Assembly (NCBI GenBank): GCA_965224245.1
Contig: OZ245046.1
Coordinates: forward strand, 1,088,001 to 1,152,000
Length of the DNA stretch: 64,000 nucleotides
Source: Candidatus Eiseniibacteriota bacterium
GTDB taxonomy: Bacteria > Eisenbacteria > RBG-16-71-46 > CAZAMP01
Direction: 5' to 3'
Shown: positions 1 to 64,000 of the stretch, one piece after another
Position numbering within the stretch: position 1 is the first letter of the stretch
Layout: each line of letters starts with the position of its first letter
Made by a program: the position numbers and the translations under genes
The notes under the pieces: generated by a model
Seen by the model: only the letters and a program-made list of their open reading frames with translations
Told to the model about the DNA's origin: nothing
Databases searched by the model: none

Positions 1-1
1 C

Positions 2-2905
2 GACACCGCGAGCGGCCTCATGGTGTTCGACACCACGGATCCCACGAGCCCCGTGCTGCTCGGATCGGTCGCGATGCCGGAGGTTCCGATCGACGTCACG
101 ATCGAAGACGGACACGCGTTCGTGGCCGACTACTCCGGAGGCATCCAGGTGGTAGACGTCCGCGATCCCACCACCCCGACCGTGATCGGCGGTGTGGCCA
201 CCACGAACGCCCGGGGAGTCGCGATCGCGGGTGAACACGCCTTCGTGGCCGATGGGGCGAGCGGCCTGCGAGTCCTCGACATCAGCGACCCTGCGACTCC
301 CGCGATCGTCGCGACGCTGACTCCGGGGGGCTCGGTGAGCGGACAGGGGGTCGCGGTCGCTGGAGATCACGTCTTCCTGGCCTCGTTGACGGCGGGGCTC
401 CTGGTGATCGACGTGAGCGATCCCACCACGCCGAGCGTGGTGGGCAATCTCGACACGCCGGGCGCCTCGACGGAGGTCGAGATCTGGGGAGACCTCGCCC
501 TGGTCTCGGACTGGAGTAGCTTCCAGATGATCGACATCAGCGATCCCACCGCCCCGACCCTCGTCGACGACGTGGTCACCGACGCGGCCTGCCAGTCGGT
601 GGCGGTCGCCGGAAGTCGCGCGTTCGTGGTCAACGGGTACACGGGTCTGCAGGTGATCGAGTTCGCGAACCCGTGGCCCCATCCACCGGGTCCCGTGGGC
701 ACCGTCTCGCTGTCCGGGAGCGGTCCCATCGGAGTCGCCGTCGAAGGCGATCATGCGTATCTCGTCGACAGCGCCAATGGCGGCCTGCTCGTCGTCGACA
801 TCAGCGACCCGACCCTGCCGGCGCTGGTCGGTACCGTCGCGAGCGGCACCGGCAACCCTTCGTACGACGTGGCCGTTGCCGGGGATCTCGCGATACTGGC
901 CGACGTGAACGACGGCCTCGTCGTGATCGACGTCGGCGATCCGACGGCGCCGGCGGTGGTGGCCACCCTCGCCACACCCGGATGGCACGAGGGCGTCGCG
1001 GTGTCGGGGGACCATGCGTACCTGACCGCATCCGCCATCGGGCTCCAGGTGATCGACATCAGCGATCCCACGAGCCCGGTGATGGTCGGGAGCGTCTCAC
1101 CTCCCGACGACGCGATCGACGTGGCCGTCGACGGGGAGCACGCGTTCCTGGCAAGCGGCTTCAACGGCCTTCAAGTGGTCGACGTCAGCGATCCCTCGAA
1201 CCCGATCCTCGTCGGAGGCGTCGACACGCCCGGCACTGCGCTCGGAGTCGCCGTGTCCGGCAACCACGCGTACGTGGCGGACCGCGACGCCGGGGTACAT
1301 GTGATCGACGTCGAGGATCCCGCAAATCCCGTACTGGTCAGGACCGTCCCGACCCTCGACCACGCACAGAAGGTCGAGGTCTCGGGCGACGAGCTGTTCG
1401 TGGCCGACTTCCTCGGCGGTCTCCAGACGATCGACATCTCCGATCCCTCGAACGCCACACGACTCGGCGGCTACGTCTTCTACACGGGGTACGACCTCGC
1501 GCTGGCCGGGGAGCACGCCTTCGTGGCCAGCGGGAGCGGCCTGACCGTGATCCCGGTCTACCAGGAGGCGTTCGACACCCGCCGTGACCGCGGACAGTCG
1601 CTGCCGGTCGACGGCACGGATGCAACGATCGTGCGCGCGCGTCTCACGACGAGCCAGACCACCGTCGTCGACTGGGAGCTGAGCGCGGACGGCGGCACGA
1701 GCTTCCAGTCCGTGTCCCCAGGATCGGGCTGGCAGGCGATCGATGCGCCGGGACCCGACCTCCTGTGGCGCTCGACCCACGGCCTCTCGCAGCTCGGCAC
1801 GAATCCGACCGCTTACTCCCTGACGCTCGACTGGCTGTGCGAGGCCGGGCCGATCACGTCGATCTCCGACGTCCCGGGCGACCAGGGAGGCTGGGTGGCT
1901 GTGGACTTCACCCGATCGGGCTACGACTTCACCGATGAGGTCACCTCACCGGTGACCGGATACCAGATCTACCGGCGCGTGGATGACGCGACACGCGTCC
2001 GGGACGTACGGGAGGTCGGTCGAGCACCCGCACCGTCGGAGCTCGCGAAGACCGCGAGCGCGTCGTTCGGCGTCGACCGGGTGCGGATCCTCGACGACGA
2101 GTGGTTCGTGCTCGGCGGCGGCGGTGCGAGCACGCGTCAGGTGGGAGAGCTGCCGCCCGGCACCTGGCAGGTGCTGACCTGGGTCGCCGCGCGCCAGGCG
2201 GATGCCTACGGCGTTGCGATTCCGACGCACGGTGACTCGACCGGCGCCGGCGCCGCGTGGTCGGTCAATCTCGTGACGACACACACCACGATCCCATCGC
2301 TGTGGTTCGCGAGCGCCCCGGACAGCGGCTACTCGGTGGACGACCTGCCGCCCGGCGTGCCGTCCGGACTCGTGCGAACGGGCACGGAGCTCTCGTGGGA
2401 TGCCGCCACCGAGGAGGACTTCCAGCATCACACCGTCTACGGCTCGAGCACGGCGGAGCTGGATGGGACCGCCACACTCATCGATTACACCATCGACACG
2501 ACCTTCGACGTGAGCAGCACGTCCTTCGGCTACTATCACGTGACCACGTCGGACCACGCGGGGAACGAGAGCGAAGCTGCCAGCGTCGACGGCGGGCTCC
2601 TCTCGGCGCCCGACACGGCCCTGCCCACGGCCTTCCCGCTTTCAATACCGGGACCGAACCCATCCCAGCGCGGCACCTCGCTGGCGTTCGCCCTGCCCGT
2701 GTCGTCCGGGGTGCGCCTCGGGATCTACGACGCCGGCGGTCGCCGCGTGCTCACGCTGGTCGATGGAGCCCGGCCCGCCGGCGTTCACCGGGTGGTCTGG
2801 GGCGGCCGTGACCAGGGTGGCCGGCGCGTGGCCCCGGGAATCTACTTCGTTCGAATCGAGGCTGGTGAGCATCGCGCGTCGCGGCGGCTCACCGTCGTGC
2901 GATGA
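2..2905 (+). CDS. LVIVD-repeat (beta-propeller) secreted protein with C-terminal FlgD-Ig/T9SS-like domain; 5'-truncated by window edge
   Basis: About 12 repeats of 'hAFVAxxxxGLxVIDVSDPxxP'; DVPGDQGG motif, FN3-like stretch, C-terminal 'PNP...IYDAGGRRV...VWGGRD..G...PGIYFVR'. Frame is open from base 2. Confidence 0.85.
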   Translation, partial: DTASGLMVFDTTDPTSPVLLGSVAMPEVPIDVTIEDGHAFVADYSGGIQVVDVRDPTTPTVIGGVATTNARGVAIAGEHAFVADGASGLRVLDISDPATPAIVATLTPGGSVSGQGVAVAGDHVFLASLTAGLLVIDVSDPTTPSVVGNLDTPGASTEVEIWGDLALVSDWSSFQMIDISDPTAPTLVDDVVTDAACQSVAVAGSRAFVVNGYTGLQVIEFANPWPHPPGPVGTVSLSGSGPIGVAVEGDHAYLVDSANGGLLVVDISDPTLPALVGTVASGTGNPSYDVAVAGDLAILADVNDGLVVIDVGDPTAPAVVATLATPGWHEGVAVSGDHAYLTASAIGLQVIDISDPTSPVMVGSVSPPDDAIDVAVDGEHAFLASGFNGLQVVDVSDPSNPILVGGVDTPGTALGVAVSGNHAYVADRDAGVHVIDVEDPANPVLVRTVPTLDHAQKVEVSGDELFVADFLGGLQTIDISDPSNATRLGGYVFYTGYDLALAGEHAFVASGSGLTVIPVYQEAFDTRRDRGQSLPVDGTDATIVRARLTTSQTTVVDWELSADGGTSFQSVSPGSGWQAIDAPGPDLLWRSTHGLSQLGTNPTAYSLTLDWLCEAGPITSISDVPGDQGGWVAVDFTRSGYDFTDEVTSPVTGYQIYRRVDDATRVRDVREVGRAPAPSELAKTASASFGVDRVRILDDEWFVLGGGGASTRQVGELPPGTWQVLTWVAARQADAYGVAIPTHGDSTGAGAAWSVNLVTTHTTIPSLWFASAPDSGYSVDDLPPGVPSGLVRTGTELSWDAATEEDFQHHTVYGSSTAELDGTATLIDYTIDTTFDVSSTSFGYYHVTTSDHAGNESEAASVDGGLLSAPDTALPTAFPLSIPGPNPSQRGTSLAFALPVSSGVRLGIYDAGGRRVLTLVDGARPAGVHRVVWGGRDQGGRRVAPGIYFVRIEAGEHRASRRLTVVR

Positions 2906-3055
2906 ACTCGTGGCGGAGTCGGGGCGCACTGGACGGACGCCGGTGCGCCCCGGTACAGTCGACCTCCCGACCGTGGGCACGATGCCCGAGCCGGACGGCA
3001 GTGACGGACGGTGATGGGCGTGCCGGGTACCTCGAGGGGGGAATCTCTGGGCACG

Positions 3056-4057
3056 ATGAAGCACCTGATCGCGACGGCGATCGTGATCGTCTCGTGTGGC
3101 ATCCCCGCCCTGGCCGAGGGTCCCCACCACTACGTGTTCTTCGAGTTCGATCGCCACCGCATCCGGGAACCGAGCTTCCTCGATCATCCCGTCATCGAGG
3201 GCGCACAGCTCAAGTACTCCTGGCGGACGCTCGAGCCGGCTCGCGACGCGTACGACTTCTCCAGCATCGACGCCGACCTCGAGTTCCTCGAGTCACACGG
3301 GAAGCGATTGTTCATCCAGCTGCAGGAGGTGTCGTTCGTCCCGACGATCGTGAACGTGCCGCAGTATCTGCGCGACGACCCGGTGTACGGTGGAGGGGTG
3401 GCGATGATGTACGGGGACACCGGCGACGGCGCCGGGCCGGTGCCCGAGGGCTGGGTGGCGCGGCGGTGGGACCCGGCGGTCCGCGAGCGCTTCGGACGTC
3501 TGCTCGAGGCGATGGGGCGCGCCTTCGACGGCCGGATCGAGGGGATCAACCTGCCGGAGTCCTCCATCGGTTTCGGAGCACCCGAGCATTATCCCGACGA
3601 CTTCACGGCATCGGGCTACCGGGACGCGATCGTTGCGATCATGAGCATGCTGCGCTCCGCGTTCGCGAGGTCGGTGGTCATTCAGTACGCCAACTTCATG
3701 CCCGGTGAGTCTCTGCCAGAGCGGGACGAGGGGTACCTCAGCAGCGTGTATGCCCATGCCGACTCGGCCGGGGTCGGAGTCGGGGGACCGGACCTGCTTC
3801 CGTACAGGTGGTATCAGCAGCAGCACAGCCACCCGCTGATCCGCGAACGCGCGCCGGGCACCATCGCCGGTGTCGCCGTGCAGTTCGGGAACTACGGCGA
3901 CGTGCACCGTCGGACGGGTCGGGTCATCACGGTGCCCGAGCTTCATGCGTATGCGCGAGACGACCTGCATCTCGACTACCTGTTCTGGTCCACCGAGGAG
4001 CCTTACTACTCACGGGACGTGCTTCCGTACCTGCGCGAGCGTGGGGGGGCTCCGTAG
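3056..4057 (+). CDS. Secreted putative glycoside hydrolase-like (TIM-barrel) protein
   Basis: Signal peptide MKHLIATAIVIVSCGIPALA; 'YSWRTLEPARDAYDFS' and 'GINLPES' resemble clan GH-A motifs; GAGGGG upstream of ATG 3056. Confidence 0.55.
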   Translation: MKHLIATAIVIVSCGIPALAEGPHHYVFFEFDRHRIREPSFLDHPVIEGAQLKYSWRTLEPARDAYDFSSIDADLEFLESHGKRLFIQLQEVSFVPTIVNVPQYLRDDPVYGGGVAMMYGDTGDGAGPVPEGWVARRWDPAVRERFGRLLEAMGRAFDGRIEGINLPESSIGFGAPEHYPDDFTASGYRDAIVAIMSMLRSAFARSVVIQYANFMPGESLPERDEGYLSSVYAHADSAGVGVGGPDLLPYRWYQQQHSHPLIRERAPGTIAGVAVQFGNYGDVHRRTGRVITVPELHAYARDDLHLDYLFWSTEEPYYSRDVLPYLRERGGAP

Positions 4058-4255
4058 GTCCCGTGGCCGGCACGACGGCACCTCGTCGCCCCGACGTGGG
4101 CCGGCTCGGTGCGGCTTCTCGAGACGTGTAGGCCTCGGACGCATGGGGCTCATCCGCAGGATCGTCCTGGATCATCGCGCTGACGAATCTGCTACTCTGG
4201 TACGACCGCCGATCGAGCCATGCGCCGAGTTTTCCCACGCCGGGTCGAGGAACCG

Positions 4256-4831
4256 ATGGACGAGGCACAACGCGCGGAGATCACCGCGGCCCTGCTCGAG
4301 ATCGAGGCGCCTTCCCGGCGCGCACCGGACACCGACCGCCTGGTCGGACTCCTCTACGAAGATCTGCGTCGGATTGCCGGCGGGTACTTCCGCCACGAGC
4401 GAGGCGATCACACCCTTCAGCCGACGGCGCTCGTACACGAGGCGTACCTTCGTCTGGTGGATCAGTCCCGGGTCCAGTGGCGGAATCGTGCGCACTTCCT
4501 GGGGGTCGCGGCCCGCGTGATGCGACAGGTGCTCGTCGACCACGCGCGGCGGCGCGGAGCCCAGAAGCGTGGGGGCGGATGGGAGCGCATGACGCTCGAC
4601 GTGTCGATGCTCGATCCGAAGGCCTCGTCGCCGGTGGAGATTCTGGTCGTGGACGACGCGATCGACAAGCTCTCGGGCCAGGACGAGCGAGCGGCGCGTG
4701 TCGCCGAGCTCCGGCTCTTCGGCGGGATGACGAGCAAGGAGATCGGTGAGGCGCTGGGCGTCTCGGAGCGGGTCATCGCGGACGACTGGGTCGTGGCCCG
4801 CATGTGGCTCGGTCGCGCGCTCGCGTCCTGA
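4256..4831 (+). CDS. ECF sigma-70 factor, TIGR02999-like (kinase-associated type)
   Basis: Signature 'LYEDLRRIA...HTLQPTALVHEAYLRL...WRNRAHF..VAARVMRQVLVDHAR...AQKRGG' and region-4 'LRLFGGMT..EI...W..AR.WL'. Confidence 0.92.
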   Translation: MDEAQRAEITAALLEIEAPSRRAPDTDRLVGLLYEDLRRIAGGYFRHERGDHTLQPTALVHEAYLRLVDQSRVQWRNRAHFLGVAARVMRQVLVDHARRRGAQKRGGGWERMTLDVSMLDPKASSPVEILVVDDAIDKLSGQDERAARVAELRLFGGMTSKEIGEALGVSERVIADDWVVARMWLGRALAS

Positions 4832-4842
4832 CAGAGGTCGAT

Positions 4843-7767
4843 TCAGCCCGACATCGCGGCCAGCGCCGCCCGGTAGGGGCTCGCGTCATCCGGACGGCCC
4901 CACGCCTCGAAGAGCCGAGCAGCGCCCTCGAGTCCCATTCGTTTCCAGTGGGGCACCCAGAGACAGCCGTCACAGAACACCTCGCGCGCTTCGAGCATGA
5001 GCGCCGCGGATTCCGTCACGCGGGCGGCATCTCGCCCCACGCAGATGCCGAGATAGGTGCGGGCCATCGCGGTCTTCCAGTTGTCCTCGTCGAGTCCGGC
5101 GGTGTACGTGTCCAGTGCACGCCGAAAGAACGCCTCGGCAGCCGCGTCACGCCCCAGGGCCAGCTGTGTCGTGGCGAGCGTGAAGACGCAGTCGCCCACC
5201 TCGTGGTGATCCTCGCCGAGCTGTTCCTCGCGCAGTGCCACGGCCTCACGCAGGTGGGTCTCCGCCTCCTCGTCGCGACCCTCGTGGTGCAGGAGCCCAC
5301 CGAGGTTCAGAAGCAAGAGGCCGACGAACGGATGGTCCTCCTGGACCCCCCGGGTGACCGCGAGCCCTTCCCGGTAGTAGGGCTCCGCCTCGGCCAGTCG
5401 ACCCTGTCCGTGCAAGGCGACGGCAACGTTGTTGAGTCCGATGCCGACGTAGACGTGTTCGGATCCGAAGTCGCGACGGAACCCATCGAGCGCCTTGCGG
5501 GCGGCCGGCTCACCGTCCACGTAATCCTGCTGAGACAGGAGGTTCACCGCGCAGTTGTTGTAGGCGATGGTGACGTCGGGGTGCTCCTCGCCCAGGAGCT
5601 TGTGCTTCAGCTCGAGCGCTTCGCGGTGAAACGGCTCGGCCGCCGCGTGATTCCCGTCGGCGGCGATCACGTATGCCAGGTTTCCCAGGCTCGTGGCCAC
5701 GGTCGGGTGCTCGTTGCCCACGAGCCGGCGCCACTGCTCGAGGGCTTCCCGGCCGATCTCCCGCGCCTCGGCGTGTTTGCCCCGGGCGCTGAGGATCAGA
5801 GAGAGGTCGCTGAGGCTCGTCGCGACCTGTGGATGATCCCCGTCGTAGAGTTCTCGCCGGATCGTGAGGGCCTCGCGGGAGTAGCGCTCCGCCGGCTCGA
5901 GCCGACCGCGGTCCTTCTCCACGCTGGACAGTGCATTCAGACAGCGCGCGAGCTCCACGTCGGCACCGGGTCCGACGCGCCGACACACGGCCATCGCCTC
6001 CACGAGCAGCGACTCGGCCTCGGCGAGTCGAGATCGAAGATGCACGACGCCGGCGAGATCGTGGAGCGTCGCCGCCACCGCCCGCGCATCGGCGCCGAGC
6101 GTGCGGCGACGAACGGCGAGTGCGCCGGTGAGGAGCGACTCCGCCTCCGCGTAGCGGCCGCGCGATCGCAGCACGTTGCCGAGCACGACCTCGCTCCGGA
6201 TCCGATGCTCGTCGTCGAGGGAGGTTCGCTCCTTCCAGATGTCCAGCGCCGCGCGAATCTGCTCCTCGGACGCCTCGAACTCGCCGAGCGCGAGATAGGC
6301 CTCGCCGATCGTGTGGTGGATCGTGGCCCGAACGTCCGGCTCGTCGTCCAGTCCGCGGGATACGTCGCGGGCCGTGAGGTCCAGCACCTCGCGCACCGTC
6401 GCGTCGCGACCGGCGGCCGCGGGATCGGCCGAGGCGAGCATCTCCTGGAGAAACGCGCTGATGCGTTCGGCACGCTGCGCCTCCCGACGCTGGAGCCGAA
6501 GCTGGACCGACATCGCCACACCGAACGCGACCAGCAGCACGAACAGCGTCGCGAGGAACGCGAACGGCATCTTGTGTCGGGCGACGAGCTTCCGGAGCTG
6601 GTAGGTCGCGCTCGGGGGCCGGGCCACGATCGGCTGGTCGCCCAGGTAGCGCTCGATGTCGTCGGCCAGAGTCCGGACGCTCTGATAACGTCGCTCGGGA
6701 TCCTTCGCGAGGGCCTTCTGCAGGATCGTCTGGATGTCGCCGCGAAGCCCGCGCACGACCGAGTCCGCCCGCACCGGTGGGCTGTCGGAGACGATTCGCA
6801 AGACCTCGTGCAAGGGCTTTCCCTCGAGGTCGTACGGGCGCCGACCGGTCAGCATCTCGTACAGGATCACACCGAGTGAGTACACGTCGGTCCGGATGTC
6901 GATCGCGTCCGGATCTCCGCGAACCTGCTCGGGACTCATGTACGCGGGAGTCCCCTGGATCCGGCCCACCTCGCTCAGGGGACTGGTCATCGAGACGTCG
7001 GGGTCTGTGAGCCGTGCGAGTCCGAAATCGAGCACCTTGATCGGGGGGACCGGGGCCGGTGCGCTGCCGTCCGGTCCGGGCCGCGTCGGGTCGGATACCA
7101 GGATGTTGGCGGGCTTGATGTCGCGGTGGATGACGCCGCGAAGGTGTGCATACGCGATGGCGTCGGTGATCTCGAGAAAGAGCGCGAGGCGCTGGCGGAT
7201 CACCGACCTCGATCCCGGGTCGTCCGGGGCGGTCCGCCGGAGATAGTCGTCGAGGGGCTCGCCGTCCACGAGCTCCATGACCAGGTAGTGCTCGCCGTCG
7301 TCGGTTTGACCGGCCTCGTGCACGGCCGCGATCCCCGGGTGCTTGAGCAGTCCGAGCGCGCGAACCTCGCGCAGGAACAGCTTCACGTGATGATCATCGA
7401 GGCGGGCGCCGTATCTGACGACCTTCACCGCTACCCGTCGTCGTGTCGTGGCCTGCTCCGCCTCGTACACCCGGCCCATGCCGCCCTCGCCCAGCACGCC
7501 GAGGATGCGATAGGAACCGATTCGGTCGGGGAGAGGCCGTGCGGAAGCCGGCTCCGCCGGACGTTCGGGAGCGTCGAGGTCGACCGCGAAGCGCCCGGTG
7601 CGGAGCACGCTCTCGGGGTCGTCGTGGGCCAGGAGCTTCAGGACCTCGGAGCGAAGATCCGCATCCCCCTCGCAGGCGCGTTCCACGAACTCGCGTCGCG
7701 AGGGTTCGTCGTGCGCCCGAGCCTCGAGAACGATCTCGCGAATCCGCTGAAATCGAGGGGACGTCAT
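4843..7767 (-). CDS. Hanks-type Ser/Thr protein kinase with transmembrane segment and TPR repeats
   Basis: GEGGMG, VAVK, HRDIKPAN, DFGLA, GTPAYMSPEQ, DVYSLG motifs; TM 'FAFLATLFVLLVAFGVAM'; C-terminal TPR array ('HPxVATSL'). Confidence 0.95.
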   Translation of the reverse strand: MTSPRFQRIREIVLEARAHDEPSRREFVERACEGDADLRSEVLKLLAHDDPESVLRTGRFAVDLDAPERPAEPASARPLPDRIGSYRILGVLGEGGMGRVYEAEQATTRRRVAVKVVRYGARLDDHHVKLFLREVRALGLLKHPGIAAVHEAGQTDDGEHYLVMELVDGEPLDDYLRRTAPDDPGSRSVIRQRLALFLEITDAIAYAHLRGVIHRDIKPANILVSDPTRPGPDGSAPAPVPPIKVLDFGLARLTDPDVSMTSPLSEVGRIQGTPAYMSPEQVRGDPDAIDIRTDVYSLGVILYEMLTGRRPYDLEGKPLHEVLRIVSDSPPVRADSVVRGLRGDIQTILQKALAKDPERRYQSVRTLADDIERYLGDQPIVARPPSATYQLRKLVARHKMPFAFLATLFVLLVAFGVAMSVQLRLQRREAQRAERISAFLQEMLASADPAAAGRDATVREVLDLTARDVSRGLDDEPDVRATIHHTIGEAYLALGEFEASEEQIRAALDIWKERTSLDDEHRIRSEVVLGNVLRSRGRYAEAESLLTGALAVRRRTLGADARAVAATLHDLAGVVHLRSRLAEAESLLVEAMAVCRRVGPGADVELARCLNALSSVEKDRGRLEPAERYSREALTIRRELYDGDHPQVATSLSDLSLILSARGKHAEAREIGREALEQWRRLVGNEHPTVATSLGNLAYVIAADGNHAAAEPFHREALELKHKLLGEEHPDVTIAYNNCAVNLLSQQDYVDGEPAARKALDGFRRDFGSEHVYVGIGLNNVAVALHGQGRLAEAEPYYREGLAVTRGVQEDHPFVGLLLLNLGGLLHHEGRDEEAETHLREAVALREEQLGEDHHEVGDCVFTLATTQLALGRDAAAEAFFRRALDTYTAGLDEDNWKTAMARTYLGICVGRDAARVTESAALMLEAREVFCDGCLWVPHWKRMGLEGAARLFEAWGRPDDASPYRAALAAMSG

Positions 7768-7859
7768 CTCCGGCGGCGGCCTCCCGACCCGGGTCCGGAT
7801 CGTGCCTCGCGAGGTGTCCTGAACCGTTCAGTGTGATGGTGTACCTAAAGTTTGATTGG

Positions 7860-7888
7860 ATCGTAGCAGTGAGCTTCTGGTGGTGCAA
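7860..7888 (-). promoter_or_regulatory. Sigma70-type promoter for the kinase gene
   Basis: Minus strand reads TTGCAC-N17-TACGAT with an extended -10 TG, in an AT-rich patch about 90 bp upstream of ATG 7767. Confidence 0.6.
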
Positions 7889-7988
7889 GACGTCGTGCGC
7901 CGAGACCGGAGCGCGAACGAGGAGCTGGAAGACGAGGATGTCCCCTGGCGAGGGCGGGGCACGCACGCGGCATGCCCCGCCCTCGGCC

Positions 7989-10907
7989 TCACGGCAGCAG
8001 GATCAGCTTCCGGCTCGTCGAGGTCGATCCGACCTCGAGACGGACGTAGTACGTCGCGGGCGCGGCACGGCGACCGTCGGCGCGCCGGCCGTCCCAGGTC
8101 ACCCGGTGGTATCCGGCGTCCAGGGGCTCATCGAGCAACGTTCGCACACGACGACCCGTCGCGGAGTACACGTCGATCCGGGCGGTGGTGCGTTCGGGGA
8201 GTCCGAACCGGATCGTCGTTCCGGCGCGGAACGGGTTCGGACGGACCGTGGCCACGAGGGACTGCGCCGGCGCCACCGACCCGGGATCCGCGCGATACGC
8301 CACCTGATCCCAGATGTCGCGGATGGTCTCCGCGGGGACGAGCGCGGCCTGGTTGATGGTCTCGGCGATGTCCGCGGCCAGATCGTCGTTGGTCGGGTCG
8401 CCGTCGAGGATCAGATCGGCGATCTCCTGAAGCGCCTGGCTCGCGGTGAAGCCGTCCTCGGAGACCACGTCGCTCGTGTGGAGCTTCCCTGACGCCACGT
8501 TCAGAAGGAGCGCCAGGTAGTGCTGCTTCGCACGATCCAGGAGGAGCGCGCCGCCGGAGACCGTGAACGTGTCGTAGATCGTCTCCAGATCCAGCGGCTC
8601 AGGACCGGCGCCACCATCCATGAACGTCACGCCCTCCACCACGATCGCGTTCAACCCGTTGTCGTGGAAGTGCTCGAACAGCAGCGCGGGGAAGTTCACC
8701 CGCATGTTCGTCTCGGACTCGTGCGCATGGCCGCGTCCGGTGATGAGCGCCTTCGCCTGGTGCTTCCAGTAGCCCATGCCGCGGATGGGACCGACCGCCG
8801 ACACGCAGGTCAGGTCGAAGTCGAGGACCTGGTCGGTCTCGAGCGTCACCGATGCGTGTCCGTCGGGCGGTGTGTTCGCGGCGTAGCCGAGCGGCACCAG
8901 GATCGACACCTCGCCGAGCCCGGGGTCCGATGCGAGGTCATCGAAGTGGTACTCGCCCATCGCATCGGTCACCGTGCTCAGGAACTGCCCGTCGGGCGTC
9001 GCGAGATCCACGGTGACCCCGGCCAGGACGCTCTGACAGTTCGATCCGACCTTTCCGGACACCGAGACCAGGGCCGGCTCGGATGCGTCGTCACAGCTCG
9101 GACACGTCAGACCGGCCGGAACCGAGACGCCGGGAGCAGCGGTGTTGAACGCCGTCAGGAGCACGTTGTCGAAATACGGCGCGGACGAGGAGCGCGGCGA
9201 CCCGCCGAAGCCGTTCGGGTCGTCGAGGTAGAGCAGCCGGATCCGGATCGCGGTCGCGCCGGGCTCGATCAGATCCGATACGTCCTTGCGGAAGACGAGC
9301 CAGTCCGCACCCGATGTGGCGTGGTAGACGAAGCCGTCGGTTCGGGTCACGTCGCACTGGCCGGCGACGATGGAGACGATCTCGAAGTCGACGAACCGCT
9401 GGACGTCGGCGGCAAAGTCCTCGTGATACCAGCAGAACGCCAGCTCGAACCCGGTCGCGTCCGCAGGCAACGGGATGGGCGGGGACTCCACGCCGATGCG
9501 GATGTGACGCCCCTCGTCCTCGACCTCGGTCGGGGTGCGAGGGACCTCGCCGCTGCCCGGGTCGTAGGCGACCCACGACCAGTCGTTGGCGAGGCAGGTC
9601 GTCGCCGCACACGGCGGGGTCAACTCGCGCCGGAAGCCGGCGATCCCCGCTCCGACGGGAAGCGACGCGGTCCAGCCGTCGCTCTCACCGTCGCCGTCGG
9701 GCACGGCCTCGGGCTCGAAGTCGGCGTCGACGGTCCCCGCGATCTGGATCTCGTCGATCTCCCAGGCGCCGCCGGCCTCCTCGTAGGCGCCGTCGGAGAC
9801 GAAGCGAAGCCGGAGGGTGACGCTCTGCCCGGCGTACGCGGAGAGGTCCACCGAGTCGAGCGCGAACGATCCGTTCGAGCCGTCGAACTGGGCGACGATG
9901 TCGAACGACGACGAGCCGGACGGCCGAACCTCGACGAGGCAGAAGTCGAAGAACGCCTCGGTCTGGTAGCGATGCACGAGATCGAGGCTGACCGATCCCG
10001 ACGGCAGCGTGACGGTCTTGGACAGCCGCTGATCCCAGAGCGGACCATACGCGGAACCTGCGGTCACGATCCGGCAGGGGTCGGTCGTGCCGCACCAGAA
10101 CACGCCTCGCGAACCGCTCGCCGCGTCCGACTCGGTGAGCTGCCAGTGGATCTCGTCGGTGCCGCGCACCGGCCCCTGGGTGTTGACGCTGCTCTCGTCG
10201 AACGGCTGCCAGCCGCCGTCGGACGCGTCGAAGCTCTCGAAATAGATGCACGTGGGGTCGGGTGGACACGCGAGCACGAAGTCGACCGTCCGGTCGCCGG
10301 TGACGAAGAGCTGCGTACTGCCGCCTGGGGGAGAGACGGCATCATAGCCCGTCGCATCCACCGAGAGCACGGGCAAGGGCGGCTGTGTCTGAGACGGATC
10401 ACAGCTGAACGACGCACCACCGGGAGCGAACACGTCGGTGAATGCGTACTGCCCGGTGGCATCCGTCAGCGTGGTGAGCGACGTGCCATCGACGAGATCG
10501 AGGGTGATCTCGACCCCGGCGAGCGCGCCATCGCAGTCGGACACGACCTGTCCGGAGATCGTCGCGAGGATGCAGATCAGATCCAGGTCCACCGACACGG
10601 GTGCGGCGAGGTCCATCGACACGAACGTCGGGGACACCGCCTGATAGCCGGCCGGTGGCTGGAACACGAAGAACGCCTGTCCGGCGTCGGGCAGGCCGAG
10701 AAACGCGAAGTCCCCCGACGCGTCGGTGCAGGCGAGCTCGAAGCCGGTCGGGGTGAACCCGAGCACCAGCACGTTCGCGACCGCGCCGCAATCCGAGGTG
10801 ACGCGTCCCGAGACGTCCGCGGCCATCGCGGGGGGGACCGACCCGAGCAAGACGGCCGCCACGAGCGGGATCGTCCTCGCGGTGAGTCCGTTACGGGGTT
10901 GCTGCAT
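7989..10907 (-). CDS. Secreted multidomain protein: three carboxypeptidase-regulatory/SdrD-B-like repeats, MAM/immune-inhibitor-A-like jelly roll, FlgD-Ig C-terminal domain
   Basis: GGAGG RBS and signal peptide; three 'SGxVxS(D/N)C...TDAxGx(Y/F)xF...GYxA' repeats; 'DLSAYAGQSVTLRLRFVSD..WEIDEI'; 'PNPF...VTWDGR..G...YYVRL' tail. Confidence 0.75.
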   Translation of the reverse strand: MQQPRNGLTARTIPLVAAVLLGSVPPAMAADVSGRVTSDCGAVANVLVLGFTPTGFELACTDASGDFAFLGLPDAGQAFFVFQPPAGYQAVSPTFVSMDLAAPVSVDLDLICILATISGQVVSDCDGALAGVEITLDLVDGTSLTTLTDATGQYAFTDVFAPGGASFSCDPSQTQPPLPVLSVDATGYDAVSPPGGSTQLFVTGDRTVDFVLACPPDPTCIYFESFDASDGGWQPFDESSVNTQGPVRGTDEIHWQLTESDAASGSRGVFWCGTTDPCRIVTAGSAYGPLWDQRLSKTVTLPSGSVSLDLVHRYQTEAFFDFCLVEVRPSGSSSFDIVAQFDGSNGSFALDSVDLSAYAGQSVTLRLRFVSDGAYEEAGGAWEIDEIQIAGTVDADFEPEAVPDGDGESDGWTASLPVGAGIAGFRRELTPPCAATTCLANDWSWVAYDPGSGEVPRTPTEVEDEGRHIRIGVESPPIPLPADATGFELAFCWYHEDFAADVQRFVDFEIVSIVAGQCDVTRTDGFVYHATSGADWLVFRKDVSDLIEPGATAIRIRLLYLDDPNGFGGSPRSSSAPYFDNVLLTAFNTAAPGVSVPAGLTCPSCDDASEPALVSVSGKVGSNCQSVLAGVTVDLATPDGQFLSTVTDAMGEYHFDDLASDPGLGEVSILVPLGYAANTPPDGHASVTLETDQVLDFDLTCVSAVGPIRGMGYWKHQAKALITGRGHAHESETNMRVNFPALLFEHFHDNGLNAIVVEGVTFMDGGAGPEPLDLETIYDTFTVSGGALLLDRAKQHYLALLLNVASGKLHTSDVVSEDGFTASQALQEIADLILDGDPTNDDLAADIAETINQAALVPAETIRDIWDQVAYRADPGSVAPAQSLVATVRPNPFRAGTTIRFGLPERTTARIDVYSATGRRVRTLLDEPLDAGYHRVTWDGRRADGRRAAPATYYVRLEVGSTSTSRKLILLP

Positions 10908-11321
10908 ACTGCCTCCCAGGTTGTCCGGGCGCGATCGGCCCGGCGGGAACGGGCGGAACGGGAAGTGCACGCGCCTCCGGGACGCGAAGCACGGGAGCGT
11001 GGGAGCGCGGGAGCGGTCCCGGTCCGTCGCTCCTCACCTGGGAATGCGCAAAACGGGGGCGGTGACAGCGGCGCCTTCTCGAGACGAGGCCCCGGAGGTG
11101 CGCGACCGGGGAGACCGGGCAAGTGTCGGCTTTCGAAGACGTTGGAGGCGTTCACGGTGCCGCGCGCCGGGCCCCGCCGGGCCGGGGCCACCGGGCTCCA
11201 TCTCGGCGGCTCGCGGGTCGTTGGCAGGGACTGGCCCCTCGGCGGCCGATTCTCCGTGTCCAGAGATGAGACCGACGCCGCTGCACGGCGCCGGCGGCAT
11301 CGCCCGGACGGAGGAGGACCC

Positions 11322-12803
11322 ATGCAGACGGCCAGAACCTCGCCCCGCCGCGCGCTGCGGAGCATCACCGGCTCGCTGGCGCTCACGGTCGCGACGAGCG
11401 GCGCGTCCGCCACCGCGGCGGACTTCCTCGTACCCGACGACTTTCCGTTGCCGATCGCCGTCCAGCTCGCGTGCAACAGCCTCGATCCCGTCAACACGAT
11501 CCGGATCACCGAGCGCATCACGATCACGGGCACCATCGACATCGACGCGTCCTGCGACGGTACCGGTGCCGTCGTCATCCGTCCGGACGTGGATGGCGAT
11601 CGCGCTACCATCGAGTCCGCGCACGCCGGCCCGGCGTTCCGCCTCGTCTCCTGTGAACGAGTCACCCTGCAGGATCTCGACGTGGTCCGCACGTGGCCCA
11701 ACTCGACGAACCTCATCGAGATCTTCACCGCGATCGACTGCACGATCGAGCGCTGTCGCCTGGGGTCGGTGCTGTTCGTGAGTGCGCGTGACGGCCGGGG
11801 CTCGACGCAGCCACCCGATGGAGCCCGGCGCGCCGCCGGCAGCGTGCTGTCGATCGCGTACCCGAAGAACGTCGTGGTCCGGAACTCGCTGTGCTTCTCG
11901 ACACCGCACGGAGCCTTCAGCCGGGGGATCGAGGTCACGAACATGTCCGACACCGACAACTCGATCTTCCTCTACAACAACGTGGTGGGGGACTACGCGG
12001 AGTACGGCATCAGCGTGCAAGGAGGTGGTCTCGACGGACCGCTCGCATTGCTGCGCAACAACGTGGCCGTGAACCACGTCGATCTGGCGGTCGAGCCGGT
12101 GGCCTATCGAAGCGACTTCTTCGCGCCCGGCGAGGTCGTGACGTCGCACAACGTCGCGCTGGCGACGCTGGGCCAGGTCGAGGTCATCGGCGGCGGCGCG
12201 ATCACCATCACGGCGGACGGCGTGCCGGTGGCGGAGTTCCTGCGCCTCGAGCGCCCGGAGGTGGACGACGTCTTCGTCGAGTACCGCTGGTTCATCGGGG
12301 ACTGGGATCCGAACGTGGATCTCTACCGGCTGGAGCCGGCCGCGAATCCCATGCACGACGCACCGGGCGCGTTCGGCCAGACCGTCGCCGACGGGTCGCC
12401 TCATCCCCGGGACGTCGCAGTCGAGGACGACATCGAGCACGATGCCAGGCCGAGCGGGGACACGCTCCACACCGATCGCGGCGTGGATCAGCTCGAGCTG
12501 GATCAGCTTGCCGTGATCAATCCGTCGGGGCGGTCCGGACCGCTCCGAGCGTCACCCCGGACGAATCCCTCCTTCGCGCCTGCCGCGATCCAGTACGCGA
12601 CCGAGATCGAGGGGAGCCTTCGCCTCGAGGTGTTCGACATCTCCGGACGCCGGCGTTTTGTCGACGAGCGGATCGTCACGGCTGGAGACACCGGCGCAAT
12701 CGCGATCCCCGACGACGGTCCTGGCGTGAGGTTCTACCGACTGCTTCTCACATCGTCGCGAGGCGCTAGCCAGCTCTCCGGCAAGCTCCAGCGTCTCGAC
12801 TAG
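11322..12803 (+). CDS. Secreted right-handed beta-helix (pectin-lyase-like) protein with divergent T9SS-like C-terminal domain
   Basis: GGAGGAGG RBS before ATG 11322; signal peptide; beta-helix-like 'NVVVRNS', 'LYNNVV...YGI', 'LRNNVA'; tail 'NPS...LEVFDISGRR...GVRFYRL'. Confidence 0.65.
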   Translation: MQTARTSPRRALRSITGSLALTVATSGASATAADFLVPDDFPLPIAVQLACNSLDPVNTIRITERITITGTIDIDASCDGTGAVVIRPDVDGDRATIESAHAGPAFRLVSCERVTLQDLDVVRTWPNSTNLIEIFTAIDCTIERCRLGSVLFVSARDGRGSTQPPDGARRAAGSVLSIAYPKNVVVRNSLCFSTPHGAFSRGIEVTNMSDTDNSIFLYNNVVGDYAEYGISVQGGGLDGPLALLRNNVAVNHVDLAVEPVAYRSDFFAPGEVVTSHNVALATLGQVEVIGGGAITITADGVPVAEFLRLERPEVDDVFVEYRWFIGDWDPNVDLYRLEPAANPMHDAPGAFGQTVADGSPHPRDVAVEDDIEHDARPSGDTLHTDRGVDQLELDQLAVINPSGRSGPLRASPRTNPSFAPAAIQYATEIEGSLRLEVFDISGRRRFVDERIVTAGDTGAIAIPDDGPGVRFYRLLLTSSRGASQLSGKLQRLD

Positions 12804-12928
12804 TCAGAAACCCGGGAGACCGTGCGGGCCGGGGACGACGAAGCGAGTCGAGCTCGGCCCGACGTCCGGCGGACCGGGGGTGTGCCGAGCCCCGGGGGCG
12901 GGCACCCCAGGGCTCGACACGTGGGTGT

Positions 12929-15900
12929 TCACCGCCGGAGCAGCAGCTTCACCGACGCGATCGGCTCGCCGTCGAGCCGGAGCCGGGCGAAGTAGACTCC
13001 GCTGGGAGCGGCGTTTCCGGTCGCGTCCCGCCCGTCCCAGACGACCTCGTGGAGGCCGACGTCGATCCGTCCCAGGTCCGCGCGACCGACGAGGCGGCCG
13101 GACACGTCGTAGACGTCCAGCGTCGCGTCCCCGGTGCGAGTCGTCTGGAATCGAAGCCGTGTGCTGGCGTGGAACGGGTTGGGCATCGCGACGAGACGTC
13201 CCGCCGGCGGCTCGGAGGAGATCCCGGGCTCGTCGGTTTCCAGGAGGCCGCCCGGCTGTCGGATGACGAGGTGGCCGTTCTCGGTGCCCTCGGGGTCGAT
13301 CCCCTGCACGCACACGGTCACGCTGCCCTGTGCCGGTCCGCCGCGCAGCAGCTCGGTGGACCAGGTCGGATCGGGAACGGTCAGGTCGGCGAGGAACTCG
13401 TATCCGACCTCCTCCACGGTGACCCGTGCCGTCACCGGAGAGATGTTGTGAATGGTCGCCATGAAATCGTGTGGCGACCCGTCTCCGGGGTAGCTGGCGG
13501 TCTGGTAGAAGCCCCACGGCTCGACGAACGCGACCTCCTGATAGCCCTCGGGGAACGAGAACTCGAGCAACAGCTCCGCCGGCTGATCGGTCGGATTCGA
13601 GATCCGAAGTCCGCCGGCGCCGAGTGCACCCGTGATGCCGACCGTGGCCGTCGCCTCGGGGGCGAGCACGAGATCGGACTGCAGTCGGACGTCGATGGCG
13701 AACGACGCGATGGGGTCGGCGGAATCTCCGCGCCGGTGCAGCTCGATCAGCGTCTGATCCGGGAACTGGGCGGGATCGGTCTCGAGCTGCGCCGACAGAC
13801 ACCGGCGCTCTCCCGCGAACGAAGGGATGCTGTCAAGCTCGGACGCGACCGGGCTCGGAGGAATCTGGAGCGGCCACTCGACGTCGTCCTCGTCCCCCGC
13901 GCAAGCCGATCGCGCGATGGCCAGGAGGTCGGCGGCTTCCTGGTAGCGCCGGCTCGAGACGTCGTTCAGCGTGCCGAACACGTCCGAGTAGAACTCGCCC
14001 CCACCTAGGACGTCCACACCTGACGAGACGCCGCACCGCCCCGCGCGCCCTGTCGTGCCGCCCTTGACGCCGATCGCCATCGGAAACCACGATTGCTGGG
14101 ACGTGAGATAGAACGTGTCCACGGTGGCCAGACCACCGAGCCGCACTACCGTCCAGCTGGCGGTGCCCACGAGGTCGCGGAAGATGTCGTGCTGCATGGC
14201 GATCCGGGTGAGCTTCAGCATGTCGAACGCGCACGAGTACGGGTAGGTGCCGTCGGTGTCCTGGATGTCGAGACCGGCGGGATTCGTGAAGTACGTGTGG
14301 TCGAGACCGGCCGTGGCGGCGCGCGCGTTCATCATGTCCACGAAGTCCTTCGTCGTTCCGTAGTGGTCGGACCAGGTGGCGTCGCCTCCGGTGAGCAAGT
14401 CGGCGACCGCGTAGGAGGCATCGTTGTCCGATTCGGACATCGTCAGGATCAGCAGGGTCTCCAGGCTGAGAAACTCACCCGCGACGAGGGGAGACGTCGT
14501 GCCCGCGATATTGTTCGCGGCCCACGACGGGACCAGGTACACGTCGGAGAGGTCGGCGAGCCCATCCTCGATCATCTCGCAGGCCAGGAGCGCGGTCATG
14601 ATCTTCGTCGTGCTCGCGATCTGCACCTCCTCGAAGAGGCGCCGCGAGTACACGATCGTGTTCTCGCAGTCCCGTGCCATCGACGTCACGCAGCGATGCT
14701 GCTCGGGCTGGCGCCAGGGAAGCAGCGCGTACACGATGCCGCTGTAGCCGTCGTGGTTCGGCGCGCCGATGGCGAGTCCGGCGCGTGAGCCGGCGTTGTT
14801 GTCGAATCGCCCGAAGGTCAGCGACATGCCGAGCCGCTGATCGTTCCAGGCCTGGTAGTCGATCTTCTTCGTGTTGTAGGTGATGTGCGAGGCCACGTCG
14901 AGCCCCGTGGCGTTCCCGTAGAGCACGTGAACGTGGCCCGAGTTGACGACCGAAGCGAGGTTCTGTCCGGGGGCGGAGATCGCGAGGTCGTCGTACGGCC
15001 CCACGGTGAAGCGGCCTGCGGCCACGGCGTACCCGAACAGCTCGTCCGTTCCCGGCGTGCCGTCCACATCCGACTGTGTGAGACGCAGGACGCTGGACTC
15101 GCGGAGGCCGGTGAACGATCCGTCGGCGACGTACACCTGGCCGGCGTTGTCCTTCGTGCCCACGTCGCGCCACGGCTCACCGATGACGAGTGATCGATAG
15201 CCGCTCTCGTCGTCGGTGAAGTTCCCCACCGCCAGCGACCAGCCGAAGTAGGCATTCGATTGGGGCGGTGCGCCCGGCCAGAGGTCGACGGCCGTGTGCC
15301 AGTCGCTCGGGCTGGTGTCCAGGCCCCCGGGGCCGCCTTCGGTGAGGAAGATGCGTCCCTCGTTCGCCAGACCGATCACGGTCATGTGGGGCGCGCCGAT
15401 GATCAGGTCGTCGCTCGGATCCCCCATGACGTGGCCGGCGGCCAGCTTGGCGCCGAACTCACTGTCGGCCGGCGGGGCGCTCAGCCAGTCGGACGCGCTG
15501 AACTCGGTGCGGCGCGGGTCGTCCCACCGGAGTCCCGAGGCGTTTCCGTAGAACACGGACACTCCACCCTGGCGACCGTCCCGGCCGGGTCCGCCGACGG
15601 CCAGGTCCTCGTATCCGTCGTCGTCGAAGTCGCCGACCGCCAGGGCCCAGCCGAAGCGCTCGTCGGCCTGGAAGGCCCCGACCAGGGCTGCGCTGGCGTT
15701 CGGCGAGATGCCGATGCCCGCGATCCCCGGGTAAATGAGAACCGCACCCCCGTTGTTGAAGGTGCTCCCCATCCCGTCGTTGGTGTTGACGAACGGGAGA
15801 GCCACTGCGAGATCGTCGGCGCCGTCGCCGTCGAAGTCCCCTGCGGCGAGGACCCGGCCCATCTCGATGCTGGTGTCGTCCTCCCAGCTCGGATCGATGG

Positions 15901-16243
15901 AGAGCTTGTCCGCGCCCGCGTGCGTGAGCCCGGTCGGGCTCCCGTAGTTGATCGTGACGAATCCGTGATGGCGCGTATCCGGGTAGTCACCTTGCTCGTC
16001 GTGGGGGGAGCCCACGGCGAGGTCGTTGTAGCCGTCGTCGTCGAAGTCTCCGGCGGCCGAGGCCCAGCCGAAGTAGTCCCCTGGCTCGCGAGCTCCCCGG
16101 GACTCCTCCCCTTGACGGATCAAGGAGAGATGGGCGATCGCCGGCTGAAACGTGATCGAGACCGCCAGAGCGGCACCGAGCACTCGCGTCCACCGCCTCG
16201 TTGCGGTACGGACGATCGGGAAGAAACGTCGTTCATGGAACAT
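12929..16243 (-). CDS. FG-GAP (integrin-alpha) repeat + peptidase S11 (D-Ala-D-Ala carboxypeptidase-like) + FlgD-Ig C-terminal domain
   Basis: Repeated 'FG..LA.GDFD.DG.DDLAVG.P'; SxxK 'IASTTKIMTAL', SxN 'SDNDAS', 'FTNPAGLD', 'VKGGTT'; C-terminal 'PNPF...WDGRD'. Confidence 0.88.
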   Translation of the reverse strand: MFHERRFFPIVRTATRRWTRVLGAALAVSITFQPAIAHLSLIRQGEESRGAREPGDYFGWASAAGDFDDDGYNDLAVGSPHDEQGDYPDTRHHGFVTINYGSPTGLTHAGADKLSIDPSWEDDTSIEMGRVLAAGDFDGDGADDLAVALPFVNTNDGMGSTFNNGGAVLIYPGIAGIGISPNASAALVGAFQADERFGWALAVGDFDDDGYEDLAVGGPGRDGRQGGVSVFYGNASGLRWDDPRRTEFSASDWLSAPPADSEFGAKLAAGHVMGDPSDDLIIGAPHMTVIGLANEGRIFLTEGGPGGLDTSPSDWHTAVDLWPGAPPQSNAYFGWSLAVGNFTDDESGYRSLVIGEPWRDVGTKDNAGQVYVADGSFTGLRESSVLRLTQSDVDGTPGTDELFGYAVAAGRFTVGPYDDLAISAPGQNLASVVNSGHVHVLYGNATGLDVASHITYNTKKIDYQAWNDQRLGMSLTFGRFDNNAGSRAGLAIGAPNHDGYSGIVYALLPWRQPEQHRCVTSMARDCENTIVYSRRLFEEVQIASTTKIMTALLACEMIEDGLADLSDVYLVPSWAANNIAGTTSPLVAGEFLSLETLLILTMSESDNDASYAVADLLTGGDATWSDHYGTTKDFVDMMNARAATAGLDHTYFTNPAGLDIQDTDGTYPYSCAFDMLKLTRIAMQHDIFRDLVGTASWTVVRLGGLATVDTFYLTSQQSWFPMAIGVKGGTTGRAGRCGVSSGVDVLGGGEFYSDVFGTLNDVSSRRYQEAADLLAIARSACAGDEDDVEWPLQIPPSPVASELDSIPSFAGERRCLSAQLETDPAQFPDQTLIELHRRGDSADPIASFAIDVRLQSDLVLAPEATATVGITGALGAGGLRISNPTDQPAELLLEFSFPEGYQEVAFVEPWGFYQTASYPGDGSPHDFMATIHNISPVTARVTVEEVGYEFLADLTVPDPTWSTELLRGGPAQGSVTVCVQGIDPEGTENGHLVIRQPGGLLETDEPGISSEPPAGRLVAMPNPFHASTRLRFQTTRTGDATLDVYDVSGRLVGRADLGRIDVGLHEVVWDGRDATGNAAPSGVYFARLRLDGEPIASVKLLLRR

Positions 16244-16541
16244 GACGTGGCTCCTGTCTTCGTCGGATGTCGGCTCGGGGCGGGCTTCTTCCGGGACCGA
16301 CTCCGTCTACGTGGAGCGGGCTGCGAGCCGCTGGGGAAGCACTCCGATGCTGCACGCGGCTCTACTCGGTAGTGCGGAAAATGCCGGCGCGCTGTCACCT
16401 TCGCCGGTGGACTCGCGGGGATCGTCGCGATCGAGCCGCAGACCCGCTGGTCACACGGAAGCGGGCATCGCACGCGCGTTTTCCGTTCACTCGTGCCATA
16501 CTCCCACGGTTCGGAACGACCCTCCGGAAGTCGAGGTAGGG

Positions 16542-18797
16542 ATGCGGACACGTCTCGGGCGCTACTCGATCGTGGGCAAGCTGGGTCAGGGTGGCATGGG
16601 CGTCGTCTACGAGGGGCTCGACGAGACGCTCCGGCGACGCGTCGCGCTGAAGGTGCTCGCGGAGCCCGGCGACGCGAGCGCCCGCGATCGGTTCCTCCGC
16701 GAGGCCCAGGCCGCCGCCGCGCTGACCCACCCCAACGTGTGCCAGATCTACGAGATCGGAGAGGATGGGGACGAGCTCTTCCTCGCGCTTGAGTTCCTCG
16801 AAGGCCGGCCGCTGGATCAGGCGCTGACGGGCGGTCCTCTATCCGCGCCGGAGGCCGTGGATATCTGTCGGAGCGCGCTGGCGGGGCTGGCGGCGCTGCA
16901 CGGCGCCGGCCTCGTGCACCGTGACCTGAAGCCGTCGAACCTGTTCCTGGTCCGTGACGGCGTGAAGCTGCTCGACTTCGGTCTCGTGCGCCGCGCGTCT
17001 CCCGAGGGACCGGACGATCTCGTCCTCACCCGGCCCGGGACGACCATGGGAACGCCGTTCTACATGGCACCCGAGCAGTGGCGAGGCGAGCCGGTGACCG
17101 CCGCCACCGACCTCTACGCGATGGGGGCGGTCCTGTACGAGATGGTGACGGGAGCGCCGCCGTTTCCCGGGAAGTCCGTAGGGGAGGTTTGCGACGGTGC
17201 GATCCACCGGCATCCGCCGCCGCTCGCGGGCGGGGCGGGCGTCCTGGCCCTCGACCGGGTGGTTCAGCGCGCGCTGTCCAAGCGCCCGGAGGACCGATAC
17301 GGGTCGGCCGCGGACATGGTCGACGCACTCGGCACGATCGGTGGAAGCCGGAACGCGACGGGGAGCGTCGACGCTCCGGTGCGCGCGCTGAAGCGCCTCG
17401 TGGCGATCCCGTTCCGGGTGCTGAAGCCGGACCCCGAGACCGACTTCCTGGCGTTCAGTCTTCCCGATGCGGCCGCCATGTCGCTGTCCGGTCGGCCGTC
17501 GCTGGTCGTGCGATCCACGCACGCGGCCAGCCGGTTTGCGGGAGGACCGCTGGATCCTCCCACGATCGCCCGCGACCTCGACGTCGACGCCGTGCTGTCG
17601 GGCACCCTGGTCCGACACCGCGACCGCGTGCGCGTGAACGCGCAGGTGATGAACGTCCCCGACGGGACCGTCGTCTGGTCACACCAGCTCGAAGGCACGC
17701 TGGACGACCTGTTCGCGCTCGAGGACTCGCTGGCGGGAAGCCTGGCGGCGTCGGTGGAGGGGACGCTCGATGCCGACGTGTCGAACGCGGTCACGCGGGA
17801 GCTGCCGGCCGGCTCGGCGTATCGGAACTACCTGCGCGCAAACGACATCCGCTACTCGGCGATGCGGCCGACGGCGCTCATCGAGGCACGTGACCTGTAC
17901 CGGGCGTGCGTCGACGAGGACGCGACGATGGCGCCCGCGTGGGCAAGATTGGGTCGCATTCACCGCATCATCGCCAAGTACGGCTTCGGCGACGGCGAGA
18001 CGAACCGGCGCCAGGCACGCGAGGCCTTCCAGAGAGCACTCGACCTCGAGCCCGATCTGCCGCTCGCGCACAACCTCTACACGTTCTTCCAGCTCGAGGA
18101 GGAGGGGGACGCCGAGAGCGCCATGGTCCGTCTGCTCGGTCGGGCGAGGGCCCACGGCGAGGATCCCGATCTGTTCGCGGGACTCGTGGCCACGCTCAGG
18201 TTCTGCGGACTGCTCGATGCGTCGTTGGCGGCCTACGAGCGCGCGCGCAGCCTGGACCCGGCGATCCAGACGAGCGTTCACCACACGTACCATCTCGCCG
18301 GCGACTGGGTCCGGGCCGCGGACGCGGACCGGGACGAGCCCTTCTTCCTCCGGCTCGTCTGCTGGGACCACCTGGGGCGGTCCGAGGACGCCGTGGCGGC
18401 GCTGACCAAGGCCGCGAGCCCGGACCAGGCGGGCGTGGAGGGCATGGTCGCCGGCGCGGCGCTGGCGGCGATGACCGATGACCCCGACCGATGCTCGGAG
18501 TACCTACGGCGAATGGCCACGGTCGGCATGCACGATCCCGAGGCGCTCGCGCTGGTCGCGATGATCGCGGCGCGGGCGGATCTGGTCCCGGACGCCCTGC
18601 GGTTGCTGGATCGCGCCGTGGACAGAGGCTTTGCCGCCGCGACGCACATCCTTCGGGATCCCTGGTTCGATTCCGTCCGAGCGGAACCCGGGCTCGCCCC
18701 GATCGCCGAGAAGGCCGAGCGGAAGGTGCAGGCGGCCCGCGCGATGTTCCGGATGTCGGGCGGAGGGGAGCTGCTCGGGGTGGGCACGGGGGACTGA
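16542..18797 (+). CDS. Cytoplasmic Ser/Thr protein kinase with TolB-like domain and TPRs
   Basis: GQGGMG, VALK, HRDLKPSN, DFGL, GTPFYMAPEQ; 'LVAIPFRVL...LDVDAVLSG..RVRVNAQV' TolB-like module; TPRs; 'DPWFDSVR' C-terminal motif; GAGG RBS. Confidence 0.92.
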   Translation: MRTRLGRYSIVGKLGQGGMGVVYEGLDETLRRRVALKVLAEPGDASARDRFLREAQAAAALTHPNVCQIYEIGEDGDELFLALEFLEGRPLDQALTGGPLSAPEAVDICRSALAGLAALHGAGLVHRDLKPSNLFLVRDGVKLLDFGLVRRASPEGPDDLVLTRPGTTMGTPFYMAPEQWRGEPVTAATDLYAMGAVLYEMVTGAPPFPGKSVGEVCDGAIHRHPPPLAGGAGVLALDRVVQRALSKRPEDRYGSAADMVDALGTIGGSRNATGSVDAPVRALKRLVAIPFRVLKPDPETDFLAFSLPDAAAMSLSGRPSLVVRSTHAASRFAGGPLDPPTIARDLDVDAVLSGTLVRHRDRVRVNAQVMNVPDGTVVWSHQLEGTLDDLFALEDSLAGSLAASVEGTLDADVSNAVTRELPAGSAYRNYLRANDIRYSAMRPTALIEARDLYRACVDEDATMAPAWARLGRIHRIIAKYGFGDGETNRRQAREAFQRALDLEPDLPLAHNLYTFFQLEEEGDAESAMVRLLGRARAHGEDPDLFAGLVATLRFCGLLDASLAAYERARSLDPAIQTSVHHTYHLAGDWVRAADADRDEPFFLRLVCWDHLGRSEDAVAALTKAASPDQAGVEGMVAGAALAAMTDDPDRCSEYLRRMATVGMHDPEALALVAMIAARADLVPDALRLLDRAVDRGFAAATHILRDPWFDSVRAEPGLAPIAEKAERKVQAARAMFRMSGGGELLGVGTGD

Positions 18798-18807
18798 CGG
18801 GGCGGTG

Positions 18808-19620
18808 ATGCACACGCGATCGATCGAGAGCTGGGAGCACGATCACGCTTTCGGTCAGGATCGGGTGCGACCCGGCGAACGGCGCACGATGATCGTGATC
18901 GCCATCACCGCCACGACCATGGCGGTCGAGGTCGTCGCTGGCATCCTGTTCGGATCCATGGCACTGCTGGCCGATGGTCTGCACATTGGGCTCGCACGCG
19001 GTCGCCCTCGGCCTGAGCGCGTTCGCCTACGTGTACGCACGGCGCCGCGCGCACGACGAGCGGTTCAGCTTGAGGACGGGAAAGGTCAACGCGCTCGCCG
19101 GGTTCACCGGCGCGATCCTGCTGGTGGGGTTTGCGCTGGTTGCCCCACGGATGAAGATCGCCAGGCTCACGAGGACCACGATCTGCGGTCCGCCTACCTG
19201 CACGTACTGGCCGATGCGCTGACGTCGCTGACGGCCATCTTCGCGCTCGTCGCAGGCAAGTACCTGGGGCTCGACTGGCTGGATCCTCTGATGGGGATCG
19301 TCGGCGCGCTTCTGGTCGCGAAGTGGTCGCGAGGGTTGATCCGGCAGACCCGCCGCGTGCTGCTCGACAGGCAAGCCGCCCCCCGCATCCGGGAGGCGAT
19401 CCGGAGCGGCATCGAGGACGCGACCGACGACCGCATCACCGATCTCCACGTGTGGTCGATCGGACCGGGAATCCACGCGGCCGAGATCTCCCTGGTCACG
19501 CCGAGCCCCGCGCCGCCCGACGCGTACAAGGCACGGCTGCCCGGGGGACTCGGTTTGGTTCACGTGACCGTCGAGATTCACCGCTGCACCGATCCGGTCG
19601 AAGCCGGTGGGCGGCCGTGA
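18808..19620 (+). pseudogene. dmeF: Disrupted CDF-family Co/Ni/Zn efflux transporter (DmeF-like)
   Basis: 'GSMALLADGLH' then an extra T near 18986 (cacattgggctcgcac) shifts 'GSHAVALG...GKVNALAGF' to another frame; central TMs appear deleted near 19140; original frame resumes at 'DLRSAYLHVLADALTS...DLHVWSIG'. Confidence 0.8.
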
Positions 19621-19811
19621 GCGGCGCGCCCCCGGTACTTCCACTAACCTTTTGTTGGTAGGAACGTTGTGCTGCCCGGGGTCGGTATCGGCTGCTCGGC
19701 CGACCTGGCCCGGCTCGCCTCCGACCCGAACGCCGCGTGCGTTCGAGCACGATCCTGGTGTTGCTCTGGCGACAACCGACCGATCACGTCCGATCAACTC
19801 GGAGGCCCGTC

Positions 19812-22800
19812 ATGGCGCATTCGCCCGCCGGCACGCCCGTTCTTCCGTCTCCTTCGCGCGTCGCGGCCATGGCCACCGCCTTGCTCGCGCTCACCGGTGC
19901 GGCCCATGCGCACCTGTCCATCATTCGCCAGGGCTACGAGAGCGCGGAGATCTCGGAGTCCAGCGATCAGCACGGATTTGCCGTGGCGGCCGGTGATTTC
20001 AACGGCGACGGATACGACGACCTCGCGATGGGCGCCCCCCAGGAGGACGGTCCCGCGGGCGCCAACTCCGGCGTCGTGTGCGTGAACTGGGGCTCGGAGT
20101 ACGGCATCACGCACGAGGGCGCAATCGTGTACGACGCCGACGACATGGGGGGGGCCGCCAGCGCCGGGGCGAACCTCGGCTTCGCGCTCGCGTCGGAAGA
20201 TCTGGACGGAGACGGGTTCGACGATCTGATCGTCGGCGCACCCTTCGAGACGGTGAACGGAGCGGCCGGCGCGGGCGCCGTCTACGTCATGACGGGAAGC
20301 ACGCTCGGGCTCGTGCCCTGGCTGCGGATCGACCAGTCCGACCTCGGCGGCACGGCCGAGACGGGCGACTGGTTCGGGTTCTCGCTGGACACGGGGTATC
20401 TCGACGACGACGCGTACCCCGATCTGCTGATGGGTGCCCCCGGCGAGGATACGGCCCGGGGAACCGTGTGGTTTCTCTTCGGAACGAGCACCGGTCCATA
20501 CGGAAGCGCGAACCACATCAATCCCACATACGGCGGCTACTCCACCGGGAGCGGCGATTTCTACGGCTACTCGGTGGCCGCCGGGAACTTCATGGGCGGC
20601 GCAGAAGACGACATCATCGTCGGGGCCCCACACTTTCCCCAGGCCAGTGCGCCGAGCGACCTCGGTGCGGTCTTCGTGACGCCCGGATCCGCGGGCGGCC
20701 CCGATCGGGCGGCGACGCGCCGGTACTTCGCCAACGGCGGGCAGGCCGGCGCCGAGTTCGGACGCTCGGTGGCGGTCGGACACCTCCTCTCGAGCGCGTA
20801 CGACGCGGTCGCGGTGGGCGAGCCGCTCCACGACAAGGGCGGGATCGTGGACGCGGGGCGGGTGACGGTGTATCCGGGCTGGTCGGGTGGTCTCAACACC
20901 GATGCCGCACTTCCGCTGTACAGCTCGGTGGCCGGCGGGGTCGACGAGGCGAGCGACGGATTCGGTCAGGTGCTGGCCGTGGACTACTTCTGGGACGCGA
21001 GCGACGGCTACCAGGACCTCGTCATCGGAACGCCCGGCGAGGGGTTCGGCACGCCCGACGCGTATGGTCAGGTGCAGATCCTCAACGGTGGTCCCTCCGG
21101 GCCCATCGGCGCCTACGGCTGGTTCGGGTTCAACCAGGGGACGCTCAACGAGACGCCCGAGCCGCTCGACGTTCTGGGAGCGTCGATCGCCTTCGGTCGC
21201 TTCGACGGCACCGACCTGGTGAACCTCGCCGTCGGCGCGCCCGGCGAGGACGCATTCGGCGGCATGGTGCACGTGATCGCGCCGTGGCGCCAGGTGTTCA
21301 ACCTGTCGTGCGACAACTCCATCGTCCTCGACTGCGACGAGAACATCTACTTCTCACAGAAGCCCTTCGAGCGGGTTCGGATCGCGTCGACCACGAAGAT
21401 CATGACCGTGCTGATCGCGGTGCAGGCGGTGGAGTGGTATGACGAGCTGTCCTACGACGACGTCTACACCGTTCCGGCGTGGGTGGCCGACCAGATTCCC
21501 GGCTCGCAGGTTCCTCTCTTCGAGGGCGAGACGATCACGCTCCGGGATCTCATGTACACGTGCCTGATGCTCTCGGGAAACGACGCCGCGTTCGCGATCG
21601 CGGACATGATCCAGGGGGGCGAGGGCCCCGACGTGTCGGTGCCGCTGTTCGTGGCCCGCATGAACGCGATCGCGAGCATCCTGAACATGGACGACACGCA
21701 CTTCCACAACCCGGCGGGACTCGACGAGGAGCCCGTGGGCCCGGACCTGGGCGAACACTACTCCACGCCCCAGGACATGGCCAAGCTCAGCGCATATGCG
21801 ATGACGTTCGACACGTTCCACACGATCGCCGGCACCACGGCGTGGCCCATGGTCCGGCACTTTCCGGCCTTCGACATCGCGTGGACGGTCAACAACATCT
21901 TCGCCGGCGTGCTGATGAACAACATCGAGCCGCTCGTCGGCATCAAGGGCGGCTACACGACGCTCGCCCAGAACACCGGCTGCTTCGCGGGCGAGACGCC
22001 CCTCGGCGCGCGATCCATCGCGGGCACGTATCACACGCCCGACGCGCTGAGCGACAACTATGGCCCCGATGCGGGTGCGCTCGTGCAGCTCGGGCTCGGG
22101 TCGTGCGGGTTTTCGTTCGAGCTACCCGACGAGTGGTCGTATACGGACAGCCCGATCAACATCGGTCGCGTGTCGTCGGGTGTGGGGAGTCGTCGCGGAT
22201 TCTCCTCGGGCATCCCGCGAGAGTTCCATGGCGACATGGCGTACTCGGTTTACCGGACCTCTTGGGACACGGGGCTGCCGTCCTCGTTCGAGGCGTGGAT
22301 CACGCACGTGGCCGAGCTTCGGGGCCGGGCCTCGTATGAGCTCGGCGCGAGCCACCACGACGGACACGGCCCGATCAAGATCACGAACGTCGGCGACGCC
22401 ACCGCCTCGGTACAGGTGTGGCAGCCGATCGACGTCACGACCGTGGACCTCGAGCCGGGGGAGACGGCCCTGGTGCCCGAGTACCTCGGGCGATGGGCGC
22501 TCGGCTTCCCGGTGCGATTCACGTCGAACGGCGGCGAGAGCCCGATCGACCTCGACGTGGAGATCCCCTGGCGCCATCTCGTGACGGCGCCGGAGGCGCC
22601 GACGTCCGATCCCGTGTACCAGACGACGCTCATGCGGGAGAGCGACATCCGGGATCAGGTGGAGATCCGGACCGAGGGGATGGATCCGGCACCCGACTTC
22701 CACTCCATCGTCGGTCACGTGGAAGGGGTGCTGCTCGAGGCTCCGGATCCGGCGGGGACCGAGCCGCCGGCCGCCATCACGCTTCGCGCACCGACGCCGA

Positions 22801-23063
22801 ACCCGTTCCGCGCGGCGGCCCGGATCTCGTTCGACCTCTCCCGCGCGGGAGAGGTCGGTGTCGAGATCTACGACGTGTCGGGTCGCCTCGTACGCACGTT
22901 CGCGCCCCAGCGCATGGCGCCCGGAGGCTGGGGTCTCCGGTGGGACGGCCGCGACGACGGCGGCGCCGAGGCGGCCAGCGGCGCCTACTTCTACCACGTC
23001 GTCGTCGACGGTGAGGTCGCGGCCACCGGCAAGCTCACCCGCATCGTCGACGCGGCGGGGTGA
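19812..23063 (+). CDS. FG-GAP repeat + peptidase S11 + FlgD-Ig C-terminal domain (paralog of 12929-16243)
   Basis: GGAGG RBS; mature N-terminus 'AHLSIIRQG' matches the paralog's 'AHLSLIRQG'; FG-GAP repeats; 'IASTTKIMT', 'SGNDAA', 'FHNPAGLD', 'IKGGYT'; 'PNPF...WDGRD' tail. Confidence 0.88.
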   Translation: MAHSPAGTPVLPSPSRVAAMATALLALTGAAHAHLSIIRQGYESAEISESSDQHGFAVAAGDFNGDGYDDLAMGAPQEDGPAGANSGVVCVNWGSEYGITHEGAIVYDADDMGGAASAGANLGFALASEDLDGDGFDDLIVGAPFETVNGAAGAGAVYVMTGSTLGLVPWLRIDQSDLGGTAETGDWFGFSLDTGYLDDDAYPDLLMGAPGEDTARGTVWFLFGTSTGPYGSANHINPTYGGYSTGSGDFYGYSVAAGNFMGGAEDDIIVGAPHFPQASAPSDLGAVFVTPGSAGGPDRAATRRYFANGGQAGAEFGRSVAVGHLLSSAYDAVAVGEPLHDKGGIVDAGRVTVYPGWSGGLNTDAALPLYSSVAGGVDEASDGFGQVLAVDYFWDASDGYQDLVIGTPGEGFGTPDAYGQVQILNGGPSGPIGAYGWFGFNQGTLNETPEPLDVLGASIAFGRFDGTDLVNLAVGAPGEDAFGGMVHVIAPWRQVFNLSCDNSIVLDCDENIYFSQKPFERVRIASTTKIMTVLIAVQAVEWYDELSYDDVYTVPAWVADQIPGSQVPLFEGETITLRDLMYTCLMLSGNDAAFAIADMIQGGEGPDVSVPLFVARMNAIASILNMDDTHFHNPAGLDEEPVGPDLGEHYSTPQDMAKLSAYAMTFDTFHTIAGTTAWPMVRHFPAFDIAWTVNNIFAGVLMNNIEPLVGIKGGYTTLAQNTGCFAGETPLGARSIAGTYHTPDALSDNYGPDAGALVQLGLGSCGFSFELPDEWSYTDSPINIGRVSSGVGSRRGFSSGIPREFHGDMAYSVYRTSWDTGLPSSFEAWITHVAELRGRASYELGASHHDGHGPIKITNVGDATASVQVWQPIDVTTVDLEPGETALVPEYLGRWALGFPVRFTSNGGESPIDLDVEIPWRHLVTAPEAPTSDPVYQTTLMRESDIRDQVEIRTEGMDPAPDFHSIVGHVEGVLLEAPDPAGTEPPAAITLRAPTPNPFRAAARISFDLSRAGEVGVEIYDVSGRLVRTFAPQRMAPGGWGLRWDGRDDGGAEAASGAYFYHVVVDGEVAATGKLTRIVDAAG

Positions 23064-23132
23064 CCGCGGTCCCGGTGACCCCGATCGGGCGTTTCGCACG
23101 ATCGTCTTGCAGGTTTCTCCCTCCGATTTCGA

Positions 23133-23153
23133 ATGGTCGAGGACCACGACCAT
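23133..23153. promoter_or_regulatory. Inverted repeat ATGGTCG-N7-CGACCAT upstream of the DCC-like gene (operator or leader hairpin)
   Basis: Perfect 7-bp arms, extendable by CGA/TCG flanks, ending 9 bp before the AAGGAGGA RBS. Confidence 0.4.
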
Positions 23154-23179
23154 TTCGACGCGAAGGAGGACCCGACGCG

Positions 23180-23659
23180 ATGACCACGACGATCCGCGAC
23201 CAGATCGCGCGCGACGAGATCGCGCGCGATGACATGTCGATCGACTGTCCAGAGCTGTGGCCGCCTCTCGAATCGCGACGTCCGACGCTGCTCTACTCCG
23301 GTACCTGACGGTTCTGTCGATGGGCGGCGCGGGTCGTCGCCAGGATCGATCGAAGCCGCCGGGTGAGCCTGTTGCCGCTGGCCGATCCCGAGGCCGGGCG
23401 ACTCCTGGCCGACGTTCCCGAGGATCGACGCCTCGGGTCCTGGTGGCTCGTCTCGTCCGATGGCAGGCCCGTCCCGGGAGATCGAGGGGGTGGCATCGCC
23501 CTCCTGACGGCGCTGGGGCCCACGCACCGTCTGGGACGCGTGCTCGGCGCGCTCGGCCTGTCGGCCACCGTGGACGCTCTGGATCGCTGGCTGTCCGTCA
23601 CCCGCGGACGCCTCGGCCGGTTCGTCCCGGACGGTCCGGCGCCTCGCTGCTTTCCCTAG
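23180..23659 (+). CDS. DCC1/DUF393-like thiol-disulfide oxidoreductase, candidate selenoprotein (UGA at 23306-23308, UxxC)
   Basis: AAGGAGGA RBS; ORFs 23060-23308 and 23363-23659 are in one frame; read-through gives 'LLYSGT-U-RFCRWAARVVARIDRSRRVSLLPL', matching the DCC pattern 'LYDGxCxFC'; hairpin immediately 3' of TGA. Confidence 0.8.
23309..23348 (+). promoter_or_regulatory. Putative bacterial SECIS hairpin
   Basis: CGGTTCTG (23309-16) pairs with CAGGATCG (23341-48); GGCGGC/GTCGTC upper stem; apical loop GCGG starts 21 nt after UGA. Confidence 0.65.
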
Positions 23660-23739
23660 GCGGGGGCGGTCCCGCCGGGCGGCACCTCGGGCCGACCCTG
23701 GCGGATGCCGACCGGGCGATCGAGGTGTAGAATGTCCGG

Positions 23740-25791
23740 ATGACCCGAGATGCACGCGCCCACACTCGGTCTTGCGGACCCGTCCGAGGCTCGCGACGCG
23801 GGCGCTGGCGGGCGCTCAGCCTCGTGCTGGTTCACGTCGTGGCGGGGCTCCATGTGCTCCACTGGTGGCGCACCGGCCGGACGATCACCCCGGTCGAGCC
23901 CAGCGAGGCCATGCAGACGCTGGGCGAGGGGCTGGTCAACGCCGGCTTCGTCCTCTTCGTCGTGCTCATCCTGGGTACGATGATCTTCGGCCGGTTCTTC
24001 TGCGGCTGGGCCTGTCACATCGTCGCCCTCCAGGATCTCTGCACGACGCTTCTCCGGAAGCTCCGGATCGAGCCGAGGCCGTTTCGCTCGCGCCTTCTCG
24101 TGTACGTCCCCCTGGCGGCGGCCGTCTACATGTTCGTCGCCCCGACGGTCGTGCGGCTGTGGCTCGGGCAGTCGTTCCCGGGACTCCGCGCGCACTTCGA
24201 GACCGACGACTTCTGGGCACGCTTTCCGGACTGGCCGATCGCCGTGCTGACGTTCGTGGTGTGTGGGTTCGTGGCCGTGTGGGTGCTCGGGAACAAGGGG
24301 TTCTGCACCTACGCGTGTCCGTACGGTGGCATCTTCGGGCTGGCCGATCGGGCCGCGCCGGGCCGCATTCGCGTGACCGATGCCTGTGACGGCTGCGCGC
24401 ACTGCACGGTGAGCTGCACCTCCAACGTTCGCGTCCACGAGGAGGTGCGAACCTGGGGCATGGTGGTCGATCCGGGCTGCATGAAGTGCACGGACTGCAT
24501 CAGCGTCTGTCCGATGGGCGCGCTCCACTACGGCTTCGGCGCACCCGGCCACAAGCGCCGGACGGATGCTCCTCCCGTGCGGCCTCGATACGACTTCACC
24601 TGGCCTCAGGAGATCGCGATGGCGGCGATCTTCCTGGTGTCGATCGTCACGTTCCTGGCGCTCTACGACGCGGTGCCGCTTCTGATGGCGCTCGGTCTGG
24701 CCGCGATCACCACGCACGTCGTGATGACCCTGGCTCGTCTCCGGACGGATCGGAACGTGACGTTCGCGCGTCATCGCCTGCGGACCGCCGGGCGCATGCA
24801 GCGCCGTGGGTGGGTGTTCGCGGTGCTCGCGGTCGTGTGGACGCTCTTCACGCTCCACAGCGCGGCCGTGCAGGCGAACGCGCTGGCCGGACAGCGGGCG
24901 GTGGCGGCGGCGCGAAAGGCACCGGCGGCACCGGTGGACGCGCTGGAACACGGCCGGCGACTCCTCGAGCGTGCCCGCTCGTGGGGTCTGTTCGAATCCC
25001 CACAGCTCGACGTTCGCCTGGCGGCGGTCAACGCGCAGCTCGGCGACGTCGGCGCCGCCGAGGCACTCTACCGGCGGGCGCTCGCGCACGAGCCCGATCT
25101 TCCGGAGGCCCACCACGCGCTGGCCCGGATCGCGCGAGAGCGCGGCGATCTTCCGGGGGCCCTGAAGCACCTCGAGGCCGTGGTGAACGAGGAGCCCGAG
25201 TTTCCGAGCGGTCACAACGATCTCGCCGAGGTGCTCCTGGATCTGGATCGCAGTGGGGATGCCGTCGCGGCGATGGAGGTGCTCGTGGCGCGGCGGCCGC
25301 ACCATCTTCCGTTCAGGGTGACGCTGGCGGTGGTGACCGCGCACGACGGACGGGTGGACGAGGCGCTCGCGCAGCTGCGCGCGATCGCCGAGGCACATCC
25401 CGAGGACGCGTCGTCGCGGCTCATGTACGGCCTCATCCTCGCCTCCGAGGGTCGGCTGGAGGACGCGCTGGCGTCGGTGCGCGCGTCGCTGCGTGTGGAT
25501 CCGGAGAACGCCGAGGCGCACTACACGTGCGCGCGGCTCCTGATCCAGCTCCGCCGCACCGACGAGCTGGCGACACATCTGGAGGAGGCGTGCCGGCTGG
25601 ATCCGTTCCAGCCCACGTACGCCACGGCGTGGGCGGCACTGATGGCGCGCTCCGGCCGGGCCGATGCACTCGTGGCTGCGTTGCGGGCCCGGGCGGCGGG
25701 CGATCGAGCCGCACGCTTCCGGCTGCTCCACCTCCATCGCGCGCTCGGCCACGAGGCGGATGCGGGGGCGCTGGCGCGGGAGTTCGAGTGA
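23740..25791 (+). CDS. Membrane 4Fe-4S binding protein (NapH/YccM-like) with C-terminal TPR domain
   Basis: 'GRFFCGWACH', 'FCTYACPYG', 'CDGCAHCTVSC', 'CMKCTDCISVCP'; several TMs; TPR helices in the C-terminal third; TAGAAT ends 6 nt before ATG. Confidence 0.88.
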   Translation: MTRDARAHTRSCGPVRGSRRGRWRALSLVLVHVVAGLHVLHWWRTGRTITPVEPSEAMQTLGEGLVNAGFVLFVVLILGTMIFGRFFCGWACHIVALQDLCTTLLRKLRIEPRPFRSRLLVYVPLAAAVYMFVAPTVVRLWLGQSFPGLRAHFETDDFWARFPDWPIAVLTFVVCGFVAVWVLGNKGFCTYACPYGGIFGLADRAAPGRIRVTDACDGCAHCTVSCTSNVRVHEEVRTWGMVVDPGCMKCTDCISVCPMGALHYGFGAPGHKRRTDAPPVRPRYDFTWPQEIAMAAIFLVSIVTFLALYDAVPLLMALGLAAITTHVVMTLARLRTDRNVTFARHRLRTAGRMQRRGWVFAVLAVVWTLFTLHSAAVQANALAGQRAVAAARKAPAAPVDALEHGRRLLERARSWGLFESPQLDVRLAAVNAQLGDVGAAEALYRRALAHEPDLPEAHHALARIARERGDLPGALKHLEAVVNEEPEFPSGHNDLAEVLLDLDRSGDAVAAMEVLVARRPHHLPFRVTLAVVTAHDGRVDEALAQLRAIAEAHPEDASSRLMYGLILASEGRLEDALASVRASLRVDPENAEAHYTCARLLIQLRRTDELATHLEEACRLDPFQPTYATAWAALMARSGRADALVAALRARAAGDRAARFRLLHLHRALGHEADAGALAREFE

Positions 25792-25915
25792 GCGTGCGCC
25801 ACGCTCGCCGCGAGCCGCCGTGTGCGACCGTGTTCCGGTGGTACAATCGACGTCGTTCGGTGGCTCACGCGACGGCGCGTCGTGACGTCTGATCAAACTC
25901 GAACGATCCGGGACG

Positions 25916-26605
25916 ATGCAAATGAGATCGATGCACGCCTTCGGTATCGCGATGCTGCTCGGCGGAAGCGCCGGTGCAGAGAAGATCCCGGTGGACGACG
26001 GCGCCTCCCTCGACGGAGGCGGGCTCTGCGACGGGTGGTACGACGTCGTACTCCGCGGTGACGGTGCGGGCATCCCCGACTGCGATCCCGACGGGATCAT
26101 GCTCGGTCCGCTGGTTCTCGACGGGTACTATCTGATCACCGGCGTGCTTCTCGAGGTGGACATCGACCACACATGGGTGGGGGATCTCCGGCTCCAGCTC
26201 TTCTTCGACGAGGACTGCGACGGGACGCCGGAGGTGGGGCCGATGGCCGCGCTCTGCCGTCCCGGCCTGGCCGGCTGCGACGCGGACGGATGCTGCGGAT
26301 GCTCGGGCAACCTCGTCGGGATCTATCACTTCGTCGAGCCCCGGACGGGTATCGATCCGCTCGGAGAGCCGGTCTGTCCGGGCGACTTCCCGCCGGGGTG
26401 CTACGCCGAGGCACCCGATACCGAGGTTTCCTTCGGCGCTATGGATAGCGGCAGCTACTTCGGGGGGTGCTTCACGCTGTTCGCAGCGGACGGTGCCTGT
26501 GCGGACACGGGCACCATTCACGAGTGGGCGGTGCACGTCGAGCTACAGCACTACGTGCCGGCGCGCCCGACCACGTGGTCGAGGCTGAAGTCGCGCTACC
26601 GCTGA
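25916..26605 (+). CDS. Secreted Cys/Asp-rich protein with proprotein-convertase P-domain-like fold and C-terminal 'TTWSRLKSRYR' tail
   Basis: Signal peptide; 'VDIDHTWVGDLRLQL' and 'DTGTIHEW' resemble the P-domain; 12 Cys including GCCGC. Confidence 0.7.
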   Translation: MQMRSMHAFGIAMLLGGSAGAEKIPVDDGASLDGGGLCDGWYDVVLRGDGAGIPDCDPDGIMLGPLVLDGYYLITGVLLEVDIDHTWVGDLRLQLFFDEDCDGTPEVGPMAALCRPGLAGCDADGCCGCSGNLVGIYHFVEPRTGIDPLGEPVCPGDFPPGCYAEAPDTEVSFGAMDSGSYFGGCFTLFAADGACADTGTIHEWAVHVELQHYVPARPTTWSRLKSRYR

Positions 26606-26615
26606 CGGGATGACG

Positions 26616-26804
26616 TCAGTCCGTCCGAGTGCGGATCTCGCTGTCGGAATCAGTGGCCGCGATCGCCCTTGGGGGTTCCTGGTCGTCGCGGGTCCGGCAC
26701 GCGGACCCCGGCGAGGCTCAGGTCGGCACCCCGAGCCGGGGGAAGACGATCGTCTGGAGCAGGATCCAGCCACCGATGAGGCCGATCGCCAGCAAGATGT
26801 CCAT
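26616..26804 (-). CDS. Small membrane peptide, candidate selenoprotein (UGA at 26720-26718); absent from the ORF track
   Basis: GGGGAGG RBS before ATG 26804; MDILLAIGLIGGWILLQTIVFPRLGVPT-U-ASPGSACRTRDDQEPPRAIAATDSDSEIRTRTD (62 aa); strong hairpin right after TGA. Confidence 0.7.
26686..26717 (-). promoter_or_regulatory. Putative bacterial SECIS hairpin
   Basis: Minus strand after UGA: TCGC..GGGTCCG-CGTGC-CGGACCC-GCGA; perfect 7-bp upper stem; loop begins 17 nt after UGA with GU at loop positions 2-3. Confidence 0.65.
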
Positions 26805-26999
26805 GTCAGAGCCTCCCCTCGGGGGCCGAAACGACTGGTGAGCGTCGACGCAGAGATAGGATGGAGGAAAGCGGCCGGAAGTTTCAATCGTTCGTGCTCG
26901 AGATCGATCACAGGCGCCCCGATGTTCGACACGCCCGATCCAGGGACAGGTCTCCGCGTGGCGCGGGGTCCGAGCCGCGGACGTCAGATGCGGCGGCGG

Positions 27000-27989
27000 T
27001 CAGCGCGACGACGGATGCGTGGCGCCGGCGATCAGACGCAGGGATTCCTCGATCTCGGACTCCGGCGCACCGCCGAAGTCGTGCCACAGGAGTGCTTCGG
27101 TCACGCCGAGCTCGGCGAGACGGTCGAGGCTGGCGGCGAACGTCTGTCGCGCGCCGATGAACCCGCGGCCGCCCCGGGCGGTCTCGGTCACGACCTCCTC
27201 GCCATGGGGCGGTTGTCTCCGGGCCGCGGCCATCCGGTCGAAACCGCGGGTGGCACGCGCCATCGCCTCGGCGTCGGTCGCGGCGACGCACGTGAACAGG
27301 GCCGCTCCTACCTCGGCCCGATCGGCGCTCCGGCCGCCGGCCTCGAGTCCTGTGCGGTGGGCGGCGGTCATCGACGCGATCGCCTCGTGGTTGCCGAGGT
27401 CCGGTGTGGTCAACACGAGGATCGGATCGCCATCCTCACCGGCCGCGCGCGCGGCCTCGGCCGAGCCCACCGCACGCCAGATCGGCGGCATCGGCTCCTG
27501 CACCGGCGATACGCGGCTGATCAGGTCTCCGTACGATCGGTGTCGGCCGTCGATCGTGCCACCGGTGCCGCTCCACGCGTGTCGGAGCATCCCGAGTGCC
27601 TCGTCGAAGCGAGATCGCTTCTCGTCGAACGGGATGCCCAGTGCCTGGAACTCGACGGGGGAGATGCCCGAGCCCACGCCGAGATCCAGCCGTCCACCGG
27701 AGAGGCGATCGACGAGCGCGTACTCCTCGGCGAGGAGCAGGGGATCTCGAAACGGCAGGACGGCCACGGCGACGCCGAGGCGCAGGCGCCGGGTCCGTTG
27801 CGCGGCGGCCGCGAGGAACACCGCCGGGCTCGGCATGCGGCTCACCGCGCGCCCGTGATGCTCGGCGATCCAGAACCCGTGGTAGCCGAGCGCCTCGGCG
27901 AGCACGGCACGACGCAGCGCTGTCTCGTAGACGTCCCGGTCCGGCCCGGGGGAGAGCTCCGGCATCAGCGAGAAGATCGATTGCCTCAA
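27000..27989 (-). CDS. LLM-class (luciferase-like) flavin-dependent monooxygenase
   Basis: 'AEALGYHGFWIAEHH', 'RLRLGVAVAVLPFRDPLLLAEEYALVDRLSGGRLDLGVGSG'; TTG start. Confidence 0.92.
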   Translation of the reverse strand: MRQSIFSLMPELSPGPDRDVYETALRRAVLAEALGYHGFWIAEHHGRAVSRMPSPAVFLAAAAQRTRRLRLGVAVAVLPFRDPLLLAEEYALVDRLSGGRLDLGVGSGISPVEFQALGIPFDEKRSRFDEALGMLRHAWSGTGGTIDGRHRSYGDLISRVSPVQEPMPPIWRAVGSAEAARAAGEDGDPILVLTTPDLGNHEAIASMTAAHRTGLEAGGRSADRAEVGAALFTCVAATDAEAMARATRGFDRMAAARRQPPHGEEVVTETARGGRGFIGARQTFAASLDRLAELGVTEALLWHDFGGAPESEIEESLRLIAGATHPSSR

Positions 27990-28246
27990 TGTCCACGATA
28001 CCCCTGTGAGACGTCGGCGGACGAGCCCAAGTCATCCTCGACCACCCGATACGGGGAATGTCCGCATGAGGATGCGCCCTTTTGCGGGATCGTCGGTGCC
28101 GTCCCGGCTCGCGCGATACTCACCGGCCGCCTGTGATCCGTCTCACGAGCCACGTATACTCGATCTCGCGCACCGGGCGGGACACCGGATCACGATATCG
28201 AGCTCGCGCGCCCGTCGCAACGGATCCGCGATCGAGGGGAAGCGAC

Positions 28247-28642
28247 GTGAGGAATCGGATCCACGACGATGAGCGAGCCGCCTCCTGCCTCTACGAGTAT
28301 GTTCGCCGCCACAACGACGCGCTGTCTCGAAAGACGTTCGATCACCTGGCCGAGCTGTTTCACGCCGACGGAGAGCTGTGCTTTCGTGGCCTGAGTCTGG
28401 GACCGTTCGTCGGACCGGAGGACATCACCGGGGCATTCGAGCGTCGGCCGCCCCGGAGCCGGATCGAGATCGGCCCACCGATCACCGTGGGCGACGCGGT
28501 CGAGGCGGAGTTTCGCTCCGCCGGCGCCGTCGGTCCTGCCGAGGGAACGATCCGGCTCGAGCAGGACGGTGGGCGGATCCGGCGGCTGACGATCCACATC
28601 GGCCGGGTCGGCGGCGGCCGCGGCTCGACGGACCGGGATTGA
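28247..28642 (+). CDS. NTF2/SnoaL-like domain protein
   Basis: GAGGGG RBS before GTG 28247; 'Y..RHN.....D.LAELFH.DG.L.F....GPFVG...I..AF' and 'DGGRIRRL' pattern. Confidence 0.65.
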   Translation: MRNRIHDDERAASCLYEYVRRHNDALSRKTFDHLAELFHADGELCFRGLSLGPFVGPEDITGAFERRPPRSRIEIGPPITVGDAVEAEFRSAGAVGPAEGTIRLEQDGGRIRRLTIHIGRVGGGRGSTDRD

Positions 28643-29048
28643 TCACCCCGCGCGTTGCCGACGCGGACTGAAACGCCACGTCATCCGACGAGACTCGCCG
28701 CCCCCGTCGTGTCGCCATGTCGCCAGCCTCGGGTGACGTGCGACACGATCCGGATGGGAGATCACCGGACCGCGACCGGGCTCACGCGGGTATCCACCGC
28801 GTCGAGTAGGCGTAACGCCACCGGCCCCGACGGCGTCGAGCGGCGGCATCCGACATGCAAGTGCACATGCGAGGCGCGTCGGCGAAGCTCGCCGCTCCCC
28901 GAGCGCGGACGCTCGCGCGCGTCGTTCGTCCGCGCGCTCTCGAGACCCCGGATGTTGCTTCCCCGGATACGGCGCATGTCGCATGCGAGGCGTCACTGCC
29001 CTCGGCAGCCCCTGGAAGGTCCTCCTCGCCACGGACGATGGAGACGCG

Positions 29049-30893
29049 ATGACCATGAGAGCAGGCTCGGGCTCGGATCCAGACCGAGCGCAACGGGTCG
29101 GGTTCCCCTCCGCGGCCGTGATCCGGGTCGGCGTGGCCCTCGTGGCGGCCGCGATCCCGCCGGCGCCGGGGGACGGATCGGCGGCGGAGGCGACGCCCGA
29201 CGAGGGCCGGCGTCCGGCCCATCCGCCGCACGGCGCTACTCCAGCGGCGGAGACGCCGGACGCGAACGCGCTGCGCGCGATCCTCGACGCGAGGCTCACC
29301 GCGCACCACCGCCGGTTCGGCATCGCCGTGCGTGAGGCCGGCGTGCGCTCGTGCATCGAGAGTGTCACGGTCTACTGCCCGAGCGAGCTCGTTCCGGACG
29401 TCCGGACGTACTACGAGAGCTACTGGGAATCCGGACCCTGGCCGTACGAGGTCGACGTGGTCGCGGTGGACGAGCTCGGCACGGTCACGGGGGGAGAAGA
29501 TCCGGCTGCGTTCCGCGCAGCGCTCGCGAGCGACATCTCCGAGCGTCACGCGGGCGCCTGCAACTACGTGATGCTGATCGGCGACGCAAACGACCATCCG
29601 GCCTTCGACGCGGAGGGCCAGCTCCACGAAGCGACGTGGGGGGTCGGGGAGTGGGCGGACGTCTGGGCCGAGCAGGTCGCGCGCGGGGCACCTCGCCACG
29701 GGCAGCCCGGAAACGACGTGATCCCCAGCTTCCTCGTGCCCGACACCGACCCCCCTGGCGTCAATCTCGCGGGGGTCGCGCCGTACCTCCACACCGACAA
29801 ACCCTACGTTCCCGGCGGCACCGACATGATCCTCACCCGGCTCCCGGTCGATTCCGCCGTCGAGTTCCTGGCATGGGCGTACAAGGAGATCACCGTCAAC
29901 GATCGCTACCTGGAGCTCGGCAACGACGGTCGGGCCGCGCGGGTGCTGATGGCCGTCGGCGACGTCGACCATCGCGCCGACGGAGAGGGTGCCTGGGTCG
30001 CCGCCATCGCGGACTCGGTGGCCGAGCACCTGTCCGGCGAGTCGCTCGCCCGTCTCGACGAGTCCGCGCTCGAGGGCCCGTGCGATCGCAACGCCGCGCT
30101 GATCGACGAGTGGGGACACCGCCCCGAGCTGTTCCTGATTCCGGCCGCGGTAGCCAGTGACCGATACGCTCCCGGTACGTTCGCCGACGAGCGGGTCGCC
30201 GGCTGCGCGTTCGACGTGTGGCAGCTGGACGAGTACACGTATCCACCCGCAGTCATGCTGGCGGCCGGCGCCGGCGACTTCGCCCGCACCGAGACGCGAG
30301 GGAGCCCCGTGTTCGAGGATCTGCTCGGGGGGGCGTGGCGTCGGGGCTCGCCGTTCGTCATGGCTCCTGTCGCCGGCATCCGGCAGGCGACGACCGCTCG
30401 GATCGCCACCACGTTCGTGGACGAGCTCCTGCGCGGCGATCGCTCCCGGTCTCTGGCCGAGATCGCAACGCGCGCGCTGGAGCGCGTCGTGGCGGAGCAT
30501 GCCGGCGACTCGACGCTCGTCCGCGTCGTGTCCTCGATCGCGCTGTTCGGCAGCCCCCTGACGCGATGGGCGTTTCGGGAGCCCGAGCTGTCGGCCGGCG
30601 CCGGAGATCGCGCGTCTCCGGTGCCGCCCGACGTCACCGTGCCGAACCCGTTCGCGACCGGTTCCGCCGTACACCTGCGTCTTCCGGACGCGGGCCACGT
30701 CGAGCTGGTCGTGTACGACGTCATGGGGCGCCGCGTGCGAACACTCGCACGGGGCCAGAGCCCGGCCGGACATCGGCGGATACGATGGGATGCCCGGGAC
30801 GACGACGGTCGCGCCCTGAGGGCGGGTGCCTACTACGTGCGGCTCACGACGCGGGGCCGTCCGGTCACCGTGTCGGTGGTCGTCGTCCCGTGA
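29049..30893 (+). CDS. Gingipain/peptidase C25-like protein (apparently lacking the catalytic dyad) with FlgD-Ig C-terminal domain
   Basis: 'YVMLIGDA', 'TDKPY', 'TRLPVD..E...AYK', 'LFGSP' resemble C25; 'PNPF...VYDVMGRRVRTL...WDARDD' tail; start uncertain. Confidence 0.6.
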   Translation: MTMRAGSGSDPDRAQRVGFPSAAVIRVGVALVAAAIPPAPGDGSAAEATPDEGRRPAHPPHGATPAAETPDANALRAILDARLTAHHRRFGIAVREAGVRSCIESVTVYCPSELVPDVRTYYESYWESGPWPYEVDVVAVDELGTVTGGEDPAAFRAALASDISERHAGACNYVMLIGDANDHPAFDAEGQLHEATWGVGEWADVWAEQVARGAPRHGQPGNDVIPSFLVPDTDPPGVNLAGVAPYLHTDKPYVPGGTDMILTRLPVDSAVEFLAWAYKEITVNDRYLELGNDGRAARVLMAVGDVDHRADGEGAWVAAIADSVAEHLSGESLARLDESALEGPCDRNAALIDEWGHRPELFLIPAAVASDRYAPGTFADERVAGCAFDVWQLDEYTYPPAVMLAAGAGDFARTETRGSPVFEDLLGGAWRRGSPFVMAPVAGIRQATTARIATTFVDELLRGDRSRSLAEIATRALERVVAEHAGDSTLVRVVSSIALFGSPLTRWAFREPELSAGAGDRASPVPPDVTVPNPFATGSAVHLRLPDAGHVELVVYDVMGRRVRTLARGQSPAGHRRIRWDARDDDGRALRAGAYYVRLTTRGRPVTVSVVVVP

Positions 30894-30899
30894 CGCGGT

Positions 30900-31517
30900 C
30901 TACCAGATCGACCGGAGATGTCCCCAGCTCGTGTCCTCCGATGGCGTCTCGACGTCCAGCGTGAGCGTCACGTCGTCATGAAACGCATCGGTGGATGCGC
31001 CGACAGGTCGCGTGCCCCGGAGTCTGATCCGGATCGTGCGCGTGCCCGTCGGCACCACGCGCTCGTCAGAGACCCGGTTCCATTCGTTGATCGGCGTGAT
31101 GTCGCCGCTCGAGTACGTTTCGAGCGCGACGTCCGACGCATCACGAAACTCGACCACCACGCTGGCGAAGTCGTTGGTCCCCGCTTCGCCGTTGGAGCGG
31201 CCGTACGCCGAGAAGCTCGACGTGACCCGGCCGGCGTCGATCTGGGTGTCGAGCGTGGAGACGTCCACGTCCTGATGGATCTCGTTGACCCAGGGTCCGG
31301 CGTCACCGGTGATGCCGCCGTGAAACGAATAGGTCCCGGCGTACACCGCCGCCGCATCCCCGGTGACCGCGTAGCCGTTGCCATCGGAGTCGGTCCATCC
31401 GCTGAGGTCTCCGGTCTCGGCATCGCCGTTCACGACGAGGTTGTCGCCGGCATGCGCGGCTCCAGCCAGGAGCCAGACGGCGAGTAGGGCGATGCTCGGG
31501 TGCAAGGCGGCGCTCAT
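30900..31517 (-). CDS. Secreted galactose-binding-like (CBM/FBA-like) protein with C-terminal 'TSWGHLRSIW' tail
   Basis: GGAGG RBS; signal peptide; 'NLVVNGDAETGDLSGW', 'VPTGTRTIRIRL', 'DAFHDDVTL'. Confidence 0.72.
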   Translation of the reverse strand: MSAALHPSIALLAVWLLAGAAHAGDNLVVNGDAETGDLSGWTDSDGNGYAVTGDAAAVYAGTYSFHGGITGDAGPWVNEIHQDVDVSTLDTQIDAGRVTSSFSAYGRSNGEAGTNDFASVVVEFRDASDVALETYSSGDITPINEWNRVSDERVVPTGTRTIRIRLRGTRPVGASTDAFHDDVTLTLDVETPSEDTSWGHLRSIW

Positions 31518-31876
31518 CGGTCAGCCTCCCGTGTCGGCGGATCAATCGGACGGGATCCCGCTGCGTTCGATCGGCTCGCGGGCAATACGAACAGAGACTC
31601 CAGTCTATCGCATCGGTGAGTTCGGATGACGCGTCCGCCGGTCGTTCCGGCGACCCGGCTGCACGCCGTGGCCGATACCGACCGGCGCGCCGTTTCGCGC
31701 GGCGGTTCGTCCGGATCATCGTGAGCCCCGACCCTCGTGTGCTCGGCCTGGACGCCGGCGCTTGCCGTTGCGGTGGGGGACACGGTTCGGGCATGCTGAG
31801 CGTACCGGCCGATCGAGCCGCGGCCGCCGGGGCGCCGGCCGGCCCGAGCATGCGTTCACGAGAGCAGGGGAACGAG

Positions 31877-32575
31877 ATGCGGGACGTCGACTTCATCTTC
31901 GTCGCCAGCAACGCGCAGCGGCGAGTGGCCTCCACGGGGCTCAGCGCGTGGACCGTCACCGAGGGAATCCGCCTCAACGACTACTCCCAGGCGCGTCGTC
32001 CCGGGATGAGCCTTCGAGGCGGCTCGATCACGGCGCGAATCCGCGGGAGCAAGGCCACCGGTTCGGCGTCGGCCTACCCGACACCGCCCGAGATACTCGC
32101 GGCGCTCGCGGGCTGTGGCGACATCCATGTCCACTTCGAGGGCGGCAACCGCAGCTCGCTCTACCTCTCGTGGAAAGAGTACGAGGAGCAAGACTCGTAT
32201 CTCGGCTCCTACGCGAAGAAGGCGATCGGCTTTCTCGGCGACTTCACCGGTGCGGCATTCGAGGGACACGGCGTGAAGGGCCCCAGGGGCGCCGAACGCG
32301 AGATGCGCGTGCTGAGCCCGGCGTCGGCGGTGGGAAACCTCGTCGGCTACTTCGTCGGAACCAAGGCACCCGTCCAGTTCGTGATCGGCAACCAGAGCCT
32401 GGCCGGCGGGGGCTTCGGGGAGATCAAGAAGCAGCGCACGAGGATCTCGTTTCAGCAGATCGCCGGCATTCTGGCGGGTACGGACTTCACGCAGGAGCGC
32501 TCGCACGACGACCTCGACGTTCCCGGGCTCGCCGACGTCGGATCGGACGTCGTGGGCAAGCTCTTCGGGGGATGA
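31877..32575 (+). CDS. Hypothetical protein
   Basis: AGGGG RBS before ATG 31877; codon usage typical of coding sequence; no recognisable motif. Confidence 0.6.
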   Translation: MRDVDFIFVASNAQRRVASTGLSAWTVTEGIRLNDYSQARRPGMSLRGGSITARIRGSKATGSASAYPTPPEILAALAGCGDIHVHFEGGNRSSLYLSWKEYEEQDSYLGSYAKKAIGFLGDFTGAAFEGHGVKGPRGAEREMRVLSPASAVGNLVGYFVGTKAPVQFVIGNQSLAGGGFGEIKKQRTRISFQQIAGILAGTDFTQERSHDDLDVPGLADVGSDVVGKLFGG

Positions 32576-32811
32576 CGCCGAGGCCGCTTCGGAGGACGAT
32601 CCGCCGCACGGCCTGGCGGGTACCGGCGTCCAGCCTGCGGAAGTAGACACCGCTGGCGAGTACGCGGCCCCTGACCTCTGTCAGATGGGCGGCTCTTCGG
32701 GCTCCTGTTCCATTCGAGGCCGTCGCGAGGCGTGCTCACATGATTCGATCGCCGATTGGCCCACTCGTCGGTTTACAATCGACGTTCGTTCGACACCGAC
32801 GAGGAGGGCCC

Positions 32812-34482
32812 ATGCTCGCACGATGCCTGCTGTTCTCGACCCTCGCTACGGCGACCGCCACGGCGGCGCCGGTCCTTCCCGACGGGTTCGAACGGACGCC
32901 GGCCTACGGCGGCGCGACGTTCTCCGAGCCGGTGGGCATCGCATTCACGCCTGACGGCCGCCACCTGATCGTCGAGCGGGACGGGATCGTCCGCGTCGCG
33001 CTGCCCGACGGGACCCTCCTGCCGACGCCGTTCATCGACCTGTCGGCCGAGGTCTGCGGCGTTCGCGATCTGGGTCTCCTGGGCCTCGCGCTGAGTCCCG
33101 ACTACGAGATCGATCCGTGGGTGTACCTGCTCTACACCGTCGATCCCGAGGGTGGCGGAGAAGATCAGTACCATCATCATTTCTCGCGCCTGACGCGCTA
33201 CCGGCCGTCGGTCGCGAACCCCGACGTCGCCGACATGTGGACGCGCGAGGTCCTGATCGGGTCGACGTGGGGGGACGGCATCCCCTCGCCTCACGAGTCG
33301 CACTCGGTGGGCACGGTCCTGTTCGCGGAGGACGGCTCGCTGATCCTGAGCAGCGGGGAGGGGGCGCACTACGAGTTCGTGGACGCCGGCGGGTTCGATG
33401 CCGAGACGTTTCTGCCCGGGCGCAGCGATCCGATCGAGGACATCGGCGCCTATCGGGCGCGGTCGCTGAACTCGATGGCGGGGAAGATCCTCCGCGTGGA
33501 CCCCGAGACGGGGCTCGGGCTGCCGAGCAACCCGTTCTGGGACGGTGACGGCGACAGCCATGCGTCGCGCATCTGGGCGTACGGTCTCCGGAATCCGTAT
33601 CGTTTCACGCTTCGGCCCGGAACCGGCGCCTCGTCCGCCGGCGACGGCGACCCGGGCACCCTGTACGTCGGTGACGTGGGATGGGACACCTTCGAGGAGC
33701 TGAACATCGTCGAGGTCGGCGGCGTCAACCTGGGGTGGCCCTGCTACGAGGGGATCGAGCCGACCGCCTACGTGGACGTCACCGAGACGTTCACCGGCAA
33801 CGAGAACGTCCTCTGCGACGCGCCGAGCAACCCCGAGAATCCCAGTCCGCCGAGCCCGCCGGCCTACTGGTGGAGCCACGGCGACGGGGCGCTCTCGAAT
33901 CCCGCGGGATGGAGGGGCTGGTCGTCCACCGGCGGCGTGTTCTACACCGGGGGAACGTTTCCGCCGTTCTATCACGGGCTGTACCTGCAGGCCGACTACG
34001 TCGCCCAGTGGATCCGCGCCATCGAGCTGGATGCCGACGACGACATCGTGGGCTGGTCGGAGTTCGGCTCCGGCCTCGGAGGAATCGTGGGGCTGTACGT
34101 GGAGCCCGCCAGCGGGGACCTGATGGTCGTCGACTGGTTCGACTCACGTGTGCACCGGATCGCCTTCGACGGACCGATCGGCGTGGGATCGCCCGGCGAG
34201 GCCGAGGTCACGACGTTCGCGGCCGAGCGGAACCCGTTCCGGGCCACGACGACGCTGTCGTTCACGCTCACGTCGCCGGCGTCGGTGGGGATCCGGGTCT
34301 ACGACGTCGCCGGGCGCGAGGTGCGTCGTCTCGTCGACGCCGAGTATCCCCCGGGCCGTCATCACGTCGTCTGGGACGGCACCGACGACTCCGGCCTCCG
34401 TGTGGCGGCCGGCGCCTACGCGGCGCGTCTCACCCAGGGGCGCACGTCCCGCGTGGTGCGGCTGGTCCGCCGAGGATCCTGA
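32812..34482 (+). CDS. PQQ-dependent glucose/sorbosone dehydrogenase (GSDH) family protein with FlgD-Ig C-terminal domain
   Basis: GAGGAGG RBS; signal peptide; 'GLLGLALSPDY', 'GKILRVDP', 'AYGLRNPYRF', 'GDVGWDTFEELN..G.N.GWPCYEG'. Confidence 0.9.
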   Translation: MLARCLLFSTLATATATAAPVLPDGFERTPAYGGATFSEPVGIAFTPDGRHLIVERDGIVRVALPDGTLLPTPFIDLSAEVCGVRDLGLLGLALSPDYEIDPWVYLLYTVDPEGGGEDQYHHHFSRLTRYRPSVANPDVADMWTREVLIGSTWGDGIPSPHESHSVGTVLFAEDGSLILSSGEGAHYEFVDAGGFDAETFLPGRSDPIEDIGAYRARSLNSMAGKILRVDPETGLGLPSNPFWDGDGDSHASRIWAYGLRNPYRFTLRPGTGASSAGDGDPGTLYVGDVGWDTFEELNIVEVGGVNLGWPCYEGIEPTAYVDVTETFTGNENVLCDAPSNPENPSPPSPPAYWWSHGDGALSNPAGWRGWSSTGGVFYTGGTFPPFYHGLYLQADYVAQWIRAIELDADDDIVGWSEFGSGLGGIVGLYVEPASGDLMVVDWFDSRVHRIAFDGPIGVGSPGEAEVTTFAAERNPFRATTTLSFTLTSPASVGIRVYDVAGREVRRLVDAEYPPGRHHVVWDGTDDSGLRVAAGAYAARLTQGRTSRVVRLVRRGS

Positions 34483-34696
34483 CGATCGGCGTGACGATCT
34501 CGCATCCGGGGCCGGCCGTCACGGAGCGATCGCCGGCGCGTCCGGCGACGCCGCCGGCGGGGCGCCGGGTGACGCGCACGTCCGGCGATTGACCCGATCC
34601 GGAGCGGTCGCTACCCTGGGTCCGGGCCGAGCGATCCGAGCCTTCCGCTCGTCACGCCGTCGTCCGCTCCCTCGCATGCCGCGGAGCCCGCCCTCG

Positions 34697-37600
34697 ATGC
34701 TGCTCCTCGAGAAAGCCCAGGTGTTCTTCGCGCCCACCTCGCGGCGGCGCGGGCACGAGTACGCGCGCCAGGGACGGGTGGCGATCACCGAGACCAGCGA
34801 GAACGTCGCCGGCGGCGTCGTGCGGGGAACGGCCGAGTACCGCGTGACGGTGGCCTTCGACGGTCGCGCGCTCCGCGTGCGTTGCACGTGTCGGCACGCC
34901 CGGGCGTTTCGGGACCCGTGCGCGCACATCTGGGCGATGCTCTTGATCGGGGCGCAGAGGGGGATCTTCCCGGAGCTCGCGCACGAGGACGATCTGGACG
35001 CCGGCTGGGCGGCGAGCGACGCCTGGACGGACGACCTCCCCGACTTCCACGATCGCGTGATCCTGACCGACGATCGCGCTCCGGAGGCCCCGCGCCGGCG
35101 CATGCACTGGCGCGCGCTCGTCTCGTCGGCCACCGCCGGATCGTCCCCGTCGGAGCTCGCGCGCGACACCGCCCGCGGAGAGGGCGAGATCCTGTACGTC
35201 GTCGATGCCGCCGGCAGCGCGAGCCGACGCGCGCTCGTGGTGCAGGTCATGCGCCGAAAGCGGGTCGCGAGCGGAGCGTGGGGACGGCCCCGCAGCGTGC
35301 GTATCCGCGCGGGGGACGTCGAGGCGCTCGGGGATGCGGACGATCGCCGCGTACTTGCGGCTCTGGTCGGAGCCCGCCAGGACGACCTGTGGTCGACCCA
35401 GGACACGCGCGGCGACCGCGTGCCGAGCAAGTTCGAGCTCACCGGGGCGCTCTCGGCGTCGCTGGTGCCGATCATGTGTGCGTCGGGACGATGCCGGCTC
35501 CGGCGGCAGCGATCCGATCGCGACCCCGTGCCGCTGACGTGGGATGCCGGCGGCGTCTGGGAGCTGTGGCTCGACGTGACCCGCCTGACCACGGGCACGC
35601 CCGGTCACGGCCGAGCCCGCGTCGAGCACCGTGCCTACGTCGTGGACGCATCCATCCGGCGGGGCGAGGACCGGCTCCACCTCGACGTTCCCGATCTGAT
35701 CGTCGAGGGGCTCGTCGTGATCGATGGACGCGCCGCCGCGCTGGGCGACGGCGGTGCGGTCGCGTGGGCCCACGTGCTCCGGCGCGAGGGCCCCATCGAG
35801 GTTCAGGGGTCCGAGGCAGAGAGCTTCGTCTCCGCGATCCTCGCCGCGCCGAGCCGGCCTCGACTCGACCTCCCCGAGGAGCTTCGCGTCGACGAGGTCC
35901 GGGTCACGCCCCGGCCCCGACTGACCATCGGATCGACCCGCGGGCGCGCGCGGACCGACTGGCTGACGGCGGACCTCGCGTTCGACTACGACGGCGTCAT
36001 CGTCGCGTACGGCTCGAGCGATGCGGACGTCGTGGACATGGCGGCGCGGCGTGTCGTGGTCCGCGACGCCGACGCCGAGCGCCGTGCCGTCCGGCGGCTC
36101 CACGATCTGCCGCTGGGCCGGGCTCGCCGGACCGGGCTCTCGGGCACGGTCCACGGCTTCAAGCTGCGAGCCCGCGATCTGTCCGAGATCGTGCGGGCGC
36201 TCGTGCCCGAGGACTGGCGCGTCGAGGCATCGGGCCGGCGGGTCCGGTCCGGCGGCGCGATGTCGCTCGGCATCTCGTCCGGGATCGACTGGTTCGAGCT
36301 GCGCGGTGAGGTGCGGTTCGGCGAGCAGTCGGCAACGCTTCCCGAGCTGCTCGCGGCCATCCAGCGCGGCGAGCACACGGTCACCCTCGGAGACGGGAGC
36401 GTGGGGCTCCTGCCCGAGCAGTGGCTGCGTCGCCACGCGGTGCTCGCCGACCTGGGCACGCTGGACGGGGACCACGTGCGGTTTCGCCAGTCGCAGGCCG
36501 CGCTCCTGGACGCCCTCCTGGCCGCGCAGCCGGACACCACGTTCGACGAGGGGTTCGACCGGGCGAGACGCGCGCTGGCGGGGTTCGCGGGCGTTCGTGC
36601 CGCCGATGCACCCGCCGGCTTCGTGGGAACGTTGCGCGACTACCAGCGCGAGGGTCTGGGATGGATGGGCTTTCTGGCGGACTTCGGCCTCGGCGGCTGT
36701 CTCGCCGACGACATGGGGCTCGGCAAGACGGTCCAGGTGCTCGCACTGCTCGAATCCCGGCGCCGTCGCGGTCCCGGGGTCGCGCGGAAGCCGTCGCTCG
36801 TGGTCGTTCCGCGTTCGTTGATGTTCAACTGGAAGGACGAGGCCGCGCACTTCACGCCCCAGCTCACGATCCTCGATCACACCGGCACCGATCGTACGCG
36901 GACGATGGAGCGTCTCGCCGATTACGACGTCGTCCTCACCACCTACGGCACCCTCCGGCGCGACGCGGCCCGCCTGATGCGGGTCGAGTTCGACTACGTC
37001 GTTCTCGACGAGGCCCAGGCCATCAAGAACGCGAGCACGGCGTCGGCCAAGGCGGTGCGCCTGCTCCAGGGCGATCATCGTCTGGCGCTCTCGGGAACCC
37101 CCATCGAGAACCACCTCGGGGAGATCTGGAGCCTCTTCGAGTTCCTGAACCCCGGCATCCTCGGCTCGGCGGCGGCGTTTCGCGCCCTGGAGAGCCGCGG
37201 CACGCTGGACGGCGACGCCCGCGAGGTGATCGCGCGCGCCCTCCGCCCGCTCATCCTCAGGCGCACGAAGGCGCAGGTGGCCACCGAGCTCCCCGACAAG
37301 ATCGAGCAGTCGCTCTACTGCGAGCTGCCTCCGAAGCAGCGCAAGCTCTACGACGAGCTCCGCGATCACTATCGTGCGGCGCTCGACGACCGCATCGCCG
37401 CGGCGGGGCTGGGGCGCTCCAAGATCCTGGTCCTGGAGGCGCTGCTTCGTCTCCGGCAGGCGGCCTGTCATCCGGGGCTCGTGGACGGGACGAAGGTCGA
37501 GATGCCCAGCGCCAAGGTCGACCTCCTCCTGGATCAGCTGACGTCGGTGGTGGACGAGGGGCACAAGGCGCTGGTCTTCTCCCAGTTCACGAGCCTCCTG

Positions 37601-38014
37601 GCCATCGTGCGAAAGCGTCTGGACCCGACCGGGATCGCGTATGCGTACCTCGACGGCCGGACCCGGGCCCGCCAGGCCGAGGTGGATCGCTTCCAGACCG
37701 ACCCCGACTGCAAGCTGTTTCTGATCAGCCTCAAGGCGGGAGGGCTCGGTCTCAACCTGACCGCCGCGGAGTACGTGTATCTGCTGGATCCGTGGTGGAA
37801 CCCGGCGGTCGAGGCCCAGGCCATCGATCGCACGCACCGGATCGGGCAGACCCGCCACGTGTTCGCCTACCGCCTGGTGGCCAAGGACACGGTCGAGGAG
37901 AAGATCCTCGAGCTGCAAACCACCAAGCGCGAGCTCGCCGACTCGATCATCCGGGCCGACAACGCGCTCGTGCGCGATCTGGGTCGGGACGATCTCGAGC
38001 TGCTCCTGTCCTGA
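34697..38014 (+). CDS. SWIM zinc-finger SNF2-family helicase/ATPase
   Basis: SWIM 'CTC...CAH'; 'LADDMGLGKT', 'DEAQ', 'LSGTPIEN', 'ILRRTK', 'FSQF', 'SLKAGGLGLNL', 'QAIDRTHRIGQ'. Start 34697 or 34676. Confidence 0.95.
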   Translation: MLLLEKAQVFFAPTSRRRGHEYARQGRVAITETSENVAGGVVRGTAEYRVTVAFDGRALRVRCTCRHARAFRDPCAHIWAMLLIGAQRGIFPELAHEDDLDAGWAASDAWTDDLPDFHDRVILTDDRAPEAPRRRMHWRALVSSATAGSSPSELARDTARGEGEILYVVDAAGSASRRALVVQVMRRKRVASGAWGRPRSVRIRAGDVEALGDADDRRVLAALVGARQDDLWSTQDTRGDRVPSKFELTGALSASLVPIMCASGRCRLRRQRSDRDPVPLTWDAGGVWELWLDVTRLTTGTPGHGRARVEHRAYVVDASIRRGEDRLHLDVPDLIVEGLVVIDGRAAALGDGGAVAWAHVLRREGPIEVQGSEAESFVSAILAAPSRPRLDLPEELRVDEVRVTPRPRLTIGSTRGRARTDWLTADLAFDYDGVIVAYGSSDADVVDMAARRVVVRDADAERRAVRRLHDLPLGRARRTGLSGTVHGFKLRARDLSEIVRALVPEDWRVEASGRRVRSGGAMSLGISSGIDWFELRGEVRFGEQSATLPELLAAIQRGEHTVTLGDGSVGLLPEQWLRRHAVLADLGTLDGDHVRFRQSQAALLDALLAAQPDTTFDEGFDRARRALAGFAGVRAADAPAGFVGTLRDYQREGLGWMGFLADFGLGGCLADDMGLGKTVQVLALLESRRRRGPGVARKPSLVVVPRSLMFNWKDEAAHFTPQLTILDHTGTDRTRTMERLADYDVVLTTYGTLRRDAARLMRVEFDYVVLDEAQAIKNASTASAKAVRLLQGDHRLALSGTPIENHLGEIWSLFEFLNPGILGSAAAFRALESRGTLDGDAREVIARALRPLILRRTKAQVATELPDKIEQSLYCELPPKQRKLYDELRDHYRAALDDRIAAAGLGRSKILVLEALLRLRQAACHPGLVDGTKVEMPSAKVDLLLDQLTSVVDEGHKALVFSQFTSLLAIVRKRLDPTGIAYAYLDGRTRARQAEVDRFQTDPDCKLFLISLKAGGLGLNLTAAEYVYLLDPWWNPAVEAQAIDRTHRIGQTRHVFAYRLVAKDTVEEKILELQTTKRELADSIIRADNALVRDLGRDDLELLLS

Positions 38015-38021
38015 GCCACCT

Positions 38022-38060
38022 GTGATGGGACGCATCACGCGTGATGCGACTGCATCACGC
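38022..38060. repeat. Tandem pair of GTGATG/CATCAC inverted repeats
   Basis: GTGATG-N5-CATCAC-GC-GTGATG-N6-CATCAC-GC; contains the perfect 18-bp palindrome CGCATCACGCGTGATGCG (38031-38048). Confidence 0.6.
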
Positions 38061-38180
38061 CTGCACATGTACGTCGGGAACATGGCGGGGCCTTGACGCA
38101 GATGGCTCTCATGCCGGACCGTGGTGTATGGCCCGGCCGCTCTCGCGCGACCGGAGCCGGCCCCAACCGGGAGGATCGCC

Positions 38181-38483
38181 ATGCCACAGTTCGTCTTGAT
38201 GAGCCGCCTGGCTCCGGAAACGATGCACGATGCGGGGAAGCGTCGCACGCGCGGCCGCGAGTGGCTGCAGGCAGTGAAGGAGCACTGTCCCGAGGTGCAG
38301 TGGATCTCGCATCACGCGCTGCTCGGCCGGTACGACTTCATGGACATCTACGAGGCTCCCGACGTCGAGACCGCACAGAAGGTATCGATGATCTCGCGCT
38401 CGCACGGTGCGATCCTGGCCGAGAGCTGGCCGGCCATTCCATACGAGACGTATCTCGGGCTCATGGAGGACGTCGCGGGCTGA
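38181..38483 (+). CDS. GYD domain protein
   Basis: GGGAGG RBS; 'LLGRYDFMDIYEAPD..TA.KVS......G....E.WPA' pattern; 100 aa. Confidence 0.85.
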   Translation: MPQFVLMSRLAPETMHDAGKRRTRGREWLQAVKEHCPEVQWISHHALLGRYDFMDIYEAPDVETAQKVSMISRSHGAILAESWPAIPYETYLGLMEDVAG

Positions 38484-38647
38484 CCGGCGAGCCGGCCCGT
38501 GCGCGAGCCGGACCGTCGAGCGTCCATCCGCTCCCGGGGGCTCCGCCGGCCACGACGCGCTCGGGCGCACCTGGTAAACTCGTCGACGAGGTCGTCATCA
38601 CGCGTCCGGCGCCGGACGAACGGCGTTCGCATCGGGGAGGTCTCGCC

Positions 38648-40345
38648 ATGTCGACGGCACGCACGCGTGCGTGTTCGCGCGCATCGTTCGGATTCGCCTC
38701 GCTCGGGTTCGTGGTCCTCGTATCGGCGACGGCCGCGGGGGCGCTCACGCCGGTAGGCGTGCCGACCCAGGCGGGCAGCCAGCTCACCATCGCCTCGGAG
38801 ACCGATCTCGGCGCGGTCACGTCGATCACCCACGGTGGTGGGGGAGACGCGGGTATCGCGTCCGCCCCGATCCCGGGTGGGGCGCGGACCGGCACTCTTC
38901 TCTGGTCGCGACATCACGTGGATCCGATCTACACGTCCTGTGGGATCGCCGGGGCCGGCGGCCCCGTCTTCGCCGGCACGTACCTGAATGCGCCCCGTCA
39001 GGTGGAGGCGATTCCAATCGACGGTGACGGGACCCCGGACTGGGTCTCGGGGGGCACCGGGCTGTTCGTGGACGCCTCGCGGAGCGGACTCGTGCTGGCC
39101 GCGATCGACTTCGACGCGTCGGACTCCTCGGCCGTGATCAGCGAGTGGCGGCCCGGTTCGGCGACGCCGCTGTGGTCGTACACGGTTCACCCCTGCCGCT
39201 CGCTGACCTACCAGGGGTGGGCCAGTCGCAAGCCCATCCAGGTCTCCGACGACGGCTCGACCATCGCGGTCGCGGTGACGATGTACGTGGGCCCCGACCA
39301 GGTCGGTCGGCTCTTCGCATTCGAGGCGGGCAGCGGCACGCCGATCGTGGACTGGCCGTTCCCGAGCGGAAACGTGGTGGCCACCGCGATCAGTCCCGAG
39401 GGCGGGTTCGTGGCCATGGCCGGCTGGCCCACTCTGTACGTGTACGACGTCGCCGGAGACGCGCTGCGCTGGAGCGGTCCCATCGGATCCGGAAACGATG
39501 CGCTGGCCATCTCGGCGGCGGGGCAGTACGTCGCCTGGGGCTGGACCACGCTCTCGATCCGCACCTGGAACGGCACCTCGTACGCGCTGCACCACTCGAT
39601 GTCCGCGGGCGCAAGCACGTACGTCGGGCAGGTCGCTTTCTCCCCGGACGATCTCTTCGCCGTGACCTGGGACAACGGCAACACGACGCCCAACGCGGTG
39701 GCCGTGGAGACGTACGACCTGGCGACCCCGGCTCTCCGGTGGCACTACGACTACCAGGGCACGCCGCCGAGCACACACGTGGACATCCCATCCTCGATGC
39801 TCTTCACGGAGAGTGGCGATCACCTCGTGGTCGGATCCTGGGGCGGGAGCTTCCCAGAGGTGCACGTGTTCGACGCGCTCGACCCCGATCCGATCTACAC
39901 GCTGGACACGGCCGGATCGGTGTTCGACGTGGACGTCGTCGACGCCTCCGGAGGCGGGGTGCTCGTCTCCGCCTGCGGCAAGAGCGTCCACGCCGGGACC
40001 GGCGGTCGCGGAGGAGACCTGTATCTGATCGCGGTGACGCCGGTCGTGGCGGTCGAACCGGCTCCGCCCGGCGCTGGTCCCGAGCTCGTCTCCGGCCCGA
40101 ACCCCTTCCGGACCGGAACGACGATGCGATTCACGCTGCCCGCGGCGGTGCACTATACGCTCACGGTCCACGACGCAACCGGTCGTCTGCTCCGGCGCTT
40201 CGATGGTGCGAGCCCGACCGGTACGGGCACCGTGCACTGGGACGGGCGAGACGGATCCGGTCGCGCTGTCGCACCGGGCGTGTACTTCGCCCGGTTCGTG
40301 TCCGGGACCACCGAGCGGACCGAGCGCCTGACGCGGGCCCGGTGA
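38648..40345 (+). CDS. Secreted beta-propeller (WD40/YVTN-like) protein with FlgD-Ig C-terminal domain
   Basis: GGGGAGG RBS; signal peptide; 'AISPEG', 'AISAAG', 'AFSPD' blade repeats; 'PNPF...VHWDGRD..G...PGVYFAR'. Confidence 0.75.
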   Translation: MSTARTRACSRASFGFASLGFVVLVSATAAGALTPVGVPTQAGSQLTIASETDLGAVTSITHGGGGDAGIASAPIPGGARTGTLLWSRHHVDPIYTSCGIAGAGGPVFAGTYLNAPRQVEAIPIDGDGTPDWVSGGTGLFVDASRSGLVLAAIDFDASDSSAVISEWRPGSATPLWSYTVHPCRSLTYQGWASRKPIQVSDDGSTIAVAVTMYVGPDQVGRLFAFEAGSGTPIVDWPFPSGNVVATAISPEGGFVAMAGWPTLYVYDVAGDALRWSGPIGSGNDALAISAAGQYVAWGWTTLSIRTWNGTSYALHHSMSAGASTYVGQVAFSPDDLFAVTWDNGNTTPNAVAVETYDLATPALRWHYDYQGTPPSTHVDIPSSMLFTESGDHLVVGSWGGSFPEVHVFDALDPDPIYTLDTAGSVFDVDVVDASGGGVLVSACGKSVHAGTGGRGGDLYLIAVTPVVAVEPAPPGAGPELVSGPNPFRTGTTMRFTLPAAVHYTLTVHDATGRLLRRFDGASPTGTGTVHWDGRDGSGRAVAPGVYFARFVSGTTERTERLTRAR

Positions 40346-40572
40346 CGGGTCTCACGCGTTTCCCCTAGCCGCATCCGCGATTCCACGTATCGACGGGTGT
40401 CGCTTCCCGCTTGTACCTTCGTTGGCTTTGCCGATGAAGGGTGAGACGGCCGATTCGCTCGCGCCGTGCTCGTTCTCGCGCGGTGCGCGAGTGCCAGGGT
40501 CGAGTCTCGGCGCCTCGGGGCCGCAAACGCCGGCCGTCCGGGCTCCGGGAGGAGATCCCGCGGGGGGCAACG

Positions 40573-43413
40573 ATGGCTCAGGCTGCGACCCGTCCCCGTG
40601 GCGAGGCGGTCGCGGGACGGTTCCTGCGCGTGGTGACGGTCGTCACGTCGGTGATGGTGGTCGTCGTCGCGCTCGCATCCCCGGTGGCCGGTCAGGACGA
40701 CGAGCTTCCACCCGGCGCCGCCGACTGCCTCGACTGCCACGAGCCCGGACCCATGGAGCCGGTGGACGAAGGAGATCCCCCGTCCTTCGCCGCCCGGTCG
40801 TTGCTCGCCTCGCCTCACGCCGACTTCGAGTGCGTGGACTGCCACGCCGACGTCGACGTCGACGATCTTCCCCACGACGATGCGCTGGAAACGGTCGCCT
40901 GCGGCGACTGCCACGACGACGTCCAGGAGCAGTACGACGAGAGCCTCCATGGCGTCGCGGCCACCCGCGGCGATGCGCTGGCGCCCTCGTGCGCCGAATG
41001 CCACGGCAAGCACGACATCCTGCCCAGCCGCATCGTCGAGTCGCGGACATCCGCGATCAACGTGCCCGCCCTGTGCGGGGGCTGCCATCGCGAGGGATCC
41101 GAGGTGACCCGCACCCACGCGATCCCGGCCGATAGCATCCTCGCGAACTATAGCCAGTCCATCCACGGCGAGGGGCTGTTCAAGAAGGGTCTGGTGGTCA
41201 CGGCCGTCTGCTCCAGCTGTCACACGTCGCACTTCGTGCTGCCGCACGACGACCCGCGCTCGTCCATCTCCAAGGATCGCATCGCCGACACCTGTACGCA
41301 GTGCCACGCCCGGATCGAGGATGTGCACCGCAAGACGATCCGGGGCGAGCTGTGGGAGAAGCAGCCGCACATGATCCCGGCCTGCGTGGACTGCCACTCG
41401 CCCCACAAGATCCGCAAGGTCTTCTACACCCAGGGCATGGCCGACCGCGACTGCATGCGCTGCCACTCGCGGCACGACCTGGCATCGGAGACGGGCCTGG
41501 AGCCGGACGATCTGTGGGTGGACGCGACCGAGCTGTCGGCCTCCCGACACTCGCGCATCGCGTGCGTGCAGTGCCACACGGGCGGCACGCCGTCCATGGA
41601 TCGGCCGTGCGCCACCGTGGCCGAGGAGGTGGACTGCTCGGTCTGTCACAGTGAGGTCGTCGCGAACTACCAGACCAGCGTTCACGGGACGCTGGCGACG
41701 GAGGGCAGTCCTGACGCTCCACTCTGTGCCGACTGTCACGGGACGCACGGGACGAGAGGTCCCAACGACTCGGAGTCCCCGATCTTCTCTCGCAACATCC
41801 CCGAGCTCTGCGGGCATTGCCACCGGGTGGGGCAGAAGGCGGCCGTTCGCTACGCCGGCGCCGAAACCGAGGTGGTCGAGCACTACACCGAGTCGATCCA
41901 CGGCAAGGGGCTCCTCGAGAGCGGGCTGACCGTCACCGCTACCTGCGCCGACTGCCACACGGCACACGCCGAGCGACCCGCCGCCGACTCGGCCTCGACC
42001 GTGAACCGGGACAACATCGCTGCCACCTGTGGGCAGTGCCACCGCGGCATCTTCGAGCTGTTCTCCGAGAGCATTCACTCGCCGACCGTCTCCGAGACGA
42101 GCGAGAAGCTCCCCGTCTGCAGCGACTGCCACTCGGCGCACACGATCGAACGCACCGACGTGACCGACTTCCAGCTCCACATCATGGATCAGTGCGGCAA
42201 CTGCCACGAGGACATCGCCGAGAGCTACTTCGAGACCTACCACGGCAAGGTGTCGAAGCTGGGCTACGTGAAGACCGCCAAGTGCTACGATTGCCACGGA
42301 GCGCACGAGATCCTGCCCACGTGGGACTCCCGCTCGTATCTGAGCCGGGACAACATCGTGGCCACCTGCGGTCAGTGTCACCCTGGGTCGAACCGTCGCT
42401 TCGCGGGCTACCTGACCCACGCGACGCATCACGACCCGGACAAGTACCCGTTCCTGTTCTACACGTTCTGGGCGATGACGACGCTCCTGGTGGGAACGCT
42501 GACCATCGCCGGCGTGCACACCCTGCTGTGGGTGCCTCGCTCGATGCAGTTCCGCAGGAAGATCAAGGCCGTGGAGGCCGTCGGCGAGCATCGGTACATC
42601 CGGCGCTTCACCCGCTACAACTCGAAGCTGCACTTGATGGTCATCACGAGCTTCTTCGCGCTGGCCCTGACCGGCATGACGCTCAAGTTCTCGTACACGG
42701 GCTGGGCGCGCGTCCTGGCGAAGCTGTTCGGCGGCTTCGAGACCGCGGGCACGATCCACCGGGTGGCCGCGATCGTGACCTTCCTGTACTTCTTCCTTCA
42801 CGTCTGGGATCTGGTGCGCCGCAAGCGCGTCGAGGCCGGGGGCATGAAGCCGCTGCTTCGGGGCACGAACAGCATGCTCTTCAACAAGACCGACGTCCGC
42901 GAGTTCGTCGGGTCGCTGAAGTGGTTCTTCGGCCTGGGCCCGCGTCCGGACTACGGCCGCTGGACGTACTGGGAGAAGTTCGACTACTTCGCCGTGTTCT
43001 GGGGTGTGACCGTGATCGGGTGGACGGGTCTGCTCCTGTGGTTCCCCGAGCTGTTCACCCGGATCCTGCCCGGGTGGGCGCTCAACGTGGCCACGATCAT
43101 CCACTCCGACGAGGCGCTTCTGGCGGTCGGGTTCATCTTCACCATTCACTTCTTCAACACGCACTTCCGTCCCGAGAAGTTTCCGATGGATCCGGTGATC
43201 TTCACCGGTCGCATCCCGCTCGAGGAGTTCAAGCTGGATCGTCCACGCGAGTACCGGGAGCTCGTCCAGTCCGGCCGCCTCGAGAGCATGCTCGTCCCGC
43301 CGCCGTCCGAGGACTCGCTACGCATGTGGCGCACGTTCGGCTTCACCGCGCTCGCGATCGGGCTCACGTTGATCGCCCTGATCGTCTACGCGGAGGTCTT
43401 CGCGTACCGCTGA
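40573..43413 (+). CDS. Multiheme cytochrome c (19 CxxCH) fused to a cytochrome b membrane domain (CbcL-like)
   Basis: 19 CxxCH motifs counted; C-terminal 'RRFT...LH...ALTG', 'IHRVAA', 'YWEKFDYFAVFWG', 'IHSDEALLA.GFIFTIHFF'. Confidence 0.92.
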   Translation: MAQAATRPRGEAVAGRFLRVVTVVTSVMVVVVALASPVAGQDDELPPGAADCLDCHEPGPMEPVDEGDPPSFAARSLLASPHADFECVDCHADVDVDDLPHDDALETVACGDCHDDVQEQYDESLHGVAATRGDALAPSCAECHGKHDILPSRIVESRTSAINVPALCGGCHREGSEVTRTHAIPADSILANYSQSIHGEGLFKKGLVVTAVCSSCHTSHFVLPHDDPRSSISKDRIADTCTQCHARIEDVHRKTIRGELWEKQPHMIPACVDCHSPHKIRKVFYTQGMADRDCMRCHSRHDLASETGLEPDDLWVDATELSASRHSRIACVQCHTGGTPSMDRPCATVAEEVDCSVCHSEVVANYQTSVHGTLATEGSPDAPLCADCHGTHGTRGPNDSESPIFSRNIPELCGHCHRVGQKAAVRYAGAETEVVEHYTESIHGKGLLESGLTVTATCADCHTAHAERPAADSASTVNRDNIAATCGQCHRGIFELFSESIHSPTVSETSEKLPVCSDCHSAHTIERTDVTDFQLHIMDQCGNCHEDIAESYFETYHGKVSKLGYVKTAKCYDCHGAHEILPTWDSRSYLSRDNIVATCGQCHPGSNRRFAGYLTHATHHDPDKYPFLFYTFWAMTTLLVGTLTIAGVHTLLWVPRSMQFRRKIKAVEAVGEHRYIRRFTRYNSKLHLMVITSFFALALTGMTLKFSYTGWARVLAKLFGGFETAGTIHRVAAIVTFLYFFLHVWDLVRRKRVEAGGMKPLLRGTNSMLFNKTDVREFVGSLKWFFGLGPRPDYGRWTYWEKFDYFAVFWGVTVIGWTGLLLWFPELFTRILPGWALNVATIIHSDEALLAVGFIFTIHFFNTHFRPEKFPMDPVIFTGRIPLEEFKLDRPREYRELVQSGRLESMLVPPPSEDSLRMWRTFGFTALAIGLTLIALIVYAEVFAYR

Positions 43414-43717
43414 TCGTCGGTACGGACCCGACAGGACCCATCCGTCCAGACCCCGATCCGCCGCACGACCGGCGGCGGACGACACTGGGAGGATGCGTCG
43501 GCCCGGCTGCCCGCGGGCGAGCGGGCAGGTCACGAGGTCGACCTCCGGTCGCTCGCGCGGAGTTCACGCCGCACCGCGAACCCGGCACGTCGATGCTCGT
43601 CCGTCGGATGATGCGTGCGCGGACTTCGGGAAGTACCTAGATCGAAGCACGTACGACAACCGTTAGGATCGTCGCGCACACGACGAGATGACCCGTCGCC
43701 CACGATGGAGGGTCGGT

Positions 43718-44461
43718 GTGAGGATCTGGCGGTTTCCCGATCAAGTGCTCCGCTTGGGGATCGTACTCTCCATCCTCGTCGCCGCTCTGATCGCCGCCCG
43801 GATGTACTTCGTACCTCCCTCGTTCGGCGAGATCGGGCACTACCGCGCGGACGCCATCACGACCATCAAATCGCAGCCCATCCGATATGCCGGCACGCAG
43901 GTCTGTGCCGAGTGCCACGAGGACGAGGCCGAGACCAAGAATGCCTCGTACCACCGCACACTCTCCTGCGAGGTGTGTCACGGACCCGCCGCCGTCCATG
44001 CCGACGACCAGGACGCGCAGACCCCGATCATCCCGCGCGCGCGCGGTGAAGCCTGCCTCGCGTGTCACGAGTACCTCGAGTCTCGTCCGACGGGGTTCCC
44101 GCAGATCATCGAGGCGCGACACAATCCGCTGGAGCCGTGCATCGAGTGTCACGACCCGCACGATCCCACGCCGCCCGACGTGCCGAGCGCTTGCTCGGCG
44201 TGCCACGCGCAGATCGCACGCACGAAGTCGGTCTCGCACCACGTCTCGCTGGAGTGCGAGACGTGTCACGAGGTTCCGGCCGAACACCGGACCGAGCCGC
44301 GCGCGAATCTCCCGAGGAAGCCGACCACACGGGAGTTCTGCGGACAGTGTCATGGTCGGGACGCCGATCGGCGCTCGGACGTGCCCCGGATCGACCTGGC
44401 GACGCACGGCGGGCGGTATCTGTGCTGGCAGTGTCACTATCCCCACTTCCCGGAGAGCTAG
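43718..44461 (+). CDS. Membrane-anchored octaheme cytochrome c
   Basis: GGAGGG RBS before GTG 43718; N-terminal TM; 8 CxxCH motifs. Confidence 0.88.
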   Translation: MRIWRFPDQVLRLGIVLSILVAALIAARMYFVPPSFGEIGHYRADAITTIKSQPIRYAGTQVCAECHEDEAETKNASYHRTLSCEVCHGPAAVHADDQDAQTPIIPRARGEACLACHEYLESRPTGFPQIIEARHNPLEPCIECHDPHDPTPPDVPSACSACHAQIARTKSVSHHVSLECETCHEVPAEHRTEPRANLPRKPTTREFCGQCHGRDADRRSDVPRIDLATHGGRYLCWQCHYPHFPES

Positions 44462-44464
44462 CCC

Positions 44465-45223
44465 ATGAGCACCGACACCGAGCGGCGTGAGTTCATCCGC
44501 AAGATGGTGGAGCTGCAGGGCTCCATGGTGCTGCTGGCGACATGCGGCCCGCTGGCCTCCTCCGCCGCGGAGGGTGGGGAGTCGGCGGAGGCCGGGACCA
44601 CGTACGGCATGGGGGTCCAGGTCGACAAGTGCATCGGCTGCGGCAGATGCGTTCAAGCCTGCAAGGCCGAGAACGACGTGCCGGCCGAGCCGTTCTTCTT
44701 CCGGACCTGGATCGAGCGATACGTGCTGCACGCAGACGGCGAGGTGACCGTCGACAGCCCGAACGGAGGGGCGAACGGATTCAGGCCGCTGGAGGAGAGT
44801 GCCGACATCCTGCGCTCGTTCTTCGTGCCCAAGCTCTGCAATCAGTGCGACAAGCCGCCCTGCGTGCAGGTGTGTCCGGTCGGGGCCACGTTCAAGACCG
44901 AGGATGGGGTGATTCTGGTCGACAGCGACTATTGCATCGGTTGCCGCTACTGCATCCAGGCGTGTCCGTACGGCGCACGCTACCTGGATCCTCGGACGAA
45001 GACGGCCGACAAGTGCACGTTCTGCTACCACCGCGTGAAGGACGGGCTCCTGCCGGCCTGCGTGGAGGTGTGTCCGACCGGTGCGCGCGTCTTCGGGGAT
45101 CTGAACGCGTCGGCGAGCCCCCTTCGCCGATTGAAGCGCATGAGCGAGCTTCAGGTCCTGAAGCCGTCGCTCAACACCGAGCCGAAGGTCGAGTACTCGG
45201 GTCTGGACGGAGAGGTGATCTGA
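44465..45223 (+). CDS. Tat-exported 4Fe-4S ferredoxin subunit (NrfC/DsrO/TtrB family)
   Basis: 'RREFI' Tat motif; CIGCGRCVQAC, CNQCDKPPCVQVCP, CIGCRYCIQACP, KCTFC...PACVEVCP. Confidence 0.92.
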   Translation: MSTDTERREFIRKMVELQGSMVLLATCGPLASSAAEGGESAEAGTTYGMGVQVDKCIGCGRCVQACKAENDVPAEPFFFRTWIERYVLHADGEVTVDSPNGGANGFRPLEESADILRSFFVPKLCNQCDKPPCVQVCPVGATFKTEDGVILVDSDYCIGCRYCIQACPYGARYLDPRTKTADKCTFCYHRVKDGLLPACVEVCPTGARVFGDLNASASPLRRLKRMSELQVLKPSLNTEPKVEYSGLDGEVI

Positions 45224-45225
45224 GC

Positions 45226-46455
45226 ATGACCGAGCACCTGGAGCATCTCCAAGCCGTCGCGGGTCAGGTGACCGGCTACATCTACCCGAACGAGGTCGAG
45301 CTCCACTGGAGCCTCCTCGTGGTCCTGTATCCGTACATCACGGGGCTCGTGGCCGGGGCGTTCATCCTGGCGTCGCTGGAGAAGGTCTTCCGCGTGAAGG
45401 AGGTCGAGCCCACGTATCGCCTGGCCATGCTCACCGCCCTGGCCTTCCTCCTGGTGGCGCCGCTGCCGTTGCTCGCGCACCTCGGCCACCCCGAGCGGTC
45501 GTTCGCCATCTTCTTGACCCCGCATCTGCGCTCGGCGATGGCGATGTTCGGGTTCGTGTACGCGTGGTACCTGATGGTCGTGCTGCTGCTGGAGATCTGG
45601 TTCGAGTACCGGGCCGATCTCGTACGCTGGAGCGATCAGGGATCGGGTGCGCTCAAGTGGATACGCTGGATCCTCACGCTGGGGTCGCGCGATCTCTCCC
45701 CGAGCTCGGTGGCCTTCGACAAGAAGGCCGTGCACGTGATCACGCTCGTCGGTATCCCCTCGGCGTTCCTCCTGCACGGATACGTGGGGTTCATCTTCGG
45801 GTCGGTGAAGGCGAATCCGTGGTGGTCGAGCGTCCTGATGCCGATCGTGTTCCTCTTCTCGGCGATCGTCTCGGGCATCGCGCTGGTCCTGATCCTGTAC
45901 TACTTCTCGACGCTCATCCGGCGCAAGAAGCCCGACATGGCGTGTCTCGACAAGCTCGCGTCGTTCCTGTTCTACATGTTGATCATCGATCTCTCGCTGG
46001 AAACGCTCGACTTCATCCATCGCCTCTACGAATCCGAGGAGTCGATCGGCATCCTGTCGTCGTTGATCGTGAACAAGCTCCGGGTGAGTCTGACCATCGT
46101 GCAGATTCTCCTGGGTACGCTGACGCCGCTGGTGCTCCTGGCCATCGCGCGGTTCTCCCAGCTGCCCGCCGAGCTCAAGCGCGTGGGGTACTTCATCGCG
46201 GCGCTCCTGGTGCAGGTCGGCATCTTCAGCACGCGCTGGAACGTCGTCATCGGGGGGCAGCTGTTCTCGAAGAGCCTTCGCGGTCTCACCGAGTACAAGA
46301 TGGAGCTGGGGGGCATCGAAGGGCTCTTCACCGCGATCGGGCTGTTCATCCTGCCGTTCCTGATCCTGGTGGTGCTGATCAAGCTCCTGCCCCCGTGGGG
46401 GGATGAGGGCGAGGAGTCGGCCGCAGACGCCGTTCGCTCCGCTCCGGCGAGCTGA
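45226..46455 (+). CDS. NrfD/PsrC-family quinol-interacting membrane subunit
   Basis: 'W...VLYPYITGLVAGAF', 'HLGHPERS', 'LHGYVGFIF', 'RWNVVIGGQ'; many TMs; directly follows the NrfC-like gene. Confidence 0.92.
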   Translation: MTEHLEHLQAVAGQVTGYIYPNEVELHWSLLVVLYPYITGLVAGAFILASLEKVFRVKEVEPTYRLAMLTALAFLLVAPLPLLAHLGHPERSFAIFLTPHLRSAMAMFGFVYAWYLMVVLLLEIWFEYRADLVRWSDQGSGALKWIRWILTLGSRDLSPSSVAFDKKAVHVITLVGIPSAFLLHGYVGFIFGSVKANPWWSSVLMPIVFLFSAIVSGIALVLILYYFSTLIRRKKPDMACLDKLASFLFYMLIIDLSLETLDFIHRLYESEESIGILSSLIVNKLRVSLTIVQILLGTLTPLVLLAIARFSQLPAELKRVGYFIAALLVQVGIFSTRWNVVIGGQLFSKSLRGLTEYKMELGGIEGLFTAIGLFILPFLILVVLIKLLPPWGDEGEESAADAVRSAPAS

Positions 46456-46537
46456 GGCGGAACGACTTCGGCCCCGGGCTCGGCCTCGATCGCCGGCTCC
46501 ACGACGATCCCCGAGGCCGATCGCGTCGCGCCTCGCC

Positions 46538-47602
46538 TCAAAGCGGCTTGGGCGGTCGGACGCCGGACCGGTCGCCGTCCCGATGGCCCTGCTCGATGCG
46601 TCCGATCTCGGTGACCGAGCCGTCCGCCCGTGCCGATCGCCGTGCGTGTCTCTGGAACGCCGCCGCCACGAGCTGCCGCGTGAAGCCGACGTGACCGGCC
46701 GGATCGTTCAGGAGGCAGAGATCGGCACTCCCGGCATCCGCCGGGGGATAGTAAACCCCGCAGTTCGGGTTGATCTCCAGCATGTGCGGGGCACCCGAGG
46801 CGTCGACGCGGAGATCGCAGCGACCGAAGCTCGCGCCATCCAGTGCCACGAAGAACCGCGCCGAGGTGTCCCGGAGGCGACGGTCGAGCACGTGGTCGGT
46901 CACCGGCCGCGCGTGCATCCGGTCGTAGCTCACCCATTTGAGGTTCGCGTGCTTGAAGTGCTCGCCGGGTGGGAACGCGTACTGGATCGGCTGGTACGTC
47001 GTGGGGTGCCGGGGGTCGTCGGGGCTCTCGGCCACGAGCACCGTGCACTCGATGCCGTCGACGTACTCCTCGATCAGGGCGGTGCCGTGGCGGGACATGA
47101 TCTTCCGCGCCTGACGGCGAAGGCCGGCGGGCGAACGGACCCGCGACGCCCGGCTCAGATCGACGCTGGCGTAGCTGCTGTGGTGCTTCACGAAGAGGGG
47201 AAACCGCAAGGACTCCGCGGCACGCTCGACGTCGGCGTCGTCGTGGGCGAAGACGTATCGCGGCGTGGCGATCCCGACGTCGCGGCAGGCGCGCTTCATC
47301 GCCTCGCGCGAGGGCTCGTAGAACGCCGAGGTGGCTCCCACGAAGGGAACGCCGGCCGCCTCCAGGGTGTGGACGACCTCGATGCCCGGGATCTTCTGGT
47401 CCGCGGCACCGTCACACAGATTGAAGAAGAGGTCGTGGCCCCGGGCGAGCTGCCGGGTGACCTGCTCGACGGCGCTCCGGTACCGGAGCGTCTCCAGGTG
47501 CCAGCTCGCCTCGGGTAGATAGGGCCGCGGATCGCAGGGCCAGTCGTCGGCGGGAAACGGGTCGGCGTCCAGATGCTGGGTCGTCAGCAGGCAGATTCGC
47601 AT
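46538..47602 (-). CDS. D-Ala-D-Ala-ligase-like ATP-grasp protein
   Basis: 'FFNLCDG', 'FPLFVKH', 'LIEEYVDGIECTV', 'GRCDLRVD...MLEINPNCG'. Confidence 0.8.
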   Translation of the reverse strand: MRICLLTTQHLDADPFPADDWPCDPRPYLPEASWHLETLRYRSAVEQVTRQLARGHDLFFNLCDGAADQKIPGIEVVHTLEAAGVPFVGATSAFYEPSREAMKRACRDVGIATPRYVFAHDDADVERAAESLRFPLFVKHHSSYASVDLSRASRVRSPAGLRRQARKIMSRHGTALIEEYVDGIECTVLVAESPDDPRHPTTYQPIQYAFPPGEHFKHANLKWVSYDRMHARPVTDHVLDRRLRDTSARFFVALDGASFGRCDLRVDASGAPHMLEINPNCGVYYPPADAGSADLCLLNDPAGHVGFTRQLVAAAFQRHARRSARADGSVTEIGRIEQGHRDGDRSGVRPPKPL

Positions 47603-47721
47603 GCGCGGGGTCCGAGCTCCGTTTCCGCGTTCTCGCCAGGCGCCGTTCCGACGCCCGTCGGCGCCGAGCATCGCACGACTCGACTGACCACCGTGATCGC
47701 ACCCGGATGCCGGTGCTTCGA

Positions 47722-47766
47722 TTGATGACGTTCTGCATCTTTGCCCGATGATGCAAAACGAGTCAA
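47722..47766 (-). promoter_or_regulatory. Putative sigma70 promoter overlapped by a palindromic operator
   Basis: Minus strand TTGACT-N18-AAAGAT; TGCATC-N10-GATGCA inverted repeat with outer CGTT/AACG and TTGA/TCAA arms. Confidence 0.45.
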
Positions 47767-47794
47767 GGGATCGAAGACGATGCTGCGCGATGGC

Positions 47795-50089
47795 TCAGTC
47801 GCGGCCGGGGTCGTGCCCGGCGGGGCGTGCCGGGTCGGCGTCCGATGAGGCCTCGTCGCGGGAAGGCGTGGCGGCGATCTCGGCGTCGGTCTGAACGAGC
47901 TGCCCCACGAACACGCTCGAGTTCTTCACGAAGAAGACCGTCCGTAGCGGCTCGGCCAGATCGACCATGCGGGTGGCGTACGCGGGGAGGTCGCCCGGGT
48001 CGTCGGGCGGATCGAGGCCGAGAAACACCACGTCCGCTTCCTCGCTCTTGTCGTGGATGATGTCGCGAATCGCACGATCCGCCGGCCGGATCATGACCTC
48101 GACGTCCGCGGTGATCCGGATGGCGGGGACCAGCTGCGCGAGGTACGCCTCGGTGGATTCTTTCATGTGGGCGTTCGAGGCCACGCTCAGGATGCGGATG
48201 CGGGCGCTGCGCCACTCGGTGTTGCGCGTGATCAGATGGGCCAACAGGAGCATGAGATCCCCGTTGTGCTTGAGCCCACCCCACCAGACGTGGATCACGC
48301 GCTCCTCTTCCTCGCGGGGGATCAGTCCGGGCTGCACCCGGCCCATGATCACCGACTTCTCGATCCTCTCGAGCCGGTTCACGACCTCCAGGAGCTCGAC
48401 CGTCCGCTCCGGCGCGCGAGGCCAGCCCAGGAGGATCGTGTTGCTGTTGAGTCCGGCCAGGCCGTTGGCCTGGGCGACGTCGGTGATGCCGGAGATGACG
48501 TCGCGCACGACGTCGACCTCACCGAATGCGACCAGCCGCTCACGCTTGAGCGTCCGCTGGATCTTGTGCCTGAGCTCGGCCACCGGGATCTCGTCGGTCA
48601 GGAGGTTGCCGACGACGAGCTCGGTCACCGTCACCACGCCCCGGCCCTGGCTGAACCAGGTGCCGAAGCGGATCAGATCGAGGCGCTTCTCCGCGGAGTC
48701 CACGAATGTCAGGACATGGGGGCGCCAGTTGCGTGGGGTCATGGGCCGCTTCGCGAGGCGGACGAGGGTCCACCGGATGAGCGCCTCGTAGACGTCGCGG
48801 CGGAGGTCGCCCCATCCGGCCTGCCGCTCGCGCCGGGCCAGGAACGTCCACAGGGCGATCACGATCACGATCGCGGACACGGCCGCGACGGTGTTGATCA
48901 GGAACATGACGGCCAGACAGGCCAGCCCGCCGACGAAGCAGAGCGCCCAGTGCACACGGAGCCGCGGTCGCCACGACGGATCGCCCGAGAGCGTCTCCAC
49001 CGCGGCCACGAGGTTGACCATGCCGTAGACGGTGAGAAAGAACATCGTGACCACCGGCGCCACCGCGTCCAGGTCGCCGAGCATCACCGCCGCGAGCGCG
49101 ATGGTCAGAGACACGATCAAGCCGACCACCGGCTGGCGGCTCTTGCCGGTCACGCGGGCCAGAAAGCTCGGCGCCAGACCGTCGGCCGCCAGCGCCTGGA
49201 GCGTGCGGGGTGCGCCGAGGATCGAGCCGACGGCGGACGAGAAGATCGCCCCCCAGAGCCCGGGGAAGATCAGCCACACGCCGAGCGGCGCGATCGAGGT
49301 CCAGACCAGGGGATCGGCCCGAAGGGCCGAGGGCGTGGCCCCCGTGATCAGCACGAACGGAACGGCCAGGTAGACCACGAACCCGGTCAGCATCGCCGCG
49401 ATCGCCCCGCGCGGGATCGATCGGATGGGATCGCGGATGTCGCCCGAGAGACCGAGGCCGGCCATGACGCCGGTGACGGCGGGGAAGAACACCGCGAACA
49501 CGACCCAGAAGTCGGTTCCTGCGACGGGCGCGTGGACCGGTGTCGAGACCTGGGGGCGGAACAGCGCGCCCGAGGCCAGCGCGGCCAGCGAGAGCGCGAT
49601 CAGGAACAGAATCGGAACCTGGGTGCGCAGCGCCATCTGGGAGCCCCGGAGGGCCAGTGCGCCCACGGCGACCACCACGCCGAACGCGAAGGCCTGGATC
49701 GGCACCTCGGGCCACAGGATGCGCACGGACTCGGCCAGGCCGAACGCGTAGAGCGTGACCGAGAACACCTGCGACAGGTACAGCGGAAGGCCGATTGCGC
49801 CACCGAACTCCAGGCCCAGGCTCCGGGAGATGATGTAGTAGGCGCCGCCGGCGCCGAGTCGAATGTTGGTCGCGATGGCCGAGAACGAGAGCGTCGTGAT
49901 CAGCGTGATCAGATTCGCGAGCACGACGATGGCGATCGTCTTGCCGATGCCGACCTCGCCGGTGACCCATCCGAGCCGCAGGTACAGGATGACGCCGAGG
50001 ATGGTCAGGACGGTCGGGGTGTAGACGCCGGTGAAGGTGCCGAGCTTGCCGTCGGCCGCGCGGCCGAGCCGATCCGGTCGCTTGATCAT
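47795..50089 (-). CDS. Cation-chloride cotransporter-like (SLC12/APC superfamily) permease
   Basis: 'KLGTFTGVYTP..LTILGVILYLR', 'GGAYYIISRSLG.EFGG', 'FFPAVTG.MAG...SGD', 'NWRP', 'IHVWWGG...NGDLMLLLA'. Confidence 0.92.
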   Translation of the reverse strand: MIKRPDRLGRAADGKLGTFTGVYTPTVLTILGVILYLRLGWVTGEVGIGKTIAIVVLANLITLITTLSFSAIATNIRLGAGGAYYIISRSLGLEFGGAIGLPLYLSQVFSVTLYAFGLAESVRILWPEVPIQAFAFGVVVAVGALALRGSQMALRTQVPILFLIALSLAALASGALFRPQVSTPVHAPVAGTDFWVVFAVFFPAVTGVMAGLGLSGDIRDPIRSIPRGAIAAMLTGFVVYLAVPFVLITGATPSALRADPLVWTSIAPLGVWLIFPGLWGAIFSSAVGSILGAPRTLQALAADGLAPSFLARVTGKSRQPVVGLIVSLTIALAAVMLGDLDAVAPVVTMFFLTVYGMVNLVAAVETLSGDPSWRPRLRVHWALCFVGGLACLAVMFLINTVAAVSAIVIVIALWTFLARRERQAGWGDLRRDVYEALIRWTLVRLAKRPMTPRNWRPHVLTFVDSAEKRLDLIRFGTWFSQGRGVVTVTELVVGNLLTDEIPVAELRHKIQRTLKRERLVAFGEVDVVRDVISGITDVAQANGLAGLNSNTILLGWPRAPERTVELLEVVNRLERIEKSVIMGRVQPGLIPREEEERVIHVWWGGLKHNGDLMLLLAHLITRNTEWRSARIRILSVASNAHMKESTEAYLAQLVPAIRITADVEVMIRPADRAIRDIIHDKSEEADVVFLGLDPPDDPGDLPAYATRMVDLAEPLRTVFFVKNSSVFVGQLVQTDAEIAATPSRDEASSDADPARPAGHDPGRD

Positions 50090-50300
50090 GAAACGCTCTC
50101 CAGCTCGGGCGCATCCCCCGCACCGCGCGCGCGCACCACGGCGGGCCGGCCGGGAGTCGATGCGGCGCCGGGCCGTGAGGCTATCGCAAGTGACGGTTCG
50201 ATGAAACGGTCGACTCCGACACGAGCCGAGCTCCTCCTTCGGCCCGGACTCGTTGCCTGGGTGATGCCCGGTGCCGGTCGCGCCGGGGGAGCAGAAATGC

Positions 50301-50330
50301 TTGACGTCCGGTTCCGACCGGGCGTAGCGT
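50301..50330 (+). promoter_or_regulatory. Sigma70-type promoter of the polyamine operon
   Basis: TTGACG-N18-TAGCGT about 125 bp upstream of the speD-like start. Confidence 0.55.
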
Positions 50331-50358
50331 TTTCCGTTCTCGGTCCCGTCACGGGTCG

Positions 50359-50450
50359 AGGTCGCTCAATTGCCGTCCCCAAGCCTGAGCCCCCCTTTGG
50401 CCGAAGCGTAAGGCGGCGATCCACTGAAAACGACCTGTATGGGGGGTTCA
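50359..50450 (+). ncRNA. Structured 5' leader, candidate cis-regulatory RNA
   Basis: Nested stems AGGTCG/CGACCT, ATTGCCGTC/GGCGGCGAT, CCAAG/TTTGG; loop TGAGCCCCCC is complementary to GGGGGGTTCA over the RBS. Confidence 0.5.
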
Positions 50451-50454
50451 TGAG

Positions 50455-50853
50455 TTGCACAAAGGACAGCATCTCCTCGTAGACTGCCGGGACGTCCCGC
50501 GCGAGCTGTGTGTCGACGACCAGCGGCTTCTGGCCACGCTCGCCGAAGCGGCGTCCGCGAGCGGCGCCACGGTCATCTCGCAGGTCCGGTACCGCTTCGG
50601 GGCCGACTCGGCACCCGGCTGTACGGCGGTCGTCATGCTGGACGAGAGTCACTGCTCGGTGCACACGTACGCCGATCCCGGCCTGGCGGCATTCGACTTC
50701 TTCACCTGCGGCACGACCGATCCGAACGAGATCTGGGAGCGCGTTCGCGACGCGCTCGGGTTGGCCAGCGTCTCCACGCGCGAGGTCCCACGCTTCGAGA
50801 CCCGGCCGCCGGCGGGAGCGACGCTCGAGCCGATGCAGGCGGCGGTGGGGTAA
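50455..50853 (+). CDS. speD: Pyruvoyl-dependent S-adenosylmethionine decarboxylase proenzyme (class 1B) or neofunctionalised homolog
   Basis: 'GQHLLVDC', 'GCTAVVMLDESHCSVHTY', 'DFFTCG'; E-S self-cleavage site; TTG start 8 nt after GGGGGG. Confidence 0.9.
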   Translation: MHKGQHLLVDCRDVPRELCVDDQRLLATLAEAASASGATVISQVRYRFGADSAPGCTAVVMLDESHCSVHTYADPGLAAFDFFTCGTTDPNEIWERVRDALGLASVSTREVPRFETRPPAGATLEPMQAAVG

Positions 50854-50866
50854 AGGGGGTGCTGCG

Positions 50867-51100
50867 GTGGTCCCGCGTGATGACGACGACCCGTTCGTCG
50901 ACCCCAAGCGGCCGCGCCGGCGCAAGCCGGAGCCACGCGGCTCCGACGACGACTTCGATCGTGACGACGACGAGCGACCCAGGCGTCGCCGGCGGGTCGA
51001 TCAGGAAGACGACTTCGATGACGACTGGCTCGACGACGAGGATCTCGACTCGGACGGCGAGTTCGATCCGGACGAGGAGTTCGACGATGCCGAGGAGTGA
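50867..51100 (+). CDS. Small, extremely acidic and probably disordered protein (77 aa)
   Basis: AAGGGGG RBS and GTG; fills the speD-DHS gap, with its stop 3 bp before the next ATG; Asp/Glu tracts with two Arg-rich patches. Confidence 0.65.
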   Translation: MVPRDDDDPFVDPKRPRRRKPEPRGSDDDFDRDDDERPRRRRRVDQEDDFDDDWLDDEDLDSDGEFDPDEEFDDAEE

Positions 51101-51103
51101 GCA

Positions 51104-52186
51104 ATGACCAGGCTCTCATCGCCGCCGGTGAACGCGGGCCCGAGGACGCGCTCGGGGCGCAAGGCCGAGCTCTTGCGGCGTGAGGTTCGTCACGTCGACG
51201 TGGAAGCGTTCGACGCCCGGCCGATCGTGCGCGCGTATCGGGACATGTCGTTCCAGGCCCGCAATCTCGCGTCGGCGGCCGACACGCTCGATCTGATGCT
51301 GGCCGACGAGGGCTGCGGTGTGATTCTGACGATCGCGGGCTCGCTGTGCAGCGCGGGCCTGAAGGACGCGATCGCCCTGATGATCGAGAACGGCATGGTC
51401 GACGTGATCGTGTCGACGGGCGCCAACATCGTGGACCAGGACTTCTTCGAGGCGCTCGGGTACCGGCACTACCACGGTCGCCCGGATCTGAACGATGACG
51501 AGCTGCGCGAGCTCGGCATCGATCGCATCTACGACACCCTCATCGACGAGGATGAGCTTCGCGTGTGCGACATGACGATCTCGGAGATCGCGGGAACGCT
51601 CGAGCCCAGGGCGCACTCGTCGCGCGAGTTCATCGCCGCCATGGGCGCCTGGTTGAACGAACGCGGCGTGAAGGCCGATCGATCGATCGTGCACGCGGCG
51701 TACGCGAACGACGTCCCGATCTACTGTCCGGCGTTCAGCGATTGCTCGGCCGGCTTCGGTCTGGTTCACCATCAGTGGAACAGGACGTCCTACGTCACGA
51801 TCGACTCGGTGGCCGACTTCCGCGAGCTCACCCGGCTGAAGCTGCACCTGGCCGACACCGGCATCCTGATGCTGGGAGGCGGCGTACCGAAGAACTTCAC
51901 GCAGGACATCGTCGTGGCGGCCGAGATCGTCGGCGAGAGCCGTCCCATGCACAAGTACGCGATCCAGATCACGGTCGCCGACGAGCGCGACGGCGCCCTG
52001 TCCGGGTCCACGCTCGAGGAAGCGTGCTCGTGGGGCAAGGTCGATCGCGCCCACGAGCAGATGGTGTACGGCGAGGCCACGATGATCGTCCCGATCCTGG
52101 TCAGCGATGCCTGGCATCGAGGCACGTGGCGGAAGCGCGAGCCCAAGCGGCTCTCGGCCGTGCTCGACGGCTCACCGCCGCGGTGA
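51104..52186 (+). CDS. Deoxyhypusine synthase-like protein (SpeY-type homospermidine biosynthesis)
   Basis: 'IVSTGAN', 'IDRIYD', 'PAFSDCSAG', 'GGGVPKNF', 'DGALSGSTLEEACSWGK' with the catalytic Lys retained. Confidence 0.92.
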   Translation: MTRLSSPPVNAGPRTRSGRKAELLRREVRHVDVEAFDARPIVRAYRDMSFQARNLASAADTLDLMLADEGCGVILTIAGSLCSAGLKDAIALMIENGMVDVIVSTGANIVDQDFFEALGYRHYHGRPDLNDDELRELGIDRIYDTLIDEDELRVCDMTISEIAGTLEPRAHSSREFIAAMGAWLNERGVKADRSIVHAAYANDVPIYCPAFSDCSAGFGLVHHQWNRTSYVTIDSVADFRELTRLKLHLADTGILMLGGGVPKNFTQDIVVAAEIVGESRPMHKYAIQITVADERDGALSGSTLEEACSWGKVDRAHEQMVYGEATMIVPILVSDAWHRGTWRKREPKRLSAVLDGSPPR

Positions 52187-52765
52187 GATGTCGATGGCCA
52201 TTTCCGGGTAGAGCATCCGGACGCGCAAGTTCGCCTCGTCCACGAGCCGGTCGAAGAACGCCCAGTCGAAGCCGCGTGGATCCTGCCTCGAAGCCGCGAT
52301 GCTCGCGTGGGAGATCACCGACGAGCGGGGGATCCCCCGGCGGCGCATGATGTCGTACACGAGCTGGGAGACGACGTTGTACTGGTACGACGTGAAGTCA
52401 CCGCGGTCGCTCGCCAGCTTGTAGAGCTCGATGCCGATGGATCGGTTGTTGTACGACCGGCTCGGGATCTCCGACCCGGCGTGATTCGCGCGCTTCTCCT
52501 CGGGCACCATCCCGTAGAACTGACCGAACTCGCGGCCGATCAGATAGTGGATCGAGACGCTGCGCCCGTCCTTCGGGTCGGCGAGGTACCGGAGCGCCTC
52601 GTCGAACGGCCGGCCGCTGGACGTGTCGTGGAGCACGACGGTGTCGATCTTCACGCCCGGCTTTCGCGGCTTCTGGTACTTCGCGGGGTAGAACTTCATC
52701 GGCATCAGCGCCGGCAGACAGAGCTGGACCATGACGGCGTAGTCGGGATCGGCGTAGACGGCCAC
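52172..52765 (-). CDS. N-acetylmuramoyl-L-alanine amidase (Amidase_2, AmpD-like)
   Basis: 'VVLHDT', 'SIHYLIG', 'ANHAG', 'NNRSIGIEL', 'ISH.....RQDP'; GGAGGT RBS; 15-bp convergent overlap with the DHS-like gene. Confidence 0.88.
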   Translation of the reverse strand: MAVYADPDYAVMVQLCLPALMPMKFYPAKYQKPRKPGVKIDTVVLHDTSSGRPFDEALRYLADPKDGRSVSIHYLIGREFGQFYGMVPEEKRANHAGSEIPSRSYNNRSIGIELYKLASDRGDFTSYQYNVVSQLVYDIMRRRGIPRSSVISHASIAASRQDPRGFDWAFFDRLVDEANLRVRMLYPEMAIDISPRR

Positions 52766-52897
52766 CGAGGCACCTCCGGGTTCGAGAGAGCGCGGGATCG
52801 TGGGTCGGGCACGATCGGGCGGGGTTCATCCGGAAGACGGATCTCGCCCGTGAAACCGCACGGATAATCTCGCGACCGGGGTACGGGGGCGGGGGCG

Positions 52898-53476
52898 CTA
52901 GTGCTGCGCGAAGAGGCCGGCGAAGCCCATGAACGCCATGGACAGGATGCCCGCGATGATCAGGTTGACCGCCGTCCCCTTCATCAGCGCCGGAACGTTC
53001 GAGAGCTCGGCCTCCACCCGGATGCCGGCCATCAGGACGAGCGCCAGCGTGAACCCGGCGCCGGCGCCGAGTGCGAAGAAGATGCCCTCGACCAGATCGT
53101 ATCCGCGGTTCGTCTGGAAGAGCGCCAGCGCCAGGATCGCGCAGTTGGTGGTGATCAGCGGGAGGAAGATCCCGAGGGCACGGAAGAGGACCGGGCTCAG
53201 CCGGCGGATGGCCATCTCCACGAACTGCACCGTGCTGGCGATCACGGCGATGAACGCGATCAGGCGCAGGTACGGCGCGTGGACGAGCACGAACGAGTTC
53301 AGAGCCCACGCGCAGAGCGACGTGATCAGCATCACGAACGTGGTCGCGAGCCCCAGCCGGAGCGCGGTGTCGAGGCGGCCGGACACGCCGAAGAACGGGC
53401 ACAGTCCGAGAAAGTAAGCGAGGGTGAAGTTGTTGATCACCATCGCGCTCACGAAGATCCAGAGCCAGTCGCCCAT
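52898..53476 (-). CDS. rnfA: Rnf complex subunit A
   Basis: 'NNFTLAYFLGLCPFFGVS', 'LGIFLPLITTNCAIL'. Confidence 0.95.
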   Translation of the reverse strand: MGDWLWIFVSAMVINNFTLAYFLGLCPFFGVSGRLDTALRLGLATTFVMLITSLCAWALNSFVLVHAPYLRLIAFIAVIASTVQFVEMAIRRLSPVLFRALGIFLPLITTNCAILALALFQTNRGYDLVEGIFFALGAGAGFTLALVLMAGIRVEAELSNVPALMKGTAVNLIIAGILSMAFMGFAGLFAQH

Positions 53477-54126
53477 CACGCCGCCGTCCGTTTCCGGGCC
53501 TCGGCCGCTTCTCGCCGCCGGGCTCCCATCGCGTTGAAGGCGAGCAGGATGAGCCCCAGCATCAGGAACCCGCCCGGGGGCAGGATCATGATCACCCACG
53601 GCTCGAAGTCGGGTCCGAAGAGCGACACCCCGAAGAGGCTGCCGCTGCCCAGGATCTCGCGGACGCCTCCCAGGCACAGGAGCGCGAACGCGAATCCCAC
53701 CGCCATCCCGCTCGCGTCCGCCAGCGCGCGTCGGGGGGTGTTGCGCGACGCGAACGCCTCCTGACGGCCCAGAATCAGGCAGTTCACGACGATCAGGGGG
53801 ATGAACGCACCGAGCTGCTTGTGCACCGGCGGGGCCACCGCCAGGATCGTGAAGTCCGCGACGGTCACGAACGTGGCGATGATGACGATGTAGGTCGAGA
53901 TGCGGACCTGCTTGGGGATGTGACGGCGCAGGAGCGAGATGATGAGGCTCGACGCGACCAGCACGAACGCGGTCGCGGCCCCCATCGTCACCGCGTTGAC
54001 CGCCGAGTTCGTGACCGCCAGCATCGGGCACATGCCGAGCACCTGCACGAACACCGGGTTCTCCCGCCAGAGGCCCTTGGCGAACTCGGCGCCCAGTGAG
54101 CGCGGCGGACCGGCGATCGGCGTCAT
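53476..54126 (-). CDS. rnfE: Rnf complex subunit E
   Basis: 'GLWRENPVFVQVLGMCP.LAVT', 'FIPLIVVNCLILGR.EAFA', 'LPPGGF'. Confidence 0.95.
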   Translation of the reverse strand: MTPIAGPPRSLGAEFAKGLWRENPVFVQVLGMCPMLAVTNSAVNAVTMGAATAFVLVASSLIISLLRRHIPKQVRISTYIVIIATFVTVADFTILAVAPPVHKQLGAFIPLIVVNCLILGRQEAFASRNTPRRALADASGMAVGFAFALLCLGGVREILGSGSLFGVSLFGPDFEPWVIMILPPGGFLMLGLILLAFNAMGARRREAAEARKRTAA

Positions 54127-54827
54127 GGCGTGCCCCCGCCGTCCGGCGCGGCCCGCGTTCCGGTGGGTGGGGCCGACTCCAGCCGAGGGCGCCACGTGTC
54201 GAGCGCGCGCTGGATGATCCCCAGCACGGCGCGCGAGGAGATCGTGGCTCCGGTGATCGCGTCGATCTCGTTCGGAGCGCTGGCGCCGCCCTTGGTCACG
54301 ACCAGCTCTCCGTCGGCGGCGAGCGCGTCGAACTGGGCCACGAACGCGGGATCGCGGTAGATCTTGTCGCCGAGCCCGGGCGTCTCCCGGCTCTCCAGAA
54401 CACGCATGCCGGTCACGCGCTTCGTCGCGGGGTCGTACCCGAAGATCAGCTCGATCGCGTCCTGGTAGCCGGGACCCTCGCCTTCGATCGCGTAGCCGAG
54501 GACGCGCCCGGACGCGTCCGTGGCGGCATACACCACCTCCACCTCGTCTCCGGCCGGGATGTCGCCGGCGTCCGCCGCGTCCCCGGTGGCGCCGGGGTCG
54601 ATCCAGGCCCCGTTCGCAAAGCGGCGGTTCTCCATCGCGGCCGCCCCGGGAACGACCTCGAACACCGAGGCGCGGAGCTCGCGCGCCCGGTTCGCCTCGA
54701 TCGTGGGCAACGTCAGCTCGTAGATGCCCGCGATGGCCACGCCCGACAGGAGCGCGGTCACCGTGAGCGTGCCCACGAGTCGCGGCGTGCCGGCCTCCTC
54801 GCGCCGGATCAGCGGGGTCGTGGTCAC
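54123..54827 (-). CDS. rnfG: Rnf complex subunit G (FMN-binding)
   Basis: N-terminal TM; 'GYQ', 'ETPGLGDKI', FMNylation motif 'DAITGATISS'. Confidence 0.93.
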   Translation of the reverse strand: MTTTPLIRREEAGTPRLVGTLTVTALLSGVAIAGIYELTLPTIEANRARELRASVFEVVPGAAAMENRRFANGAWIDPGATGDAADAGDIPAGDEVEVVYAATDASGRVLGYAIEGEGPGYQDAIELIFGYDPATKRVTGMRVLESRETPGLGDKIYRDPAFVAQFDALAADGELVVTKGGASAPNEIDAITGATISSRAVLGIIQRALDTWRPRLESAPPTGTRAAPDGGGTP

Positions 54828-55837
54828 GCTCCGCTCCTCTCGTGGCCGAACGCACGGGGCTGGTCCACGCGTTCCAGCAGCGGTGTGGCCGCGTTCATCA
54901 GCAGGATGGCGTACATGACGCCCTCGGGCATCCCGCCGAAGCGACGGATGAGGACGACCAGAAAGCCGATCCCGAGCCCGAAGACCCATGCGCCCCGGGG
55001 CTCGAGCGGTGACGTGACGGGGTCGGTGGCCATGAAGACCGCACCGAAGAGCACGCCGCCGGACAGGAGCATGAACGCCCCCGACGGATGCTGGGCCGGG
55101 GCGATCAGGTGGAGCACGGTCGAGAACACCGCGACCGACGCGAGGACGCCGAGCGGGATGCGCCAGTCGAACGCGCGGCGCAGGAGAAGCCATCCCCCCA
55201 CGAGGACCAGGATCGCGGCGCTCGTCTCGCCGAGCGAGCCCGACGTGTGTCCCCAGAAGAGATCGGTGATCGGGGTCGGGTCGTGATCGAACTTCATGCG
55301 GGACAGCGGAGTCGCGGACGTGACGGCATCCACGTCTCCCCGCATGAACGGCAGCGCGAGGTTCTGTCCCCGGAGCGCGAGGAACTCGCCGGCGCCCCCG
55401 GACGGGGACCAGGTCGTGAGCGTCGTCGGAAAAGAGGCCTGCAGGAACGCCCGGCCCACGAGCGCCGGGTTGAAGAGGTTGTGCCCGAGCCCGCCCCACA
55501 CGAGCTTCCCGAGCGCGATCGCCGCGACGCCGCCCACGAAGGCCATCCAGAGCGGGATTCCCGGCGGCAGCGTGAGCCCCAGGAGAAGACCCGTCAGCGC
55601 CGCGCTGCCGTCGCCGAGCGTGCGCCCGCGCGGTGTCGTGAACACGGCCTCGGTCGCCACCGCGCCCAGGGTGGCGGCGGCCAGCACGAGCAGGGCGCTC
55701 AGGCCGAAGTACCACGTCGCGGCCGCCACCACCGGCACGAGCGCGATGAGCACGTCGACCATGAGGCGCGGCGTCGTGATCTCGCGCTTCAGATGGGGAC
55801 CCGTGTGCAGCAGCAGACGCGGGTCGGTGCGGCTCAT
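54824..55837 (-). CDS. rnfD: Rnf complex subunit D
   Basis: 'DGSAALTGLLL', 'GGLG.NLFNPALVGR', 'DAVTSATPL', 'GSLGETS', 'FMATDPVTSP'. Confidence 0.95.
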   Translation of the reverse strand: MSRTDPRLLLHTGPHLKREITTPRLMVDVLIALVPVVAAATWYFGLSALLVLAAATLGAVATEAVFTTPRGRTLGDGSAALTGLLLGLTLPPGIPLWMAFVGGVAAIALGKLVWGGLGHNLFNPALVGRAFLQASFPTTLTTWSPSGGAGEFLALRGQNLALPFMRGDVDAVTSATPLSRMKFDHDPTPITDLFWGHTSGSLGETSAAILVLVGGWLLLRRAFDWRIPLGVLASVAVFSTVLHLIAPAQHPSGAFMLLSGGVLFGAVFMATDPVTSPLEPRGAWVFGLGIGFLVVLIRRFGGMPEGVMYAILLMNAATPLLERVDQPRAFGHERSGA

Positions 55838-57159
55838 GGGCGCTTCCTCTCGCGGATGACGCCCTTGGCCACGCGAATCAGATGAACGATGGGGATGTTC
55901 GACGGACACGTGTACGAGCACGAGCCGCACTCCATGCAGTCCAGCGCGAAGTACGAGTCCATCTCCTCGTATCGCCCTGCGCGCGCGAGCCGGGCGAGCC
56001 GTGAGGGGTTCAGGAAGGCCGGACACGCCTCCAGGCACCGGCCGCACCGGACGCATGCGTACTCGGTATGGCGCTCGACCTCGGCGGCCGTGAACGCCAG
56101 CACGCCGGACGTCCCCTTCAGGATCGGGACGTCGAGGCTGGCGATCGGGCGGCCCATCATCGGCCCGCCGAGGAGCACCTCGCGGGTCTCGGGGGTCAGG
56201 CCGCCGCAGTGGTCGATCAGATCGCGAACCGGGGTCCCGATCGGCACCAGGAGGTTCGCGGGACGCTGGATGCCGGGACCGGCCACGGTGACGACACGTT
56301 CGATGAGCGGGCGTCCGTGATCGAACCAGTCGGCGATGCCGGCCATCGTGCCCACGTTGTTGACGATCATGCCCACGTCGATGGGCAGCTTGCCCGCGGG
56401 CACCTCCAGGTCGAAGAGCGACTTGATCAGCATCTTCTCGGCACCCTGCGGGTACTTCGTCTCCAGCGCGACCACGTCGATCTCGGAATCACGGCCGACG
56501 GCGCGCGTCAATGCCTCGATCGCGTCGGGCTTGTTGCGTTCCACGCCGATGGTCGTGCGGTGGACGCCGAGGAAGTGCGCCGTGACGTGGATGCCGCGCA
56601 CGATTGCGTCGGCCCGTTCGACCATCAGCCGATGATCACAGGTCAGGAAGGGCTCGCACTCGCAGCCGTTCACGAGCAGGCGGTCCACACGTTTGCCCTC
56701 GGGGACCGCGTACTTCACGTGCGACGGGAACGCGGCGCCGCCGAGCCCCACGAGTCCCGCACGCTGGACCTCGGCGATGAAGGTCTCGATCGTCAGCGAG
56801 TTCAGATCGGGCGGCGGCGTGCTGCCGAGCCGCTGGGGAGCGAAGGGGTCGGTGACCAGCTCCAGCGCGGGTGCGATCGTTCCGTCCGGATGGCGAAAGC
56901 GCCCGATCGACGCGATCTCGCCCGCGGCCGGCGCATGCAGCGTTGTCGACATGAATCCGTCGGCCGTCGCCAGTGTCTGGCCGCGCTCGACGCGATCCCC
57001 GACGCTCACGATCGGCACCGACGGCTTTCCCGCGTGCTGGCCGAGGAGCAGCACGTAGCGGGGCACGAACGGCATGCGCGTGATCGCGAGGTGACCGGTC
57101 TCCTTGTGCTCGCTCGGGTGCACGCCGTGGGCGAACGTGGGGGGAAAGGAGGGGGTCAT
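55834..57159 (-). CDS. rnfC: Rnf complex subunit C
   Basis: 'GLVGLGGAAFP', 'NGCECEPFLTCD', 'YPQGAEK', 'GGPMMG', 'CVRCGRC..ACP', 'CMECGSCSYTCP'. Confidence 0.95.
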   Translation of the reverse strand: MTPSFPPTFAHGVHPSEHKETGHLAITRMPFVPRYVLLLGQHAGKPSVPIVSVGDRVERGQTLATADGFMSTTLHAPAAGEIASIGRFRHPDGTIAPALELVTDPFAPQRLGSTPPPDLNSLTIETFIAEVQRAGLVGLGGAAFPSHVKYAVPEGKRVDRLLVNGCECEPFLTCDHRLMVERADAIVRGIHVTAHFLGVHRTTIGVERNKPDAIEALTRAVGRDSEIDVVALETKYPQGAEKMLIKSLFDLEVPAGKLPIDVGMIVNNVGTMAGIADWFDHGRPLIERVVTVAGPGIQRPANLLVPIGTPVRDLIDHCGGLTPETREVLLGGPMMGRPIASLDVPILKGTSGVLAFTAAEVERHTEYACVRCGRCLEACPAFLNPSRLARLARAGRYEEMDSYFALDCMECGSCSYTCPSNIPIVHLIRVAKGVIRERKRP

Positions 57160-60100
57160 GCCGGCGTCTCCTCGTCGGAGGTGTCGGCCGGCGGGTCGGC
57201 CGCGCGCTCGATCGCCGGGTCGGACGGCACGTGCGCCATCGCGCTCGCCATGAGGTTGGCGGCCAGCCGGTCGGCCAGCTCGAGCTCGACGTCGGTCCGG
57301 AGCGCGGCCAGCTTCGCCTCGTACTCGGTGCGCAGCGTGTCGAGCGCCTGCGCGTGACGCTCCGCATCGGCCCGGCGGACCTCGTCGGCCGTGCGATCGG
57401 CCACGGCGGTGATCAGGCCGGCTCGCTCGGTGAGGATCGCGCCGGCGCGATCGGGATCGGGGTTGCCGTCGAGAGACAGGCGCGTCCCGTCGGCCCCGGG
57501 TCGAAACACGTACAGCGGTACGTCGCCCCGGGACACGGCGCCGCGGGCCTCGTCGAGGACGGTGTCGATCGTGACGTCGCCGTCCGGTACCGGGGCCAGC
57601 ACGCGAACGACGCCGGATCCGCCGCCGGCGAGCACCGAGCGGATGCCGGCGACGAGGTGATCGGCATGCGCGATCGTGGACTGCACGACGGTCGCGCCAC
57701 CCAGCGCCAGCAGCGCCAGGCCCGGGTCGTGTCCGGTGTCGGGTGCCTGACGACCGAGGAGCAGGACCAGCACCGGCGTGTCGGTGCGCACGAGCGCGAG
57801 GAGATCGCCCCACGTGCCGGGGGACATCTCGTCCTCGTCGGCGAGGAGGACGAGCGGCGCCAGGGCACGGCGATCCTCGTCGGACAGCTTCTCCAGCGGG
57901 TCCTCGGGACCGGCGCTCGGGCGTGCGGTGGCCAGCGTCTCGGCCCGGTGCACGGTCCGCGCGTCGTCGAGGGCCGCGCGAGCACGCGCCGACGCCAGCC
58001 CTGCCACGAGCGGGATGCTCGTGCCCGTCATGTCGACGACCACCGGCTGGGGAAACGGGTTGATCGGGAAGCGCGTCATCGAGGCGAAGCGAGGGCTGGA
58101 TGCCACCACCAGGCCGGCCCGCGCGCGGCCCAGTCCGGTGGGAGCGGTCTCGAGTCGCCACCGAAGGTCGGCCAGGTCCCGTGCGGTGGTGACCAGCCGC
58201 TGGATCACACCGGCGTCGAGCCTCCCCGCGCTGGAGGCGCCTTCGATGCTCGCGGCCAGCTTGGAGATCGTCAGCTCGGCGTCGGCGAACGCCGCCACGC
58301 CGTCCTCGAGCGCGGCCAGGTCGTCGGTGGGCAACGCGTCGGCGAGCGTTCCCCGGAGTCGTGTGCCGAGCGCGTCCTCCATCGAGCGGATGCGGCTCAC
58401 GAGATCGCGAACGGCGGGCTGGACCTGCGACTCGATCGCGCCCAGTACGAGCCGCAGCGCGATCCGCGCCGAGGCGGACGCCTCGTCGGTCGACCCCGGA
58501 CCGAACGCGCGCAGGCAGTGTCGGGTCAGGAACGTCCCCGCGGCCTCACCGACGTCGTCGCGCTCGCGCGCGGCCGCGATGGTCGCGCCGCTCGTGTCGG
58601 GCAGCCACTCCCATCGGGACCAGGCGCGCGCGAGGGCATCCTGCGCGGACGGCCCGGCCTCGGGGCCCGGAGCGACCAGCGCATCCTCGGGACACTCCGC
58701 GATGCACAGCCCGCAGCCCGTACACGCGCCGGGGTCGATCGCGAGCGTGAGGAGCTCTCCGGCTCCGGGCGCACGCGCGTCCGGGTCATCAAAGAACGCC
58801 CGCGTCCGCGCGATCGGCAGGTCTCCGACCTCGGCCAGAAGCGCCTCGAACGCCCCGACCAGCGCATCCCGCCGCTCGGCGCTCGGGGCCATCTTCTCCA
58901 CGAGCCACCCGAACGCGCCGGCCAGCGCTGGACCGAACGTGCCGGCGGCCTCGCGTCCGGATCTGTTCGTGTCGGACGTCTCGGCCGGCTGCCCGGTCGT
59001 GCCGCCCGCGTCGATCGCGCGATGGGTCCGATCGGCGAGCTTGCCGAGAACCGGCTGCAGAACGCTGACGTCGTGGCCGCGCGCGGCCAGCCGCGCGATC
59101 GCCGCGTCGAGGATCCGTCGGACACCGAGGGCGACCGGACCGATGGCGCCCTCGGGACAGGCGATCCAGCAGATGCCGCACCCGGTACACGCGGTCGGGA
59201 CGAACCGGGGCACGTCCTCCGGCGGCGTGCCACCGGCCACCAGCGCACCCGAGAGTGCCGGGATCGTGCCCGCCGCCAGATGGGGATCGGGCGACAGCGT
59301 CACGCCGCGCTGCTCGGCGATCGGCAGACCCACCTCGCCCCAGAAGCGGGGCAGGCTGTCGTGGTAATCGTCGGTCCGCCGCATCGCCGCGAGGGAGTAC
59401 GGCCGCTCCGATCGGACCGCCGTTCGTGGCGGGACCGTCACCGGCCCGGATCCGGTCGCGTCGGGCGTCCCGACGATCGCGCGGGCGGCCGCATCGGGAT
59501 GATCGCCGAGAACGCGCTCGACCAGAATCCGCCGCTTCGGGTCGGTGGACGCGTCGACGCCGAACGACACGCCCAGGTAGAGAGGTCCATCGGGCAGGCT
59601 GTCGGCCCGACACAGCGCGGCCACGTCCTCGAGGCGCACGGGACGTCCCCCGAGCCCGACGTAGACCGACCGAATGGTGGGGATCGGTCTGCGTCCGCGG
59701 GAGAGCGTTCGCGATGGAGCGCTCTCGAGTGCGCGCACGAAGGCGTCGAGGATCTCGCGGGTGAGCGGTCCCGGTCCCGTGCGGGTCGGCGCCGCCTGCT
59801 CCAGCACGCAGACCTCGTTCGCGTCGCGAAGCGCGTCGGCCAGGTCGGGAAGCGGCGAGAGGCTCTTCAGCGCCAGCACGTGGGCCCGGTTCTCGCGTGC
59901 CGCCGCCACGACGGTGTCGGTGGCGTCACCGAGCACGATGAGCGTCCGGCGCGCACGGCGAACGCGCTCGGTCCGGACGAGGCTCGGCGCCCATCCCATC
60001 GCCCCGGTCAGGTGATCCCGCGCGCGCTCGACGAGCGACGCCAGTGGCGCGAGCTGGAAGAGATCCCGTCCGACCGCGCCCAGTGCCCACGTCTCGGCGT

Positions 60101-60776
60101 CGTAGGTGGGTCCGACGAGCACCGGTCGGTCGGGATCGAACCATCTCGGAACCCGCCGTCGCGTCGCACCGAGGGTCATCCTCTGCGCCGGCGTGGGCGC
60201 ACCGACGGCGTCGGCGGGTGTCCCGGCCAGCTCGCGCACCAGCGCCGGCGTGGGCACGCGAACGTCCGCCGTCCGGTGGGCGGTCGTCTCGTCCATGGCC
60301 ACCACGACCGGGACGAGCGCCGACTCGGCCACGATCAGTCCCAGGAGTGCGAGATCGACCGCGTCCTGAGGGTCGGCCGCGGAGAACACGATCGCGCCCG
60401 CGTCCGCGGCCAGATGCGCCGCCTCGTGTCCGGTACCCGTGGCGGCTCCGTGCGCGGCGAGCGCCCGGTTCTCGAGCACGATCAGAAGCGGCAGCGACCG
60501 ACCCGCGGCCACGCGCAGGAGATCGATCGAGGCCGCGAGCTCGCCGGCTCCGACCCCGACCGCGACCCGGTCGCCGGCGAGGGCTCGACCGATCGCGCGC
60601 GCGAACGTCGACTCGCCGGTCGCGGCGGTGTGCGCACCGTCACGCTCGACGGCGACGTCGGCGCGATCCAGGAACGTGTCCACCGCGCCCCGGCCGTCGA
60701 GCGACTCCTCGCTCCACTGGGCCCGGGGGCGCGACCGGGTCTCGGGCGTGTCGCGGCGCCCACGTCCGAAGCTCAT
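57156..60776 (-). CDS. Degenerate pyruvate:ferredoxin oxidoreductase-like protein with two 4Fe-4S motifs
   Basis: PFOR-like traces ('LDGRGAV', 'NRALAAHG', 'PQDAVDLAL', 'GLGGR'); intact CTGCGIC..ACP and CTGCGLC..ECP; no YPITP, no CxGC, no GDG TPP motif. Confidence 0.75.
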   Translation of the reverse strand: MSFGRGRRDTPETRSRPRAQWSEESLDGRGAVDTFLDRADVAVERDGAHTAATGESTFARAIGRALAGDRVAVGVGAGELAASIDLLRVAAGRSLPLLIVLENRALAAHGAATGTGHEAAHLAADAGAIVFSAADPQDAVDLALLGLIVAESALVPVVVAMDETTAHRTADVRVPTPALVRELAGTPADAVGAPTPAQRMTLGATRRRVPRWFDPDRPVLVGPTYDAETWALGAVGRDLFQLAPLASLVERARDHLTGAMGWAPSLVRTERVRRARRTLIVLGDATDTVVAAARENRAHVLALKSLSPLPDLADALRDANEVCVLEQAAPTRTGPGPLTREILDAFVRALESAPSRTLSRGRRPIPTIRSVYVGLGGRPVRLEDVAALCRADSLPDGPLYLGVSFGVDASTDPKRRILVERVLGDHPDAAARAIVGTPDATGSGPVTVPPRTAVRSERPYSLAAMRRTDDYHDSLPRFWGEVGLPIAEQRGVTLSPDPHLAAGTIPALSGALVAGGTPPEDVPRFVPTACTGCGICWIACPEGAIGPVALGVRRILDAAIARLAARGHDVSVLQPVLGKLADRTHRAIDAGGTTGQPAETSDTNRSGREAAGTFGPALAGAFGWLVEKMAPSAERRDALVGAFEALLAEVGDLPIARTRAFFDDPDARAPGAGELLTLAIDPGACTGCGLCIAECPEDALVAPGPEAGPSAQDALARAWSRWEWLPDTSGATIAAARERDDVGEAAGTFLTRHCLRAFGPGSTDEASASARIALRLVLGAIESQVQPAVRDLVSRIRSMEDALGTRLRGTLADALPTDDLAALEDGVAAFADAELTISKLAASIEGASSAGRLDAGVIQRLVTTARDLADLRWRLETAPTGLGRARAGLVVASSPRFASMTRFPINPFPQPVVVDMTGTSIPLVAGLASARARAALDDARTVHRAETLATARPSAGPEDPLEKLSDEDRRALAPLVLLADEDEMSPGTWGDLLALVRTDTPVLVLLLGRQAPDTGHDPGLALLALGGATVVQSTIAHADHLVAGIRSVLAGGGSGVVRVLAPVPDGDVTIDTVLDEARGAVSRGDVPLYVFRPGADGTRLSLDGNPDPDRAGAILTERAGLITAVADRTADEVRRADAERHAQALDTLRTEYEAKLAALRTDVELELADRLAANLMASAMAHVPSDPAIERAADPPADTSDEETPA

Positions 60777-61621
60777 GCGTCACCTCGTCTGTGCAAAGGG
60801 ACCGGCTCGTCGTCGAACTGATCGCCGGGCACCCAGCGGATCGCGCCGGTCGGACAGCGAAACGTGGCCGCGGGGCCGATGACCTCGGACCGGACGTAGT
60901 CCACGATCGGCAGACCGTCTCGCATGACGATGGCGCCCGACGGCGCATCCTGGGCACACCGCCCGCACGCGTCGCACGCCACGCGGCACAGGGCGACCGC
61001 GTCCTCGCCGGCGAGCGGGATGCTGCATTGCACGAGCACGGGCTGATCGACCGGAAGCAGCTCGAACAGATCGCGCGGACACTCGACGACGCAGTCGTTG
61101 CACGCCGTGCAGCGCTCGACGCTGACCACCGGCAGGCCGTTGGCGTTCATCCGGATCGCGTCGAAGGTGCACACGCGCTCGCAGTCCCCGAGCCCGAGAC
61201 ATCCCCAGGCGCAGCCCTTGCCGCCACCGGAGACGAGCGACGCGGCCCGGCACGACTCGTACCCCTCGTACGCGGCGATCTGGGTGGCCTGGGCGCGTCC
61301 GCCGGCGCAGTGGAGCCGGGCGACCCGCTTCACCTGGGTGCCGGCCTCGACCCCGAGAAACTCGGCGATCGCCGCGACGGCGTCCGGGCTGGAGACGGTG
61401 CACGAGCTGGGCTGAACGGCACCGGCCACCAGGCGCGTCGCGAACGCCTGACAGCCCGGCTCGCCGCACGCGCCGCAGTTCGTGCCCGGCAGCATCTGCT
61501 CGACCGCCTCGAGGCGCGGGTCCTCCTCGACCTTCAGGTAGCGGTAGGCGACGGCCAGAATGGTGCCGAACACGAGGCCCAGCCCCGTCATGATCGTCGC
61601 CGCGATCAGCACGCTGCCCAT
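60773..61621 (-). CDS. rnfB: Rnf complex subunit B
   Basis: N-terminal TM; 'LPGTNCGACGEPGC', 'GCLGLGDC..VC.FDAI', 'CTACNDC..ECP', 'CDACGRC'. Confidence 0.93.
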   Translation of the reverse strand: MGSVLIAATIMTGLGLVFGTILAVAYRYLKVEEDPRLEAVEQMLPGTNCGACGEPGCQAFATRLVAGAVQPSSCTVSSPDAVAAIAEFLGVEAGTQVKRVARLHCAGGRAQATQIAAYEGYESCRAASLVSGGGKGCAWGCLGLGDCERVCTFDAIRMNANGLPVVSVERCTACNDCVVECPRDLFELLPVDQPVLVQCSIPLAGEDAVALCRVACDACGRCAQDAPSGAIVMRDGLPIVDYVRSEVIGPAATFRCPTGAIRWVPGDQFDDEPVPLHRRGDA

Positions 61622-61629
61622 CGTCCGCC

Positions 61630-63999
61630 TCACTGATTGAACGGGGCCGCCCGCGCGACGAGCTCCTCGAGCCCCGGCTCGTCGGGATTCACCGGCTGAC
61701 CCGGGTGAATGCACCGCGCCGGGCACTTCTCGGCGGCCTGCACGAGCTGCGAGTACGTTCCCGCGTGGATGTCGCCGATGTGCGCCTGCTTGTTCTGGTC
61801 GTACACGAAGAGCTTCGGATTGATCGCCGTGCAATCGTTGCAGCTCGTGCAGAGGGGCGTGTTGATCCACGCCTCCTCGAAGACGAGCGCGTCGTCGTCC
61901 TCGTCCGCCTCGCTCTCGCCGGCAGCGGATGCGTCGGCCGGGGTCGCTCCGGCATCGACCGCGTCCGGAGCAGCCGGCGGCGCGCTGTCGGGCGCCGGCG
62001 GCGCGGCGGCGCCGGGAGACCCGACAGGCGGCGGAGCCGTAGTGGACGCCGCAGTGATGGACCCGGTCGCGAGCCCGCCGGGGTCGAGGCCGAGCAGCAT
62101 GCGGGCCAGGCCCTGCATGGCCAGGCCCGCGGCGTCACGGCGCACGCGGTCGAGATCCGAGGCGTGCTCGCGCTCGAGACGGGCGCGGTCCGCGGCGGCG
62201 ACCGCCTCGGCCTCGGTCCGGGCGCGAGCGGCCGCGGACTCCGCGTACGCGTTGTGTATCCCGCCGAACTCCTGCAGCGTCCGCCAGAAGTCGTGCCGGG
62301 CGCGTGCCTCCAGCGCCAGCTCGCGCGTGACCGCCAGACGCACCGTGCGCCCCTCGGCGTCGGCGGCGATCACGAACGGAACGCCGCTCGGGGCCTCGTC
62401 GGGCGCCTCGTTCAGATGCTCGGCCAGGGGGACCAGCGCGTCGTCGGGAACGGCGTCGGGGATGACGGCGAACGCTCCGGCGAAGCGGGACTCCAGGAGG
62501 GCGTAGTCGGCGAACGTGAACGCGAGCGAGAGGTCCTCGTGGTCCGGCATCGAGTAGGTGGGCCAGTCCATCTCGGGCTCGGGATTGCCGCCCAGGTCGA
62601 ACCGCTCGGCCCACGTCTCGCCTCCGGTCGGATCGTAGCGGAAGACCGGATGCGCACGCCCCTCCAATGCGCTGGCCGCGTGCAGCCAGACGCCAAGCGG
62701 CGGCGTGTCGAGCCCCGTGCCGGGGTCGACGACGTGGACGGCCGGCGCGGCGCTCCGGATGGCGTCGCGGAAGCCCTCGCACATCGATACCGGGCTGGCG
62801 ATCGAGCACTGATGGACGAAGACGTCCCGGTGGGCGATGGCCATGTATCCGAGGTCGAGCCGGGACTCGGTACCCGCGTCGTCACCGGGATGCGCGGCCG
62901 GTGCGACCGTCGTCATCACGTGGATCGGTCGCGACGATCGCAAGGCTCGCGAGTAGCTGGCCAGCCGATCCCCGGCCAGACGCCAGGCGGTCTCCAGCGC
63001 GACCACCGGTGGCACGAGGCGGCGCTCGTCGGCGGAGAAACGGCGCCACCCGAAGGCATCGAGCCACGCATCGTGCTGCTCGGGGCGATAGCGGTGCGCG
63101 ACCTCCAGCTCGGCGATCCGGGCCGCCACGAACACCTCGGCGACACGCGCCGCCCATCGATCGAACTCGGTCTCGGCCGCGGTCAGAGGCTCGTCGGACC
63201 GCACCCATTCCACACCGAGCTCGGCGGGGAGCCCTTCGGGCTCGCCGCTCTCGTACACGATCACGAGCGAGGACCTGCCGGACCGGGAGAGGTGCGTCTC
63301 GAGCGTGGAGAGCGCGAGCTCGACCCGCGTGCGCTCGACGGGGTCCATCCGCTGGCTACCGCGCCACTGCCCGAGGGTCTCGGAGAACGCGGCGGGGTTC
63401 ACGTACTGTGCAGCACCCCCGATCGCGCCGGCAATCGCATCGCCCTCGCGATGCTCGGCGTCCTTGGCTCGTTCCACCTCGACGATGGACGTGAGCTTGA
63501 CCACCAGCTCGCGCGCGCGCGCGTCGAATCTCGCCCACCGCACCCGCTGCTCGTGCGCGGCGACGATCACGAACGCGCGCAACGCGGCATCGGCGTCCAG
63601 GTCCAGGAACCACCCCGACTCCGGCCACGCGGCCCGCAGCGTGCGATAGTCGGCGTCCAGCGAGGAGTCGTGCGGCTCGGTGAGCCCCAGCTCGGAGCGC
63701 AGCGCCGTGCCGGCTTCGTCGAAGAGCGTGGAGGCGTCGACGAGTCCGGCGCTCCGGCTCGCGCGCCTCCGGATGGCGCGTTCGAGTCGGAGGCGGTTGT
63801 CGTGGAGGACGCGCGCGTTCTCGGCGGAGAGGCCCGCGCGGTCGAGCCCGTCGTCGATCAGGGCCGCTACCGGGACCGCATCGACGTCGGGACCATCGCC
63901 GTCGGCCAGGAAGATCGGAAAGTCGTGTCGCACCGCGTCCGGCTGGCGCATCCCGCTCAAGAGGGCCGGATACGTTCCATCGGCCGGAGCGGTCAGGAC
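61630..63999 (-). CDS. PFOR C-terminal-like degenerate protein with terminal ferredoxin domain; 5' end lies beyond the window
   Basis: 'ALEGRAHPVFRYDP...NPEP..DW', 'FTFADYA', 'WRTLQE.GG'; terminal 'CTSCNDC...AAEKCPARCIHPG'; frame stays open to the window edge. Confidence 0.7.
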   Translation of the reverse strand, partial: VLTAPADGTYPALLSGMRQPDAVRHDFPIFLADGDGPDVDAVPVAALIDDGLDRAGLSAENARVLHDNRLRLERAIRRRASRSAGLVDASTLFDEAGTALRSELGLTEPHDSSLDADYRTLRAAWPESGWFLDLDADAALRAFVIVAAHEQRVRWARFDARARELVVKLTSIVEVERAKDAEHREGDAIAGAIGGAAQYVNPAAFSETLGQWRGSQRMDPVERTRVELALSTLETHLSRSGRSSLVIVYESGEPEGLPAELGVEWVRSDEPLTAAETEFDRWAARVAEVFVAARIAELEVAHRYRPEQHDAWLDAFGWRRFSADERRLVPPVVALETAWRLAGDRLASYSRALRSSRPIHVMTTVAPAAHPGDDAGTESRLDLGYMAIAHRDVFVHQCSIASPVSMCEGFRDAIRSAAPAVHVVDPGTGLDTPPLGVWLHAASALEGRAHPVFRYDPTGGETWAERFDLGGNPEPEMDWPTYSMPDHEDLSLAFTFADYALLESRFAGAFAVIPDAVPDDALVPLAEHLNEAPDEAPSGVPFVIAADAEGRTVRLAVTRELALEARARHDFWRTLQEFGGIHNAYAESAAARARTEAEAVAAADRARLEREHASDLDRVRRDAAGLAMQGLARMLLGLDPGGLATGSITAASTTAPPPVGSPGAAAPPAPDSAPPAAPDAVDAGATPADASAAGESEADEDDDALVFEEAWINTPLCTSCNDCTAINPKLFVYDQNKQAHIGDIHAGTYSQLVQAAEKCPARCIHPGQPVNPDEPGLEELVARAAPFNQ

Positions 64000-64000
64000 G

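Follow-up and report, generated by a model that had tools for sequence, protein, structure and literature searches.

The window, which is the whole stretch of 64,000 nucleotides of DNA analysed in this study, carries a DCC1-like gene whose frame is interrupted by a TGA at the active-site motif. The DCC1-like gene is preceded by a gene for an FG-GAP/peptidase S11 protein and followed by a gene for a 4Fe-4S/TPR protein. The features of the locus are as follows.

23163..23169, + strand: Shine-Dalgarno-like AAGGAGG, 10 nt before the ATG, read from the sequence and putatively functional
23180..23659, + strand: DCC1-like (PF04134) gene, ATG at 23180 to TAG at 23659, 159 codons if the TGA at codon 43 is read through
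23195..23224, + strand: tandem duplication of 15 nt (DQIAR/DEIAR) within the N-terminal extension, which is of low conservation
23297..23317, + strand: motif S-G-T-U-R-F-C, a DxxCxxC variant located where the first core helix begins
23306..23308, + strand: in-frame TGA, predicted selenocysteine 43; only TGA, TGC or TGT is found at this codon in homologous DNA
23323..23341, + strand: SECIS-type hairpin GGCGGCG-CGGGU-CGUCGCC, 7 bp, with a 5-nt loop 21 nt after the UGA, -10.3 kcal/mol
23438..23440, + strand: Ser87 codon, where most Sec-form relatives of the subclade have a third Cys (ECWW) that the window copy does not have

A preliminary description of the locus had joined two open reading frames of the same frame through the TGA at 23306 into LLYSGT-U-RFC, and this was borne out, the frame from 23180 to 23659 having a single internal stop, the TGA at 23306-23308 (codon 43, context LLYSGT*RFC). 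Its placement of the TGA at the first Cys of the CxxC pair was also found to be correct, since the codon aligns with a column of at least 90% conserved Cys in 40 aligned proteins. The HMM search that it had proposed gave a match of the read-through protein, with C standing for U, to PF04134 at 28.0 bits against a gathering cut-off of 27.8 (a margin of 0.2); the match extends over residues 37-146 and model positions 1-111 of 113, and it is obtained only with the read-through protein spanning the TGA. The literal DxxCxxC of canonical DCC proteins is absent from the window copy, which reads SGT-U-RFC with Ser in place of Asp. The C-terminal end motif is common to the window protein and its homologues. 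Logan contigs from three of four sequencing runs contain the TGA with zero differing letters, whereas in X4, the fourth run, the codon is not spanned by any contig; no RNA run was listed among those containing the stretch. The agreement of the three runs argues against an assembly error, but it is not independent support because they come from one sample, which is probably the source of the window. A scan of 22950-23850 for promoters and terminators found none.

The protein search has given 84 relatives, named in their sources as 'predicted DCC family thiol-disulfide oxidoreductase YuxK' or 'DUF393 domain-containing protein', and 37 of the 84 have a precomputed PF04134 match. The motif is spanned in 37 relatives (36 with Cys and 1 with Trp), and the other 47 start directly behind it, as is typical of proteins whose Sec has gone unannotated. 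The Trp form belongs to a JGI database cluster of 10, in which three full-length members (P0015, P0237 and P0242) have Trp at the position of Sec and the other seven are shorter; read from the proteins rather than from their DNA, this residue is probably a TGA to which a gene caller has assigned Trp.

The codon itself was read in homologous DNA. A metagenome scan with a C-terminal alignment query identified 42 loci, and 38 of these reach the motif (L061, L066, L076 and L077 have no motif and were left out). They comprise 31 with TGA and 7 with TGC, which is not an unbiased ratio because the query was built mostly from truncated proteins, and none with TAA or TAG. The same TGA is present in an Actinomycetota MAG (G061), and a match was found in 103 of the 401 genomes of its class, the best 30 loci of these being 7 TGA and 23 TGC or TGT forms. 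Hence, at least 38 loci besides the window (31 metagenome loci and 7 assembled genomes), on unrelated contigs and genomes, carry TGA at the motif codon and the rest carry TGC or TGT, and the Cys/Sec pairs sought by the preliminary description do exist. Two genomes flagged as having one TGA (G240 and G270) were rejected, as their stops lie upstream of the motif and are not Sec-site TGAs. A TGA at the second site (UxxU) was found in none of the 82 loci examined.

The window's genome (97% complete) was found to encode selB (324 bits), tRNA-Sec (71.9), selA (515.8) and selD (378.4), all above the curated cut-offs, so that the full selABCD set which the preliminary description had wanted checked is present. 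An in-frame TGA lies inside selD itself, with a GGU loop 20 nt after the UGA. A rough TGA scan of the genome has yielded 351 TGAs with coding-like flanks, 16 of them having a SECIS-like hairpin and a Cys-type motif; the scan is incomplete and missed the DCC gene itself, which has a low codon score. Eight of the 16 candidates were run against HMM libraries and matched (seleno)protein models, the TUGYCR-motif and ArsC matches exceeding the NCBIfam cut-offs. These further TGA genes with SECIS-like hairpins (L111-L118, on G000:C1) are located as follows.

4827150, - strand: thioredoxin
2360128, + strand: UshA-like
4920231, - strand: AhpC/redoxin
319722, - strand: AhpC/redoxin
2704515, - strand: TUGYCR-motif
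4156964, + strand: Omp28-related
4437671, + strand: deiodinase-like
4276597, - strand: ArsC-type

As eight TGA candidates match selenoprotein-type models, the host is predicted to use Sec widely and, judged by its gene content, its genome is selenoprotein-rich. Two other TGA candidates of the same contig, at 3620613 and 2478027 (both - strand), have long flanking frames and strong hairpins (DDDDP-TGA-TIS and YTCLR-TGA-NEI); they fit no family checked and may be chance or new selenoproteins. A separate canonical DxxCxxC DCC gene, with no stop, is also encoded in the genome.

Among the seven TGA genomes of the class of G061, selA exceeds its cut-off in all seven, and selB and tRNA-Sec in six each; the seventh genome has a partial selB match adjoining selA. 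In each of the three tested genomes that lack selA and selB, the Cys form is present. Genes of the sel system were also found in 10 of 13 Cys-form genomes tested and selA in 262 of the 401 genomes of the class, where seven out of seven has a chance of about 0.05 among kin that are not independent; the association of TGA with Sec machinery is therefore statistically weak. G076, a genome in which neither selA nor selB was found, has a weak match to the tRNA-Sec model (52.7 bits), which may represent an ordinary tRNA with a long arm.

TGA and Cys forms also differ in the RNA. The hairpin was defined on a gap-free alignment of the 39 TGA forms, of which 37 distinct rows were scored; its arms, 23323-23329 with 23335-23341, correspond to nt 18-24 with 30-36 from the UGA and enclose the loop CGGGU. 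Pairing was found in 96.5% of the 259 cells, 0 of 500 shuffles being as high and every slid register being lower, and RNAalifold recovered the same hairpin at 23323-23341 unprompted. The closing pair 18-36 changes from G-C to C-G in 9 rows, and these compensatory swaps combine a Trp-to-Phe codon on one side with a synonymous Ala change on the other. The same columns in 18 close Cys forms are 62.7% paired, which is no better than shuffles. The base at four four-fold degenerate third positions in the stem is fixed among TGA forms (37/37, 37/37, 31/32 and 37/37) and free among Cys forms (9/17, 8/18, 8/15 and 8/13), whereas elsewhere in these genes GCG makes up only 131 of 331 Ala codons. The mean hairpin energy is -10.1 kcal/mol for the TGA forms and -4.9 kcal/mol for the Cys forms. 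The contrast with the interspersed Cys forms, in statistics that ignore relatedness, is hard to explain without RNA-level selection on the hairpin, and it supplies the SECIS covariation that the preliminary description had called for.

None of the 7 stem pairs is lost from the window copy, and G occupies loop position 2 in 39 of 39 TGA forms. The bSECIS model, as described in the sections of PMC13188914 consulted here, has a loop of 3-9 nt, an upper stem of 4-16 bp, G in the first two loop positions, a spacing of 16-37 nt and an energy of -7.5 kcal/mol or lower, and the window hairpin agrees with it (5 nt, 7 bp, G at position 2, 21 nt and -10.3 kcal/mol). For the thioredoxin-type TGA gene of the host, prediction gives a hairpin with the same dimensions (7 bp, a loop of 5 nt and a spacing of 21 nt). 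Equilibrium folding of the window copy gave a pairing probability of about 1.0 for the hairpin in nt 13-45. Extending the fold to nt 55 or 75 lowers it to 0.0, in favour of a rival fold with a predicted advantage of about 6-7 kcal/mol. The rival fold is common in the family, the hairpin being dominant in 23, 11 and 5 of 37 TGA forms for folds ending at nt 45, 55 and 75, respectively.

The hairpin of the preliminary description was a different one, beginning at the base after the TGA. A single-sequence fold from 23309 does exist (-20.4 kcal/mol), but as a SECIS it was rejected, since its register is 65.8% paired with 365 of 500 shuffles as high; the register tested is the computed minimum-energy one, the preliminary description having given no exact pairing. 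Against shuffles this fold has z of -1.79 at 45 nt and -0.37 to +0.94 for the other four lengths.

The conserved TGA, the covarying hairpin and the selA, selB, selC and selD genes of the host support the earlier proposal of a Sec-containing DCC member. The preliminary description had also named what would speak for a mere nonsense mutation or error, namely relatives without TGA, a hairpin without conservation and a genome lacking selB and selC; the opposite was found on each point. On comparative grounds, Sec recoding in the subfamily can hardly be doubted, and it is very probable in the window's genome as well, where Sec would be incorporated by the encoded machinery. The window gene is most likely translated in full to a 159-residue UxxC selenoprotein, which is likely to be a thiol-disulfide reductase. 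SelB carrying GTP and Sec-tRNA would bind the G-containing hairpin loop with the ribosome at the UGA, leading to insertion of Sec, as in established bacterial Sec biology. The selenolate of Sec43, placed by the predicted fold and the motif at the N-terminus of the first helix, would then attack the substrate disulfide; Cys46 would resolve the mixed bond with formation of a selenenyl-sulfide, which the cellular thiol system would reduce again. SelB-directed insertion, selenolate attack, resolution by Cys and re-reduction by thiols form the standard mechanism of UxxC proteins.

The AlphaFold2 model (pLDDT 84.7) has a strand at 36-39 and then U43 at the start of the helix 44-56, i.e. at a strand-helix junction; residues 1-30 have low pLDDT. 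Residue 87 lies just before the third strand, in what we take to be the cis-Pro loop position, which presumably faces the active site in thioredoxin folds. The top structural matches are GST-N, glutaredoxin and thioredoxin domains, all of them weak (Foldseek best E 0.048; VIA best Z 5.2 with rmsd of 3.1 over 78 residues). Foldseek gave no match at E <= 0.001, and a PDB sequence search with the alignment returned no credible relative. Disulfide reduction is the probable activity, considering the predicted thioredoxin-like fold together with the motif.

A protein with Sec inserted may instead have its main role in metalloid or sulfur handling, for example by using U-x-x-C and a third Cys to bind or reduce As(III), Se or persulfide. 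Of the 17 TGA forms in the window's subclade, 14 have the third Cys (xCWW, residue 87); it is also present in 45 of the 47 truncated database forms but in only 3 of the 34 Cys forms, an association drawn from kin. Methyltransferase genes of one cluster adjoin 5 of 57 loci, and the member at L040 (2018-2800, - strand), beside a Sec-form DCC gene, is arsenite-methyltransferase-like with an in-frame TGA of its own (WAG-TGA-VAGA). Directly upstream of the Sec-form DCC genes at L043, L050 and L065 lies a cluster resembling rhodanese, metallo-beta-lactamase-fold and MFS transporter genes, the names being given by eye. These neighbours and the third Cys favour such a role. On the other side, the window copy has Ser at 87 and no such neighbours, a conserved operon was not found across the 57 loci (synteny is at clade level only and most neighbours are unrelated), and the characterised member, Arabidopsis DCC1, is reported in the text consulted of PMC7598583 to reduce a protein partner. 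A metalloid or sulfur role thus appears unlikely as compared with disulfide reduction.

A quick tree of 119 rows was built with the site masked. A single branch of 94 rows (support 84) contains all 39 TGA forms together with 18 Cys loci and 37 forms from the database, and every one of the 25 rows outside it is Cys. The TGA label requires 13 changes on this tree, of which only 2 are forced by well-supported branches; repeated Sec/Cys switching in the subfamily is therefore likely from the tree but not proven. Among 206 genomes of the phylum to which the window belongs, only the window's own genome was found to carry the subfamily, and 60 closer relatives have only distant Cys-type DCC genes. 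This distribution suggests horizontal gain, in which a Sec-type allele probably arrived ready-made. The GC3 of the gene is 0.81 against 0.87-0.89 for its neighbours, which is weak evidence for transfer, as the family range of 0.68-0.92 includes it.

A recent arrival could be a mere passenger, i.e. a copy from a real selenoprotein subfamily that is poorly or not read through in this host, through SelB mismatch or a rival fold hiding the SECIS, and that yields a 42-residue fragment. The restriction to one genome of the phylum, the canonical Cys DCC gene already present there, the rival fold predicted in longer RNA contexts, the absence of the third Cys of most Sec-form relatives and the small N-terminal duplication are all compatible with this. 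It is nevertheless very improbable, as the frame, apart from the TGA, stays open up to the conserved C-terminal motif and is preceded by a strong Shine-Dalgarno sequence, all 7 stem pairs are retained, the hairpin geometry fits that of SECIS elements predicted in selenoprotein genes of the host itself, and the host has at least eight other TGA genes of selenoprotein-type families. A nonsense mutation, a sequencing error or an alternative code (TGA for Trp or Gly) finds some support in the Trp of the three JGI proteins of one cluster and is largely refuted by the TGA of at least 38 other loci, never TAA or TAG and always opposite the catalytic Cys, by the agreeing contigs of three runs, by the TGA that terminates the upstream gene at 23061-23063 and by purifying selection on synonymous stem positions in TGA forms only.

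The replacement of the motif Asp by Ser, noted in the preliminary description, is true of the window copy, but it is not tied to the Sec form. Of the 39 TGA forms, 23 have D at this position, 10 have S and 6 have A, and S is present in 24 of 36 database Cys forms. Asp-to-Ser was thus rejected as a Sec-linked change; with Ser common in Cys forms and Asp in most TGA forms, it is a subclade trait.

In comparison to the DCC1-like/DUF393/YuxK oxidoreductases (PF04134; Arabidopsis DCC1), the window protein has in common the Pfam match and the CxxC position. It differs from canonical DCC proteins by the TGA at the first Cys, the in-frame SECIS-type hairpin and Ser for the motif Asp, and it belongs to a distinct subfamily with the C-terminal GRFVPDGPAPRRYP motif, the DxxCxxC paralogue of the host lying outside the branch. 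From these sequence traits it is classed as a Sec variant subfamily and not as a canonical DxxCxxC DCC member. With bacterial UxxC thioredoxin-fold selenoproteins it shares the predicted Sec in place of the N-terminal Cys of CxxC, a coding-region SECIS that agrees with the model and Sec and Cys forms interspersed on the tree. It falls in another Pfam family than the UxxC proteins present in Table 1 of PMC13188914, which are Sec-thioredoxin (PF00085), Sec-glutaredoxin (PF00462), DsbA-like, redoxin and ArsC-like (NF041106) proteins.

As far as the searched text of this 2026 review goes, it covers 119 bacterial selenoprotein families or subfamilies, some taken from Haft and Tolstoy 2025, and a term search for PF04134, DCC, DUF393 and YuxK, Table 1 with its 119 families included, gave 0 matches. 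The DCC family is likewise absent from the main text of PMC13326102 (BSepDB) and PMC12013277 (deep-Sep). NCBIfam 20.0 has no model for P0001, P0002, P0015 and P0033 at E up to 1, and other host selenoproteins are recognised by it. A literature search combining selenoprotein or selenocysteine with DCC, DCC1-like, DUF393 or YuxK found no paper; it did not extend to Haft and Tolstoy 2025 or to Deng et al. 2026, and the supplements of the latter could hold the family.

If the reading of a Sec-containing subfamily is true, one Pfam family would be added to the list of bacterial selenoproteins; this is an addition to a well-known kind of recoding and the mechanism is not new. The annotation of 47 of the 84 database homologues, which are now truncated 'hypothetical' fragments without the active site, could be corrected. 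As Sec marks the catalytic nucleophile, it would identify the attacking Cys and support a redox role of bacterial DCC/DUF393 proteins, which is so far largely a prediction. Matched alleles of the two types, with the SECIS kept in the Sec type and lost in the Cys type, would offer a natural system for Sec-to-Cys switching and cross-phylum SECIS function. A wider picture may be put forward only tentatively, and taken whole it is somewhat doubtful: an uncatalogued bacterial selenoprotein subfamily within DCC1/DUF393, spread over at least two phyla and transferred with its SECIS intact, in which alleles switch repeatedly between Sec and Cys and, within one subclade, those with Sec mostly have a co-varying third Cys (U-x-x-C ... 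C), which might form a three-chalcogen redox or metalloid-binding centre of a kind not described for DCC proteins.

Some observations were also made on the surroundings of the gene in the window. The downstream gene at 23740-25791 (+ strand) encodes a membrane-type 4Fe-4S binding protein fused to TPR repeats, and no sign of its link to the DCC gene was seen in other loci. The upstream protein (19737-23063, + strand), with FG-GAP repeats, a peptidase S11 domain and a C-terminal FlgD-type Ig domain, and the product of 12929-16243 (- strand) are paralogous proteins of 1100 residues, 32% identical over their length. The gene at 18808-19620 (+ strand), which we take to be a cation-diffusion-facilitator, is split over two frames (ORFs 18631-19620 and 18974-19222) and has an apparent internal deletion.

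Follow-up and report, generated by a model that had tools for sequence, protein, structure and literature searches.

A short membrane-anchored gene with an in-frame TGA codon is a well-supported member of a predicted, uncharacterised selenoprotein family

The question raised by this locus is whether a TGA triplet inside a very short reading frame is read as selenocysteine (Sec) and, if so, what such a peptide could be for. In the window, by which we mean the whole stretch of 64,000 nucleotides that was analysed, the gene is read on the minus strand (26804-26616), and its 62-codon coding sequence (26616..26804) includes the terminal TGA stop (26618-26616). A Shine-Dalgarno sequence GGGGAGG (26812..26818) lies 7 nt before the ATG start (26804-26802); 28 codons ending in P-R-L-G-V-P-T are followed by the in-frame TGA of codon 29 (26718..26720) and by 33 more codons. 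Residues 2-23 (26736..26801) form a single hydrophobic helix, predicted to be transmembrane from AlphaFold2, hydropathy and charge bias, and residues 22-28 (26721..26741) carry the motif P-x-[LFM]-G-[VI]-x-T, which is conserved in the homologues. Cys36 (26697..26699), the putative resolving cysteine, stands at +7 from the TGA, while residues 37-62 (26619..26696) make up a polar, unconserved tail that is probably disordered, judging from the AlphaFold2 coil and from the tails of the family. Behind the TGA a hairpin (26690..26708) is formed by GGGTCCG (26708-26702), the loop CGTGC (26701-26697) and CGGACCC (26696-26690), and the codon of Cys36 sits within this loop.

A preliminary description had listed the same elements, leaving the strand unstated. 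The ribosome-binding site, ATG, helix, TGA29, hairpin and Cys36 were all found in the sequence, and the minus strand also has the continuation of 33 codons with a Cys seven residues past the TGA; read on the plus strand, these coordinates give an unrelated frame. The placing of the stem 17 nt downstream has to be corrected, since the stem begins at the 10th base after the TGA and the 17th base is where the loop starts. The gene is single-copy in the genome according to a profile search. Letters 26300-27300 of the window were found identical in two public-run contigs from one sample, possibly the window's own source, and none of the public runs listed was a holder of RNA. A consensus search of 26400-28400 returned no sigma-70 promoter and no intrinsic terminator, and Rfam gave no match across 24000-30000 of the window.

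Homologues could be reached by profile and six-frame searches only, and a word-index protein search with the single peptide gave no match. The six-frame search of 61 related genomes recovered 30 loci; ten of these, in which the motif is missing, were dropped from the counts, and the 20 with the motif all have TGA. Within the window's phylum, all 45 strong profile matches, distributed in 43 of 206 genomes, carry TGA, and nine weak matches, all off-frame or unrelated, were also left out of the counts. The peptide is limited to certain families of the phylum; the two largest, for example, have strong matches in 1 of 89 and 0 of 41 genomes. So that TGA would not be favoured, one genome per species was then scanned with a DNA pattern that admits TGA, TGY, TGG, TAA, TAG and TAY after the Thr. 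At least 117 homologous loci were obtained; among the 117 matches listed, 110 have TGA, four TGC and three TGT at the position of codon 29, and none has TAA, TAG, TGG or TAY, although the pattern allowed them. The true stops of the same 117 reading frames are TGA in 64, TAG in 27 and TAA in 26 cases, and at the 45 TGA loci under 52% GC among these matches they are TGA in 17, TAA in 16 and TAG in 12. The homologues start 28-29 codons ahead of the Sec codon, and in 87 of the 117 listed an SD-like 4-mer stands ahead of the start (a raw count).

The taxa among the 117 matches listed are about 49 Desulfobacterota/deltaproteobacteria, 27 Planctomycetota, 13 Acidobacteriota, eight Nitrospirota, three Chloroflexota, two Myxococcota, two Spirochaetota and one Bacteroidota, with 12 lacking a phylum name. 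Besides the window's own phylum, the family is therefore present in at least seven that are named, and at least 157 distinct members were found. All seven Cys loci among the matches listed are from planctomycetes.

The hairpin was evaluated against the published description of bacterial SECIS (bSECIS) elements. According to the accessible part of PMC13188914, these have a loop of 3-9 nt with G in the first two loop positions, located 16-37 nt from the UGA, a stem of 4-16 bp and a minimum free energy of -7.5 kcal/mol or lower. The window hairpin (5-nt loop CGUGC with G at position 2 followed by U, 16-nt spacer, 7-bp stem, -11.9 kcal/mol) agrees with all these values in our own filter, which was written after the first homologues had been seen. 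Its loop sequence recurs in other Sec hairpins. Nevertheless, it is no better than shuffled sequences (z-scores of 0.50, 0.10, -0.83 and 0.67); and 32 of the 1240 TGA trinucleotides of the window are followed by a comparable hairpin of -8 kcal/mol or lower, although no more than 0.7% of 1500 random genomic TGAs reach -11.9 kcal/mol. In a genome of 69% GC the hairpin alone is thus not beyond chance, and the case rests on its conservation across homologues. With a filter for G-G/U at the loop start, a hairpin at -2 kcal/mol is found behind 105 of the 110 TGA codons, none of the seven Cys codons and 17 of the 117 terminal stops among the matches listed; at -4 kcal/mol the corresponding counts are 99, 0 and 8. 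Since synonymously recoded controls of the same peptides keep the hairpin in only 137 of 880 cases, the amino acid sequence does not account for it.

Regarding the decoding machinery, the genome (97% complete) contains selA, selB, selC and selD, all over curated cut-offs, and a tRNA-Sec(UCA). In addition, its selD has an in-frame TGA and a hairpin of its own. In a hand-chosen set of 50 of the 117 matches listed, from genomes of unstated completeness and including kin that are not independent, 40 of 43 TGA-type genomes have selA (one of them by a partial match) versus two of seven Cys-type genomes; within Planctomycetota the figures are 19 of 19 versus two of seven. In the window's phylum, selA is present in 185 of 206 genomes and in 39 of the 43 peptide carriers, the four misses being 56-86% complete, and there the co-occurrence is uninformative.

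It could be argued that TGA29 is an ordinary stop closing a 28-residue peptide, or a Trp or Gly codon under another genetic code, followed by a hairpin arisen by chance. Such a reading would agree with TGA being the commonest true stop at these loci, with a window hairpin no better than its shuffles and with the Trp found in some database proteins (see below). Nevertheless, we regard it as very improbable, because no TAA, TAG or TGG occurs among the 117 DNA matches listed, Cys homologues exist, the hairpin stands behind TGA and not behind Cys codons, selA co-varies with the codon, a Cys is conserved after the TGA, and this genome has a tRNA-Sec(UCA) and a TGA-containing selD. A terminator reading of the hairpin was rejected together with the alternative code. 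The codon, hairpin and selA evidence together indicate Sec at codon 29, and from these comparisons we consider it almost certain that the gene is a genuine selenoprotein gene. The preliminary proposal of a real small gene with Sec at its TGA is therefore supported, and neither outcome named there as speaking against it was observed: homologues carry TGA or Cys and none of those listed carries TAA or TAG, the SECIS-like hairpin with a G near the loop start is conserved, and the Sec machinery is complete.

Conservation beyond the TGA, which that description had named as a check, is seen in a second Cys, found in 114 of the 117 tails of the matches listed versus 100 of 234 off-frame controls. Among the same 117 it lies at +5 in 88, at +6 to +24 in 26 and is absent in three, and in some tails it is one of the last residues. 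The +5 Cys is kept in 104 of 109 Cys-type database proteins and in all seven hairpin-less Cys loci among the matches listed, so the constraint acts at the level of the protein. After Sec there is a preference for M/L-S-x-[SA]-C. The sequences compared give U-x4-C as the family motif, from which some members depart by a distant or missing Cys, and the U-x6-C spacing that had been put forward as the motif is a local variant. A Cys at +5 is not a strict criterion either, because 29 of the 117 clear members listed deviate from it. Among the matches listed, eight of the 157 distinct members have no second Cys, and six of these eight adjoin a DUF302 gene; a Cys at +5 to +7 is missing in 14 of 15 DUF302-linked members versus 34 of 142 others, though the DUF302-linked members may form one related subfamily. 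A Sec-Cys spacing that ranges from +5 to +24 is consistent with a flexible redox pair.

As for the remainder of the protein, AlphaFold2 gives one helix at residues 2-23, with pLDDT 94 and 89 over the first 20 residues, and coil thereafter (pLDDT 58-71). The hydropathy of the helix is about 1.9-2.0, and the conservation of its surface is limited to W, L/Q and the terminal motif. P22, G25 and T28 are invariant in the 20 homologues found without a fixed pattern (20/20), and in 101 aligned rows P22 and T28 are invariant and G25 reaches at least 90%. In the 117 matches listed, the tails extend 14-140 residues past Sec or Cys (median 24) and are rich in S, K, G, E and P. The N-terminus of the family is acidic (mean K/R 0.36, D/E 0.84, compared across the helix over unequal stretches of about 8 versus up to 29 residues). 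This acidic N-terminus and the basic residues after the helix suggest an N-out/C-in orientation, with Sec probably on the cytoplasmic face. We also considered a bacterial lipoprotein, for which the consensus is a basic n-region plus an [LVI][ASTVI][GAS]C lipobox. This candidate was rejected in view of the acidic N-terminus, the K/R at -6 in 90% of the family and the Thr at -1, invariant in 20/20 homologues and 101/101 rows.

Among 1.84 billion protein representatives, 2325 score at E <= 0.001; of the best 150 of these, 104 have Cys at the Sec position, 20 have Trp, 13 end at the Thr, seven have other residues and six fall outside the pattern applied. As no TGG was observed among the 117 DNA matches listed, the Trp entries are probably recodings made by gene callers. 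In line with the earlier suspicion that gene callers would miss it, this gene is truncated or overlooked by them, as the 13 proteins ending at the Thr illustrate. Several Cys-type members carry extra Cys-Cys pairs. None of the HMMs of NCBIfam release 20.0 recognised the peptide, including selenobacteriocin, Sao, Tso, KCU-star and UXX-star, which are selenoprotein models as given in the accessible part of PMC13188914, and a comparison of 20 members with NCBIfam yielded only two insignificant matches to ATP synthase b. Pfam has no model for the peptide, a profile search of the PDB gave nothing under E 0.36, and the ESM Atlas contains one unnamed 56-aa cluster (123 members, score 0.91, no Pfam). 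Ten family members looked up in databases are all just "hypothetical protein".

Another aspect to consider is the gene neighbourhood. At 80 loci with wide flanks we found ArsR in 15, YgaP-like genes in 12, rhodanese in 11, DUF302 in six, MBL-fold in five, TauE in two and DsrE in one. At least one of these neighbours is present at 32 of the 80 loci versus 1.6% of random 5-kb segments of the genome; when Trx, TlpA and FmdB are added the figures become 47 of 80 versus 3.1%, and 33 loci have no listed neighbour. This enrichment is inflated, because these very loci had served to train the profiles, the control comes from one genome and kin are not independent. Other neighbours at some loci are rplQ, ECF sigma/anti-sigma, cytochrome bd-like, CcdA, prismane and transport genes. 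An ECF sigma/zf-HC2 cluster was found at 16 of 149 loci, CcdA at five, and cytochrome bd-like genes behind four planctomycete copies. The order peptide-ArsR-FmdB is common to 13 loci of the window's phylum, and the peptide often stands directly ahead of ArsR-FmdB or of DUF302 with very short gaps. For one adjacent ArsR the best solved relatives are PagR, BigR, HlyU and YgaV, and in the alignment of the helix-2 Cys it shares this residue where the relatives have one; adjacent ArsRs score 44 and 52 bits, far under the BigR cut-off of 155. Single loci adjoin an ArsP/HMA permease, a cation efflux protein, HlyD or methyltransferases.

Some of these arrangements deserve mention on their own. In Nitrospirota and one Acidobacteriota (L077, L084, L101, L108, L115, L141, L148 and L189) the peptide cluster is located behind rplQ, where the operon of ribosomal protein genes and rpoA ends. 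The Cys-type planctomycete copies L076, L078, L083 and L097 lie between a zf-HC2 anti-sigma gene and YgaP-like/cytochrome bd-like genes. Furthermore, among the neighbouring FmdB-family zinc-ribbon genes (TIGR02605) all 31 complete ones end in TGA, in most of them after C...G-F-[SGT]; the next stop comes 1-6 codons later, and a bSECIS-type hairpin, often reaching past that stop, is present in 30 of the 31. A C-terminal Sec is thus probable, on this sequence pattern, in the FmdB-family neighbours, and its site differs from the UxxU zinc-ribbon form of deep-Sep Table S1. The loci concerned are L022, L048, L071, L073, L075, L086, L090, L095, L100, L103, L106, L108, L127, L128, L131, L133, L140, L144, L146, L171, L174, L202-L204, L206, L207 and L209-L213, and also G000:C1 near 1822619.

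The window's own copy has none of the sulfur or redox neighbours. It lies 195 bp behind a gene for an LLM-class flavin-dependent monooxygenase (27000-27989, minus strand; PF00296, E 2e-60, below all NCBIfam subfamily cut-offs shown), which is beside no other of 162 loci. The next gene (25916-26605, plus strand) is convergent and codes for a probably secreted protein, rich in Cys and Asp, that weakly matches the proprotein-convertase P-domain (E 0.008). This protein ends in a T-W-x-x-L-K-x-x-Y tail, and a similar tail is present on the ORF 30900-31517 of the minus strand. A second probable selenoprotein gene was observed 3 kb away (23180-23659, plus strand; TGA at 23306, U-x-x-C, hairpin of -10.3 kcal/mol), and directly behind it lies a gene for a NapH/MauN-like 4Fe-4S membrane ferredoxin fused to TPR repeats (23740-25791, plus strand). 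At the locus of the nearest relative (L069), a YgaP-like gene is directly upstream of the peptide.

The variable Sec-Cys spacing and the gene neighbourhood favour redox or sulfur chemistry, as far as sequence data can indicate. For the product we infer, from its translation to its orientation, chemistry and partners, a minimal thiol/selenol redox or persulfide relay tethered to the membrane, and assign this reading a probability of about 0.5. SelB would bind the hairpin 16 nt behind UGA29 and insert Sec; without this insertion a 28-residue anchor would be made. The product would cross the membrane as one helix, preceded by a short and acidic N-terminus; the invariant P-x-x-G-x-x-T turn would hold Sec at the membrane surface, probably at the cytoplasmic face, and behind it a flexible linker would carry the second Cys and lead into a disordered tail. 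Sulfane sulfur or an oxidised thiol could then be attacked by the selenol; resolution as a selenenyl-sulfide would fall to the downstream Cys or to a Cys of a partner, and thioredoxin-type proteins would recycle the peptide. It would act as an accessory of rhodanese/YgaP/DUF302/persulfide-dioxygenase clusters under the control of ArsR-family regulators. If the persulfide relay is correct, a selenium-dependent step would be added to bacterial reactive-sulfur handling.

In a more specific version the peptide would correspond to the tail of the YgaP membrane domain, free-standing and upgraded with selenium, and its selenol would shuttle persulfide among rhodanese, DUF302 and TauE-type exporters. 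In the accessible part of PMC9774250, the sulfide sensor YgaV of E. coli controls the membrane rhodanese YgaP, with which it is co-transcribed. The YgaP-like domain (PF11127, DUF2892), a frequent neighbour of the family (12 of 80 loci), has a last helix W-x-L-x-K-L-G-[LV]-x-x-C that aligns weakly with the family motif (HHalign 62%, E 7.5e-5 over 14 columns; in another run 53%, E 1.4e-4, with 0 of 60 column shuffles as high). However, this domain has two helices and a C-P motif, and YgaP also a rhodanese domain, whereas the peptide has one helix and none of these; PF11127 matched neither the peptide nor any of the 20 members. On these alignments homology to the YgaP domain is at most tentative, and we hold this version to be possible but rather unlikely. 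The DUF302-linked members without a near Cys would fit it, with a DUF302 protein supplying the resolving thiol in trans. If true, the peptide would be the smallest membrane-tethered sulfane-sulfur carrier and DUF302 would gain a testable function.

The same neighbourhoods admit other functions. Tethered to the membrane, the peptide could bind soft metals or metalloids (As(III), Hg, Cu), with Sec and Cys forming a trap or chaperone for ArsR-controlled efflux. ArsR-family neighbours at 15 of 80 loci, the single loci beside permease, efflux, HlyD or methyltransferase genes and the extra Cys-Cys pairs of several Cys-type members speak for it; nevertheless, a spacing of +5 to +24 and a second Cys that can be lost are unlike a rigid metal site, and neighbours for sulfur trafficking outnumber metal transporters, so that we find it unlikely. 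No better placed, in our judgement, is an accessory subunit or redox sensor in which Sec would act as a switch and not as a carrier; the membrane complexes or regulators that it could serve are cytochrome bd-like, CcdA/TlpA, RND and ECF anti-sigma systems. A single helix is the typical shape of small accessory subunits, and the ECF sigma/zf-HC2, cytochrome bd-like and CcdA neighbours would be in line with such a role, but no single complex is common to most loci and the helix surface is conserved just at W, L/Q and the terminal motif. Considerably less probable is a selenium-sensing leader, in which UGA read-through would couple translation to the gene that follows, ArsR or DUF302, with the peptide as such of minor importance: the very short gaps to ArsR-FmdB and DUF302 would suit it, whereas the hairpin-less Cys-type copies retain the whole peptide motif and the +5 Cys, and the next gene in the window is convergent.

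The preliminary description had presented the peptide as uncharacterised and possibly new. It is uncharacterised in the sense that no description of a function was found in the literature, but the family is not new: it was predicted earlier under a placeholder name in deep-Sep Data S1, with six members, and probably also in Peng 2016 (PMC5029168), the latter link being by name alone. The deep-Sep members resemble the window's peptide in size (49-75 residues from a downstream Met), in the N-terminal hydrophobic helix and in a Cys soon after Sec, and, compared by eye, they share W-x2-L-[QN]-x2-[VI]-L-P-[RK]-[LM]-G-[VI]-x-T-U with the window's family; the window's peptide itself fits through its N-terminal helix and L-P-[RK]-[LM]-G-[VI]-x-T-U. 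All six have U-x4-C, whereas the window's copy has U-x6-C with the Cys at +7. The accessible parts of the published descriptions give no function, topology, Cys homologues or neighbourhood for the family. The placeholder name is absent from deep-Sep Table S1, from the accessible main text of a 2022 review (PMC9312934) and of the GOS paper (PMC2398784), and from the accessible part of a 2026 review (PMC13188914), including its table of 119 families; the accessible parts of PMC4730233 and PMC13745706 contain nothing on it. Among the sources accessible, no paper on the function of the family was found, and the supplement of BSepDB (PMC13326102) and Haft & Tolstoy 2025 may list it. Searches with motif strings returned unrelated matches only, and the new hypothetical proteins DG, DW and DF of deep-Sep are different sequences.

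The window's gene is therefore a well-supported member of a predicted, uncharacterised selenoprotein family. This family bears a placeholder label, is modelled in neither Pfam nor NCBIfam and is truncated or overlooked by gene callers, yet it is widespread: the published range was five organisms, against at least 157 distinct members here. To the earlier prediction we add this breadth, the co-variation of Sec/Cys with the hairpin and selA, the mobile second Cys and a testable link to sulfur-trafficking clusters. Since the peptide is accessible to synthesis and the family is present in cultured Geobacteraceae, its function can be tested directly; cultured carriers are Geomobilimonas luticola JCM 17780, Pelotalea chapellei DSM 13688 and Geobacter sp. 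OR-1 (loci L107, L113 and L123).

The majority of selenoproteins in bacteria are enzymes built from folded domains, and a membrane anchor of 50-60 residues with a Sec/Cys pair as its sole chemistry is an unusual selenoprotein. The eukaryotic SELENOK and SELENOS are likewise small selenoproteins that cross the membrane once and have a disordered part in the cytoplasm; their Sec stands next to the C-terminus and their SECIS in the 3'-UTR. In the peptide, by contrast, Sec directly follows the helix, and no sequence relation is claimed. With the UxxC/CxxU thioredoxin-fold selenoproteins, as presented in the accessible part of PMC13188914 (Table 1), the family shares a Sec near a Cys, an intragenic bSECIS and Cys orthologues in lineages without selA, and it differs from them in having no folded catalytic domain, an x4 or variable spacing and a membrane anchor.
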